Shown here in pieces: positions 1 through 64,000 of a stretch of DNA of 64,000 bases (its first letter is position 1; each line of letters begins with the position of its first letter). The notes under the pieces were generated by a model, which worked only from the letters and a program-made list of their open reading frames with translations, ran no database searches and was not told where the DNA came from. The position numbers and the translations under genes are program-made. The stretch comes from Pelomyxa schiedti (taxonomy: Eukaryota > Protista > Evosea), in the NCBI GenBank assembly GCA_020536535.1, contig JAHLWZ010000417.1:15226-79225 (forward strand). The letters are read 5' to 3'.

Positions 1-2
1 GG

Positions 3-461
3 ATCTCTCGAGACCTTGGATCGCCTGGCTATGGAGTTCCTCACCTTCAGGGGGCTACTTTAGTCTTTCCTGGCGTTGTTAGTTGTCCAGCACAAAGGAA
101 GCCCAAAAGGCGCTATCACGTAGCTCCCAGGAAAAGGAACCATAGCAATGCACCGGAAACAGGTGTTATACTTCCACCCTCACAACGTGGTGGTGGTGGT
201 GGTGGTGCTCCCAGCAGTGCCTCTGTTTCCACTCCTACCACACTCACAAGGGATAAGGATGGTTTCCTTATACCCCCTCTGCCCTCTGTCTTTCCCAAAA
301 ACCAGCAGTCCTCCAAAGAACCACCACCGGCAGCACTTTGTTCAAACACAGGCACCAACAAAAGTGGTGGAGAAAATGATGATGACGACTTGGTAACTGA
401 GACTCATGATGTGGCACCAACAGGCCCCTCTCCCAAAGTCCAGAGGCTCAACAATCCCTAA
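3..461 (+). CDS. 3' end of an unidentified gene (low-complexity C-terminus)
   Basis: Frame is open from the window edge to TAA at 459-461 (...RKPKRRYHVAPRKRN...GGGGGG...KVQRLNNP*). No domain recognised. Confidence 0.45.
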   Translation: MSRDLGSPGYGVPHLQGATLVFPGVVSCPAQRKPKRRYHVAPRKRNHSNAPETGVILPPSQRGGGGGGAPSSASVSTPTTLTRDKDGFLIPPLPSVFPKNQQSSKEPPPAALCSNTGTNKSGGENDDDDLVTETHDVAPTGPSPKVQRLNNP

Positions 462-1227
462 AGGGCAAAAGAGATGGTGTCGGGGGCCCGACAAAAATCA
501 AAAATATGAAAATCAGACCTTTTTCACGAGTGAACTTGTGACCAAGTAGTCAGTCGGTCGTAGTGGCTTTGCAATTCTAACACACATACGCCGAACGAGA
601 ACAGAAGTTGGTGGTTTGTCTTCCATCCCACAATTTAGTTCTGAGGAAGAAAGAACCCTTTTTTTATCGGGAATGATGAAGAGACATTTTGGGGGGAGGG
701 TGAGAGGAGATTGGGCTGATGTACGATCGTGTTGGTTGCGGATATCCCCTGGCTCGTGTTGTGCATTTCCCCATTGCCCTCACTCAAACCCCAAATCAAT
801 CAAACAATAAATAAAAATGCATAAATAATTTTTTTTGCTCCAATTCCTCCTCGATTTGGTATCGTGAACGCCATTGAGTTGGACGGAATGAATATATTAA
901 GAGACATTGGTTATATATTTCTCTTTGAGTTGGATAGCACAATTTTTCTGTTAGGGGAAAATAGATTTTTCTCGTGAACAGCAGGGTTCTGGGCCCCCAG
1001 CAGTGCCCCTTGGGCAATGCTCGACAACACTCAGCAACACTACCACACACCCACGGGCAAGCAGGCCCTGTTGGTGAGATATCGAAAAAAAAAATTAAAT
1101 TTCTCAGTCTTTTTTGACGGTAAAATTGTGTTATCCAACTCAAAGAGATATTATGTGGCAAACTTGGGAGTTCGTTGCTGGCCCCCTGGCATACATACAA
1201 CTTTTTAAAATTCCAAAACTGGCCAGG

Positions 1228-4200
1228 TCATAGGGCACCATCGCACATTTCACAGGATGTGGCCTTGAGGGGGTTGATAAAGGTGCAACTGGGACAGGGC
1301 TTTCCTTTTGGGGCAGCCGTTTGTGTTGTTGGGGGAGGTGGCTTGGGCATTGGTGTGCTGGATAGACCGGTTCCTATTTGTTTTTGTTAATTGGTGGTGA
1401 AAGCCCCCAGGTTGGTGGGTACCTTCAAATGCAAGTGCTCTCTTGGTGGTAGATGCCGGCGGAGCACCGCCGAGCTCTTCCATAATTGTGGGATCGTCTT
1501 CATCAAGCTGGTTGGAATGTGAGTCAATCCGGTTGATTGATGAGAAATCCGTACCTCAGCCACTGTGATTGTGCTGGTCTGAGAGACTTTGTTCTCTCCA
1601 AGGGTGCCTGTTTTCAGTTCGGTGGTTTTCCGTGTTACGGGATTAACAAATGTGAGCCGTTGCCTCACTGGCTCGATTTCCTTGTGAGTTTGTCAAAAAA
1701 AAAAAGGTTTCTCAAGAGGAAAAGGAAACCATCTCCTGAAGAATGAGCAGTCTCAATTCCGATACTGGAGTTGTGGAACTCACTTTTATCCTTTTCACTG
1801 GACTTTGTTATGGCATGATGAGAACTTTAAAAAGCTTACTTGGTTGTGAGAGCCAAAGTCTTGAACCTGAAGCTTTTTTTTTTTTTTTTTCTTTTTTCAC
1901 AAACAAACAAACAAACAAACAAACAAACAAACAAACAAACAAACAAACAAACAAACAAAAAAACTGGGCACATAGGGAGTACCTTTAGTTACTTCGAGGT
2001 ACTCATCCACAAAGTTAAACTTCTCAGCCATACTTTCCTGAGCAGATTGAGAAACACACTCCTCACACAGATCCGGGGTCAGTGCGTAGTCAACTTGGCT
2101 TCCATTCCAGTATGATGAGTAGTTTCTGTTTGTATTGATTCGGAGAACTATCTTGGAGCCTTCTTTCAGGGAGTACCTGGTATGGGATCTCAGTTTAGGA
2201 ACTGCAGTTCATGTCTTCACTCACACCTCTCAACCAAAATAGAGAAAAGTTTCTCAGGGAGAATGCGAAACGGGGAAGATTCTGCATTACAACTAACAAA
2301 CTGCATCGTGAAGACCTTTTCAATGACGTTGATGCCCACTTTATTGTGCTGGCAAACGAATTTACTATTGTCTATAGGACCGGGCCGGGAGGCACTAAAT
2401 TCGTTCATGATAGGAGGACATGGGAAGGTAGGTCACCTCATCGAGTCACGGGAAGAAGTGTATGAAGACCAGATCTGATACCATGCAGAAGAAACCAAGC
2501 AGTATCTTGGGTTATTTTCACATCGTGGGAGGTGTAGTGATGGGATTCTTACTGTGTTCGTTCTTGGATATCATATGGATACCGTATGAAAGAATTTCCA
2601 ATGTCAAAGTACTCGTTATTCTTTGTTTTGAAAAGTCAGAAAGGAGCTAGACAGAGGAAAACTCGCACCAGGTGGTTTGTAATGCGTACAGAATCGTTCC
2701 TCTTTCGTTCATAGTCTTTCCGACAGTCACGGCACTCAGTATCTTGGTGGTATAGAGTTTGATCTGGGCGAATTGTACCCTCACACTGTGTCAAAAAATA
2801 CTCCCAAATCTTGTTTATGGCATTACTACATCAATTAAATTCTGGAAGTATTAACTTCGTCCGAAATTAGTTTGGCATTATCAAGGGGGAAAAGTTTTTT
2901 GTGCTTGCAAAGAATATCTTCAGTAAGCTGCACTACAGGAATCCTAGTGGAAGCGGATGTTTCCTTAAAACCTTCTCAAGGTAAGTGCAGAGACTAACGT
3001 CGAACGTCTTACGCTCTATAAATTTCCTGCTGATATGATACCCTTGTGAAACATACTGCGACTCAAGTCTGTGTTGCATGTCACTCTTCATCTCTTTCAT
3101 CTGCTTCAAAGAATCTCTTCTGGCAATCCAGGTCTGTTAGGAATAAGCACAGTGGAGAATATATATGTATGGTACTTCGAGGCACAGTAGACAGCAGTGC
3201 TCATGGGACAATGCAGGACCTCCACCATAAGTAGCGTGGAACATCTCCCAAACAGGCTAGCACTTCTTTAAGGGAAATACTAGAGGAAGGCAAGAGTACC
3301 ACACTGATTCTCTTCATGTGTGTGGTTGCCCCTTTCTCAAGTTTGGCATTGCCATGCTCACAGACCAGAGAGGCATTATCAATTGGAGGGATTGCTGCCT
3401 GCCCTCCTGACATCCAATTTCTTAGCCATCCAACTTCAATCCAGTGGTATTCCGTTTCAGACTGAGATGGTATTTTCTATACAGAACGTAAATGAGCTTT
3501 CGATGTCACTTGCTATACGTCATGTATTGTGGAGTATAGTTGAAGGTATGATCTTGCTGACTCCTGGTGATCCCTCTCTTCTATGGTGAGCTCATAGTAT
3601 TTTTTTTCAAGCTCCACATTCTCTGCAGTAATCTGCTCTATCACTTTATGCTATTAGATTCGATTGGAAACCAACAAAGAAACATGACAAAACAAAAGAA
3701 GTTCGTGGAGTTGTGTCAGGAATAGTATGTGACTTATTTTGGTAAAACAGCATATATGGTGTTTCGTCTGTTCGATAACTATGTTAGCAAATAACTTTTT
3801 TTTTTGCTTCATCACTCACTTGTTTCTGTAAGAGGAGGTGGAAATTCAGGACACTGAGTTATTCGGAGATCATCACATTTCCACCACATGTCAGTAGACC
3901 TAAAAACAAAATAAAATAAAACCCTAAAAACAAGAGGAAAATTGTACCTGTCCAGTACATAGGCAATATAGTGCCCGCCTTCAGCAAAAATTAAACGGTG
4001 TTCCAAAAAAAATTACGTCACTACCATGAATAGAAACACCAATGTGAGAAAGGACTGCAAATAACTCATAGCGGTGTGGATGTGTTGCATCTTTTTGATG
4101 GAGAGCACTGTCACTTAAAAATTCTTTCATTGACAACTTGGTTTCAATTTTTATAGAGTCCATTAACTGAGTAGTATGTAAAAAAAAAGCCAAGAAAGGG

Positions 4201-6203
4201 AAAGAAAAAAACCTTTTCTTCCTTGGACGATTCTGTATTGAAAGAAAATCTCATCAAATGTAATTTAAGGACCTTATCACTTCTTAGAATTCGAAGGAGC
4301 TTACAGAATAATACCCCTGGTAACCTGGAAATTCTAGTAGCACGCATAATTGTACCACGACTGCAACCACACAAATGAAACCTAATAATAATTCTCACTT
4401 TAGGACTGCGATTCAGTAAACAAACCCACTCAATTCCTCCTCTTTGAAGTAATCATGAAGGCAACCTTGGAGGCTGTGATGTCCCTAAATGAGGATAACT
4501 ACTATGTGCAAGGATGAAAGGCTCACCTTGATATTGAGTTTTATCTCGAAAAAGGGATCTTTGGAAGGCACATATTTCCTACAATTTGTGCACTTGGTTG
4601 AGTACTCAACATAACCTGAAGTTAGGTGATTCAGGAAAAGACATGGCGGACATGGCGTCTGAAAACCTGTCACAAGATATTGAAAGGCATTTAAAAGTTC
4701 ACCAGGGTGCGACTTCACAAACTGTTCCTCTATTCTCCCCATAAGGAGACTGTAAAATCTAAGTCAAGTGAGCATAGCCCATAAAAAGATATTGATGAAT
4801 TACTCGTGGGGATCCTGCTGTGTAGAAGTAGATATTTGAAGAGTAGATGCAAAGGTTTCAGGGGATAAAGACTTTTGTACAGATAATTTCATCGCTAGTA
4901 GTAGTCCCTGCAAATCGGTGCATATTTTTTTCCTCAATTCACTTAATGGGTCATCTTTTTTTGGCCCAACCTTGTAAGAGTTGAGTACATGTAATTGTAC
5001 GCCATATACTTACAAGTAAAGAAGGGTCTAAGAGGAGCAGGAGGTTAAAAAGATTTGTATCTCCAAAAATGCACTGAAGAACCGAATTCATGTAGCAGGT
5101 TGAACCAAGGTTCTATTGACAGTTTAGTGGTAGGTCTTTGTATCGCTAAGAGATACCTGCAACCCAATAAAAGGATGTGTCAGTGGACAGTCTATCTGCA
5201 ATGTACTTCTTGGATTTGGTTTATGGGATGAACTTCCCTTTCGCCCACTTGGTGGAGCAGAAGAAGACACTGAAGAGGAACCTGTAGTGGAGGAACTGGC
5301 TAAATCACTCAGCTTGACCCTCAGGCCATCTTGGCAAACAATGACTGGCTTCGCTACTGATGCTGTAGGGACCACTGCTGTGGAGGTCGTGTTGGACACA
5401 GGTTTCGTAGAGGAACTCTTTGAGAAGCGGGAGGAACTTGAGGTCAATTTTGAAAAGAGTGAGGAACTTGATGAAGTTAATGGAGTTGCTTGTGGCGTGG
5501 CAGTGGTAGTGGTAGTGGTAGTAGTAGTAGTAGCAGTAGCTTTGGCAGCTGAAGCAGCTGCAGAAGCATCAGCTGCAGCTTTTTTGTGGCGCCATCGTGA
5601 AACCAATGATGCCACTTCTTCAGCAGACACATCCTCTCCAGGAACAACCTAAGGAAAAGAATATATCAGCTCATACTTATGGAATTTATGGAGAATGACA
5701 ATTGGGTCAACAGCTAGTCCCACAAAGCAATTTGGATTTTTCGCACAGTTGACGCCTGTTTTGCGGCTGGATTCTGAAGAACTTGCCGAAGTGAAGGAAG
5801 ACCCATAATTTGAGCTGTAGATGTGCTCCCAGTCTTTGCACTGTGGGTCACGAATTCGGTACACAAGGTCCATCAATTCTCTCTCTATTTGAAAAAACCA
5901 AAATAAATTGACTGATCTTCCATAACATTTTGCCCAAAACAACAGAAACACCCACAATTCTCAGCTCGGCACAGACAAGCCCCCAACACATAAAGTATTT
6001 GAGAACAGCAAAAAAAAAAAAAAAACCAAAACCCACTCCGCCATCAAATACATACTGGCTTCGACGGGATTGAAGTAAGATCTGGCCGAATACCCATTCC
6101 GATCGGCTGCATCGTCGGCCGTTGCACTGTGTTTGACCAAGTCAGACACCAACCGGTCGAGCCTCTCCTTTCTCCTGCCACTACTCCCATAATAGTACGA
6201 CAT
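1228..6203 (-). CDS. USP48: Ubiquitin-specific protease, USP48/UBP26-like, multi-exon, with C-terminal NZF/RanBP2 zinc finger
   Basis: N-terminal NCAKNPNCFVGL motif (cf. USP48 NCKGNPNC). Cys box LGSTCYMNSVLQ near 5080-5110 and His box YELFAVLSHIG...GGHYIAYVLD near 3950-4070. Spliced FEG|TGL matches the USP48 tail, followed by CPSCTFINPLKATSCEMCDGAL* ending at 1228. Confidence 0.85.
1901..1956 (+). repeat. (AAAC)14 microsatellite, intronic in the USP48-like gene
   Basis: Perfect tetranucleotide repeat visible directly, next to a poly-T tract. Confidence 0.95.
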
Positions 6204-6381
6204 CAGGCGTGCCTATCCACCAATGTGCAACTGTCTCCGAGATAGTAGTGCTAGTCACTGGTTTCTTGGTTGTGTGCCTTGTATTTGGGTGTCACAAAAC
6301 GGTCAGGTTGGTGGAAGAAGAACTTTTAATTTGTTTGTTTTTCAGAAAAAGCGTTCTCGTAAGTGGGGTTTTTTTTTTTCA

Positions 6382-7844
6382 TCAGACTGAGGACAGAGGA
6401 GACTGGGAGTTGGCGAGGGTGATGGAGTGGAGGAGAAGGTCCCAGAATTTGGGCACGTTGACTGACCTGGCAACGAGGACGTTTTTGGGCTTATGGGACA
6501 TTCCGTAGATATCACAGATAGTCTCACCAGCACACAAATCACTGCTGGTTTCTATATCTACTCTCATCTTGGTTGTGGTAAATAGTCCGGGATCAATCAC
6601 ATAGGCTACAGCAAGAGGGTCTTGATTTTTTTATTTTGTTGTGTTTGTTTGTGTTTTGTTCTCACTGTTAGCACTGTGATATATATGTTTTGGTGGGTGC
6701 AGCTTACCGTGAAGGGGAGGGAAGTCGAAGCCAAATACGGTTTTATATGATTCTGAAAAGAACATCAAGAGTTCTCCAAGGAAAGCAGAGTACGTTGTGC
6801 CCAGTTGAACAATCCGCTGCTTGACTTCGGGCGTAACAAGAACCTGTGACAGGTGAGCATCTCAAGTGGCAAAATCAATTCGTACAGTATGGCTGACATC
6901 AATGGGAACCATTACAATATCGACTCCTGATTCGAAAACCATCCTTGCAGCCTCTGGATCAACCTGGTATGTGGTCTGTAAGAGATAATATATGCAAGGA
7001 ATCTAACAAGAATGTTGAATTCGGCTGAGGGTGTAATGTTACCGCATCCTATTGCGCCTCCTAATGAATTTACTATTACGGGTGAAGAATAAAAAATAAG
7101 AGGATGCACCCAAGAGTACTATTTTTTCGATATGCTCCTTGCACTCTGGAAACAGTGATAAAAGTAATGCTACATTCGTGAGACAGGCTGTAGCCACAAG
7201 AATAATTGGTTCGGGTGAGGCCAGAATTACATCAGCCATATCTAACAAAGGTGATCCTTACAAAACATATGGCTTTGCATCTGTCATACGCAATACAGCT
7301 TTTTTGGCTAGAGGGAGCTTTGTGGGAGGGGGAAGTTTGAAGTTGCTATCCAGCCCCGAAATTCCGTGTATCTCAGGACAAATACGAGATGGTCTCATCA
7401 GAGGGAATGCCTGACCCTTAACAACATCTGTACGGAGTCACATTTTGGTAAGGTAAGTGGAAATACAAGGTCTATACACTGGCTCACATTCTCGCATACA
7501 TACCGACATTTATACCAGATAACTCGCACATCCGCAGAGCATTGCGAGTGGTATTTTCGACGGTTTGGTTTCCTGCCACAGTAGAAATTCCCAGCAGTTC
7601 TATAGCCTCATTTGTCCCTGGTTGTGTACAACACAAATTAATTTTTAAAAATGTGTACGAGTTAGAAACAAAATAAATGCGAGTCTCGTTCAAACCTGCT
7701 AGAATGATTGCGAATGCATCGTCGTGACCTGTTGGAATTCAGCTTTTACTTCTAGGTCCTCAAAACAAACAGAGGCCCCTGAAAGACAAACGTACCAGGG
7801 TCGCAATCTAGCCACACCTTGCGCCTATGTGGGGTGCTGGACAT
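6382..7844 (-). CDS. Inosine/uridine-preferring nucleoside hydrolase (multi-exon)
   Basis: Spliced N-terminus MSSTPHRRKVWLDCDPG|HDDAFAII (DxDPGxDD), plus LLGISTVAGNQTVENTTRNA, GNITPSAEFNI and C-terminal GETICDIY...NVLVARSVNVPKFW. Confidence 0.92.
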
Positions 7845-8049
7845 GAGCCGTAGAGTGATTTATGGGAAGGTCCTGTGTGTTGTCGCCTCTCTGGTGGTTC
7901 CCAGGAGTCCCAAAGGCTCCCAAACGAAGGAAATATCCCAAGTGTGCATTCTCCCATCGTCAACCAACTCGGTACCTCTCACTCACAGACCCCCAGGGAG
8001 GATTCACTGAACGAAGTGTTGAACTATTTCTATTTAGGGAGACCGAGAG

Positions 8050-11000
8050 ATGTTGCGCACACGGGGTATTGACTACCGAGACAATTGAAATGCCAATGTG
8101 TCATTAACTTGAACGCCAAAAACAACATAAAAAACAAAAAAAAATCGCTACTACACACAGGGAGTGCCTTTGCTCTGATTGTGGCTGTGCTTGTGTCTTT
8201 TGCTCAAATCCAGATCTCCACTTGCCAGGAGGAATGCACTCTCGACGACTACATACCAGCGTACACTGAGTGTAGGGGTGATAACACTCGAGATTTGTTG
8301 TATTACAAGGACCCTAATTCACAGTGCCAAGGCGGTGTAGAGCAGCCTGCAAACGTATTTAATTTACCTTGCGGTAATGTGACTTTTTTTTTTTTTTTTT
8401 AACTCAAAAAAACAAAATTCAAAGATATTTCTTGCTCTAGTGGCTACTACCTCCCATATGGGGCTCTCTCTTGTTCTCCTTGTGGTCCAGGTTTTTCTTT
8501 TCTTTCTTTCTGTTTTTGGAACAAGCCTTATGCCAGGATACTTCTCAATTGGTGGGGGAACCCGGGTAATGGATTGGGCTGGATTCCCATCCACTGGACC
8601 AGCTTCTAACCGCTTGTATTTCAACACATATGCTTTGACAAGCGCTGGGGCACAAATAACAACGGGACGGTGGCAGCTTGGTGCAAATTCTACCCTCTAC
8701 ATCACCTCAGGCCCAATTGGAAATTCACAATCCAGTGTACTGGAGCTTACCGTGAATGTATGTCTTCCCTATCTTTACCTTGAGGGCTGACCTTCCACCC
8801 CTTTGCGAAGTTACTTGTTAAAGGCTTAATTGGCTTCATGTATAAAGTTGATGCAGAGCCAAATTATGACGGACTGGAATTCTTAATTGATGGGACAATT
8901 GCCCTTACGAAGGCATGTGCATTGCAGATTGATTATCTTACTCATTGTCTTAGAAATGGACAGTTTTAGAATACACAACTGTGGCTTACAATTTGACAAA
9001 TGGAGTTCACACACTAAAATGGGTTTATTCTAAAGATGGCTCACAGGCTAATGGTGCTGACGCAGCATTTCTTAAAGTCGGCTCTGCATTTTCTTTTCAA
9101 CCTAACAGGTGTGACATTTATGCAGTTCGTGGAAGTCCATGGTCTAGATTATGCAGACGATGTATGCACTGCATGCTCCCCAGGAACCTACAACCCTCTG
9201 GAAACACAAAGGCGGTGTTTTCTGTGCCCAAGAAACACTTTCTCCAATAGTTCTCACAGCACTTCATGCACTTCTTGTGGTGGTACCTACTATTCACTTG
9301 AGGGTTCTTCACAGTGCTCCCCAAGAACAAGTAGTATTCCTCATATTAGCCTTCCTCACCCTCTTCTACTCCCCACTTTAGATTGTACCACTTCTGATTA
9401 TGAGTCCTACTACACACCCTGCGAGTTGCGAGATGGGCAGCCAGTTCGAGATCTAGTGAGCACCATTTCATATTTAATTTTATTTTTTCCCTTTTTATTT
9501 TTTTTTAAAAAAAAAAAAGAAATACAGATGGGTAAACTCCACCTTTTGTAATTTCCGTGAGTCAAGCCTTCCAGTTGATAGCCTTAATCTTCCATGCGGT
9601 AAACTCTTGTTGAAAACTCTGCAAAACCAAGTCAACATAATCTAGGGGCTTGCAACAGTGGTCAGTATCGTCCCTCTGGTGATTACAGGTGCCTCTGGTG
9701 CCCTGTAGGCACAGCTGCACTTGCCAACTCGACTTCCTGCCCTCCTTGTGGTGAGGGAACTGCAGCTGTACCTGGATTGTTTTACAACAATTGGCATGAA
9801 TGGGTTTACCTACCTGGCTTTTCCACAACATGCACTGGCTCATGTGGAACAACGTATACAACAATTTGAAACCTTTCCACTAACTTCACACTACCAGGGG
9901 ATGGTTACTAGCTGGCTCCTATATTTATTCAGGTACAGGTCATGGTCGCTATGTAACTTCTACACTTATCCTTAAAACTCAGGCATGCACTAAATTTTCG
10001 ATAACAAACTAACTCCACCACCCAGCAATTGCAACGTGGGTATCTCTCTTTCACTTTTGGTTACTCTTGCCGATCCCCATACCAATGTCAACTGCAGTTT
10101 ATTGACGAATCACGATCATCGTCAACCTTGTATTACTTCAGTCCTGCGTATGTGCTCTTAAAAATACTGCTACAAAGTGACCCAAAGCATAAAAATAACT
10201 TTTCTTATGGTAGAACCCAAAACTACTTGTGTGAAGTTGGAAACCATACATTTAAGTTCGTCTTCTCTAAAACGAGTTCTGGGCTTGTAAACACACCCAC
10301 TGATTACATTAAAATTTCGGTTTCTCTCTCCCAATCAAGTTCCTACTGACTTCATACCAGAGTATCTCACTCACAGGTGGTGTTACTTTGGCCTATGAAG
10401 GGGGCGCTAAACAGTGCACAACCTGCACTGCTGGGACATACAGCCCAGGGGGTATCCAGTTTTGTCAAAACTGCAGTGCAGGATATTCGAGGTAAACTGA
10501 GGTCTAGCACTAACCACTTCTCAATCTTGCAGCCCCGCTGCAGCATCACAGTGTGAACCCTGCCCTGAAGGAACTTTCAACCCGGAAGTTGCTGGTGCAT
10601 GTTTGGCTTGTGGTGGGGGGACGACAGCTCCTGCGGGCTCCACTGCTTGTGTGAACAACTGTACATTTTCTCCTGATGGCGGAGTTACAATGTTCGATCT
10701 TAACGGCCTGAAAAGGTAGTCTAAGAACCAAAATCACACACTCAACATTTTAGAACTGGTGATATGTATGGACCCATCTACGACCAGTATGTACACGGGA
10801 GTTTCCTTTTTTTGCTCAGGGGGGTGCAGGCTGAAGATGAGCTACTATACCAATGTTTGTTCCCTTCAGCACAGTAACCGCAGCTGCTATGACCGATATG
10901 GTGTTCCAATTCTCGGATATGCTTGCCAAGTTGGCAGTGCCCACTTCCTTATCTTTTTTGTGAAATTGGTAGGTAACCAATCTTTGTGACAATGCTGGGC

Positions 11001-14000
11001 ATTGCATTGGCATGAATCTTGGTGATGTGATTGGGTTCTATGCAGGCGAACAACCAACAGGTTCTTTTTACAAATCATCCTTCCAGAATAACAAAACTAG
11101 AGAGCTTGGTTATTTCCTATACACATGGAACCCCAGGATGCGGCGGTGTGGCCAGGTCTCTGAATATTACGTTCAAATGTACTCCTGGCAGTGGTATTGG
11201 GTATCCCACACCACCCCCAATCAATACCATTGAGGGTCCGCCATGCAAGTACAATCTCGTCTGGGAGACTGAGTATGGGGTATGACCCAGATCTTTGTAC
11301 CAAGTTATGACTGTACTGTAGTGCCCTATTTGCTCGTCTGCCCATTATACCTATTACCTTACCACATGTGAGAATAATCAACGTCAGAAAGTTTACTTTT
11401 GGCTGGAAAACCCGAAACGGTGCCATGATGGGGTAGCTCTCCCTGCAACAGAAACAATCTTTGTGAATTGCTGTATGCACTCTTAAACTTGTCTGAGACT
11501 AACAACGTCCTATCAGCTTCTACCACTATATGTTCCCCTGGTAGTTATGCTCTTGATACTGGAGAGTGTGCACAATGTGAGCCAGGGACATACAGTGTTG
11601 GTTCTGGAAATACTTACTTCGAGTTTATGAGTGTACCTTCAGACTTCACTACATCTTGTATAGGCACCAACTGCAAGGGTTCGTATAGAGTGGCAATTTA
11701 CCTGTCCATTTGACTTTCTTAGGGTTTGTGGCACAAGGAGGTCTTCTTGTTTCAACTGCCGGAACGTCGATAATGGAATTAACCACTCAGTTTTTGATTC
11801 AGGGATCTGTCACATTTGCTTACCAAGTATTGGCAAATGGCTTAGAGGTCAACGCCCCACTCACTGGTCCCTGTGGTGTTGACTGTAACTTGCACCTAGG
11901 AAGGAGAAGGCTCTGGCATTTTTGAATTTTCAATTGATCAACAAACTGTTTTATCTGTCAAACAGACAATATTTGATTACAGAGACTTCACTGCTGTAGT
12001 GGCGGTTTGCCCCCATATTCTTCTCTTGTGTCGATTTATTTCACCTCAGGTCGGTCCCCACATCCTCTCATGGAAGTTCACTGGTGGAGCTACACCTTCT
12101 CTTAAGTACGGTTTAATTTTATAATCATATGTACTAAAGGGTTCTCCCCAGTGATAATTCCTTCTCGTCCATGGCCATTTCCTCACTATCCATTATTGGA
12201 AATGAGTACTCACCTCTTGTGTGCACTCCGTGTCATTCTGGCGAATACCAGAGCTCAAAGGGGCAAACTGGTTGTAATGTTTGTTCTGCCAATACCTACG
12301 CCTCAGGGGGTGCTGCAGAATGCCTGTAAGCTGGTTGGAATTTTAGATATATTTAACATTTCCGCAGCCCTTGTGAGGATGACATGTACAGCTTCCCCGA
12401 TTCGGCCACATGCGAGCCAAAATCCATCTGTAATCAAACAGATTATCAAGCATACTTCACTACCTGCAGTGTGACGACTGGAACCAGAACCAAATATTGG
12501 GTTCCTCTTGAACCAGCAACTTGTGTATGACTTCCCTGCTATGTACAGTGAGAACCGACTGCTAATAGGTTGATGGTTATGTCCCTCCGGCACCTCAAAC
12601 TGGGCTTGTCTGTGCCGACTGTCAAGAGGGCATGTTTCGCCCTCAAGGTCAATCGGAATGTGTGGGGTGCTCTTCTGGGACATACTATGATGGTGAGTTC
12701 CCTGTCACACAGGTTTCCGCCCTGTGACTTATTAGCAAGGTTCTTCATGTGTACCTGCCGAGGCCGGCTCCTTTATATTGTATTCTAGAGACTACTTTTC
12801 AACCCAAGAACTGGAAGAAACCTTTCCCACTGGATGGAGTACAACATGTTACGGACACTGTGGCTCAAGGTTCGGCTCCCTTTTATTTGTTTACCTTCTC
12901 ACCACTTCTTCTACAGTGGTTGGCAGGTGATGTCTGGTTATGTGTCTTCTGGGCGTCATTTGGCACAGTATTCTGTTATGTCAGTTCTCTCATATGTTGC
13001 AACGGTCAGTAAAGTTATTTCCCTATCGCTATGACATTTGTAGTTTGTTACAGATGGCGTGGTTTCCTTCTCATTTTCACGCGATTTTACCGATTCTACT
13101 CATGGTCTTCAGTTCTTTATCAACAACATTCGTATGGACCTACCAACAGGTCCTTTTTCCTTCCTTTCTTCTCTTTGGCTAAGTGGGCAAAAGACTCTTC
13201 TAGAGCAGTAGTTTCCTTCAGTGTACCTGCAGGAGGAGCTGAGCTTGATTGGGTCTATATTCAGAACCCATCTCAAACATCTGGACAGGTTTCGTTTTTG
13301 AGAAGTTGATAACGCAAACGGACTTCTTCCAGGTTTCCATTTCGGATGTATCAATTTCTGGTATATCATCTGGATCATCTTCACTTGGGCAATGCCCAGC
13401 AGGAACCTATAGCGGCGGTTCAGCCATGGGTTGCACAGTGTGCCCACCAGGAGAATACTCTGCTGCTCCCAGTTCACCAGAGGTTTTTTTTTCCTATATC
13501 TTCATCCCTCTCATCATCATGTAGTGCACGTTATGTGCTTCAAACTTTTATGCTTCTAATCCAGGCTCCACTTCTTGTGCACCATGCCCAACAGGAACCT
13601 ACACACCCGATCCAGGAGCTTCTCAGTGCGACACCACTTGTATTTTTGTTGCTCGAGATGGCGAACACACATTCACTTTCAATCTGACAGAATTGAAGTA
13701 CTTTCCTATTCCTCTAACAGAGAGCGTGACCACAACAGGAAAACAGTTGGACCAGTTCTTTCTGAGGACAGCTCGATGTATCTGATTAATATTTGTGATT
13801 TCAACATCTCCGGCAGTATCTGTGTTGATTCCACTGGATCGCCGCTTGCAACTCATGTATGTGGACGCGGTTTAGCTGACAATGTGGCACACGATTTTGG
13901 ATCTTTATTAGAATTTTCTGCACTCACAGGGGGTTTCTTCGCCAGTCTTAATGAAATTTTACTCAAAAAACCCTATACAGCTGAAGACAGTGGTTTCCAA

Positions 14001-14648
14001 CTGACTTTCACGGGGGGTGACCGTGATGGATGTGATCAAACTCTTTCTGACAGAGAAACGTACACCACAAATTAAGTAGTAACTTACACTCACTTCATTA
14101 CAAGTGTGATAAATTTTGCCTGCGATGTCAGTGAAGGAGAGGGAACACCCCGGTACATTTATTCACCAGTAAGTGATGAATGTGCGGTGAGTTTTTACTG
14201 GCAAACTGTATACGCTTGCCCAGTTTGTGAGGATTCTGATTATTATGTGGTATGCCCTTTTCACACTGTTCTTCTCTGTATCTTACTGCGATGTGATCCG
14301 CCCCCAGTTTGAAACGGGATGTCAATCTGGAGAGAAACAAACACAATTGGTAAGGTCATCTGACTGCAATGGGCCAGACGTCATTCTTCTCGACGTTGAG
14401 AAATGCCGTATGCCATGGGAATAAAGCGGGGTGGGTGTCGCGTGACTCCTCTTAATTTTCTTTCGTTTCCAGGTGACATTGCACTACCTCTGGGTGTCTT
14501 ATTTGGAATAGGAGCCTTTGTCGTTGTCATGCTAGTAGTGATTGTCATCATTCTTGTGCGGCACAAGCAGATCAGGTCCCGCTATTTCCAACTTGTCAGT
14601 CAGAGCAACGCCGCTGGTGTGGATTTGACTGAGATCAACAAGACCTAA
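8050..14648 (+). CDS. ELAPOR/KIAA1324 (UPF0577)-like cysteine-rich type I membrane protein with MRH-like domains
   Basis: Signal peptide (MLRTR|GSAFALIVAVLVSFAQ), recurring CxxxDYxxxYTxC units and CxPGTY/CPAGTYS TNFR/ephrin-like repeats. M6PR-like segments (ITFKC...CKYNLVWETEY; INFACD...CAVSFYWQTVYACPVC). One TM (LGVLFGIGAFVVVMLVVIVIILV) and a short tail with YFQL. Confidence 0.8.
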
Positions 14649-14833
14649 ACCTAGTTGCATACTACAATGGAATTCGCACGTGCATCTCTGTGTACTGAGG
14701 TTTTTGCCTCAAAAAAAAGAAGACAAAAGAATTCAAGGCTTTTCACCAACTTGGATAAAAGTGGGTGGAACTCTCCACACACAACATTTATTACTTACAA
14801 AATTTGCAAAGAGAGTGTGAGGTGTGGTGATTG

Positions 14834-16551
14834 TCAGAAGGCGGTGAAGGCGTGCAGTCTGTTGTGTACCTTTCTTGGCCTGGTTGTGGTGATTGGGTTT
14901 GGAATTGTGGGAAAGAGCGGGGATTTCCTAGAGTCCGAGGATTCCTGATTTGAATTCCAGAACGGCCGTATTCCGCAGAATACTGTGTTACTGAGAGCGG
15001 CATTGTGTCCGACTGTCTTCCCGGTAGTGTCCTCGTCACTGCCGAGTGTGGGGACTGGGGCGCGGGCAGAAGAAGGTGGCGAACACCAATTAGGGGTTGG
15101 CGAGTGAGGAGGAGAGGGCCGGCCGAAGACCTCCTGGCCTTGTTGAATGACTGATGTGGGTGTCTGATCTCGAGGAACTGATGGAAATTGTGGATTGGTG
15201 CGATTCAGAGGGGGTGAATTGGACTGCGATAATCGCTTGGGGTTGTCAAAAATGGAAACAAGCTGCACAAGAGACAGCGATTGCGCGCCGTGGAATGACT
15301 TCTCAATTTCGAGGAGCTGGGTTGGAAATGGTAAGTGATTCATCTCTTAGAAAGAAGAGAATGGATGCTCACCTGGAATAGATATTCTATTGAGGGATAA
15401 CTGAACGGAATCCGGTCATTCATAAAGTACGCAGAATCGCGAAGGGTGTACTTGCAAACAACAACCAAGTAAGCCAAAGCTACAACTATACATTGATTCC
15501 TGCCACTCTCGCAATAAACTACGGTCCCTCTCGCGGTACTTGCAAGCCTGTCATCAATATCTCTCTTTCCTTCTGTTGCACCACTGGAATTTGAATTCCC
15601 GTCAATGAAATCGAAGCACTCCGGCAAGACATCCCAAAGGTCAGTAGCCCTTGGCTTAATTCCGCACCTCATAGCCGCACATTCCTGATTCAGTGCACTC
15701 GGTAAGTTCAGGGATGGCGCCGATGTGAACCGCGTAGGAGATGAAAGTGCCGGGAGAGCTAGAGGTATTATCACAGATTCCTGCTGCTGCTGCTGAAACA
15801 GAGTAGGAGACTGATTCCGAGTGGTGCCGATGCTAATATTCTGCTTCTGTTCGGGCCTGTACAATTCCCTTCCCCAGGTGCCAGTATGAGGTCTCCACTT
15901 GTCATCCCCACGATGATTCAGCCTATGAGTTGCCGCAGAACTACTACTGCTAGTAGTAATACTTTCGCCTTGTGTAAAGTTGACATCATTTTCAACCAGC
16001 CGAACGCTGCTGCTGCTCCACTTGGGCACTTCTTCGAGATTTCTTCTGGGAACAGGGCTACTTTGTGGTCCGTAATTGTGGGTGTCAACCAGAACAACCC
16101 TGTGAATTGTAGGGGATGACGATGTCGACGAAGAGCCTGAGACAGAGACCGAGTTGAGTGACAAATTCGGATTGGCGGAAGTGCCGGTTCCTGCGCAGCC
16201 AACAGTTCCGAACAAAGCGAGGAACCTGAGCCTGGACGATGACAGGTGACTACTCGAGGCAGCGCTCTTGTCCGACAAGGCGGCGGCGTCGGCGGCGCTG
16301 CAGACGTGCAGGACGCCCGGGACTATCGTGGTGACCATGCCCCAGCAGCCCCCGCCGCCTCCAAGCTCATTATGGGAGGGGAACGACGTCATCCCATAAT
16401 CAGGCCGCTGTGCTCTGTCGTCGGAGGCGTGGTGGCTGTGGTGTGTCCGGTGGCGATTGTTGTTGCTGCTGCTGTTGTTTGTAGTTTTGCAGCTGGTGAT
16501 TCTGGTAGGGGATACAGCCGGGAGCTGGGCCTGTTGAGGCTGCTGCGCCAT
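14834..16551 (-). CDS. Dual-specificity phosphatase-like protein (predicted inactive, C-x5-Q)
   Basis: IVPGVLHVCS, DLWDVLPECFDFID, VVYCESGRNQCIVVALAYLV and PSIEYLFQ|LLEIEK mark the DSP fold. The P-loop Arg is replaced by Gln. Confidence 0.75.
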
Positions 16552-16967
16552 GGATTTCTTGTTCGTTTGGTTTTTTCCTTGGTTGTTTTTTTTCTGTGCG
16601 TGTAAAAGGGGTTTGCAGAAGGGCACTACACTCGATGAGAAGGAAGATGTTTAAGGCCAGGGAAAAACGAGGCACTGACCGGTTTTGGATGGAGGCTGAA
16701 GTTGAATTCCTCAGAAAGGAATCCTCTTACGTGATCTCCGTAAGCGAGAAGACCGGGAAATTGCCAGCAAATTCCACAGCTTCTGGAGACCCCGAAGAAG
16801 TTATAATCAACTTGGGGTCCCCCTACAAGGCTTTTTCCTTGGAGTCCCGCCATTCTTCTGCTTTAATTGGCGAGCACCCCGACTACTGCGACGTTCCGGC
16901 TCAAGCCCCTCAGGTCATTTGCAATCTGATGGCAACAATAAAGACCGTACAAAAAAAAAAAAAAAAC

Positions 16968-18470
16968 ATGCCATTCGTCGATGCCAACCTGGGTTCGGAA
17001 GCGAAGCTGGTGCGGGTTGCGTGGGACAGAGGGTGGGACCTGGTGATTTGCAACCACACAATTGTGGGAGCCGACGCGGCCAAGCGCCTGTCGTCGGCGT
17101 CGTCGGCCTCGTCGCTCGTGGAGCCGATGATGGCCCCCGCGTTGCCCGCCGAAGCTTCGGTTCGAGAAGCGATCGAGTCTGCGGATCCGCAAACTGCGCT
17201 GAAACTGATGCCTGTCACCAAGAGGAGGGCTGTTCTGAGACGCCTCACTTTCGTTCTGAGTAATGAATCTCAGGTTTGCTTGCTCTAAAATTAGTGGCAA
17301 GCTAATATTCCTGGCTGCCAGGACTGCCTCCAAAATAACAACAGCCATAAAGCACTCCAATTCACCTAAACCTACCTACAGTGTTGCTGTTGTGTTACCA
17401 TTTTTTGTTTTGTGGTCTGTATCTAGTCTTGTGAATATGGTTTGACCTCTGGCAGATTGCTGCATTCAGGAAGGTCTCACAGGATCCATGTTGGGATGTT
17501 ATTGCAGTTCTACCCACCACCATTGGAACTCTCTCGCTTTGCTGTAATACTCTTGAGGTTTCTTTTTTTTGGGGTTTGTCAAGTCCTCTTTTGACCTTCC
17601 ATTTCCAGGTAGACATCATATCTCTTGATGCCAGCCAGAGATGGGTGGGACTTCGTGCAGCGGGTGTGCATGGTGCAATTGAAAGAGGAATCTACTTTGA
17701 GTTATGTACAGCACAAGCAATGACTTCACAAATGAACAGCCGGACTCTTGTAGCTAATGCCCTTGAATTGATGCTGGCCACGAAAAAAAAGAATGTACTG
17801 CTTTCTAGTGGTGCACGGGAGGTGCGTCAATTTTCCTGGTTACAACACTTTTTTACCTTTTGTTTCTCTCTTGATTTCTAATATATAACTTGGTTGACAG
17901 GAACCTCACATTCACACACCCCGAGATATGATAAACCTTGGAGTTCTCTTTGGCCTCACTGAACAGCAGGCCAAGTATTCCATAACCCAGCTACCATTAA
18001 TGGCACTTGCTCACTGCAAAATGAGAAAGCTACCTGTATCCCATGTACTGGGAATTCAACTCACTGGAACAATTGAGAAGTCAGAAAAATGTTGGCAACT
18101 ACCGGAACCTGTCAATACAGTTCGCCAAAACAAACCAGCAGTCCGAGGTAACAGAACCGAAAGAACAGAAACCGGGTGGGGATGGAAGGGAGGAAGTGGA
18201 GGGTCCAAATTCAAGCTGGTGGGAATGCACAAGACCTGGACAAATAGGCTCGGCACCAACTGGAAAGAGAAGGGAGGCAGAGTGACCCAACTACCAAAGA
18301 GACTGAGAAAAAGAACTGCAATCCAAACTACCACAGCTAAAAAGACAACAAACACAACAACAAGCACAACAACAAGCACAAACACAACTACCGCAGGCAA
18401 AAAAGCAAGCAACACAACAAGCAAAAGCTCCCCTCATGCAAGAAACAAACAAACAAAACCTAAGGAATGA
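16968..18470 (+). CDS. RPP30: Ribonuclease P/MRP subunit p30
   Basis: MPFVDAN...DLVICNH, LRRLTFVL, WDVIAVLP, VDIISLD, AIERGIYFELC, NVLLSSGA and INLGVLFGL are typical RPP30 PHP-fold motifs. Basic low-complexity tail. Confidence 0.88.
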
Positions 18471-18597
18471 GCTTTGTCAATCACTGAAATCCGTAGTAAT
18501 AAATAGAGCAAGTGTATTCCAAAAAGCCACAATAAAAGATATTGTGTGGCACATATTTCCTTGGTTTTTGAGACTAGAAATTACAATCAAATTGCAG

Positions 18598-21500
18598 TTA
18601 GTTCCCGGGTACTATCAGTCTGGTGTCTAAATCGGCGAGGCCAGTGACATCATCAACTTTAGCCTTTGTGAGTGTGTCAGGTATTTGCTTTGGCGGGGGT
18701 GGTGCCATGGCCTCAGGGGGCGGAGGTAGTTCATGGACAACAGAAAGGGTGATTGGTGATTGTGCGGGAAGGGAGATAAGGACCGAGGCCGGACCTGGAG
18801 TGGTGGTGGAACTATGCAGTACCGGGAGTGGGGGTTCCGGTGCTGGTGCGGGAGGGGGATTCTGTGATCCCGGTGGCGGCAGAAGTGGTTTCGGTGTGGG
18901 TGAGGGGGAGTTGATGAGGGAGGTTTGAGGGGGAGTGGACAGCCGTTGTGGGAATGGACAGCCGTTGTGGGATGGGTGCGCGGGTGGAGGGAGGGGTGTG
19001 AATTATTACAGGAGGGGTTGGGGATGAGTAAATTACTGTGAGGTAGAGTGACGTTTGCGCTTGAAGTGGAATGGATGTAGTTGTTGTTGACTGTATGCGG
19101 ATGGTGGACTCGTGGCCAGAGGAAGAAGATGCCAAAAATGGGGATGTTTGTAAAAAGTGTTCATCTGTGGAGGCTTTGAGGGGTGAAGAAGCCTCCAATT
19201 GTTGGGCCAAAGAGCCTAATGGTGGCTCCTCTGTAAAACTGGGGGCTGAGATGCGGCTGAGTGCCAACTTCGAGTTGTCAGACTCGTCTTTGGGTCTAAA
19301 TGATGGTGGTGAGGGAGCAGGTGGGAGAGGTGGTGGCGAAGGTGGGGGTGGCGGAGGCTCTGGGAGAGATTCTGGGAGTGGTAAAGGAAAGCTGTTAGTC
19401 TCCAGTTGACTTAATGTTTCTGGTGTATGCAGTATGGGAGAAGAACTGAGTGACACCTGTGAAGAGGGACGCGCAGGTGCATGAGTTGCTGGGATGCGGA
19501 GAGGCGCTGAGGGTGGTACTGGTGCATGTGCAGAGGGAGGGGTACGAAGCAAAGCAGGCTTGGGTTCGATTGGCGTGCAGACCACTGAAGGCTGGTACGT
19601 TGTGGGTGGCAAAAGAGGGGGTGGGACCGCTGTTTCTGAACCAGTACATGCTGCTGGGATGGGACTGGGCTGTAAAGATGCGGGCAAAAGGTTGTTTGAC
19701 AGAGTTGATTCTTGAGGATGAGTGTCTTCAACCCTGGATGGTAAAAGAAGAACTTCCCCTGAGGGTTCTGGGGTGGCCTCCATTTTGTGAGTGGATGACC
19801 TGTCCTCAGTTGGTGAATTTACTGTGTTTGCGGGAAGTTCAGTTGTGGTTACATGTAGAACTTCAGTAGTGGGTTCCTGTTTGGGGGATAAAACAGGTGT
19901 TATTAGGGAAGGTTGTGCTATGGATACAGCTGAGCCGATTGGGATTGGTGGAGTGAGTGGGGCTTCTGTCCCTGATGCAGTAGATTGCACGTTAACACTG
20001 GGGAGTGTTGGATCGCCTTCCTGTCGTGTCGGTCTTTCTAGTGAAGTAGAAATTTCAGATGGAGTGCTAAGCTGTGCTGATAATGGCTTCGCATGTGGCT
20101 GAGGTGTGTTAGAGAGAAGCCGCTCAGGCGGTGGTCGGGACGGCGCGGGAGGTGTTTTTAATAGTAAAGGGTGAGAACTTTGTGCACTATAAGGGATATG
20201 AGGCACTAGGGATATTGAAGGTGCTTGATTGCTTTTGGGGAGTTGAGAGAGGAGACTGGAGGTTCTTAACGTTGGAGGTAAGATCAAATGAGGGCGTAGT
20301 GGGGGCATTGTAAGAGGTAATGGAGGTGGTGTTGTTTTTAGTGGTTCGGTCGAGGGAACCCTACTGACAGTGATGTGGTTGGTTACATTACTTAAATCAC
20401 CTATTGGTGCCTTGGGCGACGAATCTGGTGCCAGCACAATACAGGGACTTGAGGGAACATTTGAAGACTCGGACAAGGGAGAGAGCGTAGTGAGGGGGCT
20501 TCCTTGGGGAGACTCTGTTGATCCAGGATATTTTGTATCCAGTGGAGGTTTTGTGTTCGTTTCTTCACCTGAGGGAGTTGCTGGGACCTCTTGTTGAGAG
20601 TTGGGTACTACACTAAGAGGTTCCAACTCCTTTGCTGGGGAAGTGCTAAGCTTTGGGTCGGGGCTCAATGTACCAAGTTCACCTGCCAAACAATCAGATA
20701 TATAAGGTATAAAAATATCAATACCACTAGGTGTACGACGTGCTTCCTGTGGGGGTGACACCTCTTTCACAATCAGGGCTTCAATTAGAGCAAGGGAAGT
20801 CTGGAAGGTTGTTAAAATGTAGGCCGGCTCACCAGAAATATCCTCTTCTCTCAGAAAGTGCTCGATATATTTAAATGCTTGTTGAAAATAAGAAAGGCAA
20901 AGAATATTGGAAGTTGCGAACTTGTAAAAGGATGGTCCAGGTTGCCTTTTATCAGTACAAAAGAAATTATAGGTAAAAAGTCGTCTGCACCACTACATAG
21001 AGTCAGACAAAAGGGGTTGACTGTGGTTGGATACATGTTCAGCTGATCTGGGGGTAGCTGGTCCCCCCAGTGTTGTTCCACAGTACCCACAATATGAGCA
21101 CCCACCTTGACAAGGCAGTTCAGTTTCAGCCATGGTGTAGTTAGTGTGTCTAATTTTTTAATCTCTAACTAGAGTTAGCATTACTCGTAACAATGGTGGG
21201 GGTACGTACCATTTATAGAGTCTTTGTAGGGGGTGTAATTGGCAGAGCCTTCCTGGGCCTAAAAGGGAGGTTACCGAAATCAGAACAAGCACAGGACATT
21301 TACCAGTAGAAATGGTGAGGGAGTACTCAGGCAAAAACGGCGTGATATCCCAAGGGATTGGGTGGTAATATCTTGAAGCTTGGAACAGCCAGCCTTGAAG
21401 TCTTCATCTTCTGTATGAAACTACTTTGTTTTTAAGATCGAAAACGATGGGTAGGGAGTGTCACCTTCTTACAATATCTACCCCATAAGCTCTTATAGTT

Positions 21501-24500
21501 TAGATCAAAAACAACTTCCCACAAAGCTCTTTCTATCCACACATCCAGCTCAAAGAGATCGGAATACCATTTGTCAATGGCAATATCTACAATGCGATCT
21601 GACTGGTGTTAGATAGAAAAGCGCCTTGGGTAGAATGCAAACCGCAACACTCAGTCGCCTGGCGTCTTATGAGTGCTGCAGTTCCATCACTCCCTAATCC
21701 TGGAGACTGATATATGAACTTCGTAAACGCCAAAATTGAACGAGAAAAATAGTGGTAAAGTGGGTGATTCTCTGCCCTAGTTAATCATTAATAATAATAA
21801 TGAAAATAAAAGTATTTTTAAAGTCAAAGGTTTCATAAATTGCTAACCCATGAATTTTGGCAAAGTGGGAGACAAATATATCCAAAGTCAGATCGTCAAC
21901 AGGAATTTCTTTAACACGTTGAACCCAAGCTTTTATCAATTCAATCGCAAGGAGTTTATTGGAGTTCACCTGGCATGAAATGAGAACATTCAAAAGGTAA
22001 GGACTACCTTCTGAGTTCGAACTAGTGAGCTGAGAAGTGAAATGCTTTTTGTACGCGATAGTAGTTCGGCTCTTCTTTGCACGGTTGGTTTTTGGTTTTG
22101 GGGATGCTGAACTGGAGGTGCGAGCACACTTGATTTTTGATCCAACTTCGTTTCATTGGGTATATGAGGTTTTGGAGGGTCCTGTAGTTCAATTTTCGCA
22201 TTATGCAGGGTGTCAGACTTTGCATCAGGTGTCAATGCAAGATTTGGTGGTGGTGTCTCGGATTGTTCAGCATGTTGTGCAATGGGTGTTGCCAAGTGTA
22301 TAGTGTCAGCTTCGTCATTCACATCAGCGCAACTAGAAAGCTGCAAGGGATGAAGATTAACTTGTGCATCCGAGATATCTTTGCAGCCGCTTGATGGTTT
22401 AATTTCTGAAGGTAATTGCACAATATCATTTCCAAATTCAGAGGAGCTACGGGAAAGCAGCCGGGGTGGTGGTGACAATGGTGCCTGGTTTTCGTATCTT
22501 ACTAGCTCACTGGCACTGGAACTTCTTGCAATTGGATCCCCGGGATTTCTAGGAGGTAGTCCAGGTTTCCAAATCCCCACGGGGCAAGTGGGGCTTACTG
22601 GCCCATCGAAAGAAATTACTTCCGGAACAAGTGGAGAACATTTTGTTGGTTGGTCAGAAATGATAGGGCTACTGGAAAGCATAGGCCTTTCTGGCTCCGA
22701 GTCACTTTCAGATGAGGAAGAGGAAGAGGAGGAGGAAGAAGAATCCAACGAGTCTAATGATGAGACACTGTCACTACCAACTCCAACACTGGTACTGAGA
22801 GCTGAAGATTCGGTAAGCAGCGCAGTGGTACCAGGTGACTCGGAAAGAGGTTCAGAAGCACCAAGATTTTGGGGCATATGAAGTCTCAAGAATGGTTTCC
22901 TTGAGGGGGCTAGGGACTCGCAATGTGCAAATGACCACAAGGAGTATGTAGGGAAAGACGAATATGTTGAAAATGGTTGGATATTTTGTGGTGCATCTTT
23001 TGGCTCGGCCTGTTCTAGCTTGGCAGGCAAGCTAGACTCATAATTACTGAGTTGACTCCCGGAAGTCTGGTTTTCAGTCGACTTCTCTTCAGTTACGCAT
23101 TCAGCCAATGGTTGTGTTTCAACATGTGATTGTTCAGAGGGCTCAATGGTTGTTGGTTGTGCCTCAGAAGGGTTTGTGGGGGATGGCTCCCCTTCACACA
23201 ATACTGTAGAAGTAGAAACTGTTTGCTCTGACTCCATTTGTTGCACAACTTTGACCTGCTCTGTCAGTGGCTCCGCACTGAATCGTTCGGCCTCTGGAAA
23301 CTTCGGAGTGTGTAGCATGTGTGATTGCGGCTGTGAGCGCGCCCGATCCCTGATTTCACTGACGGCAACATTTGTGGGAACCTCCGGATGCACCAGCAAC
23401 AGCTTGTGGAGCTGCTCCTCCATGTAAAAGACCGTCGCCGACCTCTCCTTGTTTGTCATAGTAGCATACTGCCTGCGGTGGCTGCGCCTCTGCTGCAGCT
23501 GCTTGTGATTGCTGGCCACAGGGACCTGTGCGCCTGTCTGCTCGTACTTCTGGGACGGCGGCGGGGGCTTCCAATGGCGGGTGGGCCGGATCAGAGGGCT
23601 TGTAGCAGGGGAAGTGGTAGGGGAGTTCTTCGGCTCGGGATTGTCGTGGGAATGTGTGTGGTGGTGGTGGCGGTGGTGGTGGCGACGGTGATGGTGGTGG
23701 TGATGGTGCCGGTGCTTGTGCTTCTTTACTATCTCTTCTAGCCTCTTATCTGTTTTCCCGGCAAGGGCGGCGGCGAACAGGGCATCGTAGTCTCGGCTGG
23801 TAATGTTCTCATCTTCGCTCGACGAGTCACTGAAATCCTGCAATTGAGATTTTTGGACTGGAGACGAACGGCCTGTTCGGCTGTGCGATGACGACGAAGA
23901 AGATGAAGAAGCGGTAGGCGTCTTGGCTTCCGAGATAGTGGCTTGGTTTTGGGAAGAGATTGTAGATTGGGTGCTGTGTGACCTGGGAGGAATCGGTGTC
24001 AACCTCAAATCGTCGGAGCTTGTGATAGAGCTGGACTTGGAACTCACGGGCTGCATCAACGTCATGCCCCTCGATCTTGGCATGTCATAGTGCGATTTGG
24101 GCCTCACGTTGGACTTTGGCTTGGAATTGGAACTGGAACTAGAAACAGGGCAGCCGCCCGTGCTTGGCGTCCTAACGTGGCCTGGAGATTTCTCCCTTTT
24201 GGTCTCGGTCGGCGCAATTGTGGGTGCAGGCTTGGAATCTGGCGGCGCGTCGCCCAAGTTGGTCGCCTCAGCCGTTGACGACGACGAAGACGAAGGAGTC
24301 GGCGGGGTGATTGACCGTTTGAGCTTTGGTTTTGAGTGTGAGGAGCGCTTGCGGTGGGAGGACGAGGAGGAGGACGACGATTTGCCATTATGGGAGCTGT
24401 GTTGCATTGGGGACGAAGGGCGGTCGGTGTTGTGAGTGTGTGGTGATGATGATGGGGAAGAAGGGCAAGTGGTTGATGTTGTTGAAAAAGTTGAAGTACT

Positions 24501-24611
24501 GCACTCTGCTGTTGATGGTGAGGGCGAGAGATCTGGACCGGTCGGGGCCTTGGTGTAGGCCACACTCTGGCAGTACTTCTTGCGGTGCGAGGACCTGGGC
24601 ACGTCGACCAT
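18598..24611 (-). CDS. VPS9-domain Rab5-family GEF with long disordered N- and C-termini
   Basis: PWLKLNCL, GADDFLPIISFVLIK and GEPAYILTTFQTSL VPS9 signatures near 20780-21150, flanked by 873-aa and 652-aa Ser/Pro-rich ORFs. The 3' end is uncertain (18812, or 18598 via a further intron). Confidence 0.8.
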
Positions 24612-25029
24612 CCGTTGGTTCTTTTTTTTTTTCGTTTTGGTAACAGGACGAAAACCGGAAGTCTAATAAGAGCGGCGGTGTATTTTCTCCAATCCAGGAA
24701 GGCCAGAGAATGGGCTTTAGGAGAAATCGATCTATCCGTTCGGTGCCACTGTTGGGTGGTGAGAAGAACGTCTGAGAGATAGCAGTGATCAGGGGCAGAG
24801 GACAACAGCACCCATTTGTGACTGACCCCTCGCATCATCGCTTCCGATTTTGCTTCTATCCTCCAATTTCGGCCAATGAGGGACTGGAATATTCCCACTG
24901 GTTGTTTCTGGATTCATCAGGTCGCTAACTTGGAATCAATCACTCCGTCATAGCGACTCCCTCGTCGCTGGCAAACACCTTTCAAACACACCAACAAACA
25001 AAAAAAAACCAGACCAAGTGATAATATTC

Positions 25030-28000
25030 ATGGCCTCCTCCACCACGGAGCTTGAAGACAGCCTCTCGTGGGACACAACATGTGGGCTGTGCCTCTCTCC
25101 CTTGTCTCTCGCTGGCGGGGGAACAAACCGAACCATTGCGGAGCTCCACAGGGTCCCTCTCGCCGCCACACGAAGAGGACCCCCGTCGTCGAGCTCAGCT
25201 TCGACGCCGCCGAGCAGCGCACCAGGCTCCACAGCAGGAGGAACTTCGTCGGCACAGCAAACAGCAGGCACCACGCCTCACAGGGTGTGCATGGATTGTG
25301 CCCGCAAGCTGGTCAACAACGCGGTGGCTCGGTCAGCTTTCTACCAGGGCGTGGCCCAGGCCCAGGCCCAGGCCCCTTCATTAAATGGCTCACTGAGAAA
25401 CAGCGGCGGCGCAGAGGGGTGCCGGCATCAAACGCAGCCAGGGGAGACACAGTCAGGGCAGACAGCTGCTACTGGCTCTGCTTCTTCTGGTGTTATCCTC
25501 TCTGAGCAGTGTGGTGGAAGAGGGAATGATGGGATGGGAGAATGTGTTGGGGGCAGCGCATGTAGTGTGAATCAACAGAATATAATGTGGTCACCACTGC
25601 TGCGTATTCATCCTGAGTTGTTGTCTGGCCCGCCTAACACGAAGGTTCTTGGAGATATATGAAATACTTGAGACTATTCATATCTTTTTTTCTTTTGACG
25701 CACAACAAGGGAGGAGTGAATGTCCACTCTATGGTGCACACAATATCTGCTCTGAGTTGTCCAATATGCGGCGAATCATTGCCATTCCCAGTCAAGACCA
25801 GCCTGCCATCGGTTTTTTTTTTTATCACGACCTTCTTCCTTGTATACTTACTTTCAAAAAAAAAACCAGTTTTCTCAGATTGACACTGCAACCCAAATTC
25901 TACGAGAATCGGAAATAATTGTTGATGCTGTACAAGGAGAAAAGAAGTGTTGCCCAATATGTGAGGAAGTGCAGCCAACCCACTCCTGCGTGGTGTGCAG
26001 GGTACTTGTTTGTGCAACACCCCGTTGTATGAGGATTATAACAAACACTTGCAGATCGCAAGGACACACTGTAAGTTGTGGTTTAATTCTCTTTCCTTAC
26101 TACCTGTTCACGATGATTTTTCTAAAAAAGTTCACTCCCATTGAAATCGGAGCAGCTAAAACAAACCTTCCATGCCCTGAGCACAACAGGCCGTTGGATA
26201 TGTTTTGTATAAAAGATAATATTCCCGTGTGTTCAACTTGTATTCTCTCTGGTGCCCATCAAGCTAATCAGGTTTTTGGCCATCTTGCCCAATTTGTTAA
26301 TTTCAAACTCATTGTGTCCCAAGCATCCAACCATTACAATTCAACAAGCATCCAAAGAGAGGAAGGAAATAATTACAAGGCAATCACAAGAACTTTCAGA
26401 AAAAATCAAAGTGTTGGAGGAGGCACTTGCGGCAGTGACTAAGACCAAATATGACATCAATGAGGTCCAACCAGCAACCACAAAGCCAAGTCAATTAAAA
26501 AAACTAACAGAATTGTGGTGTTGCACTGAAAGATATTGAGGATACATTTTCGACACTAGAGCTCATTTTAGCGACAAGGCACAAGCAACTTATATCGGAA
26601 TGCATGGAAATTGCACAAACAACAGGTTAATACTAATGCTGTCACCAAACTTGCTCATCTTTGAATACAGAGAAAATCATCACTCTGCAACAGGACCACC
26701 TCGAAAGGTTCCTTGAGACCGCAAAAACTGTTTTGAGATCTGCATTAAAGCTGAGAGACACGCCCCATGACTTTGGTGTGATCCGGTCATTTGACTCAAT
26801 AGAAAGACTGATTTCTGCGTTGAAGTCCCAACTCGTATGTTTTGATTTATACTTACAGTTCATTGACATTGTTGTTGGAAAAGGTTTATGAGAAGCCATG
26901 CTGCAAATCTGAAATTAATTTCACAACAATAAAGAACCTCTCTGAGGTAATCAAATCATTTGGAGCAGTCACATTTGGTTTGCGTTTGACCTCATTGAAT
27001 TCTTGTAATAATCAAAATACACATAGGTGTTTCAGCTTCTATGAGTAAATTCAGAGTTACACCTTGCAGGGAAAACACACCCGTTGTTGGCATGAAATGG
27101 CAGTGCATGATTGAGTGTACATCTCTTGTGGATAACACAGGAACCCTTATTCCATCCACCATTTCCATTCCTTCGTTGACAAGTGCTGGAATGTGTATTG
27201 TTGTGCACAAAGGTTTGTCACCACACCAGGTTTTGCTCAAATTAACTCACAAAGGGCCAGGGCCAGAATACACTGCGGAGACAAGGCAGTTTGAGCAAGT
27301 TCCATTCTGGCAGAGTGTTGTGTCTCCAGGACGCAATGATGGAGAAGTGCTCAAGTGTGATGTCATGTTCATTCCAGAGATCACTGGGAGACACTCGTTG
27401 GTTATTGGAGGGAGTGAAGTTTTTTCTTGCGAGATAAAGCGTTAGTTTTTTCCTTCTTTTCCCCCAACCATTAACTTAGAAAATAGAAATCAACCAACAG
27501 TCAACCACACTGGTTGGCGACCTGACAGGTACTGTGGGAAACCCATTTAAGTTGAAATTACTTGTGTGCATTCTCATATCATGTTTCAAACATTTTTTTG
27601 AAATATCTCCAATAGGTACACTACTCTGATGGCACACCCGTATCTGCTGAGGACTGGCTAATCAGTCCACCACTGATGCGGACCCGCTTCAAAATTACAG
27701 GCCCCTTGCCACCAAATTCGGATCAAGAAGATTTCACACAGTGTCCAAACCCAGCAGAAATTGAGTTCAAAGTGCAAAGTGGGGGTGAGTACAAATTGTT
27801 CATTCAGAATACTGTCTGGCCCAATACAAAGGACTGGATTTCAATGCCTGGGTCACCTTTCCTGATCAGAGTCACTCAAGGTGTGGTTGTTTCCTCTCTT
27901 CTTTAAACCCAAAGGACTTAATTTAATCTACACAGTGGACATCAGCAAATGCACAATTTGGACTCTTCCTTCATCCCTCACAGTGGGGCACAAAATTTCC

Positions 28001-28880
28001 CTCCCAATTCAGGTTTCCATCTCAAAATACACTTTCTTTCCCTCACTCACACAAAGATGATGAGCACTGCTGGAAACATCATTCCCGCTGAAGATGAATC
28101 CAATCAATTGGTTGAATACCGTGCATATACAAGCCCACAAACGGCAGCCATTGCTTCTATCTCACCTCCCAGCACAACAGGATCATCTCGGGTTTCAAGC
28201 GTGAATGTTGAGCCAAAGATGGTGGCTGATGTCTTTCTCTCTGTGGAGGGATCACTTGCTCGGAGCAACTCATGGCAGCCTCTGTCAGGGTCACCATTCA
28301 GAATCACAATAACAAGTATGCTTGATCCCCCGCTCTCTCATATATATATATCTCATCATCATCATTTTATTACCAACAACAAACACTCCGAACCTCTCCT
28401 ATCCCCTCCTATCCTTATCCCTATCCTATCCTTATTCTAACCAAACAAACCGCAGAGCCTCAGCAAGCCAGGAAGATTGGGGGACTGATTGCATCATCTT
28501 CCATGCCAGGATACCCACCCGAGAGGGTTCTGAACTACACCCACGATCACACCATGTACTGGGCCAGCACAGGCAACAAAGGCCAGTTCCTGGCTCTCGA
28601 CCTCACGGAGCCCTGCATCGTGCCGGTCGTGTGCCTGAGGACTCACGACATCGACGGCGCCATCAAGGACTTCACGATGTCCAGCGGCGCTTCTTCCTCT
28701 GGGCCGTGGACTGTTATGGGACATTTCACGGCCGCACGCAGCAAGCAGTGGCAAAGATTCCCAGTCGACCCGAAAACTTCGTCAGAGCTGCAGCAGCGAT
28801 GGGTCAGGCTGCTGTTTGACAGCACATACGGACCCCCTGATGTTAGGTATGTGGTTGTCAGTGGTGTAAAGTTCTGGTGA
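25030..28880 (+). CDS. TRIM/RBCC-like protein: degenerate RING, two B-boxes, coiled coil, filamin-like repeats, C-terminal F5/8 type C (discoidin-like) domain
   Basis: B-box1 CPICEE...CVVCRVLVC...H and B-box2 CPEHNRPLDMFCIKDNIPVCSTCILSGAH. Two GSPF filamin motifs. C-terminal YWAS...FLALDL...RWVRLLFDSTYG. Confidence 0.72.
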
Positions 28881-29011
28881 TGAAGGCAAACCTATATCAT
28901 AAATAACCCACGAGAGAATAAATTTTGGATGTTTTTCGTTTTTTTTTTGACACTTTATTATTATCTAGAGTCCTGAGGGAGACCGACCGAGTCTGGAAAA
29001 CTTTCCAGGCT

Positions 29012-31780
29012 TTATGTGAGGAATGGAGTGAGGTGGGTGGCTGCCTCTGATGCGGACATCCTATTGGCTGGCCTTGGGTGCATCATATCAACGAGGATGC
29101 GCGTGAGACACACAACACGCGGGTCAGCTGGGGAGGTGAAGGGAGGGGGAAGTGGGAATGACTCCACAAGTGTCCTGGTTGTGAACATGCTCATGTCCCT
29201 ATTCAGCTCACTCCCAATGAACTTGCGCGATGGGGGAAGCAGTGCGTTGTAGAACGTGATCGCCAGGCTGAACGAATCACACCTGGATAGCGGGAACAGC
29301 TGTGCACCACCGTGGGGGTTTTGAATCAAGGCCATTATCTCTGGTGGGATGGTGCCTGCGTTGCCCCACAGGTTGCCAGTTGGTTCCAGTACACTGCTCA
29401 GGTGGCCTTGCCGGTCTCTGACGCACTCCAGTGCCATCCCAAAGTCAATCAGTGTGAGCCTATGTGTTTGTGGGTCAACAAGGATGTTGGCCTCCTCGAT
29501 GTCTCTGTGTGTTTGAGGGGAAATAAGCACAAACATACACACAAGGTGAGAGGAAGATACCTGTGCACAATCGAATTTGACTCAAGATGGTTGACAGCAG
29601 AAAGAGCTTGATGGAAAAGATTCAAGGTGACAGCAACCTTGTCTGAGGATGGTGGCAGTGAGGTGAAGAAGGACTGCGGCGATCCTGACAGGTGAACACC
29701 TCCAAATGGCATCAAGAACGCAAATGACTTGCTGTGTTTGGCCCAGTCCACGTCATCTGGCTTGGCAACAGCAAGGAGGTCAAGGAACTCCTGGGGCAAA
29801 CTATTTATGGTTTTGATAAAAAAAACCGCTAGAGTGGCAGACACCTTGGGATCACAAGTGCACTGAGAGGGTGAGTGATGTTCCTGTGATGAGGGATGGA
29901 TGAGAGTGTCAGAACCTCCAACTGGTATTTATTTCTCAGTAGGGTTTGGCCGGAGATGTTGAATTGTAGTTTCATAACCATCATCTGTGGTTCTGGTGAT
30001 GCTTTGTTTCCATGAAACTGCACCTTGAACGCTGCACCATAAGAGCTTATTCCTAAGAGCTCCTTCACTATGAACTGTGATATATCTGCTGTAATCAGTG
30101 ATGTCATCAGGCTGATTGTTTGCTGCGTAGGGTATGAAGAGAGATTTCAAATATGGGCACACCGAGGAAAAGAACCTGGTATTGTTCTGCCTCAGCTTCC
30201 AACTTCCTCCGCACTACATCATGCTGCACTCTCAAGTTCATGATTGTCTCACCTTCTGACAGGCAAGACTGAAGGGTCTTGTTCTCGTCCTGTAACTTTT
30301 GAATAATTTGCAAATTATTCAGTTACCTTCATTGTGATATTAGTAGACACAACTCACCTTTGGAGTGCTTTCCTCGTGCACAATTGGTGCAGTTTCCCTT
30401 TTGTCATCCTGCTCCTGTCTTGTTGTGACACTGGAGCCACTGCAACTGTGGCCACTCAGACTCCCAGGTTCAGTACTCAGCAATGAAGCACATTGTGTTC
30501 GTGGGAGAAGTCTGGTGGCTGCTGCCTGCCACCATTCAAGATCAGTCTTTGGGGGAGGCTTGCACAAAACTTTTTGGACCAGTGCTTGGCGAATTTGATC
30601 CAACTTACACACATCCAAAACAGTCTGACCTTCCATATTCTTTGGAACACTCAGTCAGTGTGTCTTAGGGAAAAAGAGGAAGTACTTTGATGTTAAGGTT
30701 GATGTTTGGATGCTCAAGAAGAAGGTCAATAATTTTTAGATATCCATGCTCACAGGCCAAATGCAAAGGGGTCTGTGGAAAAGGTAAAAAATGGACCTAT
30801 TTACAATATTGGGGTGACACACATCTCCCTGGAGTGAAACCCAGTCATAATATCAGTCAATATGAAAAATAAATGGTTGTGGTGAAATTACATACACCCT
30901 GTCAGTTGCAGTTATTACGGAAGAGATGAAAAGGAGAGTTCGCCTACCAACTGCAAAGAAATGAAGGTTTGAGGAGAGACAAGAGTGAGTGCATAAGCAT
31001 GTTGTTACAAAGCGGGAGAGTTCACATACCCCCTGCAAATAGATGAAATTGGGTTCCAAGTGTAAATTGTAGAATGAGATTAGGAGAAGAGGTAAGGAGG
31101 GAAGCACATACAGCCTGTCTCAAATACAATTGGTTCATAATTTCCATGAATCAGGGAATGATAGTGAGTGGCATGTTGGTGCTGAGGGGGTTCACATACC
31201 CACTATCAACAAACGATTTCCAAGAGAGAGGCAAAAAGTATGAGTGCAATGCTGGGTTAGGAGAGTAGTTCACATACAGTCTGACATCCGAAATGAAATT
31301 CGGATTCCGAACCAAGAGGAAAGAGAAATGAGCAAAAAAAAAAAAAAAAGAGTTCAGGATAAACTTACAGCCTGTAAAAATGAGGAAGGAGTACAAGTGC
31401 TGTGTAGGCATTGAAGTTTGTGTAAGCGTTACACACCTGTCTGTTCGGATCAGCCCCCCTTTGCAGCAACACTTGAACACATTCATAACGTCCGTAGGTT
31501 GCTGCAAAGTGCAGTGCAGCCTGCGTGCCGTTGCCATAACGACGATGCAAACAAAAGACTTTCGGAAAGCCCAGCCAAAAAAGCCACATACCTTTGTGTC
31601 CCTTGAGCCCATCTGCTGCGCGTCGGGGTTAGTTCCCTCCCGCAGCATCCTGTCGAGCGTCGCGGCGTCGCCATTCTCTGCAGCCTCGAAGAACTTCCAC
31701 GGCGCGTATGCGGGTGCGTCCACAGCAACCCCTGCTGACGACGAAGACGATTGTGGCGGCGTCTGGGGAGCTCCCGACAT
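29012..31780 (-). CDS. Ankyrin-repeat + coiled-coil + PINK1-like Ser/Thr protein kinase
   Basis: ANK motifs (ALHFAATYGRYECVQVLLQRGADPN). Kinase motifs LGISSYG, VMKLQFN, HRNI, HR|DIEEANILV, LIDFGMA, GNAGTIPPE and CDSFSL. Confidence 0.8.
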
Positions 31781-31877
31781 TTTTTTTTTTTTGTGTGTGT
31801 GTGACGGTTGGACTGGAAAGATTGATGGAACATCGTCTTTCGTGAAAGACGAACACGTCTACAACCCATCTGTGATC

Positions 31878-32293
31878 ATGTCGGACAAAGGCTCGAGCCT
31901 TATGTTTCTGCACCCTCTAGCTCTTCTCATCGCAGAGGCAGAGAGACTGAAACTTGGTGAGAGGGCTCTACCACCCACGGCCGATATCTTGTCGCCCGCA
32001 GCCCCACCGGCCTCGACCGTCGCTGACACGCCGCCGCTGCCAGCAGTAGATCGGACACCTGTGGATCCACCGTCTCGTATCCTCTTTTGTTCCCTGTGTC
32101 ACAACCCCCTGTATTGCGACTACGTCAGCAATACCTACTGCTGTCACAAGATCTGCTTTGCTGTGCGCATCTCTCTTTTTTATTTACTACTACTATTCAC
32201 ACAACCAATGCTGAAAAACTGCAGTGCTTGCCAAAGCTGTCTGGGACGTGCCCTGTTGCATCGTGTAAAAAGCAATATTATCCAGTGGACTGA
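31878..32293 (+). CDS. Small C3HC4 RING finger protein
   Basis: One GT-AG intron joins CSLCHNPLYCDYVSNTYCCHKICFA|CLPKLSGTCPVASCKKQYYPVD*, giving a complete RING spacing. Confidence 0.7.
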
Positions 32294-32453
32294 TGGCTCA
32301 TCCAGAGCAAATAGCAAACAATGTCAAATGTAAAAAAAAGCACTCCCAGTCTCCACTGAGGTCAGGATACTAGTTTAGATCCCGCCGGTCATTATGAGTG
32401 TTGTGCCAAGTTGAACGACTGTGCTGTGCGCATGAACGTGTAGAGCACCAGCG

Positions 32454-32717
32454 TCACAACAAGGTAGCTACTCCCGCCTGCAAACAAAGGTGCCGGTGGG
32501 GTCACTTTATTCTTTGCCCACATCCTGTCAAATCAGTTAAATTGGCAAGAGGCACCTCCATCATAAGATCTACATACAGTAATGTGTACAAGACGTAGAC
32601 CAGAGAGCACGCAAACATCACCGCGTTCACAGGCGAAGGCAATGCAAACCAGCAAACTAACGCTGCAATCCCACCCAACACCAACTGACCACGTGTCCCA
32701 CACAGATCTTTCTCCAT
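32454..32717 (-). CDS. Putative ~60-aa two-TM microprotein
   Basis: Two GT-AG introns give MEKDLCGTRGQLVLGGIAALVCWFALPSPVNAVMFACSLVYVLYTLL|MWAKNK|AGVATLL*. No homology recognised. Confidence 0.4.
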
Positions 32718-32891
32718 CTCGCACGGCAATTTGTTGTAGGATTTTGGTTTGTGCTGTTTGCTGTTGGCTCTTTGTTAGTTTGACATTCTGTTCTTTGGGA
32801 ATGCATCACTCCCCTGCGTGTCATTGTGTCATTTCTTTTTTTTTTTTCGTTTCGCGATCTGACGGACATTGGTTCAAAAATAAAATAAAAA

Positions 32892-35463
32892 ATGAACAAA
32901 ATGAGGGACGGTTCACCGTACGAGCGGTTGCAACAACGACACTACGTGAGTGCGGCAAATCAGTTGTTGGAGGAGTACCGCTTGATAGAACGGGTGAACA
33001 CGTTGAGGGAGTGCACACCGTCGTTTTTTGTTGTACTTCTGGAAGTCATGTTTGCCAGGAAACTGCCAGTTCGTTTCTTGGAGTAGTTTTGATTCGTATT
33101 AAGAAAATGTCGCAGGACATCATACGAAACCCGGTTTCGGAAGAGGACTATGTATATAATTCCACTGTACTTATTGACACGTTATCCGTTCATGTGATTT
33201 GTCCAACCCCCTCTTGATCAAGTAAACAAAATGCTACAGCATAATGTCTGTGAACATCTTCTAAAGTCACGCCAAGGTTCTTGGTGTAGATTTGTCTCAC
33301 ATAGCCCCTGAGTTGTTGGCACACGGTCATCAACAAACTATAAAAGACCTAATTGAGATATTCGTACAAGTTTCTCAAATTCTCAAAACTGTACCAAGTA
33401 TTTTTTCCCTCCCTACCACTGCAGCCCACCAAAACAGAAAGGTCCAACAGAAACTGCCAGTAAGCTGCGGTCAAAGTCTCCCAAAAGAAACTCCCTTATA
33501 GCTCAGTCAAGTACACATAACCAGACTAGACATCTTACTCTCCAACCGCAAGTGGAGCCAAGAAATGATATTCACCACTGCCTGCACGTTACTCCCAAGT
33601 CAGAACACAATGCCCAAATACCCCAAGGGAAGCAACCGAAAGTATCTGTAGTACCAACAACACAAATTAGACAGCGAGAAATCAATGGAATGGAAAACGA
33701 GCATCCAATGCAGCCACCAAGCGTCGGAATTCAACCACACGAGCCACATGAGACCACAGAGTCCCAAGAATACCGCCAACACCCCTCGCCACACCGTCAA
33801 GAACGTGGGCACCTCACCTCACATACAACAAAAGAGGAACAAACTACAACTGAACAGATTCCGCCCCGATTACCAATTGATTCCTCCCTATCTTACCCTC
33901 ATCCTTCACACTCCTGTCCCAATTACCATCATGTTGCTTGCCAAGTCTTACAAACTCAAGTTCCCACTATCTGCAATTTCCACCAAGATAATTTTCATTC
34001 GGGCCAACATGGTCATCCCAACAATGTCTGCTCCATTCTAGGGGATACTGGTATTATTTGCAATTCGGAATGTTCTCCTGTCAAGGGACGAAACTGCACT
34101 TCCGCATATGCAAATCAATCTCCAGAGACCATACCAACAAATCCGCAAGAATTGGCGCCTCGCCCAAGAGCCACAACACAGTCGGAACAGTCAGACTATA
34201 GGTAAGTCTACTTCCCTGTCTCACTCGCACTTAACGAAAGGACTAGGAATGATCTGGACCAACTTGCAACTCGAGTGAATCAGCTCATGATTCATAGACT
34301 GAAGACCCCATCAACTAAGTCTGTTATATATTCCCAATTATTCAGATGCTAATAAAACCAGAACTTCCGAGGCAATCGGTTCAAAAGGACCGAGTACTGA
34401 TGCCGTAATCCCTTCGAAAAAGGAAGTTATTGAACCGTTATCACCCAGTGATACTACAACAAATAGTGGAGCTACTAAGCCGAGTACTGGAGAAGCTCCT
34501 TGGGAAGGAGAGGAAGATGTAATAAGCCCTTGCACCGGGAGTAAGCACTCAATTTCCACAGACAGTGACAGACCCTCCTTATGCATATGAGCTTGAGCCA
34601 AACTGTACCCAAGTACAGCAAAATAAGAAAGTTATACAAGCACTTGAATCATCACAACGCAGACAAACGTTTCATCAGCATATCCAGCGTGAGTTGGATG
34701 CTGCTGCTCGTAAGGTTACTTGCCTTTTATCCCCACAATGCTAACCCTTTTTGAAGAAGGCACAAGATGAGGAAATAAGTCTTTCCCGGGCGAAAAAGCG
34801 ATACGACCAAGAAGCACGAGTAATGGAGGTTTAAGCAAACAATTGTAAACAAAATTGACCCTTCTTTCTCCAGAATCGAATTTCCCGCATCCGAGAAGAC
34901 CAACAACGGTTTGCCTAAGAAGGGGGCACATCCAAATAAATAACCGCGAAATAGGTCCTACAATTCCATGATGGCCCATCAGGAAGCGGTGGCCCAACAC
35001 AAGTATCACAAAGTGTATGTTCCTAATTTCCGTCCGTTTCTCAATTGCTTTCCAGTATAAAGGATGCCCTTCAGGAACAACGGGAAATGCTGCATGAAGC
35101 TCGTATCCGGTCTCAAGAAGAAGCCATAAGGCATCAGACTGCTTTCGATTCCAAAGCAGCCAGTAAGCGCAATTTGTATGTACCTTTTTTGCCCAACCTC
35201 ACTAACAATTTGCAAACAAAAAACAAGTATTACTGACCAGTATAGAATGGTAGAAGAAGAAATGGCACAGCAGGCCGCAGATTGCGTGACAGCTCAAAAA
35301 GCCCAAACAGAGGTACCAGCATCATTTTCCACAGCAAAAACAAACCTGTAACAACAAGGTGTTGCGTAAAGTGGAGCAAAAACTCAGAGCCAAGATACAA
35401 GAACAACAGAGGCAACTCAACAGTCAAATGCAAGCGCAATTGCAAGGCAACTTTCTGTTTTAA
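32892..35463 (+). CDS. CEP95: Centrosomal protein CEP95-like
   Basis: N-terminal YVSAANQLL...LRECTPSFFVVLLE...LP|DIIRNPVSEEDYVYN...LIDTLS...VDLSHIAPELLAHGHQQTIKDLIEIF parallels the CEP95 N-terminal domain. C-terminal coiled coil. Confidence 0.8.
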
Positions 35464-35607
35464 ATACTGACAATCAGCGGCAGGGAAGAAGTACGGAACA
35501 ACAAAAAAAAAATGCTTTCTTCGAAATAACAAACAAAACTCTCAAATGCTAATTAACACACCGGGTGTTTCGGTCTAGTGGTACAGTGAAGCGCAAGCAA
35601 CGAGATC

Positions 35608-36867
35608 TCAGGAACATCTAACCGTAAATGCGACACCGCCGTTGTTGTTACTGTTGTTGTTGGATGTGGTGTGGCTCAGTGGAGGTAGTCTGTTGCGCGT
35701 TTCCGGTGGTGTGGTGATGGCGATCGTCGTTTGGGGAGGAGGGTTGTTGTTGCCGCGGAACCACGGCATAACCAGGCTCTCAAAAGCGCGATGGGGGTTT
35801 TTGAGGCTACTGGTTGTTGGCGAAGTTGATTGGTGTGGCTGCGGCTGCGACCGGGGCCCGGGGGTGCTGAGTCCTGGTGCGTTTGATAGAGGAGAAGTAC
35901 TTTCTTGGGAGGAATCTCCGTACAGTGTGTGGGGATGATGTGGAGGGCTGGGCAAATTGCGAGCGAAAACTGTGCGATTGGGGGCTGTGGCTGGGGCTTG
36001 CTGCATTGTCCACTTTCTATGCTTGGGCCACAGTGCCATTGGTTGGGGAATGTTGGAAGGTGGTGAGAGAACAAAACCGGGGGGTGGTGTTGATTGCCCT
36101 TTGAAGGATGGGCGTGGTGGTGACATGGTGGATTTGCATGCCATTGAGTGATGCTTGATATCGCAAGTCAGAGTTGGTGAAGTGCGACTGGAGCATGATG
36201 TTAAATCAGGCGAATCCGGAGTAGGCGGCGGGGCCGGGGGTAAACCCATAAGAATGCGCACAGGCCCATACAATACGGGGCTTTGAAACTGATTTTGGTA
36301 AAACAGGTCACATAACGCAGTGAATTGGACTGACGGCCGTCGTTTAGTAAAAGCCTTCTCCAATTCCACGAGCTATAAATACCAAGTAAGAATACACGCA
36401 TTTTGGAGAAGCGGACTTACTCGGTACAGGTACTCAACGAATGGGGCACTTTGAGGAACTAACTGCTTAAGGAAAGTCGACGCGGCAGAGAGTTTCCAGC
36501 CCATTCCAATCACCATCCACGCAAGTACTACTACTACACTCTGGTTGAGCCCGGTATCACAAGTGATAACAGTGGGAGGAGACTTCGCCGCGCCGTCGCC
36601 GCCGATCACCTTGCTGTCAATAAAATCGAAGCACTGGGGCAGCACTTCAAACAAGTCCGGAACGCGGACTCTCTTGCCCTTGCATACACCATTTCTCGGC
36701 GCCATGTGCACCATCTTGATGCACCGGGAACTGCACTCGGCGTTCGCGGGCCTCTCTGAGCACAGTCTCAACCACTTCACCCTCTCGTCTGACACATAGA
36801 ATGGCTTGCAAATGGCTGTACATCCGAGGTACAGCACTCCGTTAATAACCGGTACGGCCGCTTGCAT
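35608..36867 (-). CDS. Dual-specificity phosphatase-like protein 2 (predicted inactive, C-x5-Q)
   Basis: VINGVLYLG, DLFEVLPQCFDFID, VITCDTGLNQSVVVVLAWMV and PFVEYLYR|LVELEK. Pro/Ser-rich tail. Confidence 0.78.
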
Positions 36868-37192
36868 TTTAGATTTCGATTTTTTTTTTGTTTACCTGTT
36901 CTTTGTTGTTTACGCTTTTTTTCTTTTGGTGCTGCCATTCTTTTTTTTTCGTTGTCCTTGTAGGGTGACAGATTTCATTTCAGTGAGTGGCTTGATCATT
37001 ATTCTGAAACAATTGGCTTCGAACCATCGGCACCTATATATGTATGTATCGATAGGGCAAGTTCACTGAAGTGTTGTGCAAAGAGTTCTTCATCACAGAA
37101 AAAAAACGATGCATTCAATGAAGGGATCATCATGATGAGATGGAGGGACGATTTCAATTACGCTAAGGTGAAAAGCACCGTTTCGGGTACGC

Positions 37193-39249
37193 CTAGGACA
37201 ACAAGTTCACCACGTTGGCTATGTGTGTATGGCATATCGGGCACGAGCTGCAGTGCAAGCTGCATTCACTATAGTAATGTTAATAAGGTGTGGGAACAAA
37301 GATACAGACCCGCAGAGTGCAAAGTGCAAACAAGGGTGGCACATGGCTTCACGTCTTCTGATACCACAGGCCATGCAAATGGTGACGCTGACCTCTAGGT
37401 CTCGCATCATTGTATCTGTTAATCCACCACTGGTTTCTAGTGAGGAACTTGTTTGGAGTGGGGGCGGGCTGGTTGAACCTGAGGAAGACGTTGTGAGGTG
37501 GGTTTGGGGTGGAGAAGTTACATGCGGAGGAACCTGGGGTGAGTATGGCGGTGGGAGTGGAGAAGACTGCGAGAGGAGGGGTGGAGTTTGATGAAATGAA
37601 CTGGGGGACGTTTGCAAATGCTGTTGCGGAGCAGTAGATGGTGAGTGGAGAAATTGCGGAGAATCTTTTTGTTGTTGGCTTGGGGGAATGGCGTATGGTG
37701 AGTGGGAATGTGGGACCACAGTAAAATTAGAGAACTTGATGACTTTGTGGTGAGGCGATGTACCCTGACTAAAGAGGGGGTGTGGATACTGCAACACTGT
37801 TTGTAGGGGGAAACAGCAGTTCCTTGGATCATCGCGAAAAGGGTCATCTCCAAACAAATAAGCAAAGGCTCCATTTGGCCAGGTTGAGCTGTACTCCTGT
37901 CCACTTGGAGACCAAACTCTCTCTGAAGGGCGGATCCAACAAAAATACCTAGCACCCCCATCAAACAATTCCTTAATTGAAACAGGTTGAAATCTTCCCT
38001 GTTTCCACAGGAGGTCAGTTAAGTCTAATGGCCACGGATGTGCAGCTCCAAATTCCATCACAGTTGTATATGATTTGTGACTCGTATTAGGCCCGCTTAA
38101 GTGGGAAGTGGCCGCTTGTGGGTGCGTTTGTGTACATCCTGTGCTTCCTGATGCTGCATGCTTGGATCTGTTTGGCTTTCCTATTGTAACTGAGTACAGT
38201 ACTTGTCCTTGAACGTCAGTATAAACGAAGCCGCCAACAGATGCAAATGCGAGAACTGACTCGGACCTCAACGCCTTGCGATTCTTGATTTTGTCAGCGG
38301 TGGCTTCAGCTGGAACCCCTGAACTACCGCACATACCGGAGGAACTTCCTCTACTAGCAAGAAGTCTGGCAAATCCAGGGAGCGGGTAACACCACGCAAA
38401 CGAAGCAGCTCTCTGCCGGATATGAGGCGGTAGAACGCGAGCATGCTCCGTGGTTAGTGCATTCCACGGGGATGTTGATCCCACTGTCCCAACGGCCTCG
38501 GAATCCACCCCGGTATTTGATGACATGGAACGGATAGAGTTCCCGCTTCTTCGAAGCAGCTGCAAGCGAGACAACGATGACACTATCTGCGGAGATTCGG
38601 AGCCCCCAGTGGCATCCTTTGGAGAAAACGGCTGCAGAGACTGCAATAGGCGCCCCACGTCAAGTTCGTATGCACAAATGTCAGGTATGACACTGTGAAA
38701 CCACACTCCGGCTGGGACAACGTGGAACGGACCAAGTTGGTTTGGGAACAATGTGCGCCAATCAGGTAATGATGACGTAGGTTGCATTTGCCCCAGTTCC
38801 AGTCCCAGTGATCCATCAAGAGACACTGGAGATTCTGACTGTGATTGGAACTGTGATTGTGAATTAGATTGAGTTTGAGATTGTGACTGCAGTTGTGGTT
38901 GTGGTGTGTTGAATGGAAGGGGCTGTTGTGAATGAGGGGGGATAGCGGTGCCCAAAGGGAGTTGTGGGAGGGACCTCAGGAGAAGCTGTTGCTGGGCAAA
39001 AACCTGATGCTGCACGAGGTTCTGTTGTGCCAGCTGAGCCTGCGTGGCCTGCAGTTGGTGAGCAAAAGGAGTTTCTGCTACCGGCGATGGCGGCGGCGGC
39101 GGTCGTCGCTGTATTGGTTCCAGTATTAGAGACCGCGGTTGTGGGTAATAAGGAGGGAGTGGTTGCTGTTGGTACGGGAACTGGGGAATAGGGGGAGTTG
39201 ACTGGACAATAGCAGAGGGATAGAACGGATAAAAATGCTGAGGGTACAT
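37193..39249 (-). CDS. Protein with uncharacterised central domain and C-terminal RING (IAP/MGRN-type spacing)
   Basis: Long exon plus one intron gives CMACGIRRREAMCHPCLHFALCG|ECSLHCSSCPICHTHIANVVNLLS*. Confidence 0.75.
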
Positions 39250-39706
39250 CCGGCGGCCACGAAAGGGGAAAAAAAAGTGGTGTGTTGTGATCAACGTCCA
39301 ACCTCGATCAATGGTTGGCTTGTTCCCGGTTACATGTCACAAATGATGGGAATGTTGTTTGTGTTCGGTTGGATGCCACCCACGTGGTTACTCAGAGGAA
39401 GGCCCGAATAGGTTCCTGGGCCCAGGCGAATCATCTGTGTGCTTTCACAGAAACAAAAACAAATAAAAGAAAGGAAAAACGAACCGAAGAGCAGGTACCC
39501 CGCCGGCATCGACCGAACAAAACCGAGATCTGTGCAGTACGCCACGGGAACCCCAGGACCAGTCACCACAAGATCTCGACAACTTTGTGTGCAGTGAGGA
39601 CTCCATACTTGTTGCTGCGGATCTTGGTCGCGCGAGATCTGATGCTGCTGGTTGTTGTGACGGAATTGGCACGTCTAGAGGTGGTTTTGGGGTGACACGC
39701 AGATCA

Positions 39707-41454
39707 ATGGGGCGACCCGGATGCAGGAGTGCAGCTGGCACCCTCGTGGTTGTAAAAATCACCGAGAGGCAACGGCAGGAACAAGAGCGACTTCAGTTGC
39801 AATTCACTCAAAACGACCTCTTCTACAACTCTATTTGCAAGCGGAAGCTTAAGGAACATCGAAAGCATAGAAAAGCGGCTCTCGGTCGCTACTCGTTGCG
39901 TGATTTCGTCATTGCGGCACTTGCCATTGTTTTTGCCATGGCTGTAGTGGGCAGTTTGATGTTTATTGTAATGCGAATGACCAGACTTTCCAGCAACCCC
40001 CTAAGTATGGAAGATAGGGTTGTTATAGACAAACTCACATCCTGGGTTGCTGCCGCCAAGGCAAATAGAACAGTATGTAACATCTTCCCTTGCAACTCTT
40101 TCGTAACTGAGTATTAATCTTTCCCAGCCTTTACAATACGTAATGGGCGTCGACATTGGCGCTACCAATACACGTGTTGCATTGCAACGTGTTGGGGACT
40201 CTGAAGTTGTTATTGTGAAAAAAATTCAAGCTGATCGGGTCAGCACCCTCATTTCCCAGCTGGAAACAGTCTCGGCTTGGTTGTTACCTCTAGTCAGAGG
40301 AATAGGTCCCTTAACTTCTTGCATGGATGCAGCTGGGCCCATTTCCCCCAACAGAAAGCAGGTGCACCACCACTAAACATCTGTGGTTTTTTTGATTACA
40401 GATAGGTTGAAATCACAAATTGGCCGGATAAAACCGATCGCACTCTTAATGTTGATACCATGAACCAAAAGATGTTTCCACCCGGCAAGACCCTTCTGCT
40501 CAATGACTTAGAAGCTTGTTGCTATGGTATTCTTGGTCTTAATGCTGCGGGTACATTGGGAAATTTCTTTGCTCCTTTGTGGTAAGGATGATTTCCCATT
40601 GGTGTACATTAACCGGGGGTAGGGGGCCAAATATGGATACTTTGCAGCCCTTCCACTGTAAGCAGTCTATTTTTCTTTGCATGCTTACATTTTGCTAGAC
40701 CTCGTATTAGCAATGGGAACTGGTCTTGGTGTAGGCCTTCTCCTTCGTATTGGTAACGAGTTCAAAGTAGTGCCAGCAGAAATTGGTCACACTCTCGTAA
40801 CCAGTTTTGGACCAACACATCCTGAACATGCCACAGATACAGCTCTGACTGAATGGCTTTCCACTAAACTGTAATTACTGTCTTGTTAGAAATCAAAACT
40901 TACCTCAATGTAGGTATATGGGTAGACATGGTATTGAATTTGAGGATATATGCAGTGGCCGTGGTTTGGAGTGGGCATATGAGTGGGTTATTACCTCACA
41001 TAATGCAACTGGTCTCGAAACCAGACTCCCAGCAGCTGCAAGTTGATACTATCCTTTATCCCTTCAATAACTAATATCGGAAAAACAACAACCTTCAGTT
41101 GCAGAACGTGGCTCCGCTGAGACCCCTTGCCTTTATGCTCGCGAAGCCCTTTGGCTACACTACAAATACTTATTTAGGGTTGCTCAGAACACGTGCGTTG
41201 GTGTACAAACTAAAGGTGTTATCCTAGCTGGTGATAACCAGGTTTGCCGTTCCCGAAACAACAAGCAACCAACCTTTCCACTACAGGTTAACAACCACAA
41301 ATTTGTGCGTTCCAATGTGGCCCAGCTACAAGAGCAGTTTTTGACCCACCCCAAAAAAGGTTGGCTAAGCGGAATACCCGTTGTCCAACAGGAAACCAAA
41401 ATCAACGTAAACCTTGTTGGCGCCCTTTATATGGCACAACAACATTCACACTAG
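39707..41454 (+). CDS. GLK: Glucokinase (bacterial Glk / trypanosomatid-like), possible N-terminal TM anchor
   Basis: VMGVDIGATNTRVAL, DAAGP, ITNW, LLNDLEACCYGI, AMGTGLGVG, PAEIGH, EFEDICSGRGL and GVILAGDNQ. Start codon uncertain. Confidence 0.9.
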
Positions 41455-41547
41455 CTAGCTGTAACAATCTTTTTCTGTTGAACAAAAATAACATTTTTGG
41501 AACAACTTTTTTCGTTTTTTACAACTTTCTGTTCAGCGTCGAATGGC

Positions 41548-42302
41548 TCAATACTTGTTGCTGCGGTTGTGGTGTCCTGACGACGTCCTCGGGCGCTTTG
41601 AGTCATTTGGGTGAGCCTTTGCCTCCGTTGTTTGTGATCGTTTGCTGGGGGCATGTGCGTCGTCGTTCTTTGGTTTGCGGTTGTCACTGGAATGCAGCTG
41701 TCGTTGCCTCGCAAGCGTGTTGACAGCGAGTTGACGCACCAAGTCGTAATGTCCCGGCATTGATAATATTTGCAGTATTTGCTTGGCTGATACCCCAATT
41801 GTTCTATTGTAAGCTCGTCCCTTTTTTTTTTTTATTTATTCAATTGAACATTCGCTCAGCAAGTAGGGACCCATACCCCTCCTGTCTCGAAACTCGTCAG
41901 CCTGAACACGTCCACAAAAGAGCGAAAAACTTCCCATTGATCAGGTGACAGTGGAAATTCTTCGGTTCTAGTCTCCTCCTTATCCACTTCGGCCACAACA
42001 TCCCCTTGTACGATTTTGGCTATTGCCTCCTTCACCTGTTGTGTACATGCGGCGTTGCATATGTAAGGCAAAAACGAGTAGATCTATGAATAGGCTCCAC
42101 TTACCCTGACGATGTCTTGCTGTGTGATACTCTGGGGATGCTGCCAGTATGGGAGTAAATCTGGTCTTACAAAAGCGGATCTGGCGTTACGGTTCCACGC
42201 GTCGATGATGGCCTCACTGGGTACTTGGAAATCAGAAGGAACTAAGACGACAGCCGTTGCGGAGGAACTATTGCTAACAAACCCAACCGTGATCTTCACC
42301 AT
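41548..42302 (-). CDS. Hypothetical protein with N-terminal (M)VKITVGFVSNSSS motif, 3 exons
   Basis: Two phase-0 GT-AG introns (IVR|VKE; ETGG|GRAY) join three ORF pieces into one frame ending NKY* at 41548. Confidence 0.7.
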
Positions 42303-42860
42303 CTCTCTTTTACTGTCTTGCTTTGGTTTTTGACATAATTAATACGTCTAAGAAAGGGAGTATCCTGTGACATTTGTATTTGCCCGCCACCCATAATGGT
42401 GATTACACCTCTCCTGCATCCCATAATGCAGGCCTCTACTTCTGCTTACAATACTGCCAGGGACTCTCCTGGGAGCCCACACTTTCGCGCCAAATTTTTT
42501 AGTTTTGTAAGGAAAAAATTAGAAATTAATTACAATTAAAAAAAAAGTACAGAAGAGTGGCATTTGGATTTGGAGCGGTGCATTTTGGGAGTTTGGTATT
42601 TGGTATTTGGGGATAGAGTGGGAGTACTACTAATTAGCCTCGTGCTCAGCACCACCCTCACTCAGTGAAGAGGTTCCCCTACAAGCCACCATGATCATTA
42701 TATTGACAGTTATGACTGAGAGTACTGGCTGCGTGGGCAAGTTGTGCCCTTTCGTTTTGATACTTCCCGGAAAGAACCACTTTGAAGAAACAACTCGGCT
42801 ACAACAAGCCCGTGAGAATAAACAGTTTGTTTTTTGAAAATAATACACAGCATCAGTCAC

Positions 42861-45800
42861 TTATGACTGGGGTGCCTTGAGCCCAGCACGTGTGCCCACA
42901 GGGGGTCTGTAGTCTTGTGGTAGTAGCCGACGTTGCAGTGCATTGAAGGCGTACTTATCCTTCAGAATGTTCTGTGTGGGGGGAAGGGGGTGGGTGATTG
43001 GGTTCGGAACACGTGCCGTTGTAGTTTAGAACTACTAACCTTGAAAGCATTTTCGCGGCGGACTCCGGAGTGTCTCATCAGGTTGGCGGCAAGTAGGACG
43101 GAATCGTCGGTCTCCAGTACACGATGCAGGCGGTAGAGAATTCTTGCTTGCTCCAAGGTCACGCTCATGCTTGTGCGATCCTTGGCACTCTTGCATGAAA
43201 CGGCACGCCCGCCGTTCAATAGTCTAGTAACATCCGCAGCAGTTGTGAGAATGCGCACATTCTTTTCTCGGCGTGAAGTGGTCACGAGTTCCCTCAACTC
43301 TTCCATTAGGCCACCAAGATCATCTGGCCTGGTATCTGACCGTCGAGATGACCCCAAAGCCGAAGTGGTGGTTGTTGTGGTTGTTGTGGCTGCAGTCATG
43401 GTTGGAGTTGTGGGTGAAATTGGTGAAGTTGAGGTGCTGCCAGGCTTTGAGGATGGTGACTTTGGCTTAGGGTAACCCAACTCAGGAGCTGATGGCGGAA
43501 AATTTGGTACCGGCAATGATATGGGGCTGCTCGGGGATGTCAGCGGCCTGCCTTTCTGCCAGCTGAGGAAATCTGACACGTACAGGGATATGTAATCAAC
43601 GGCATCCCTGTTGATTATTTCTTGCAACTCTGTATCACCAATTGCATTGGCAACTGTTTGTTGTTCATTGATTCCTTGTGTGAAGAGTACCGCTCTAACT
43701 TTGCATGTGAAGGAGTTTGGAATTACAGAGCTTGAAATTGGGAGCTGAATGGTAAGAGTCCAGCTGTTGTCATCAGATGGTTTAATAAAAAGTAAGCTGC
43801 CTTGGGTATCATATGCACTTGTTGGACTTAAGCAATTCACCTAGTTTCACATTATTTTTGGTTGAGAATGGTGGCCAAGTGTTACTTTTATGGCGAACTT
43901 TCTCAAAATGTTGATAACTCCTGCATAGTCACTAAGCATTACTGCTTCGCTTCCACTGGTGCTTAACAAGCTTTCACACTGAAAAAGGAATCCAAGGGTG
44001 CAAACTTGGGCAACAAATTCGTCTATGTTGTATTCAAGAATATGTCTCTGTGCTTCAGCTAAAAAAGATTCGGCTAGTGCACAAGCTGCATGACAAAGAG
44101 TAACATCTGAACGCTCATGAAGGGATGCTCGGACTGACATTAACTGGGTGAGATGTTGCTTTGCAACAATATCGGGGGTGGTAGGAGGCAAAATTTCTGC
44201 AGAGAGACGATCATGCATTGCGGAAAGCTGCAGAACGCCAATGTGGTGTGGGCTTTTGGTTACATGTTGAGCTGTTGGAGCGCCAAAAGTAACTGTACTA
44301 TAAGTCGCTAGGGGATCCAGCTTATTACTTGAAGTAGCGCATTGCTTGTCCACTTCACATGCATGTTGTGCAACCTGCCATGGAATAATTGAAATCCTCT
44401 GTGTATGCAGATTTAGAGGTACAAACCTAATTGATGTGAAAAAATTGATGAATAAATGGAATCCATACTGTAGGAGAGTGTCTCCCTTAAGTCGAGATGG
44501 ATGAAAAGAAAATTCTATCAATCCTGATTTTCCATAAGAATCTATAGCCCTTTTCATTGACTCCAGATGGGAACGTGATTGAATTACCGTTTCTCCAAAC
44601 TGTGTTATCATTGCTTCATATTGCTTTATTTGTTCGATGCTATAATAATTAGAAATCATTTCACGTGTTGGGATAGGAAATAGCAACCTTTGCACCAAGT
44701 TACTAACAGATGATCTGTCGTTCCCAACGGTAGAAAGCTTCCCTCTTGACAACTCTTGGCAAAACGCCTACAGGTGTCAGAACTAGTTGGAGAGAGGTCA
44801 GCAACCTCAATGACTGGCAGGTCTCTCTGTCTTGCAGGCATTAAGTACGAGAGAATCTGTTGAGGTAACTGGAACGCAATGGGACTCTCAAACAGTTCTT
44901 CCACAACAACTACCTGTCAGAAGAGTAAGAATTGCCGTACATACAGAAAGAGGTACCTCAGGGCAGAAATGGTACGCTCGAATAGTGCTTCCCTTTTCAA
45001 GACTTCGTGCTTCAACTTGAAATTCTCCGCAGCAATGGAGGCAGAACCTTGTTGAATCCCCTACTGCACCAAGCTGTGGTGGAGCCTTGTTGTGCTGTAG
45101 AAGTTCCAGCCTCACGTCAACTAACGATATTTCTTTCCCCTTCATCATGTCTCGGAGAGTACTGTGTTCAATAAAATTACCTGGAGGTTACTTTCTTCTT
45201 CTTTGATATTGTAGAATCCGATTTTAAGTACTGCACAAGCTAAGTGAAGTGGAATCAATAGTAGAGAAATAAAAGCAACGGAGCTTGTGGACTATTTTCC
45301 CATCATAAAGAAACCCAATGAAAACAGAGTAATGACAAAACAAATGAACCTCATAAGCAACTTCAGTCCGGGAAATTTCCTGGAGGTGAGACCCATCAAA
45401 TTGATATAAAACTGCTAGAGGGTTTTGAAATGTATTGTGTCCGAGACTTACACTGATTGCTCTGATCATCTATGTAGATTAATTAATTGGCACTGGGACA
45501 TGAAGTACAACCTGGGGAAGTTTTTTGGGGGGCGGTGGTATTGGTAGCATCTCCACCATCGCTGGAAGGGTATGTGATACCGCAGAGCCTTCAAGCCCAG
45601 AAGCTATATCAAGGAGAGAAGAAGTTCTGTCTGCCAAGATCAGTATTAATTGAAGTGAAATATGATAAATACGTGGCCTAGGCGGGCGCCGCCTCTTCCT
45701 CATGAGAATCAATAAAATTATGGACGAAGGGCATATCTTATCACAGAGTAAGCTACCAAAAACTTCGTGGTAAAGAGTACCTCTGGAACCCAAATTTGGA

Positions 45801-46955
45801 ACAAATAAACAGTAAAATTTGGGGGAGATGCATAGGTGGCGACAAGGAACATTGCAAATGTTATACAGAAACTAAAAGCACATACAAGAAGGGCTGTCAA
45901 CTTTTTTTTGTGGTTACTTTTCGACATAGACGGAAAGAAATTACCAACAGAAGCATTGTCCGTAGCCTCGCTTGTCCAATAGAATGTGTCTTTCTTAACT
46001 TTATAACAAATATGCTCAAATAAATCCCGAGAATGACATAAGCCATTGCACAGATGATACTATAGGAAACTGCTATCGCTACAGTCGGTGCAAACAGGGA
46101 GTTATCTATACTACCCATTGTAGTTAAAATCACACCTTGTATTGTGCATTTGATTTGTATTTTTTGTGAGAAATGGAATAACTTGATATAGGTACTGTGC
46201 CACTCTGGCAGGCCATCACTATTGCAGAAGCCACTATGAACGTGTAAACTAGAGCACTGCATACCCACAGAGTGACTTTAAATATCCTCTTTTTACCAAC
46301 AGATATGGTGGTGACTTTGTAGAATCTTTGTAGGTTTGGTCCTTTTTCAAATAGGTGGAAAGATTACATGTAAAGGAGTACAATCAAAAATGTAGTCTCC
46401 CACGCACAGTGGGCCAGTCTATCAAGGCAATAATTTAGTCCAAGAGGGTCCCCACCACAAACTAGCACAACTGCCCAGGCAATTCTACCTTATAGAGAGT
46501 CACATATGGACTAGTGTTTGATTGGAAAAAAATGCTGGGTACATACAGAGTAAAAAAAATACCATTGAAAAATGGAAAACTTTCCTAGTGTATAGAGGTC
46601 TGAACATAAACTTCCTGCCACAACACATGTAACGTTCCGGTCGCTCTTCGACACCCGGAGGTGGAATTTCAAAGTTCTTAGTCTTTCTTCTTTTTGCCTC
46701 TGACTCGGCCAGCGTAATCTCCTCTGCCTCCTCTCGAGGAACAAGCAAATGACACAGCAACCTCCAAATGGCGACACCCAAAGTGATGATAAACAACAGC
46801 AAATTCGGTACGCTCAGTCGCAGATCTGGCGAATACAACGCGTGCTCGTCGCCGCTGTCGCTGTTACTGCTGCTCTCATTGTCGGCACCACTGCTAGATC
46901 CATTTACAAAATACGACACTGAAGTGCTGCTTTCGTAACTTAACGACCCGTTCAT
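42861..46955 (-). CDS. INPP4: 7TM (GPR137/TOM1-like) - C2 - inositol polyphosphate 4-phosphatase fusion protein
   Basis: Seven hydrophobic helices at 45700-46820, spliced without a stop into a C2-like domain (EISRTEV; LKIGFYNI). INPP4 motifs follow: EELFESPIAFQLP, FVPLNLHTQ, VTFGAPTA, LGFLFQCESLLST, catalytic CKSAKDRTSMSVT and YAFN...LPQDYRPP. Confidence 0.85.
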
Positions 46956-47199
46956 CAATGTTATTTTTTTTTTTTGTTGGCGTTCGCCTAACATTACTTT
47001 TCCGATGAGATCAGATCATCTTTTGGTCTTAGCTAAGATCAAAAAAGAGATGGAGGTACAGTACAAAGTAATACAAGTGCATTTTAAGTCATTATTACAA
47101 CAGTTAGTAGTCACTACCACTATATTCTCCCAATCCTCACTCAATCTCCCAGTCCGGCCATCTCTGAAATCGGTCCCTGAACTCAGATGCCAGAGGATA

Positions 47200-50100
47200 T
47201 CAGTGTGCTAGCTTTCTCCTGATCCACCTTATCAGTTCCGGGTTGTTCCCATGGACACTAGCATAAGACAGGGCAGTCTCTCCCCTGTAGTCCTGCTCGT
47301 ACAGCGAGGCGCCGTTCTCCACGAGCCACTTGACGGCCTCGAGGTGGCCGCGGTTCGCGGCGAGCAGCAGCGGGGTCATCCCCAGGTTGTTCTTCTCGGC
47401 CAGCGAGCGGCCGTGGGCCACGAGCCACATGATCAGCTCCACGCCCCCGCCCAGCGCCGCGTTGAGCAGCACGGTGTTGCCCTCCTCGTCCCGCTCGTCC
47501 AGCGAGGCCCCGCGGGCCACCAGCAGCTTCACCGCGGCCTTGTTGTTGCGGTTGGCCGCGTTGAGCAGCGCCGTGCGGCCCGTCCGGCTCTGCTCCTTGA
47601 TGCTGCTGCCGTGCTCCAGCAGCCAGCTGATCGTCTCCACGCTGCCCCCCAGCGCCGCCCGCAGCAGCGCCGTGTTGCCCTCGCGGTCCTCCTCGGCCAC
47701 CGCCATCCCGTGCCCGCACAGGAACCGCACTGCCTCCAGGTGCCCCCTGTTGGCCGCGTGCAGCAGCGCCGTCCGCCCGCGGTTGTCCACCTCGGCCATG
47801 CTGGCCCCGTGCTCCAGCAGCCACTTCACCGCGTCCATGTTCCCGCGGCGGCGGACCGCGTGCAGCAGCGCCGTGGCCCCCTGGTTGTCTCGCTCGCTGA
47901 GCTTGGCCCCGTGGTTTATCAGCCACTCTATCGCGGCCACGCAGCCGCCGTTCGCGGCCAGGAGCAGCGCGGTCCGGCCTTTGTAGTCGGTCACCGTCAG
48001 TGGGGAGCTGTTCGACCACAGCCACTGGATCGTGGTGACGCTGCCGCCCAGGGCCGCGAGGAGGAGTGCCGTGCTTCCGCTGTAGTCTTTCTCGGTGGTC
48101 ATGTTGCCGTTCCCGTTGTCCAGAAGGAACTTGGCTACCTCGACTTGTCCGTTGATTGCGGCGAGAAGGAAAGGTGTCCTGCCAACCGGGTTGGGTGCCA
48201 TGCAGTGCTCCTGAAGCCACTGTGCTGTGCTGGACTTGCCACTGATGGCTGCCAGTAAGATCAGCATGTTGATGTTCTTGGGTTCCAAGGAGGAAGTGGT
48301 GGTTTCTTCACAGGGAGATACTGATATGTGACACTTGTTGTGGCGGTTGTGTGGGTCCTGTATTGTGACAGTGACTATGAGTTGTGTGTTACAGTACTTG
48401 ATGGCTAGCACCGATAGAAGAGGGGCGGGGGCCATAATACTAGCCAAAGTGAGGCTGAGGCAGTTTGTTATGACTAGTTTTTTCAGGAATGGACAATTTA
48501 CAGCATTGATGTTAAGGGTTGACAAGCTCAGGCAAGATTCGATACATAGAGACTGCAGGTGATTTGCTTTACTTTCGAAAAATGACAGGCTTTTCAAATG
48601 TTGATTGCCGCAGCTTATGATTTTTAGTGAGGTTAGCCACTTATGTTGTGCTTCTATTATGGAATTGAGAATTCCATTGTCAAGTAAATGATATCCTCGC
48701 AAAACCAGCTTGTTGAATTTTCCAGCGATGGGTACTCCTCCTCTATTACTCGTTATTAGACCAAGCACTTCTTTTTGGGCTTTCAGTAGTTGAGGTGTTT
48801 TTGTCTTTCCTCTCCAGTCCAGCATATTGATGACTTTGTGCCGGAAGCAATCAGGGATAGAATTGAGCTGTTGTTCAACACTTCTGCTCCCTTCACAAGA
48901 GTGCTCAATCTGCAATTTCAACGCGCCCAGTAGTTGAAATTGTTTGGTGAGTTGATCCAGTCTGTCTATACATTTTAGCAAGTCACTCCCTCCTTGTGCC
49001 AACACTACTTCAAGGCGGGTTTGTTCGGTGAAACTTGAGCTCAGAAGGGCATGCATTGGAGTTCCGCTGCTAGCACTCGAGACGGCACTATAATACTGTT
49101 GCGTAATTTCTTCAAATCTGGCCTTGGCTGTTGAAAATCTAGCTTCTTTATGCATGCGCTGGTAAAAACTGCTCACAAAGGGCGGAGATATCAACTCCAA
49201 CAGCTGGAGGGGAGTAGCTTGCTTGTTTTGTTTAAGTTCACTTTGCAGAAGCACCATATTTCCGTGAACCTCTTCAACCACTTGTATTGGGAGGTGAATA
49301 ACAGGGAGACTACTTTGATTAAAATAGTCTGATACTTGTAAAGAGCCAAGTTCTCTCGTCCACTCACTCAGATATGAAGAGTCAAACTGTACTTCTTCTT
49401 GAATTCTGCTGTGTAATGCTACCATGTCCTCTAACCAGTGATCTAACACTTCTTTTGGATTTAAACATAGAAATTCGCGAACTGCACTGCGTTCAAGGGG
49501 TTCTGTCATCTGAGACATGCAAAATAGAATGCTTTTGGTCATAAAGGGTGGAGTGGTAAGCACTCCCTCTGAGACAACAAGCCGTCCAAAAGTCCTATCA
49601 CTGTCAACACCCACCAGCCAGGCACTTCCAGGTCCTCCTTTGAAGCTTAAGGGTAATGGGGAAAGAGTTGAAGGAGGAGTTTTGCAAAATAGAAAGTGGC
49701 TTGGCTTGCTGTCTTCCGGAGGTGAAAGTAACTGCATAAGAACCAGCTGACTAAACACTTTAGAGTGCAATCTGGGGTTTGGGTCCTCTTGGAGTACTTG
49801 CTCAAAATTTTTTCCTGGTACTTCTTCAGAAAGAAGGACAGGATAACACAAGGGATGTCCCTCAGAGGGGAGACTGGCCTCATCACGTGATGAAAATTGT
49901 GATTGAGGGAGTTCTAATTTTGCAAGAACAGAATGAGATGTTCCATATCCAATAACAAGCTCGGAAAGCTTGGATACTGCAATCTCGTAAGCAGGTAACT
50001 CGGGAAAGACTTTGAGGAAAAACGAGAGTTGCTCTGCGGAGTCATCCTCTGCTGGGAGTGGTGGGTCAGGTGTATCAGCTGTTATATGGAGAACAAGGTG

Positions 50101-53100
50101 AGAATGTCTGTCATCTGCACACCTCGATTTTTGGGATGATAGTTTCATTGGAATGGCAGACAGCTGATGTGCTACAGACTCTTTGAGTACACCACTAGTT
50201 TTCAAAGTAAAACCAGCAAAGTGAAGTGTTTCTCTTGAAGATTCAAGTTGGGACCTTTCAGGTACCAGATGTTGTGCATCAAGGTTTGCGCATGTAATTT
50301 TGATTGGTGGTAAGTCAGGAGCACTTGATCGTCGGAGCAATGAAACTGGTAAGATTCCAAGTTCAGATTCCGGTAATTGTTGATTGAGAGATAAAGGGTT
50401 TTCTGTGAGCAGATGAAGCAAAGACTCTTCAAATTGTGCCCTTGTTTCAGCTACACCAGGCCGGAATCCATTCGAGCTTGGACATGCAGCTAACAGGGCC
50501 GACAGTTTGTGGAGCACTATGGAGTTGGGAGGAAATATGACCTTGATCAACTCCCAAAGATGAGAACGAAGCTGGAAGGAAGGGAGTGCTTTGTACATAT
50601 ATTGCAATCTTTCTTCCTCTTCACTTCTCCAAACACTGCTGGTTAGAAGGAAGTAGTGTGCAACGAGAGTTAAGAGGTCTCTTGTTGTCGGATTTGATGG
50701 AGATACGCAGCAGTCAGATGCGCTGTTAAATTCAGAACCAAGAACAGTTTTGAAAAGGAGTTCTCTTTGGCTGTTGGAATCTGCCCAGTCATTCAACTCT
50801 AATGTTAGGCCCTCAGCGACTTGTAGACATTGACCCGTTACTGTTGTTTCAAATGATGAGAAATTAGTTTCATCAACTGCCGCAGCTGACTCGATTGTAT
50901 GTGACTGATCAATTTTCATGAGCAGGAGAAAGTTCTTCAGCCAGGTTCTTAGCTTCTTAAATACCGAGGTATTGTATGAGGAAACTGGGCTGTGTGAATC
51001 CTGAGACATGAATTTCTGCTCGAATTTCCTGACTCTCTTGAAACACTCTTCAACACAATGTACACTCCAGGAGAGAGCTGCAACTTGTTCTTGTCCAACA
51101 ACAGTTGTTTTTTTCCTCTTGTTGACACGAGGCTCTTGGTTTAGTTGCAGTGTTTGAGTCATATTGTGAGCCAACTTCCTCATTTGGTAGTCGAAATGGA
51201 GCCAAAGCATTGAACAAAAGAACTTCTCAAGTGGGAAATAATGTATTACCATTTCTGTGTGCCGTGTCATATCTCGGAGTAGGGGAATTCCTTTTTTCTC
51301 AAGAGGCTGTGTCAACACTGGGTCTTCTTGACAGGCTTTTATTTCTTGTTGCAGGTTCCATTTTTCTTGGGCCTTCAGCCTGACACATGTGACTAAGGCA
51401 AAAAGGTCACGCATTTTATTCAAGTGTGTCAAAGGGAAAAACTGGGCGAGCTGAAAAAGGGTTGAAGTAGGTTGCCATGATACACCCATGTTTGCTGAAT
51501 TGAGTTTCGTTTCCATTTCAGCAAATATGTCATATGGATGGGCACTCTGGAGGCAAAAAAACATTTTTAAGGACATGGCAAGAAACATCAGAGGCTTGTA
51601 GAACTTCGTCTTTACGTCGTACATTGAGGTAGTATTATTTGCTACAGGAAGAATAGTTGCCCAACAATATACGGCAATCAAGTGCCTCCATGCAACTCCC
51701 TCAAGGGGCATTTTCAGCACTAGAGTGGGATACTTATTGCAGAGACCCAATGCATCCAGAAATCGACCCCAGAATTTTGGTTCAACCTGCTTGTCCAAAA
51801 ATTCTGTAAGCTGATTATTGTACGCCTCAAAAAGCGCAGATCCTGTCTCAGAATTTACCAAGCGGGTATTTAGCATGATATATGTGCTGGGGTTGTCCAG
51901 GCATGTTATATCTTTTTTTATATCGGATATAAAGCCTTTCTCAAGAACATCATCCACCCTCCCCATCTTATAATCTCCCAAAGATGTTGAGTAATCAAGT
52001 CGAAAACCTTCAGCATGGCCATCTTGTGTTGGTGTTTCTCTAAAACCCTTTACGAGGAGTTCAAAAAGCCCTTTCACATAAGCCACATATTTGCTTTCTT
52101 TTGAGGGACCATTTTTATCCTCTATTTAAGAATTAGAGACAACAATGGATAATAGTTCACACCGTCACAGCTCTTTTCGGATATAAATGCCACTTCAATA
52201 TCAGAAAATGGAGTTCTGTCTAAGCGGCTGCTGGAACCCAGCATGAGCAATGACACACAGCATGGTGCATCGCCTAGTAACAGTGATGCGAAGGCAAATA
52301 GTTTGTCACACAGGCCAAGTGTGAAGTGAGAAAATTCCTTCTGTGTGTGAGGACCGGGATTAGAGAAGAATACTGCTCGCTCTTTCTCTAAAGTGCTATG
52401 AAGCCTGCTCAGAGAAAGCACATGCTGAAAATTTATTTTCGGCCTCACAAATGAAGCATTACAGGTTGGCTTGAGGGTCAAATTATTGGTGGTATTTCGG
52501 AGGTGGTGCAGTTGCTCTGTGAGTTCAATACTCGTAAATGATTCGTTTACTACTGCAATGGTGTCTTTAATCAATTGGGTTGCTTTAATAAAGACTTCGT
52601 CCAAAAGTTTGACAAACTCAAAAGCAGATTTTCCACCTGTCTCACTGGATTTCACAGCAGCATCCTTTGCATCTTGAAGCCTTTTGGAAAGTTCTTTCAG
52701 GGTCTCGAGAGCTGAGAATATGACAAGCGCAGCTTTGAATGGTCCAGGAGCCCACGAGCGGGATGAAGGATTCTCAAAATCGAAGAAGAGGTTATCCCCA
52801 GGAGCAGTATAATCTCTAAACAGCAACTGGAACCAGTAAATGACATCCCAGTTTTTGCATGGAGATTGAATCTGATGTTGCGGAGAAAACCTATTTTTCC
52901 GATTGGGAAGAGCTCTGCCGGGAGTTAATGTTGAAGCCACCTCTGGATTTGTAGTTTGGGTATGCAACAAAAGAAGACTAACGTATTCGTCAAGTAGACT
53001 GCATAGGAAATCCATGTATTTTTTCCTACTGGAGTCCGCATTGGTTGATTGACAAATGCTCACACTGGCATATGGAAAGACTGCCTTGAGTATTACACAC

Positions 53101-54422
53101 AAACTTGCAAGGTCATTGGCTTCATCTTGGAGGTCATTGCTATAGTCAGTCAAATTGGATCCAGATGTTTTGTGTGCACATCTTTCTGTGCATAATCGTG
53201 GAGGAAGTTCATGGTTCATCAAAAGGTGCCACTGATCCATAGAAGGCAAATTTTTCCACGTTGTATAGGCATTGTACTGCCTGATGTACCCATGCTTTTC
53301 CGGGAAGTGCCTCAGGTGGCATGATAGTAGAGTCTCTAAGTTACTGGACTTCAGAATGCTGTTGCAGCTATGAACAAGTGCATGAAGGCGGTTGTGGAAC
53401 GTAAATTCTGTGGCGTGTTCATCAATTATCGGGAAGGTGTTAAAGATCAGTGACTTGAAAGATAGTTGAGACGTGGGTGTGATTGTCCAATCAGACTCTT
53501 TTAGAAGTTATTACATAGTTATGGAAATTAATATATCTCGCATACTAAAACCAGTCCAGTGCAACAATTCGTGTGCAATCTCTACAAGGGGTAGCACAAC
53601 GTGCAAGTGTCCTGTGTCTGCTTGGTTTTGTGCATAAAATACAACAGAGTGAAATAGGGCATTCAATCCTTCCCCACTTCTCGAGGTGAAGGGGGGAACA
53701 ATAATGGAGGAAAGCTCACAGTAATTGTTTGAGATGCTGCCCGCAAGTGGAATGAGTGGTGGTGTTACTTTAGGGGTTCCTAGGATAGAGTTTATTGGCA
53801 AAGAGGGTGATGGCGGAGATGGTGCTGGTGGTGATGGTGAAGGTGAAGGTGAAGATCTGTGATTGGTGTGGGAGATAAACTGAGACTGTGATGCAGCCGC
53901 GGTATCATTTTTAGCAAAGCCGTCTTCAAGAGGGCATGCAGGGGCCGGCAACGAAGTTGAAAAGGGTGTGTCCTTGTCAGAATCCGTCCTGTCGGTAGAC
54001 AAGGGAAGTGGTTTGTCTGTTGACAAGGGTGAAATGGTGTTGTTTCTTTCCTGGGAGCCACAAATTGGTGAATTTGAGCCACTTGTGTTTGGTGTGTTGA
54101 GAGTCAAAGTTCCCCCAGCAGTAGAATTGGACCTGCCTCGGCACTTTGGAGCCTCCGGTTTTGTAGTGATTAAATTTATCAACACTGATAGGATAGAAGT
54201 CCTCGGGCTGTGAGCCGTTGGCACAGATGATGCTGAGGAACTCCCTCCAGGAGGGGAACTTCCCAAAGTGGGAAATAACGGAGGAGGAACGGGAGAGGAT
54301 GGTGCCGTGGGTTGTGTGGGAGCCTGAATAGTGGAGATAGAAGACGGTGTGGTGGGTGCGTGGCTCTGACTATTAGTAACACCGTGGGGCGCAGTTGCTC
54401 CTGGAGGGGTAGTGGGCCACAT
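47200..54422 (-). CDS. ~2,400-aa multidomain protein: nucleotidyltransferase-like + PI3/PI4-kinase-like + LRR + ankyrin repeats
   Basis: Three long ORFs are joined in frame by two short GT-AG introns (near 53500-53545 and 52122-52163). NTase motif LGSSSRLDRTPFSDIE; kinase-like FLKVFPELP, EDSKPSHF and VGVDSDRTF; LRR LTSLKIISC/LQSLCIESC/LKKLVITNC; about 10 ankyrin repeats (GRTALLxAA). Confidence 0.82.
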
Positions 54423-55199
54423 TTGACGTCGGCCGTACTTCCTGCTCTTTCCACTGCATTATATTTGAGAATGGTGGTACTTAAAATTCATATAGAATAT
54501 ATATGAATGGTGCGTTTAAAAAATTGTTTTAGACCGTGGGGGTTTTACAGACCGACGGTTTTTTTTTTTTTTTTGGTGTTTGTTGGTTTTTGTTTTGGTT
54601 GTTTGGACGAATTCAGTCCGAGCCAATAGCAATTAATTTTGTGAGGGTTTCGACAACACTCACCTGCAAACGATGCCTTGATTCGTCGTCACCTTTTGCT
54701 CTTGTATTTTTTTTTCGTACGAAGCGAACGTGATGTTTGATATTTCGCCGGTCTTCGCTGCAGATTTGACTATGGCGTCGCTGCCTTACAAGGAACGCCG
54801 GTTGTTTGATCTCCGATACGCACTGAACCGAAACAACCAACGCCTGCCGTCGCCCTACATTCATGTCACAATTGGCACTGCTCCTTGTACTTGTGGGTTT
54901 TGTTTGCTGGCGTAACGTTTTTACCCACGTGGGGGTCATGCCCTGATTATGGGATTGCCGTCCACTGTCCCGTACACCTGGCGAATTTATTATTTTGGTG
55001 TTGGCATGCGTTACCTGCGGCGATGTTAAGTTGTCAAAATGTCAAGATCTTGAAAAACCAGGGAGAACACACCTCGAGCAGAACTACCAATTCATTAAGG
55101 AAACCGTAACTATCCCGTTGTTGAAGTGTACTTGGCCTGTGGTTTGCGGGTATGTATTGATTGATATAAACCATATTCCTAGCAGGAGGCCATTAGGTT

Positions 55200-57066
55200 A
55201 TGCCTCGATTTGTAAAACAAGCTGTCGTGATCGTGGGGATGCTTTTCTTCGGTACATGTACTGTTGTCATTCAGAAGTACTTTTTCTTTCCTGCCTGCGT
55301 TTCGTCTCATTTGGTTTCCGAACAGAGTTATCTTCAATATGGAATGTGAGTGTATCTTTTGGATATTAACCTTTAACTATACGTGAAATAGCTGCAGGGA
55401 AGGATGGAGATGTTCACAAATTTGAGAAACCATGGTCTGTACCCTTTTAAGTTCTTTGTATTAAATGTCCCAGAAGGTTCCAAACAGAAGTTATGTTTTT
55501 CGGGTGTGAACACTCCCACTTTTTTTCCCCATTTATCTTCCGGCAGCATGTTTGGGTGTCTTGCAGTATACGAGGCCATGCACATTGCCACATATTGTTC
55601 AAGAAAGAGGAATGGAGGTTGAACAGAGTTACTGTGTACTTTTTCTTTATCTAACTTGTTTCCAGAGGAAACTCAACTTCTTAAACCTGGCAACATAAAT
55701 TCCGAGGTGCCTAACAATGTTCTTCCTCTTTGGAAGGTGAGGTTATAGTATCTATATCGTACCTCCTCTCACTGGAGCTTAAGCAATATATGCTTGCAAT
55801 AGCTCCTGCCATGTGCGATTTGATTGCAACCGCTTCCATGAACATTGGATTACTCTGGATCCCTGCCTCTGTCTGGCAGGTCCTTTAGTTGCATTACACC
55901 TATACAGAAATCCTAATACCCAATAGATGTTGCGAGGATCAATGGTAGTTTTCACTGCCGTTTTCAGCAGGGTTTTCTTGAAAAAGTGGTTGTGCCTATA
56001 CCGGTACCCTTGTATCTCCTCTTCTTCTGTAACAAGCTCTACTCTTCAGTTGGATTGGAGTAGGAATTGTGGTAGTTGCTCTGTGCATTGTGGCAATTTC
56101 GTCACTGATGACACCGTGTAACACTCCCAGAATTCCCTTCAGTAGTTCTGGCCATTTGACATCGGAGGTTTGTTCGTTTTTTTCACTGACGAGCAACCTC
56201 TCCCCTTCCTTAGGGTGTAACAACTGCCGAAGAAGTAACCGGCATTCTTCTTGTGGTTGTTGCGTATGCCATCATCCCTGCCAGTTCACTCTTAACCTCT
56301 TGAAGGCAAGTTATCCAGGCTTCACAAATCGTAATTGAGGAGGCTCTCATGTCAAATGTCAAGGTGCATTTTTGCAATTATCTTGATAATCACAGTTATC
56401 AACTTCTGCTAGCTCCCTCCCACTTTGATTGTAGGTCTTGAGGGCCTTTGGGGTGGATTGGCCTGCTCGATCGTACTGGTTATTGTTTACTGGATTCCCC
56501 GTAAATACCTCGAATCCTTTTGACAAAAAATAACATTCAACACAGCCCCTATTGGCGAGGATACAATTGACTCCTTTATCATGATTAGAAACAATGGTGC
56601 CTTGGCTGGCACCATTACTGTTTATGCTACTGCCATTCTGTGTTACAACATGTTTGGGATGTATGGTGAGCATCAATGAGGGAATGTAATTCCAAGTCTA
56701 ATTCCCAAAACAAAGTCACCCAGGTTACCAGCTCAGTTGTACGTACCATCCTGGAGGCACTGAGGACAGCTTGTATCTGGATAGCTGATCTCTTTATACA
56801 TTATGTGGTTACCGATAACCCAGCTTTTGGTGAAGTGTGGGCCGAGTGGAGTTACCTACAACTAGTACCAACCCTCTCAATTTCTGGATCAAACCTTACA
56901 GTTTTCACAGTGTGGCTTTCTCCTCCTTCTTCTTGGAATGTTTGTGTACAATGGGATCGTCCAGATTGATGGCCTCTTCTATCCCACCAAAGAACAACAA
57001 GATGCACTCAACACAAGGCTTGCACACCACGACAAGAACGAGCAAGCAAAAGAAATCTCCAGTTGA
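55200..57066 (+). CDS. SLC35F6: SLC35F6-like drug/metabolite (nucleotide-sugar family) transporter
   Basis: Spliced motifs GMLFFGTCTVVIQK, FEKP|WFQTEVMFF, PAMCDLIAT, SVWQ|MLRGSMVVFTAVFS, RTILEALRTACIW, WSYLQL and GMFVYNG. Confidence 0.85.
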
Positions 57067-57322
57067 AAGTACCAAAAAACAGAAACAAACTCTTTAGACT
57101 CATTTTCATGTGTGAAGTCTGTCAGGCTGAACAAAAAAATTCCAGACCGCCGAATACTGAGCGATGATAACGAAAATGACAGCGTGCCGGTCCGTTGATT
57201 ATTTATTCAGCCAAGTATTGTCGTGCTCCAAAGGAGCTACCGGCCCGTCCTCAGACCCTCAGAAGAACTTTCTCCCTTCTAAATTAAGATCTCTACAATC
57301 AAAAAGGAGGAAAAAAAAGGCA

Positions 57323-59843
57323 ATGTCGACTACGGCTGCGGCGACACCTGCTACCAACAACACCGGATCTAAGACAAAGAAGGCCGATGATGCCGTGACT
57401 TCTGTTCAACGCAACGTCTTGCGTAAGAAGCAACAGCGGCAGAAAAAGGCACAGCGAATAAAGGCGTCCAAGATCGTGCGAAAGCAACTTCGAGAAAAAC
57501 AAAGCCAAGCACCGCAAACTATTTCGGAGCCTCCTGCTACCAATCGTGAGGAGAAAAACATCCAGTTCGGTTATCCGTATCAAAACTTTCAGGGCTATCC
57601 CTATGCCTTCGTTCAGGTTATTTTTTTTATTTTATTTTCTTTTTTGACGTGGACACACAGCAGCCAGTGGAACCACCACAAACAACATCAACTGATCCAG
57701 AGATTGAGTATGTTACAGAAGTACCTGAAGGAGTGGAGGAAGACTTCGCGAAAATATTTTCTCGATTCAGTGGAGAGTCTGGCTCCCAAGTTGATACCAT
57801 TTACAATAAATAAGCACACTTAAACATTCTTCCTTATACTTCTCTAGAAATTGAAGTGTACATTCCCTAACACTTTTCACCATTTCACTTTTTTTCCCTC
57901 CTCTTTTTCTGGGGGTTTGCTTTCCTACACTGCCCTTACTCTCATCTTAGGAAGCAGATCAACAGCAAGATGAGCAAATGGATAACCAACAATCAACTGA
58001 GACCCAGCGTGTGTATACTTCTTCTCAAGAAAAAACCTTTACACTTGTCAGCCACTGAGATACCTGAGAAAAAAAAATTGTCCAAAAAAGAGCGGAAAAG
58101 GACAAAACGTCTAAGTGTCGCAGTACTGAAGCAGCTTGTAAAACGCCCAGATGTTGTTGAGGTTAGTTTGCAAAGATTCTAACTCTGCACTGAGTACCCC
58201 TACAGATACACGATGTGAATTCGGCAGATCCTGGTTTCCTTGTGTACCTCAAGTCATACCGTAACACGGTACCTGTTCCTCGACATTGGTGTCAGAAGCG
58301 CAAGTACCTTCAAGGAAAGCGTGGCATTGAGAAGCCTCCATTCAAACTTCCTGGTAATTTTCAACTTTTAGTTTTCCTTCAGCTCCCTCGAAATTCTAGA
58401 GTTCATTGAGGCCACGGGTATCCAAAGAATACGACAGGCTCACCAAGAAAAGGAGGATCAAAAACGCCTAAAACAGAAGCAACGAGAACGAATGCAACCA
58501 AAGATGGGTGCAATTGATATTGACTATCAAGTCTTGCATGATGCGTTCTTCAGGTTCCAGACAAAACCCAAGCTCACAATTCACGGTGATGTATACTATG
58601 AAGGGAAAGAGTTTGAAGTTTCCTTAAAGGAAAAGAGACCAGGAGAGTTGTCAGATGATCTTAAGGTTGATTCCGCTTTCTTTCTTCGCCATTCTAACTC
58701 GCCCATAGAAAGCTCTTGGTATGCCGGAGGGTGCACCCCCACCTTGGCTTATCAACCAACAACGATATGGGCCTCCTCCATCCTATCCCAATTTGAAAAT
58801 TCCTGGGCTCAACCACCCCATCCCAGATGGTGCACAGTACGGTTTCCATCCTGGAGGCTGGGGGAAACCTCCGTCTGATGAGGTTTGGAGACCCAAACAA
58901 CTCCTCTTTTCACCACTAAACAGACTGGAAAACCCCTTTATGGAGATGTATTTGGTACGACTACAAAGAACATCATTGAGCAACAGGTCCCAGTTGACAG
59001 AACACATTGGGGTGATTTTGAGGAAGAAGAGGCAGATTCTGAAGATGAAGAAGCGGAGGAAGAAGAAAAGCCAGAAGAAGGTGAGCTTTTACAATGTGAC
59101 CCGTGTCCTCTCTCCATTTTTTCCGAATGGGTGTTTACCCATTCTTTCAGGGATCAAAAAAGAACCCTTTGTAACAAGTAAACAGGAGATGAAGACAAAA
59201 TGGATATAGCAACTGACCTTCCAAAGCCTGAAGAAGAACAATCCGGAATTGCTAGTGTTACCCAGGGCCTTGAAACTCCTGACAGCATAAACCTGAAGAA
59301 GTCTCTTGGAACTTTGTTAGCTTTCCTTTACTCATTTCTTTCCTCACTCAACGCAACAGGGAGGAGGAAAAACCACTTTACCATGTCCTGGAGCAACAAT
59401 CGTCCAAAATTGGAGCCTCCATCATGGGTTCGACACACAAGTATAAGTTACCTGGACCAGTGCCAGCTGCAACAACCACCGCTTCATCCTCAACAACACC
59501 TACAGCACCGCTAACGGCCGCCACCCTCGATGCACTCCGCAAAATGGAAACGGCTAAAAGTGGACCAACGGAAGTGTCAGTTACTCTTCAGCCATCAGAA
59601 GTAGAACAACTCGGGGATGCAGGATTCTCCAAGAAGAAGTTCGACGAGGCTTCTGTGCGCCCACACACTGAGGAGCCATCAGGCTCGTTGTCAACACAGT
59701 CTGGGATCACCACACAAGGAGCGGACTCCACCAGGCACAAGAAGGCAGAGACACCACTCCCGGAGGGCACAGAATCAACAAAGGGCAAGAAGGGTGACAA
59801 AGCACCTGAGAAGGAAAAGTCCAAGAAGAAGTTCAAGTTTTGA
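57323..59843 (+). CDS. SF3B2: Splicing factor 3B subunit 2 (SAP145/Cus1)
   Basis: RLSVAVLKQLVKRPDVVE, RNTVPVPRHWCQKRKYLQGKRGIEKPPFKLP, PKMGAIDIDYQVLHDAFF, PPPWLINQQRYGPPPSYPNLKIPGLN and terminal KKFKF. Confidence 0.96.
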
Positions 59844-60172
59844 AGAAATGAAAATTACATTGTGGGTAGCTGGAAAACAACTAAAAGAAGCTTTTTTTTT
59901 GTTCTTGGCACTTATTATTTAAAGCACAAAGTGTTTGGGAGATCAGGAGCCAACAGTATCACCCCTGGTGTTGTTCGACCCTCCAGTGGTAAGTGTGGAG
60001 GACAAAAGGTGAAGTGTGTAAAACGCTGTGTGTGGTATCGAACTTGTTCCAAGGAATAAACAAAACTACTTTTTTTTTAATACATATTGTTCCCACACAA
60101 GTGAGAACAAGTGACATCGCGTGAGTGGGAATGGGAATGGGAACAAATGCACTCCCAGTCTCATTCCTTCAA

Positions 60173-60922
<750 letters not shown>

Positions 60923-61158
60923 TCATCGTTAAAAGTGGTGGCCGCGAACAACGAGGTGCCCACGTTGTCATTTTTTTTTCCTCTTTTTTATTTCGGATCT
61001 GTTTCGGAGAAGCCAAACTGGTGCTCTCGAGAGATGCTCCAGGTTAACCCAGAATTTGTAAAGCAACATTTTTCACTATTTATTTTTTGTTGCAGTGTGG
61101 ACGATGAACTTTGAAGGTATTGAAAATTCTGAAACTTATTAAGCAAGGCAGCCACATT

Positions 61159-63421
61159 TCAAGCCATTTGAAGCCATATTTGAGTATCAGGGAACCAACT
61201 CAGGGTACTGGTCATACGAATATCATCCAGTGTGATGCCGAACTTGTCCATTGTGAAAATGGCATGGAATGGGGACAGAACCACAATGTACATCAAGTGA
61301 TCACGGATGATCTGGGAGTTGATAGTTGGGAATCGCTTGACGATCATCTTCCATGCTTGCACGTCCAGAGAGTGGAAGGAATTCGAGGAGTTGGAACTGA
61401 CTTCATCACTGTACCAATTTAAGACCATGTCGATAATCTGGGCTTTGGTTAGAAACAGATGTGAATGTTGTGCGAATTCTACACACGTCTTCAAGTGTAA
61501 TGCTAAATGATTCCAGAAGCCACTCGGCACACTGGTTCTTCCTCATGGAAAGTAAATTGCACAGAAGGAAACTGTGGTTTGCTTTGATGTGAATTGAATC
61601 GAGATGGAAGTGACCTATCACCCACTTCACAACCTTGCTTGAGAATGTCCTGCATTCAGAAGATGTCAAACACGTAGATACAAAATCTTGGGTCAGCAAC
61701 GACAGCAAGGTAGTTGGGAAAATCTCAACAAAGTGTTGGATTGTGATTACATCGGCTTTAAGAACAGTATTCCAGAGGTCCTGCAAAAGTGCCTCTTCAA
61801 TGGGTGGAGTTAACTCAAATTGCGGGAATGTCTCCAGTAGTAATAAAACAGAGCCCCAATCCCAGCATCCCTCTGAAATTTGTGAAATCGCTTTCTGCAC
61901 GGAGGTTGCACTTATTTCACGAGGTTTAGAGAGGCGATCAATGAACCACTTCAATCCCCGCACTACGTCATCACAGTCATCCCCAGTCTTACTTATTTCT
62001 ACCAAAGTGGAACTTGCAAGCTCAGGGTCAGAGTTAACAACATCCATCAAATGGAAGGTGTCTTCCAGCCAATCTGCAACTTCTCTATTACTCCATTGGA
62101 GCGCCCTCTGCAGGGTGTTCAGTAAGTCAGACTGGGAGAGTGTCAGCCTTGTGGATAGCCACCTTGAAAGTGTGGAACCGCCTGTCTTCATGGAACAGGT
62201 TGTAAAGAGCGTTGACAGCGTTGGTGTGAAGTGCTTCTCTCGAATGAGCCACTCGGCTAATGAAACATTGCCAATGTGTCCAACCAACTTCTCAAGTGTT
62301 TTTTCACTTTCTTCAAGATTCTCCAAAAGCCACATGGCGATATCAGGGTTTTTGATTGCCAGTAAATTGTACTCTTGTTTAATCATGTCTATTTGCCACT
62401 CTCCCGCCAACCACTGGCACAATTCAAGAGAGCTATGCTTATTCCCTAAAATAAATACAAAGACACTTGGCCTAACTCCTTGTGGAAACTTCTCCAGGCA
62501 CCACTTCAAATTTTCAGGGTGTCTCCCTATTGCGCAACTCTCAGTCAGTGATTCCAGGGTGGATAGTGATAGTGTATTTACTAAGTCAAGTCCATCGAAC
62601 AACATCCACCCGGCGATGTCCAGGTGGCCTTTTCTCAGCGCTATCCACAGTGGATCACGAAGCATCCACCTGGCGTTCTCTTTCCCGATGCCTATCAGCG
62701 AAACCAACCACTTCACCACATCAACACCACCCACCCCGCACACCTCATTCACCAACCCTTCACTCTGCAACACTTCCACCACACTAGTATCCTCACAAGA
62801 ATCCCTTTTAATGCCCCTTTCGCTCTCAGAAGCAGTAATAATAGCAGCAGCCGTAGTAGCATAAATTCCTGCATTTGGCCTCACAATGCACTCACTCCCC
62901 CACCCAGCAACACTCCTCCCGTCCCATAATTTAGGCAGAGTGCCGGCGCCCGCGGGCGTGCCCACCAACTTCTGCGCGGCGCCGAGCTGCCCAGCGAGGC
63001 ACAGGCCCCTCAGCACCGCGACGACTTCCTTGGCAGGAAGGCTCCTCCGCTTGTGGGCCACGAGCCACGCGACGCACGCGGGGCTGCCGGCCGCGGCGGC
63101 GTCGGCGATCGCGTTGTAGGTCGACTTGTGGCGCAGGCGGCACGCGGCGACGGCGCGGCGGCAGGCGCGGGCGACGAGGGGGAAGAGGGCCTCGGCGAGG
63201 CTGAAGAGCGGCGCGTTGGGGGGCGTGAGGCTGCACTTGAGCAGCGCGGACGTGGTGGTCGCGGTGCCCGGGGGGTCGTGGGGCCCCAACCACCCCGGGG
63301 ACACGACGGCGTCCCATAATAGGCGGGACAGAGCGAGCACGCGGCGCATAGGGTCGCTACGGCCGGCGGCCTCGTGTGTGGCGACGGTCGTCGTGGTGTC
63401 GGCCGCTACACCAAGCGACAT
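61159..63421 (-). CDS. Lineage-specific degenerate ankyrin-repeat protein
   Basis: Recurring helical units (GSPACVAWLV, GGVDVVKWLV, GHLDIAGWML, LELCQWLA, NREVADWLE). One intron (ITLED|IIDM) links to the last exon. First ATG at 63421. Confidence 0.7.
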
Positions 63422-63649
63422 GACACAAGAGTTCGAACTGTTAGTGGAAAAAAGAGCGGCCGCACACAAATCCTTGTCTGCACCACTTTCACTGGAGGAA
63501 CCCACAATTTATTTGCTTACACAGCACCACCACAATGGCAGGTACACAAGAGCAGCTGTACTACTGATTGGGTGTGGTATCTACTATTAGTACTGCATTG
63601 TGTTTTTAGTTTGTGGGTGTTGTTTGTTCCAGCGCATATCTGGAGCCCA

Positions 63650-63752
63650 GGGGCGGTCATTTTACATAGAGGAAAAACCACATGCTGTAATTTAGGGCGG
63701 TCACCTATCATTTCCTGTGTAAAATGACCGCCCCGGGGCGGTCATTTTACAC
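63650..63752. repeat. GGGGCGGTCATTTTACA motif cluster including a perfect 36-bp palindrome (63717-63752)
   Basis: GTGTAAAATGACCGCCCCGGGGCGGTCATTTTACAC equals its own reverse complement. Extra half-sites at 63650-63666 and ~63694-63703. Confidence 0.9.
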
Positions 63753-64000
63753 TTTGCATCCTGCAGGCAAAAACTCCAACCAGAGGTCCCACAGAGTGTT
63801 AAACAGGTTAAAAAAGTGTTTCCCCACATTTTCCAGGCGTCGGTGCGCAGGACAAGGCCCTCAGACCCATCGGTCATCAGTTCTCAGAAAAAACTCCGAG
63901 CGAAATCGTGGTGCCGGTTAGTGGCAATGAAGTCCGAAAACGAACCCCCGAAGCACAGGCACAACACACGCAAAACCTCACTACGCCATTCAACTCTTGC

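What the first reader, a model, noticed from the sequence alone, without database searches (positions are those of the whole stretch)
42861..46955. 7TM receptor-like domain fused to a C2-INPP4 phosphoinositide 4-phosphatase
Seen in sequence: manual splicing gives an N-terminus with N-glycosylation sequons (NGS, NGS, NES) and seven TM helices ending WVPE|ICPSSIILLILMRKRRR. A Pro-rich linker then leads into a C2-like domain and an INPP4 domain with an intact CKSAKDRT motif. The junction is a 42-nt GT-AG intron (45470-45511) that removes the only stop codon. A two-gene model would leave about 10 nt between a stop and the next ATG. Established: INPP4A/B are soluble PI(3,4)P2 4-phosphatases; GPR137/TOM1 proteins are endolysosomal/tonoplast 7TM proteins; GPCR-enzyme fusions such as GPCR-PIPK exist in oomycetes and Dictyostelium. 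Inference: a self-contained receptor-gated lipid phosphatase coupling a luminal or external cue to PI(3,4)P2-to-PI3P conversion on macropinosomes or phagosomes. I do not know of a described 7TM-INPP4 architecture.
Basis: partly seen in the sequence, partly recalled or inferred. Interest (0 to 1): 0.92.

Follow-up and report, generated by a model that had tools for sequence, protein, structure and literature searches.

The report
Seven-helix membrane domain fused to INPP4
This amoeba (Pelomyxa schiedti) gene really does encode a receptor-like seven-helix membrane domain joined to an INPP4-type lipid phosphatase, but the same fusion is already catalogued in oomycetes as "GPCR-INPP", so it is a new amoebozoan member of a known kind.

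Summary
Window 42861-46955 (minus strand) carries one 15-exon gene with 14 GT-AG introns of 41-68 nt, encoding 1143 aa. It has a glycosylation-sequon N-tail, seven TM helices with a very strong positive-inside pattern, a Pro-rich linker, a weakly C2-like region and an INPP4 module with intact CKSAKDRT.

The deposited P. schiedti model KAH3763058.1 uses the same intron but starts inside TM6, so it lacks TM1-5. A single Mastigella eilhardi transcript ORF of 1097 aa is collinear end to end at about 40% identity. Mastigamoeba balamuthi and a second P. schiedti locus (contig C605) have the same layout.

The 7TM domain is a remote relative of THH1/TOM1/GPR137. It is not recognised by Pfam PF06454 directly. 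It matches the PF06454-positive 7TM of oomycete INPP4 proteins at 92-94% hhalign probability, against 5% or less for controls.

The novelty claim fails. 7TM-INPP4 proteins were described in 2018 as oomycete "GPCR-INPP" bigrams (mBio, PMC5784254). What is new is the occurrence in Archamoebae, which that survey did not report, and the full-length gene model. Ligand gating is untested. This scan reached the same verdict on the C605 paralog (s1-383189).

The parts
42861..46955 (-). Whole coding region: 15 exons, 14 GT-AG introns (41-68 nt), 1143 aa plus stop. Exons (low-high): 46547-46955, 46368-46488, 46183-46325, 45945-46135, 45781-45900, 45673-45736, 45512-45630, 45350-45469, 45181-45291, 44957-45139, 44815-44913, 44469-44767, 43886-44426, 43040-43840, 42861-42971.
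   Evidence: Coordinate-built model gives one open frame. It is collinear with the Mastigella ORF P0002. Nine of the introns are identical to the deposited model P0001.
46872..46952 (-). Extracytosolic N-tail with three N-glycosylation sequons (NGS, NGS, NES). It holds 1 K/R against 7 D/E.
45701..46808 (-). Seven-TM domain (residues 50-340). TM1 46740-46808, TM2 46454-46583, TM3 46316-46414, TM4 46208-46276, TM5 46005-46082, TM6 45829-45959, TM7 45701-45813. TM7 carries the motif W-V-P-E-x-x-P...LLILM-R-K.
   Evidence: Hydropathy shows 7 peaks. K+R count is 28 in cytosolic loops and tail against 2 outside. AF2 of the Mastigella ortholog gives 7 helices, pLDDT 77.9, pTM 0.74. Fold hits are all GPCR-type.
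45515..45700 (-). Basic, Pro-rich cytosolic linker (RKRRRPPRPH...PIPPPPKKLPQ). It is interrupted by the 42-nt intron 45631-45672.
45470..45511 (-). Junction intron, 42 nt, GT..AG, in phase, holding two in-frame stops. Splicing joins ...KKLPQ(389) to M(390)IRAIS...
   Evidence: RNA contig X2 record 10 skips exactly these 42 nt, with a 21-nt anchor at 45512-45532. P0001 uses the same joint.
44905..45469 (-). C2-like region (about residues 390-530), with RTEV and hydrophobic beta-strand-like motifs. It includes RNA-confirmed intron 45292-45349 and inferred introns 45140-45180 and 44914-44956.
   Evidence: Aligns in register with the vertebrate INPP4A C2 domain, but hhalign gives only 30.7% and the AF2 model has pLDDT 42.
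43886..44904 (-). INPP4 middle region (EELFES...TFGAPTAQH...FQCESLLST). It contains RNA-confirmed intron 44427-44468.
42864..43840 (-). INPP4 C-terminal catalytic region, with a Ser/Thr/Pro-rich insert at 43331-43558 and RNA-confirmed intron 42972-43039.
   Evidence: tblastn shows 44% identity over 101 aa to fish INPP4A and INPP4B. The joint is seen in X1.
43172..43195 (-). CX5R active-site motif CKSAKDRT (residues 1056-1063).
   Evidence: An identical motif sits at the aligned position in Mastigella P0002.

Best explanation
One Pelomyxa schiedti gene encodes a 1143-aa polytopic membrane protein.

Shown or predicted from sequence:
- A glycosylatable N-tail faces the outside or lumen.
- The seven-helix domain is a remote relative of THH1/TOM1/GPR137.
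- The C-terminus is cytosolic and carries a linker, a possibly C2-like region and a complete INPP4 phosphatase with an intact CX5R site.

Inferred mechanism:
- The 7TM domain holds the phosphatase permanently at one membrane. By analogy with GPR137B (lysosome) and TOM1 (tonoplast), that membrane is most likely endolysosomal or phagosomal.
- There the phosphatase removes the 4-phosphate of PI(3,4)P2 in cis to give PI3P.
- The membrane domain thus replaces the recruitment role that the C2 domain plays in soluble animal INPP4A/B.

Whether helix movements in the 7TM domain also regulate the enzyme is open.

It belongs to the 'GPCR-INPP' bigram class known from oomycetes. The fusion is conserved in at least three archamoebal genera.
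For: Single gene:
- One open frame is obtained through 14 canonical short introns.
- An RNA contig is spliced exactly at the junction intron, and three other introns are RNA-confirmed.
- The deposited model KAH3763058.1 (P0001) reads ...WVPEICPSS...KKLPQMIRAISV... across the junction.

Conservation of the fusion:
- Mastigella eilhardi Trinity ORF P0002 (1097 aa) is collinear, at 39.5% identity in the 7TM, 40% in the middle region and 42% in the catalytic part.
- Mastigamoeba balamuthi P0027 has N-terminal TM helices plus CX5R.
- A P. schiedti paralog on C605 is collinear for both halves.

Topology:
- K+R count is 28 inside against 2 outside.
- AF2 gives a 7-helix bundle, pLDDT 77.9.
- Structural hits are all GPCR-type.

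7TM family:
- Feature search returns THH1/TOM1/TOM3 and GPR137_N at 0.92.
- Oomycete INPP4 proteins carry PF06454 at 42-47 bits.
- hhalign of the archamoebal profile against that domain gives 93.9% and 92% on rerun. Reversed and block-shuffled controls give 5% or less.

INPP4 identity:
- The Mastigella INPP4 half hits vertebrate INPP4A/B at E about 1e-41.
- Window exons hit at 1e-18 to 1e-19.
- CKSAKDRT is intact.

Substrate supply is plausible: at least 5 PI3K_C2 loci in the genome.
Against: - No RNA contig covers the 7TM exons (45533-47065).
- The junction is supported by one low-depth contig with a 21-nt anchor.
- Introns 1-4 are inferred only from frame, GT-AG ends and collinearity with Mastigella.
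- RNA contig X2 record 9 reads through intron 9 (45140-45180), so unspliced or alternative forms exist.
- Pfam PF06454 does not hit the archamoebal 7TM directly.
- C2 identity is weak.
- Enzyme activity, substrate and location are inferred by homology only.
- The INPP4 tree does not resolve whether archamoebal and oomycete fusions share one origin.
Confidence: 0.8

Rival explanations
1. Receptor-gated enzyme. A luminal or external ligand binds the 7TM domain and switches the attached INPP4 on or off, bypassing G proteins.
For: The fold is GPCR-like. The fusion is conserved across Archamoebae and oomycetes. The same idea is proposed, untested, for GPCR bigrams in PMC5784254.
Against: No ligand is known for any THH1/TOM1/GPR137 member. 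External loops are very short (13, 26 and 5 aa) and the N-tail is low-complexity. The linker is poorly conserved, 23% identity with gaps, which argues against tight allosteric coupling. Nothing here tests gating.
Confidence: 0.2
2. Two separate genes: a 7TM gene ending at TAA 45481-45479 and a soluble INPP4 gene starting at ATG 45469. On this view the spliced junction is a rare read-through product.
For: An ATG sits at the first base of exon 8. Stops lie 9 nt upstream of it if the intron is retained. RNA coverage is 3'-biased and stops at 45532. Intron retention is seen elsewhere in the gene (X2 record 9).
Against: The only RNA contig reaching the site is spliced. Mastigella has no Met at the equivalent position and encodes the fusion in one Trinity ORF. 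The same layout occurs in M. balamuthi, in the C605 paralog and in oomycetes. The 42-nt intron is of the gene's normal size class and is in phase.
Confidence: 0.07
3. Catalytically dead scaffold, like the INPP4-like (IP4P) domain of P-Rex proteins, used only for protein-protein contacts.
For: The only solved relative found is the P-Rex2 IP4P domain.
Against: P-Rex2 has CSSGVHR at the aligned site. This gene keeps the exact INPP4A/B-type CKSAKDRT plus the flanking SMSVT.EQARIL block.
Confidence: 0.05

Closest known systems
Oomycete GPCR-INPP bigrams of the 4-phosphatase type. Examples: P. infestans PITG_12266, PITG_02728 and PITG_12548 (van den Hoogen et al. 2018, PMC5784254); 'P. agathidicida GPCR-INPP 3' (P0088); Globisporangium, Pythium and Aphanomyces proteins P0096, P0085 and P0116.
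   Same: N-terminal 7TM domain plus C-terminal INPP4 with CX5R in one ORF. The 7TM domains are homologous: hhalign 92-94%, with a shared TM7 motif P-E-x-x-P...L-x-L-M.
   Different: The oomycete proteins listed are 1057-1915 aa, most of them 1450-1600 aa, some with a large extracellular N-terminal region. Several pass the Pfam PF06454 threshold, which the archamoebal ones do not. The host is Amoebozoa, not Stramenopila, and the 2018 survey reported GPCR-INPPs only in oomycetes and Nannochloropsis.
Animal INPP4A/INPP4B (PI(3,4)P2 4-phosphatases).
   Same: Middle and catalytic regions are homologous at 33-45% identity, with an identical CKSAKDRT-type site.
   Different: The animal enzymes are soluble, with an N-terminal C2 domain (and a PH domain in some fish INPP4B forms) and no TM helices. 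Here a 7TM domain precedes a region that is only weakly C2-like.
THH1/TOM1/TOM3 (plants) and GPR137/GPR137B (animals): 7TM proteins of the tonoplast or lysosome.
   Same: Seven helices and a GPCR-like fold, with remote sequence kinship.
   Different: These are stand-alone 7TM proteins. PMC12716839 states that GPR137 has no other domain. P. schiedti also has a stand-alone PF06454 gene on C809. The domain here is too diverged for the Pfam model.
GPCR-PIPK (Dictyostelium RpkA, oomycete GKs).
   Same: Same design idea: a 7TM domain with a C-terminal phosphoinositide enzyme.
   Different: The enzyme is a kinase, not a phosphatase. No relationship between the 7TM domains was tested here.

Membership tests
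INPP4 (inositol polyphosphate 4-phosphatase) | CX5R active site in the INPP4 form CKSAKDR(T/S) | tested here: met
   CKSAKDRT at residues 1056-1063, window 43195-43172.
INPP4 (inositol polyphosphate 4-phosphatase) | Sequence homology of the middle and C-terminal regions to bona fide INPP4A/B | tested here: met
   tblastn of fish INPP4A and INPP4B against the window: 34.6% over 191 aa and 44.6% over 101 aa, E about 1e-18 to 1e-19. The ortholog P0002 hits INPP4A/B at 1e-41.
INPP4 (inositol polyphosphate 4-phosphatase) | N-terminal lipid-binding C2 domain | tested here: inconclusive
   Pfam C2 is not found. hhalign to the vertebrate INPP4 C2 gives 30.7%, E 5e-4, in the right register. The AF2 model has pLDDT 42.
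INPP4 (inositol polyphosphate 4-phosphatase) | Hydrolysis of the 4-phosphate of PI(3,4)P2 | not testable with these tools
   Needs an enzyme assay.
THH1/TOM1/TOM3-GPR137 7TM family (Pfam PF06454 / PF27607) | Match to the family HMM above the curated cut-off | tested here: not met
   No PF06454 hit for window exons, P0002, P0004, P0005, P0012 or P0027, even at E up to 10. The six-frame genome scan with PF06454 hits other loci but not this gene.
THH1/TOM1/TOM3-GPR137 7TM family (Pfam PF06454 / PF27607) | Remote homology to PF06454-positive domains | tested here: met
   hhalign A1 vs A2 gives 93.9% and 92% on rerun. Reversed controls give 0.1-0.3% and 20 block shuffles give 5% or less. Feature search scores 0.92 for THH1/TOM1/TOM3 and GPR137_N clusters.
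THH1/TOM1/TOM3-GPR137 7TM family (Pfam PF06454 / PF27607) | Seven TM helices, N-terminus outside and C-terminus inside | tested here: met
GPCR-INPP bigram (van den Hoogen et al. 2018) | 7TM domain and inositol polyphosphate phosphatase domain in one polypeptide | tested here: met
GPCR-INPP bigram (van den Hoogen et al. 2018) | Ligand sensing or G-protein coupling by the 7TM part | not testable with these tools
   Also unproven for the oomycete members.

The most novel reading that the evidence does not exclude
The THH1/TOM1/GPR137-type 7TM-INPP4 fusion is ancient, present before Amorphea and Diaphoretickes split, rather than invented twice or transferred. It would then act as a 'Rosetta stone': the orphan lysosomal GPR137/TOM1 family and INPP4 would work together on PI(3,4)P2-to-PI3P turnover at endolysosomal membranes in animals and plants too, where they are separate proteins.
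Probability: 0.15. Interest if true: 0.7.

Novelty: new member of a known kind. Interest (0 to 1): 0.4.

Why it matters
- It extends the known range of GPCR-INPP bigrams from stramenopiles to Amoebozoa (Pelomyxa, Mastigella, Mastigamoeba).
- It identifies their 7TM part as a relative of THH1/TOM1/GPR137.
- It corrects a truncated public gene model.
- Both INPP4 loci found in this draft genome are built on a 7TM domain. In these anaerobic amoebae, PI(3,4)P2 4-dephosphorylation may therefore be done only by membrane-resident enzymes.
- The fusion gives a testable hint that the orphan GPR137/TOM1 family is functionally linked to 3-phosphoinositide turnover.

Tried and rejected
- Pfam on single exons and on whole homologs gave nothing for either half. 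The local Pfam copy lacks the newer INPP4 family PF27561, which appears only in precomputed columns.
- Word-based searches with the Mastigella 7TM domain found nothing, either as a region of the full protein or as a cut piece. This is a sensitivity limit, not evidence of absence.
- Foldseek against PDB gave only weak GPCR hits (best E 4.8e-3), so no close solved relative exists.
- The AF2 model of the C2-like region was too poor to search.
- PDB sequence search found only the P-Rex2 IP4P domain and nothing for the window's catalytic exon alone.
- The INPP4 tree (quick search only; the careful search did not finish in time) left the backbone unresolved. A single origin of the fusion could therefore be neither shown nor rejected.
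- The metagenome proteins P0049 and P0012 could not be assigned to a taxon from their contigs.
- One script that held typed intron strings was not run. It was redone from coordinates only.
- The joined 1143-aa model was never sent to any database, fold or search tool. Those tools received exons by reference or proteins that the tools had returned.
- The joined model was used only inside local scripts. These covered hydropathy, pairwise alignment with P0002, phmmer and tblastn against sequences already fetched, and the tree.
- A structure prediction or database search of the joined protein was therefore left out.
Full report
**What is there**

The feature lies on the minus strand. Six-frame reading shows a chain of short open segments. 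These can be joined by 14 canonical GT..AG introns of 41-68 nt into one frame of 1143 codons, from ATG 46955 to the stop at 42863-42861. An upstream in-frame ATG at 46994 is an alternative start.

**Organism**

- A 99%-identical database protein, P0001, is KAH3763058.1 'Type II inositol 3 [Pelomyxa schiedti]'. The window is therefore from this anaerobic archamoeba.
- That fits the 'single cell RNA-Seq, protist metagenome' runs that hold the stretch.

**Transcript evidence**

Only assembled contigs of three single-cell RNA runs were available.

- They show four spliced joints, all GT..AG on the minus strand: 42972-43039, 44427-44468, 45292-45349 and 45470-45511.
- The junction is carried by one low-depth contig (X2 record 10). 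It runs 45242-45291 | 45350-45469 | and then 21 nt beyond 45512.
- No RNA contig covers 45533-47065. The 7TM exons are therefore not directly shown to be transcribed, which is expected for 3'-biased libraries.
- One contig (X2 record 9, 45097-45247) reads through my intron 9, so unspliced molecules exist.
- Contigs cannot show transcript ends.

**Independent support for the fusion**

- The deposited model P0001 (774 aa) starts at a Met inside TM6. It reads ...WVPEICPSS...PPPKKLPQMIRAISV... across the junction. It shares nine of my introns.
- P0001 lacks TM1-5. It also skips parts of exon 12 that RNA contig X1 record 3 shows to be continuous.
- P0002, a complete Trinity ORF from Mastigella eilhardi (EukProt; 1097 aa), aligns collinearly with the model from TM1 to the C-terminus. 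Identity is 39.5% in the 7TM part, 35% in the C2-like part, 40% in the middle and 42% in the catalytic part. It has no Met at the junction position.
- Mastigamoeba balamuthi P0027 (955 aa) has N-terminal TM helices, the same TM7 motif and CX5R.
- P. schiedti has a second, diverged locus on contig C605. It has the same order of parts on one strand, an N-terminal sequon, TM1/TM2-like segments, 'YWVPEV' and CKSAKDR|intron|TSMGVTWEN.
- These were the only two INPP4 loci found in the 52-Mb draft assembly.

**Membrane domain**

- Hydropathy gives seven peaks in residues 50-340.
- Lys+Arg counts are 12, 4, 5 and 7 in ICL1, ICL2, ICL3 and the first 40 residues of the C-tail. They are 1, 1, 0 and 0 in the N-tail and ECL1-3.
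- This is a clear N-out/C-in topology. The three sequons face outside and the enzyme is in the cytosol.
- An extra 42-nt intron (45631-45672, also used in P0001) removes a hydrophobic stretch that would otherwise mimic an eighth helix.
- A further hydrophobic stretch at residues 433-451 lies in the C2-like region. It is not hydrophobic in Mastigella.
- AF2 of the Mastigella 7TM domain, with an alignment that includes the window exons, gave seven helices, pLDDT 77.9 and pTM 0.74.
- Its nearest shapes are GPCRs: GPR143/7tm_2/Dicty_CAR clusters at TM 0.58-0.61, and Ste2, PTH1R and MRGPRX2 in PDB at weak E-values.

**Which 7TM family**

- Pfam PF06454 (THH1/TOM1/TOM3) does not hit the archamoebal sequences.
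- A language-model feature search puts them next to THH1/TOM1/TOM3 and GPR137_N clusters at 0.92.
- Oomycete INPP4 proteins (P0085, P0096, P0107, P0127) carry PF06454 at 42-47 bits at their N-termini.
- A profile of the archamoebal-type domains matches a profile of those oomycete domains at 93.9% over 219 columns, TM2 to TM7.
- In my rerun the figure was 92%, score 53. Reversed profiles gave 0.1-0.3%. Twenty block-shuffled profiles gave at most 5%, score 27 or less.
- Both groups share the TM7 motif P-E-x-x-P...L-x-L-M.
- I therefore call the domain a remote relative of THH1/TOM1/GPR137, not a Pfam-level member.

**Phosphatase part**

- The window's exons match fish INPP4A and INPP4B: 34.6% over 191 aa and 44.6% over 101 aa, E about 1e-18 to 1e-19.
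- The Mastigella INPP4 half hits hundreds of vertebrate INPP4A/B proteins at about 1e-41 to 1e-34.
- CKSAKDRT is intact.
- The solved P-Rex2 IP4P domain, the only PDB relative, has lost this motif.
- The region before the conserved EELFES motif aligns in register with the vertebrate INPP4 C2 domain. Support is weak: hhalign 30.7%, AF2 pLDDT 42 and no Pfam C2 hit.

**Comparison with what is known**

- Van den Hoogen et al. 2018 (PMC5784254) defined 'GPCR-bigrams', including GPCR-INPPs.
- Their Table S3 lists P. infestans members annotated as inositol-3,4-bisphosphate 4-phosphatases. The one row seen in full (1541 aa) has 6-8 TMs by the four predictors.
- Their text says that outside oomycetes GPCR-INPPs occur only in Nannochloropsis.
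- NCBI holds 'Phytophthora agathidicida GPCR-INPP 3' (P0088), which matches this INPP4 module.
- The architecture is therefore described. What is not in that literature, as far as my searches reach, is its presence in Amoebozoa and the THH1/TOM1/GPR137 kinship of the 7TM part.
- A 2025 survey states that GPR137 has no other domains.
- An earlier follow-up in this scan, on another piece of this genome (s1-383189, evidently the C605 paralog), reached the same verdict. I arrived at it independently, from the homolog and paper searches that preceded that look-up.

**Origin**

A quick maximum-likelihood tree of the INPP4 region groups the window protein with Mastigella (SH-aLRT 99). It places both in an archamoebal cluster (93), apart from two oomycete clades and the vertebrate clade. 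The backbone is unresolved. One ancient fusion, two fusions and gene transfer all remain open.

**Mechanism**

- Shown: a single frame, a spliced junction, conserved collinear orthologs, a predicted cytosolic orientation of an INPP4 module with an intact catalytic motif, and PI3K genes in the genome.
- Inferred: the protein is a membrane-resident PI(3,4)P2 4-phosphatase acting in cis, probably on endolysosomal or phagosomal membranes. The location is by analogy with GPR137B and TOM1.
- Untested: ligand gating. The short outer loops and the poorly conserved linker make simple anchoring the more economical reading.

The joined protein was never sent to a database, fold or search tool. It was used only in local scripts built from coordinates. 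Those tools received exons by reference or proteins that the tools had returned.

Noticed in passing
G000:C605:74359-78251 (+) = L012:4359-8251: A second, diverged P. schiedti gene with the same 7TM + INPP4 layout. It has an N-terminal NAS sequon, TM1/TM2-like segments, 'YWVPEV' and CKSAKDR|intron|TSMGVTWEN. It is 24-47% identical to the window gene, exon by exon.
   Followed up: partly
window 43331-43558 and 42636-42668: DNA contigs of the source-like run X4 branch at 43388 and 43547, inside the Ser/Thr/Pro-rich insert of the catalytic exon, and again at 42636-42668. This may be allelic length variation or a short repeat.
   Followed up: no
window 45097-45247: RNA contig X2 record 9 reads straight through the inferred 41-nt intron 45140-45180. 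That would stop the frame. It is either unspliced pre-mRNA or a retained-intron form.
   Followed up: no
window 43886-45927 (deposited model KAH3763058.1 / P0001): The public gene model is truncated: it starts inside TM6. It also splices out parts of exon 12 that RNA contig X1 record 3 (44469-44613) shows to be exonic.
   Followed up: yes
window 47066-47400: RNA contigs from all three runs cover the 3' end of the upstream minus-strand giant ankyrin-repeat gene (ORF 47200-52086) down to about 47066. This leaves roughly 70-110 nt before the start of the 7TM-INPP4 gene.
   Followed up: no
G000:C809:108936-109499 (+) (L013/L015): A stand-alone THH1/TOM1/TOM3-type gene, 54 bits to PF06454 summed over neighbouring exons. 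P. schiedti therefore also has the unfused form of this 7TM family.
   Followed up: no
L017:3001-6875: In an unassigned ENA metagenome contig, the 7TM-INPP4 relative P0049 (1085 aa, no introns called) is followed at once by an overlapping 207-aa ORF. That ORF may be the split-off catalytic end.
   Followed up: no
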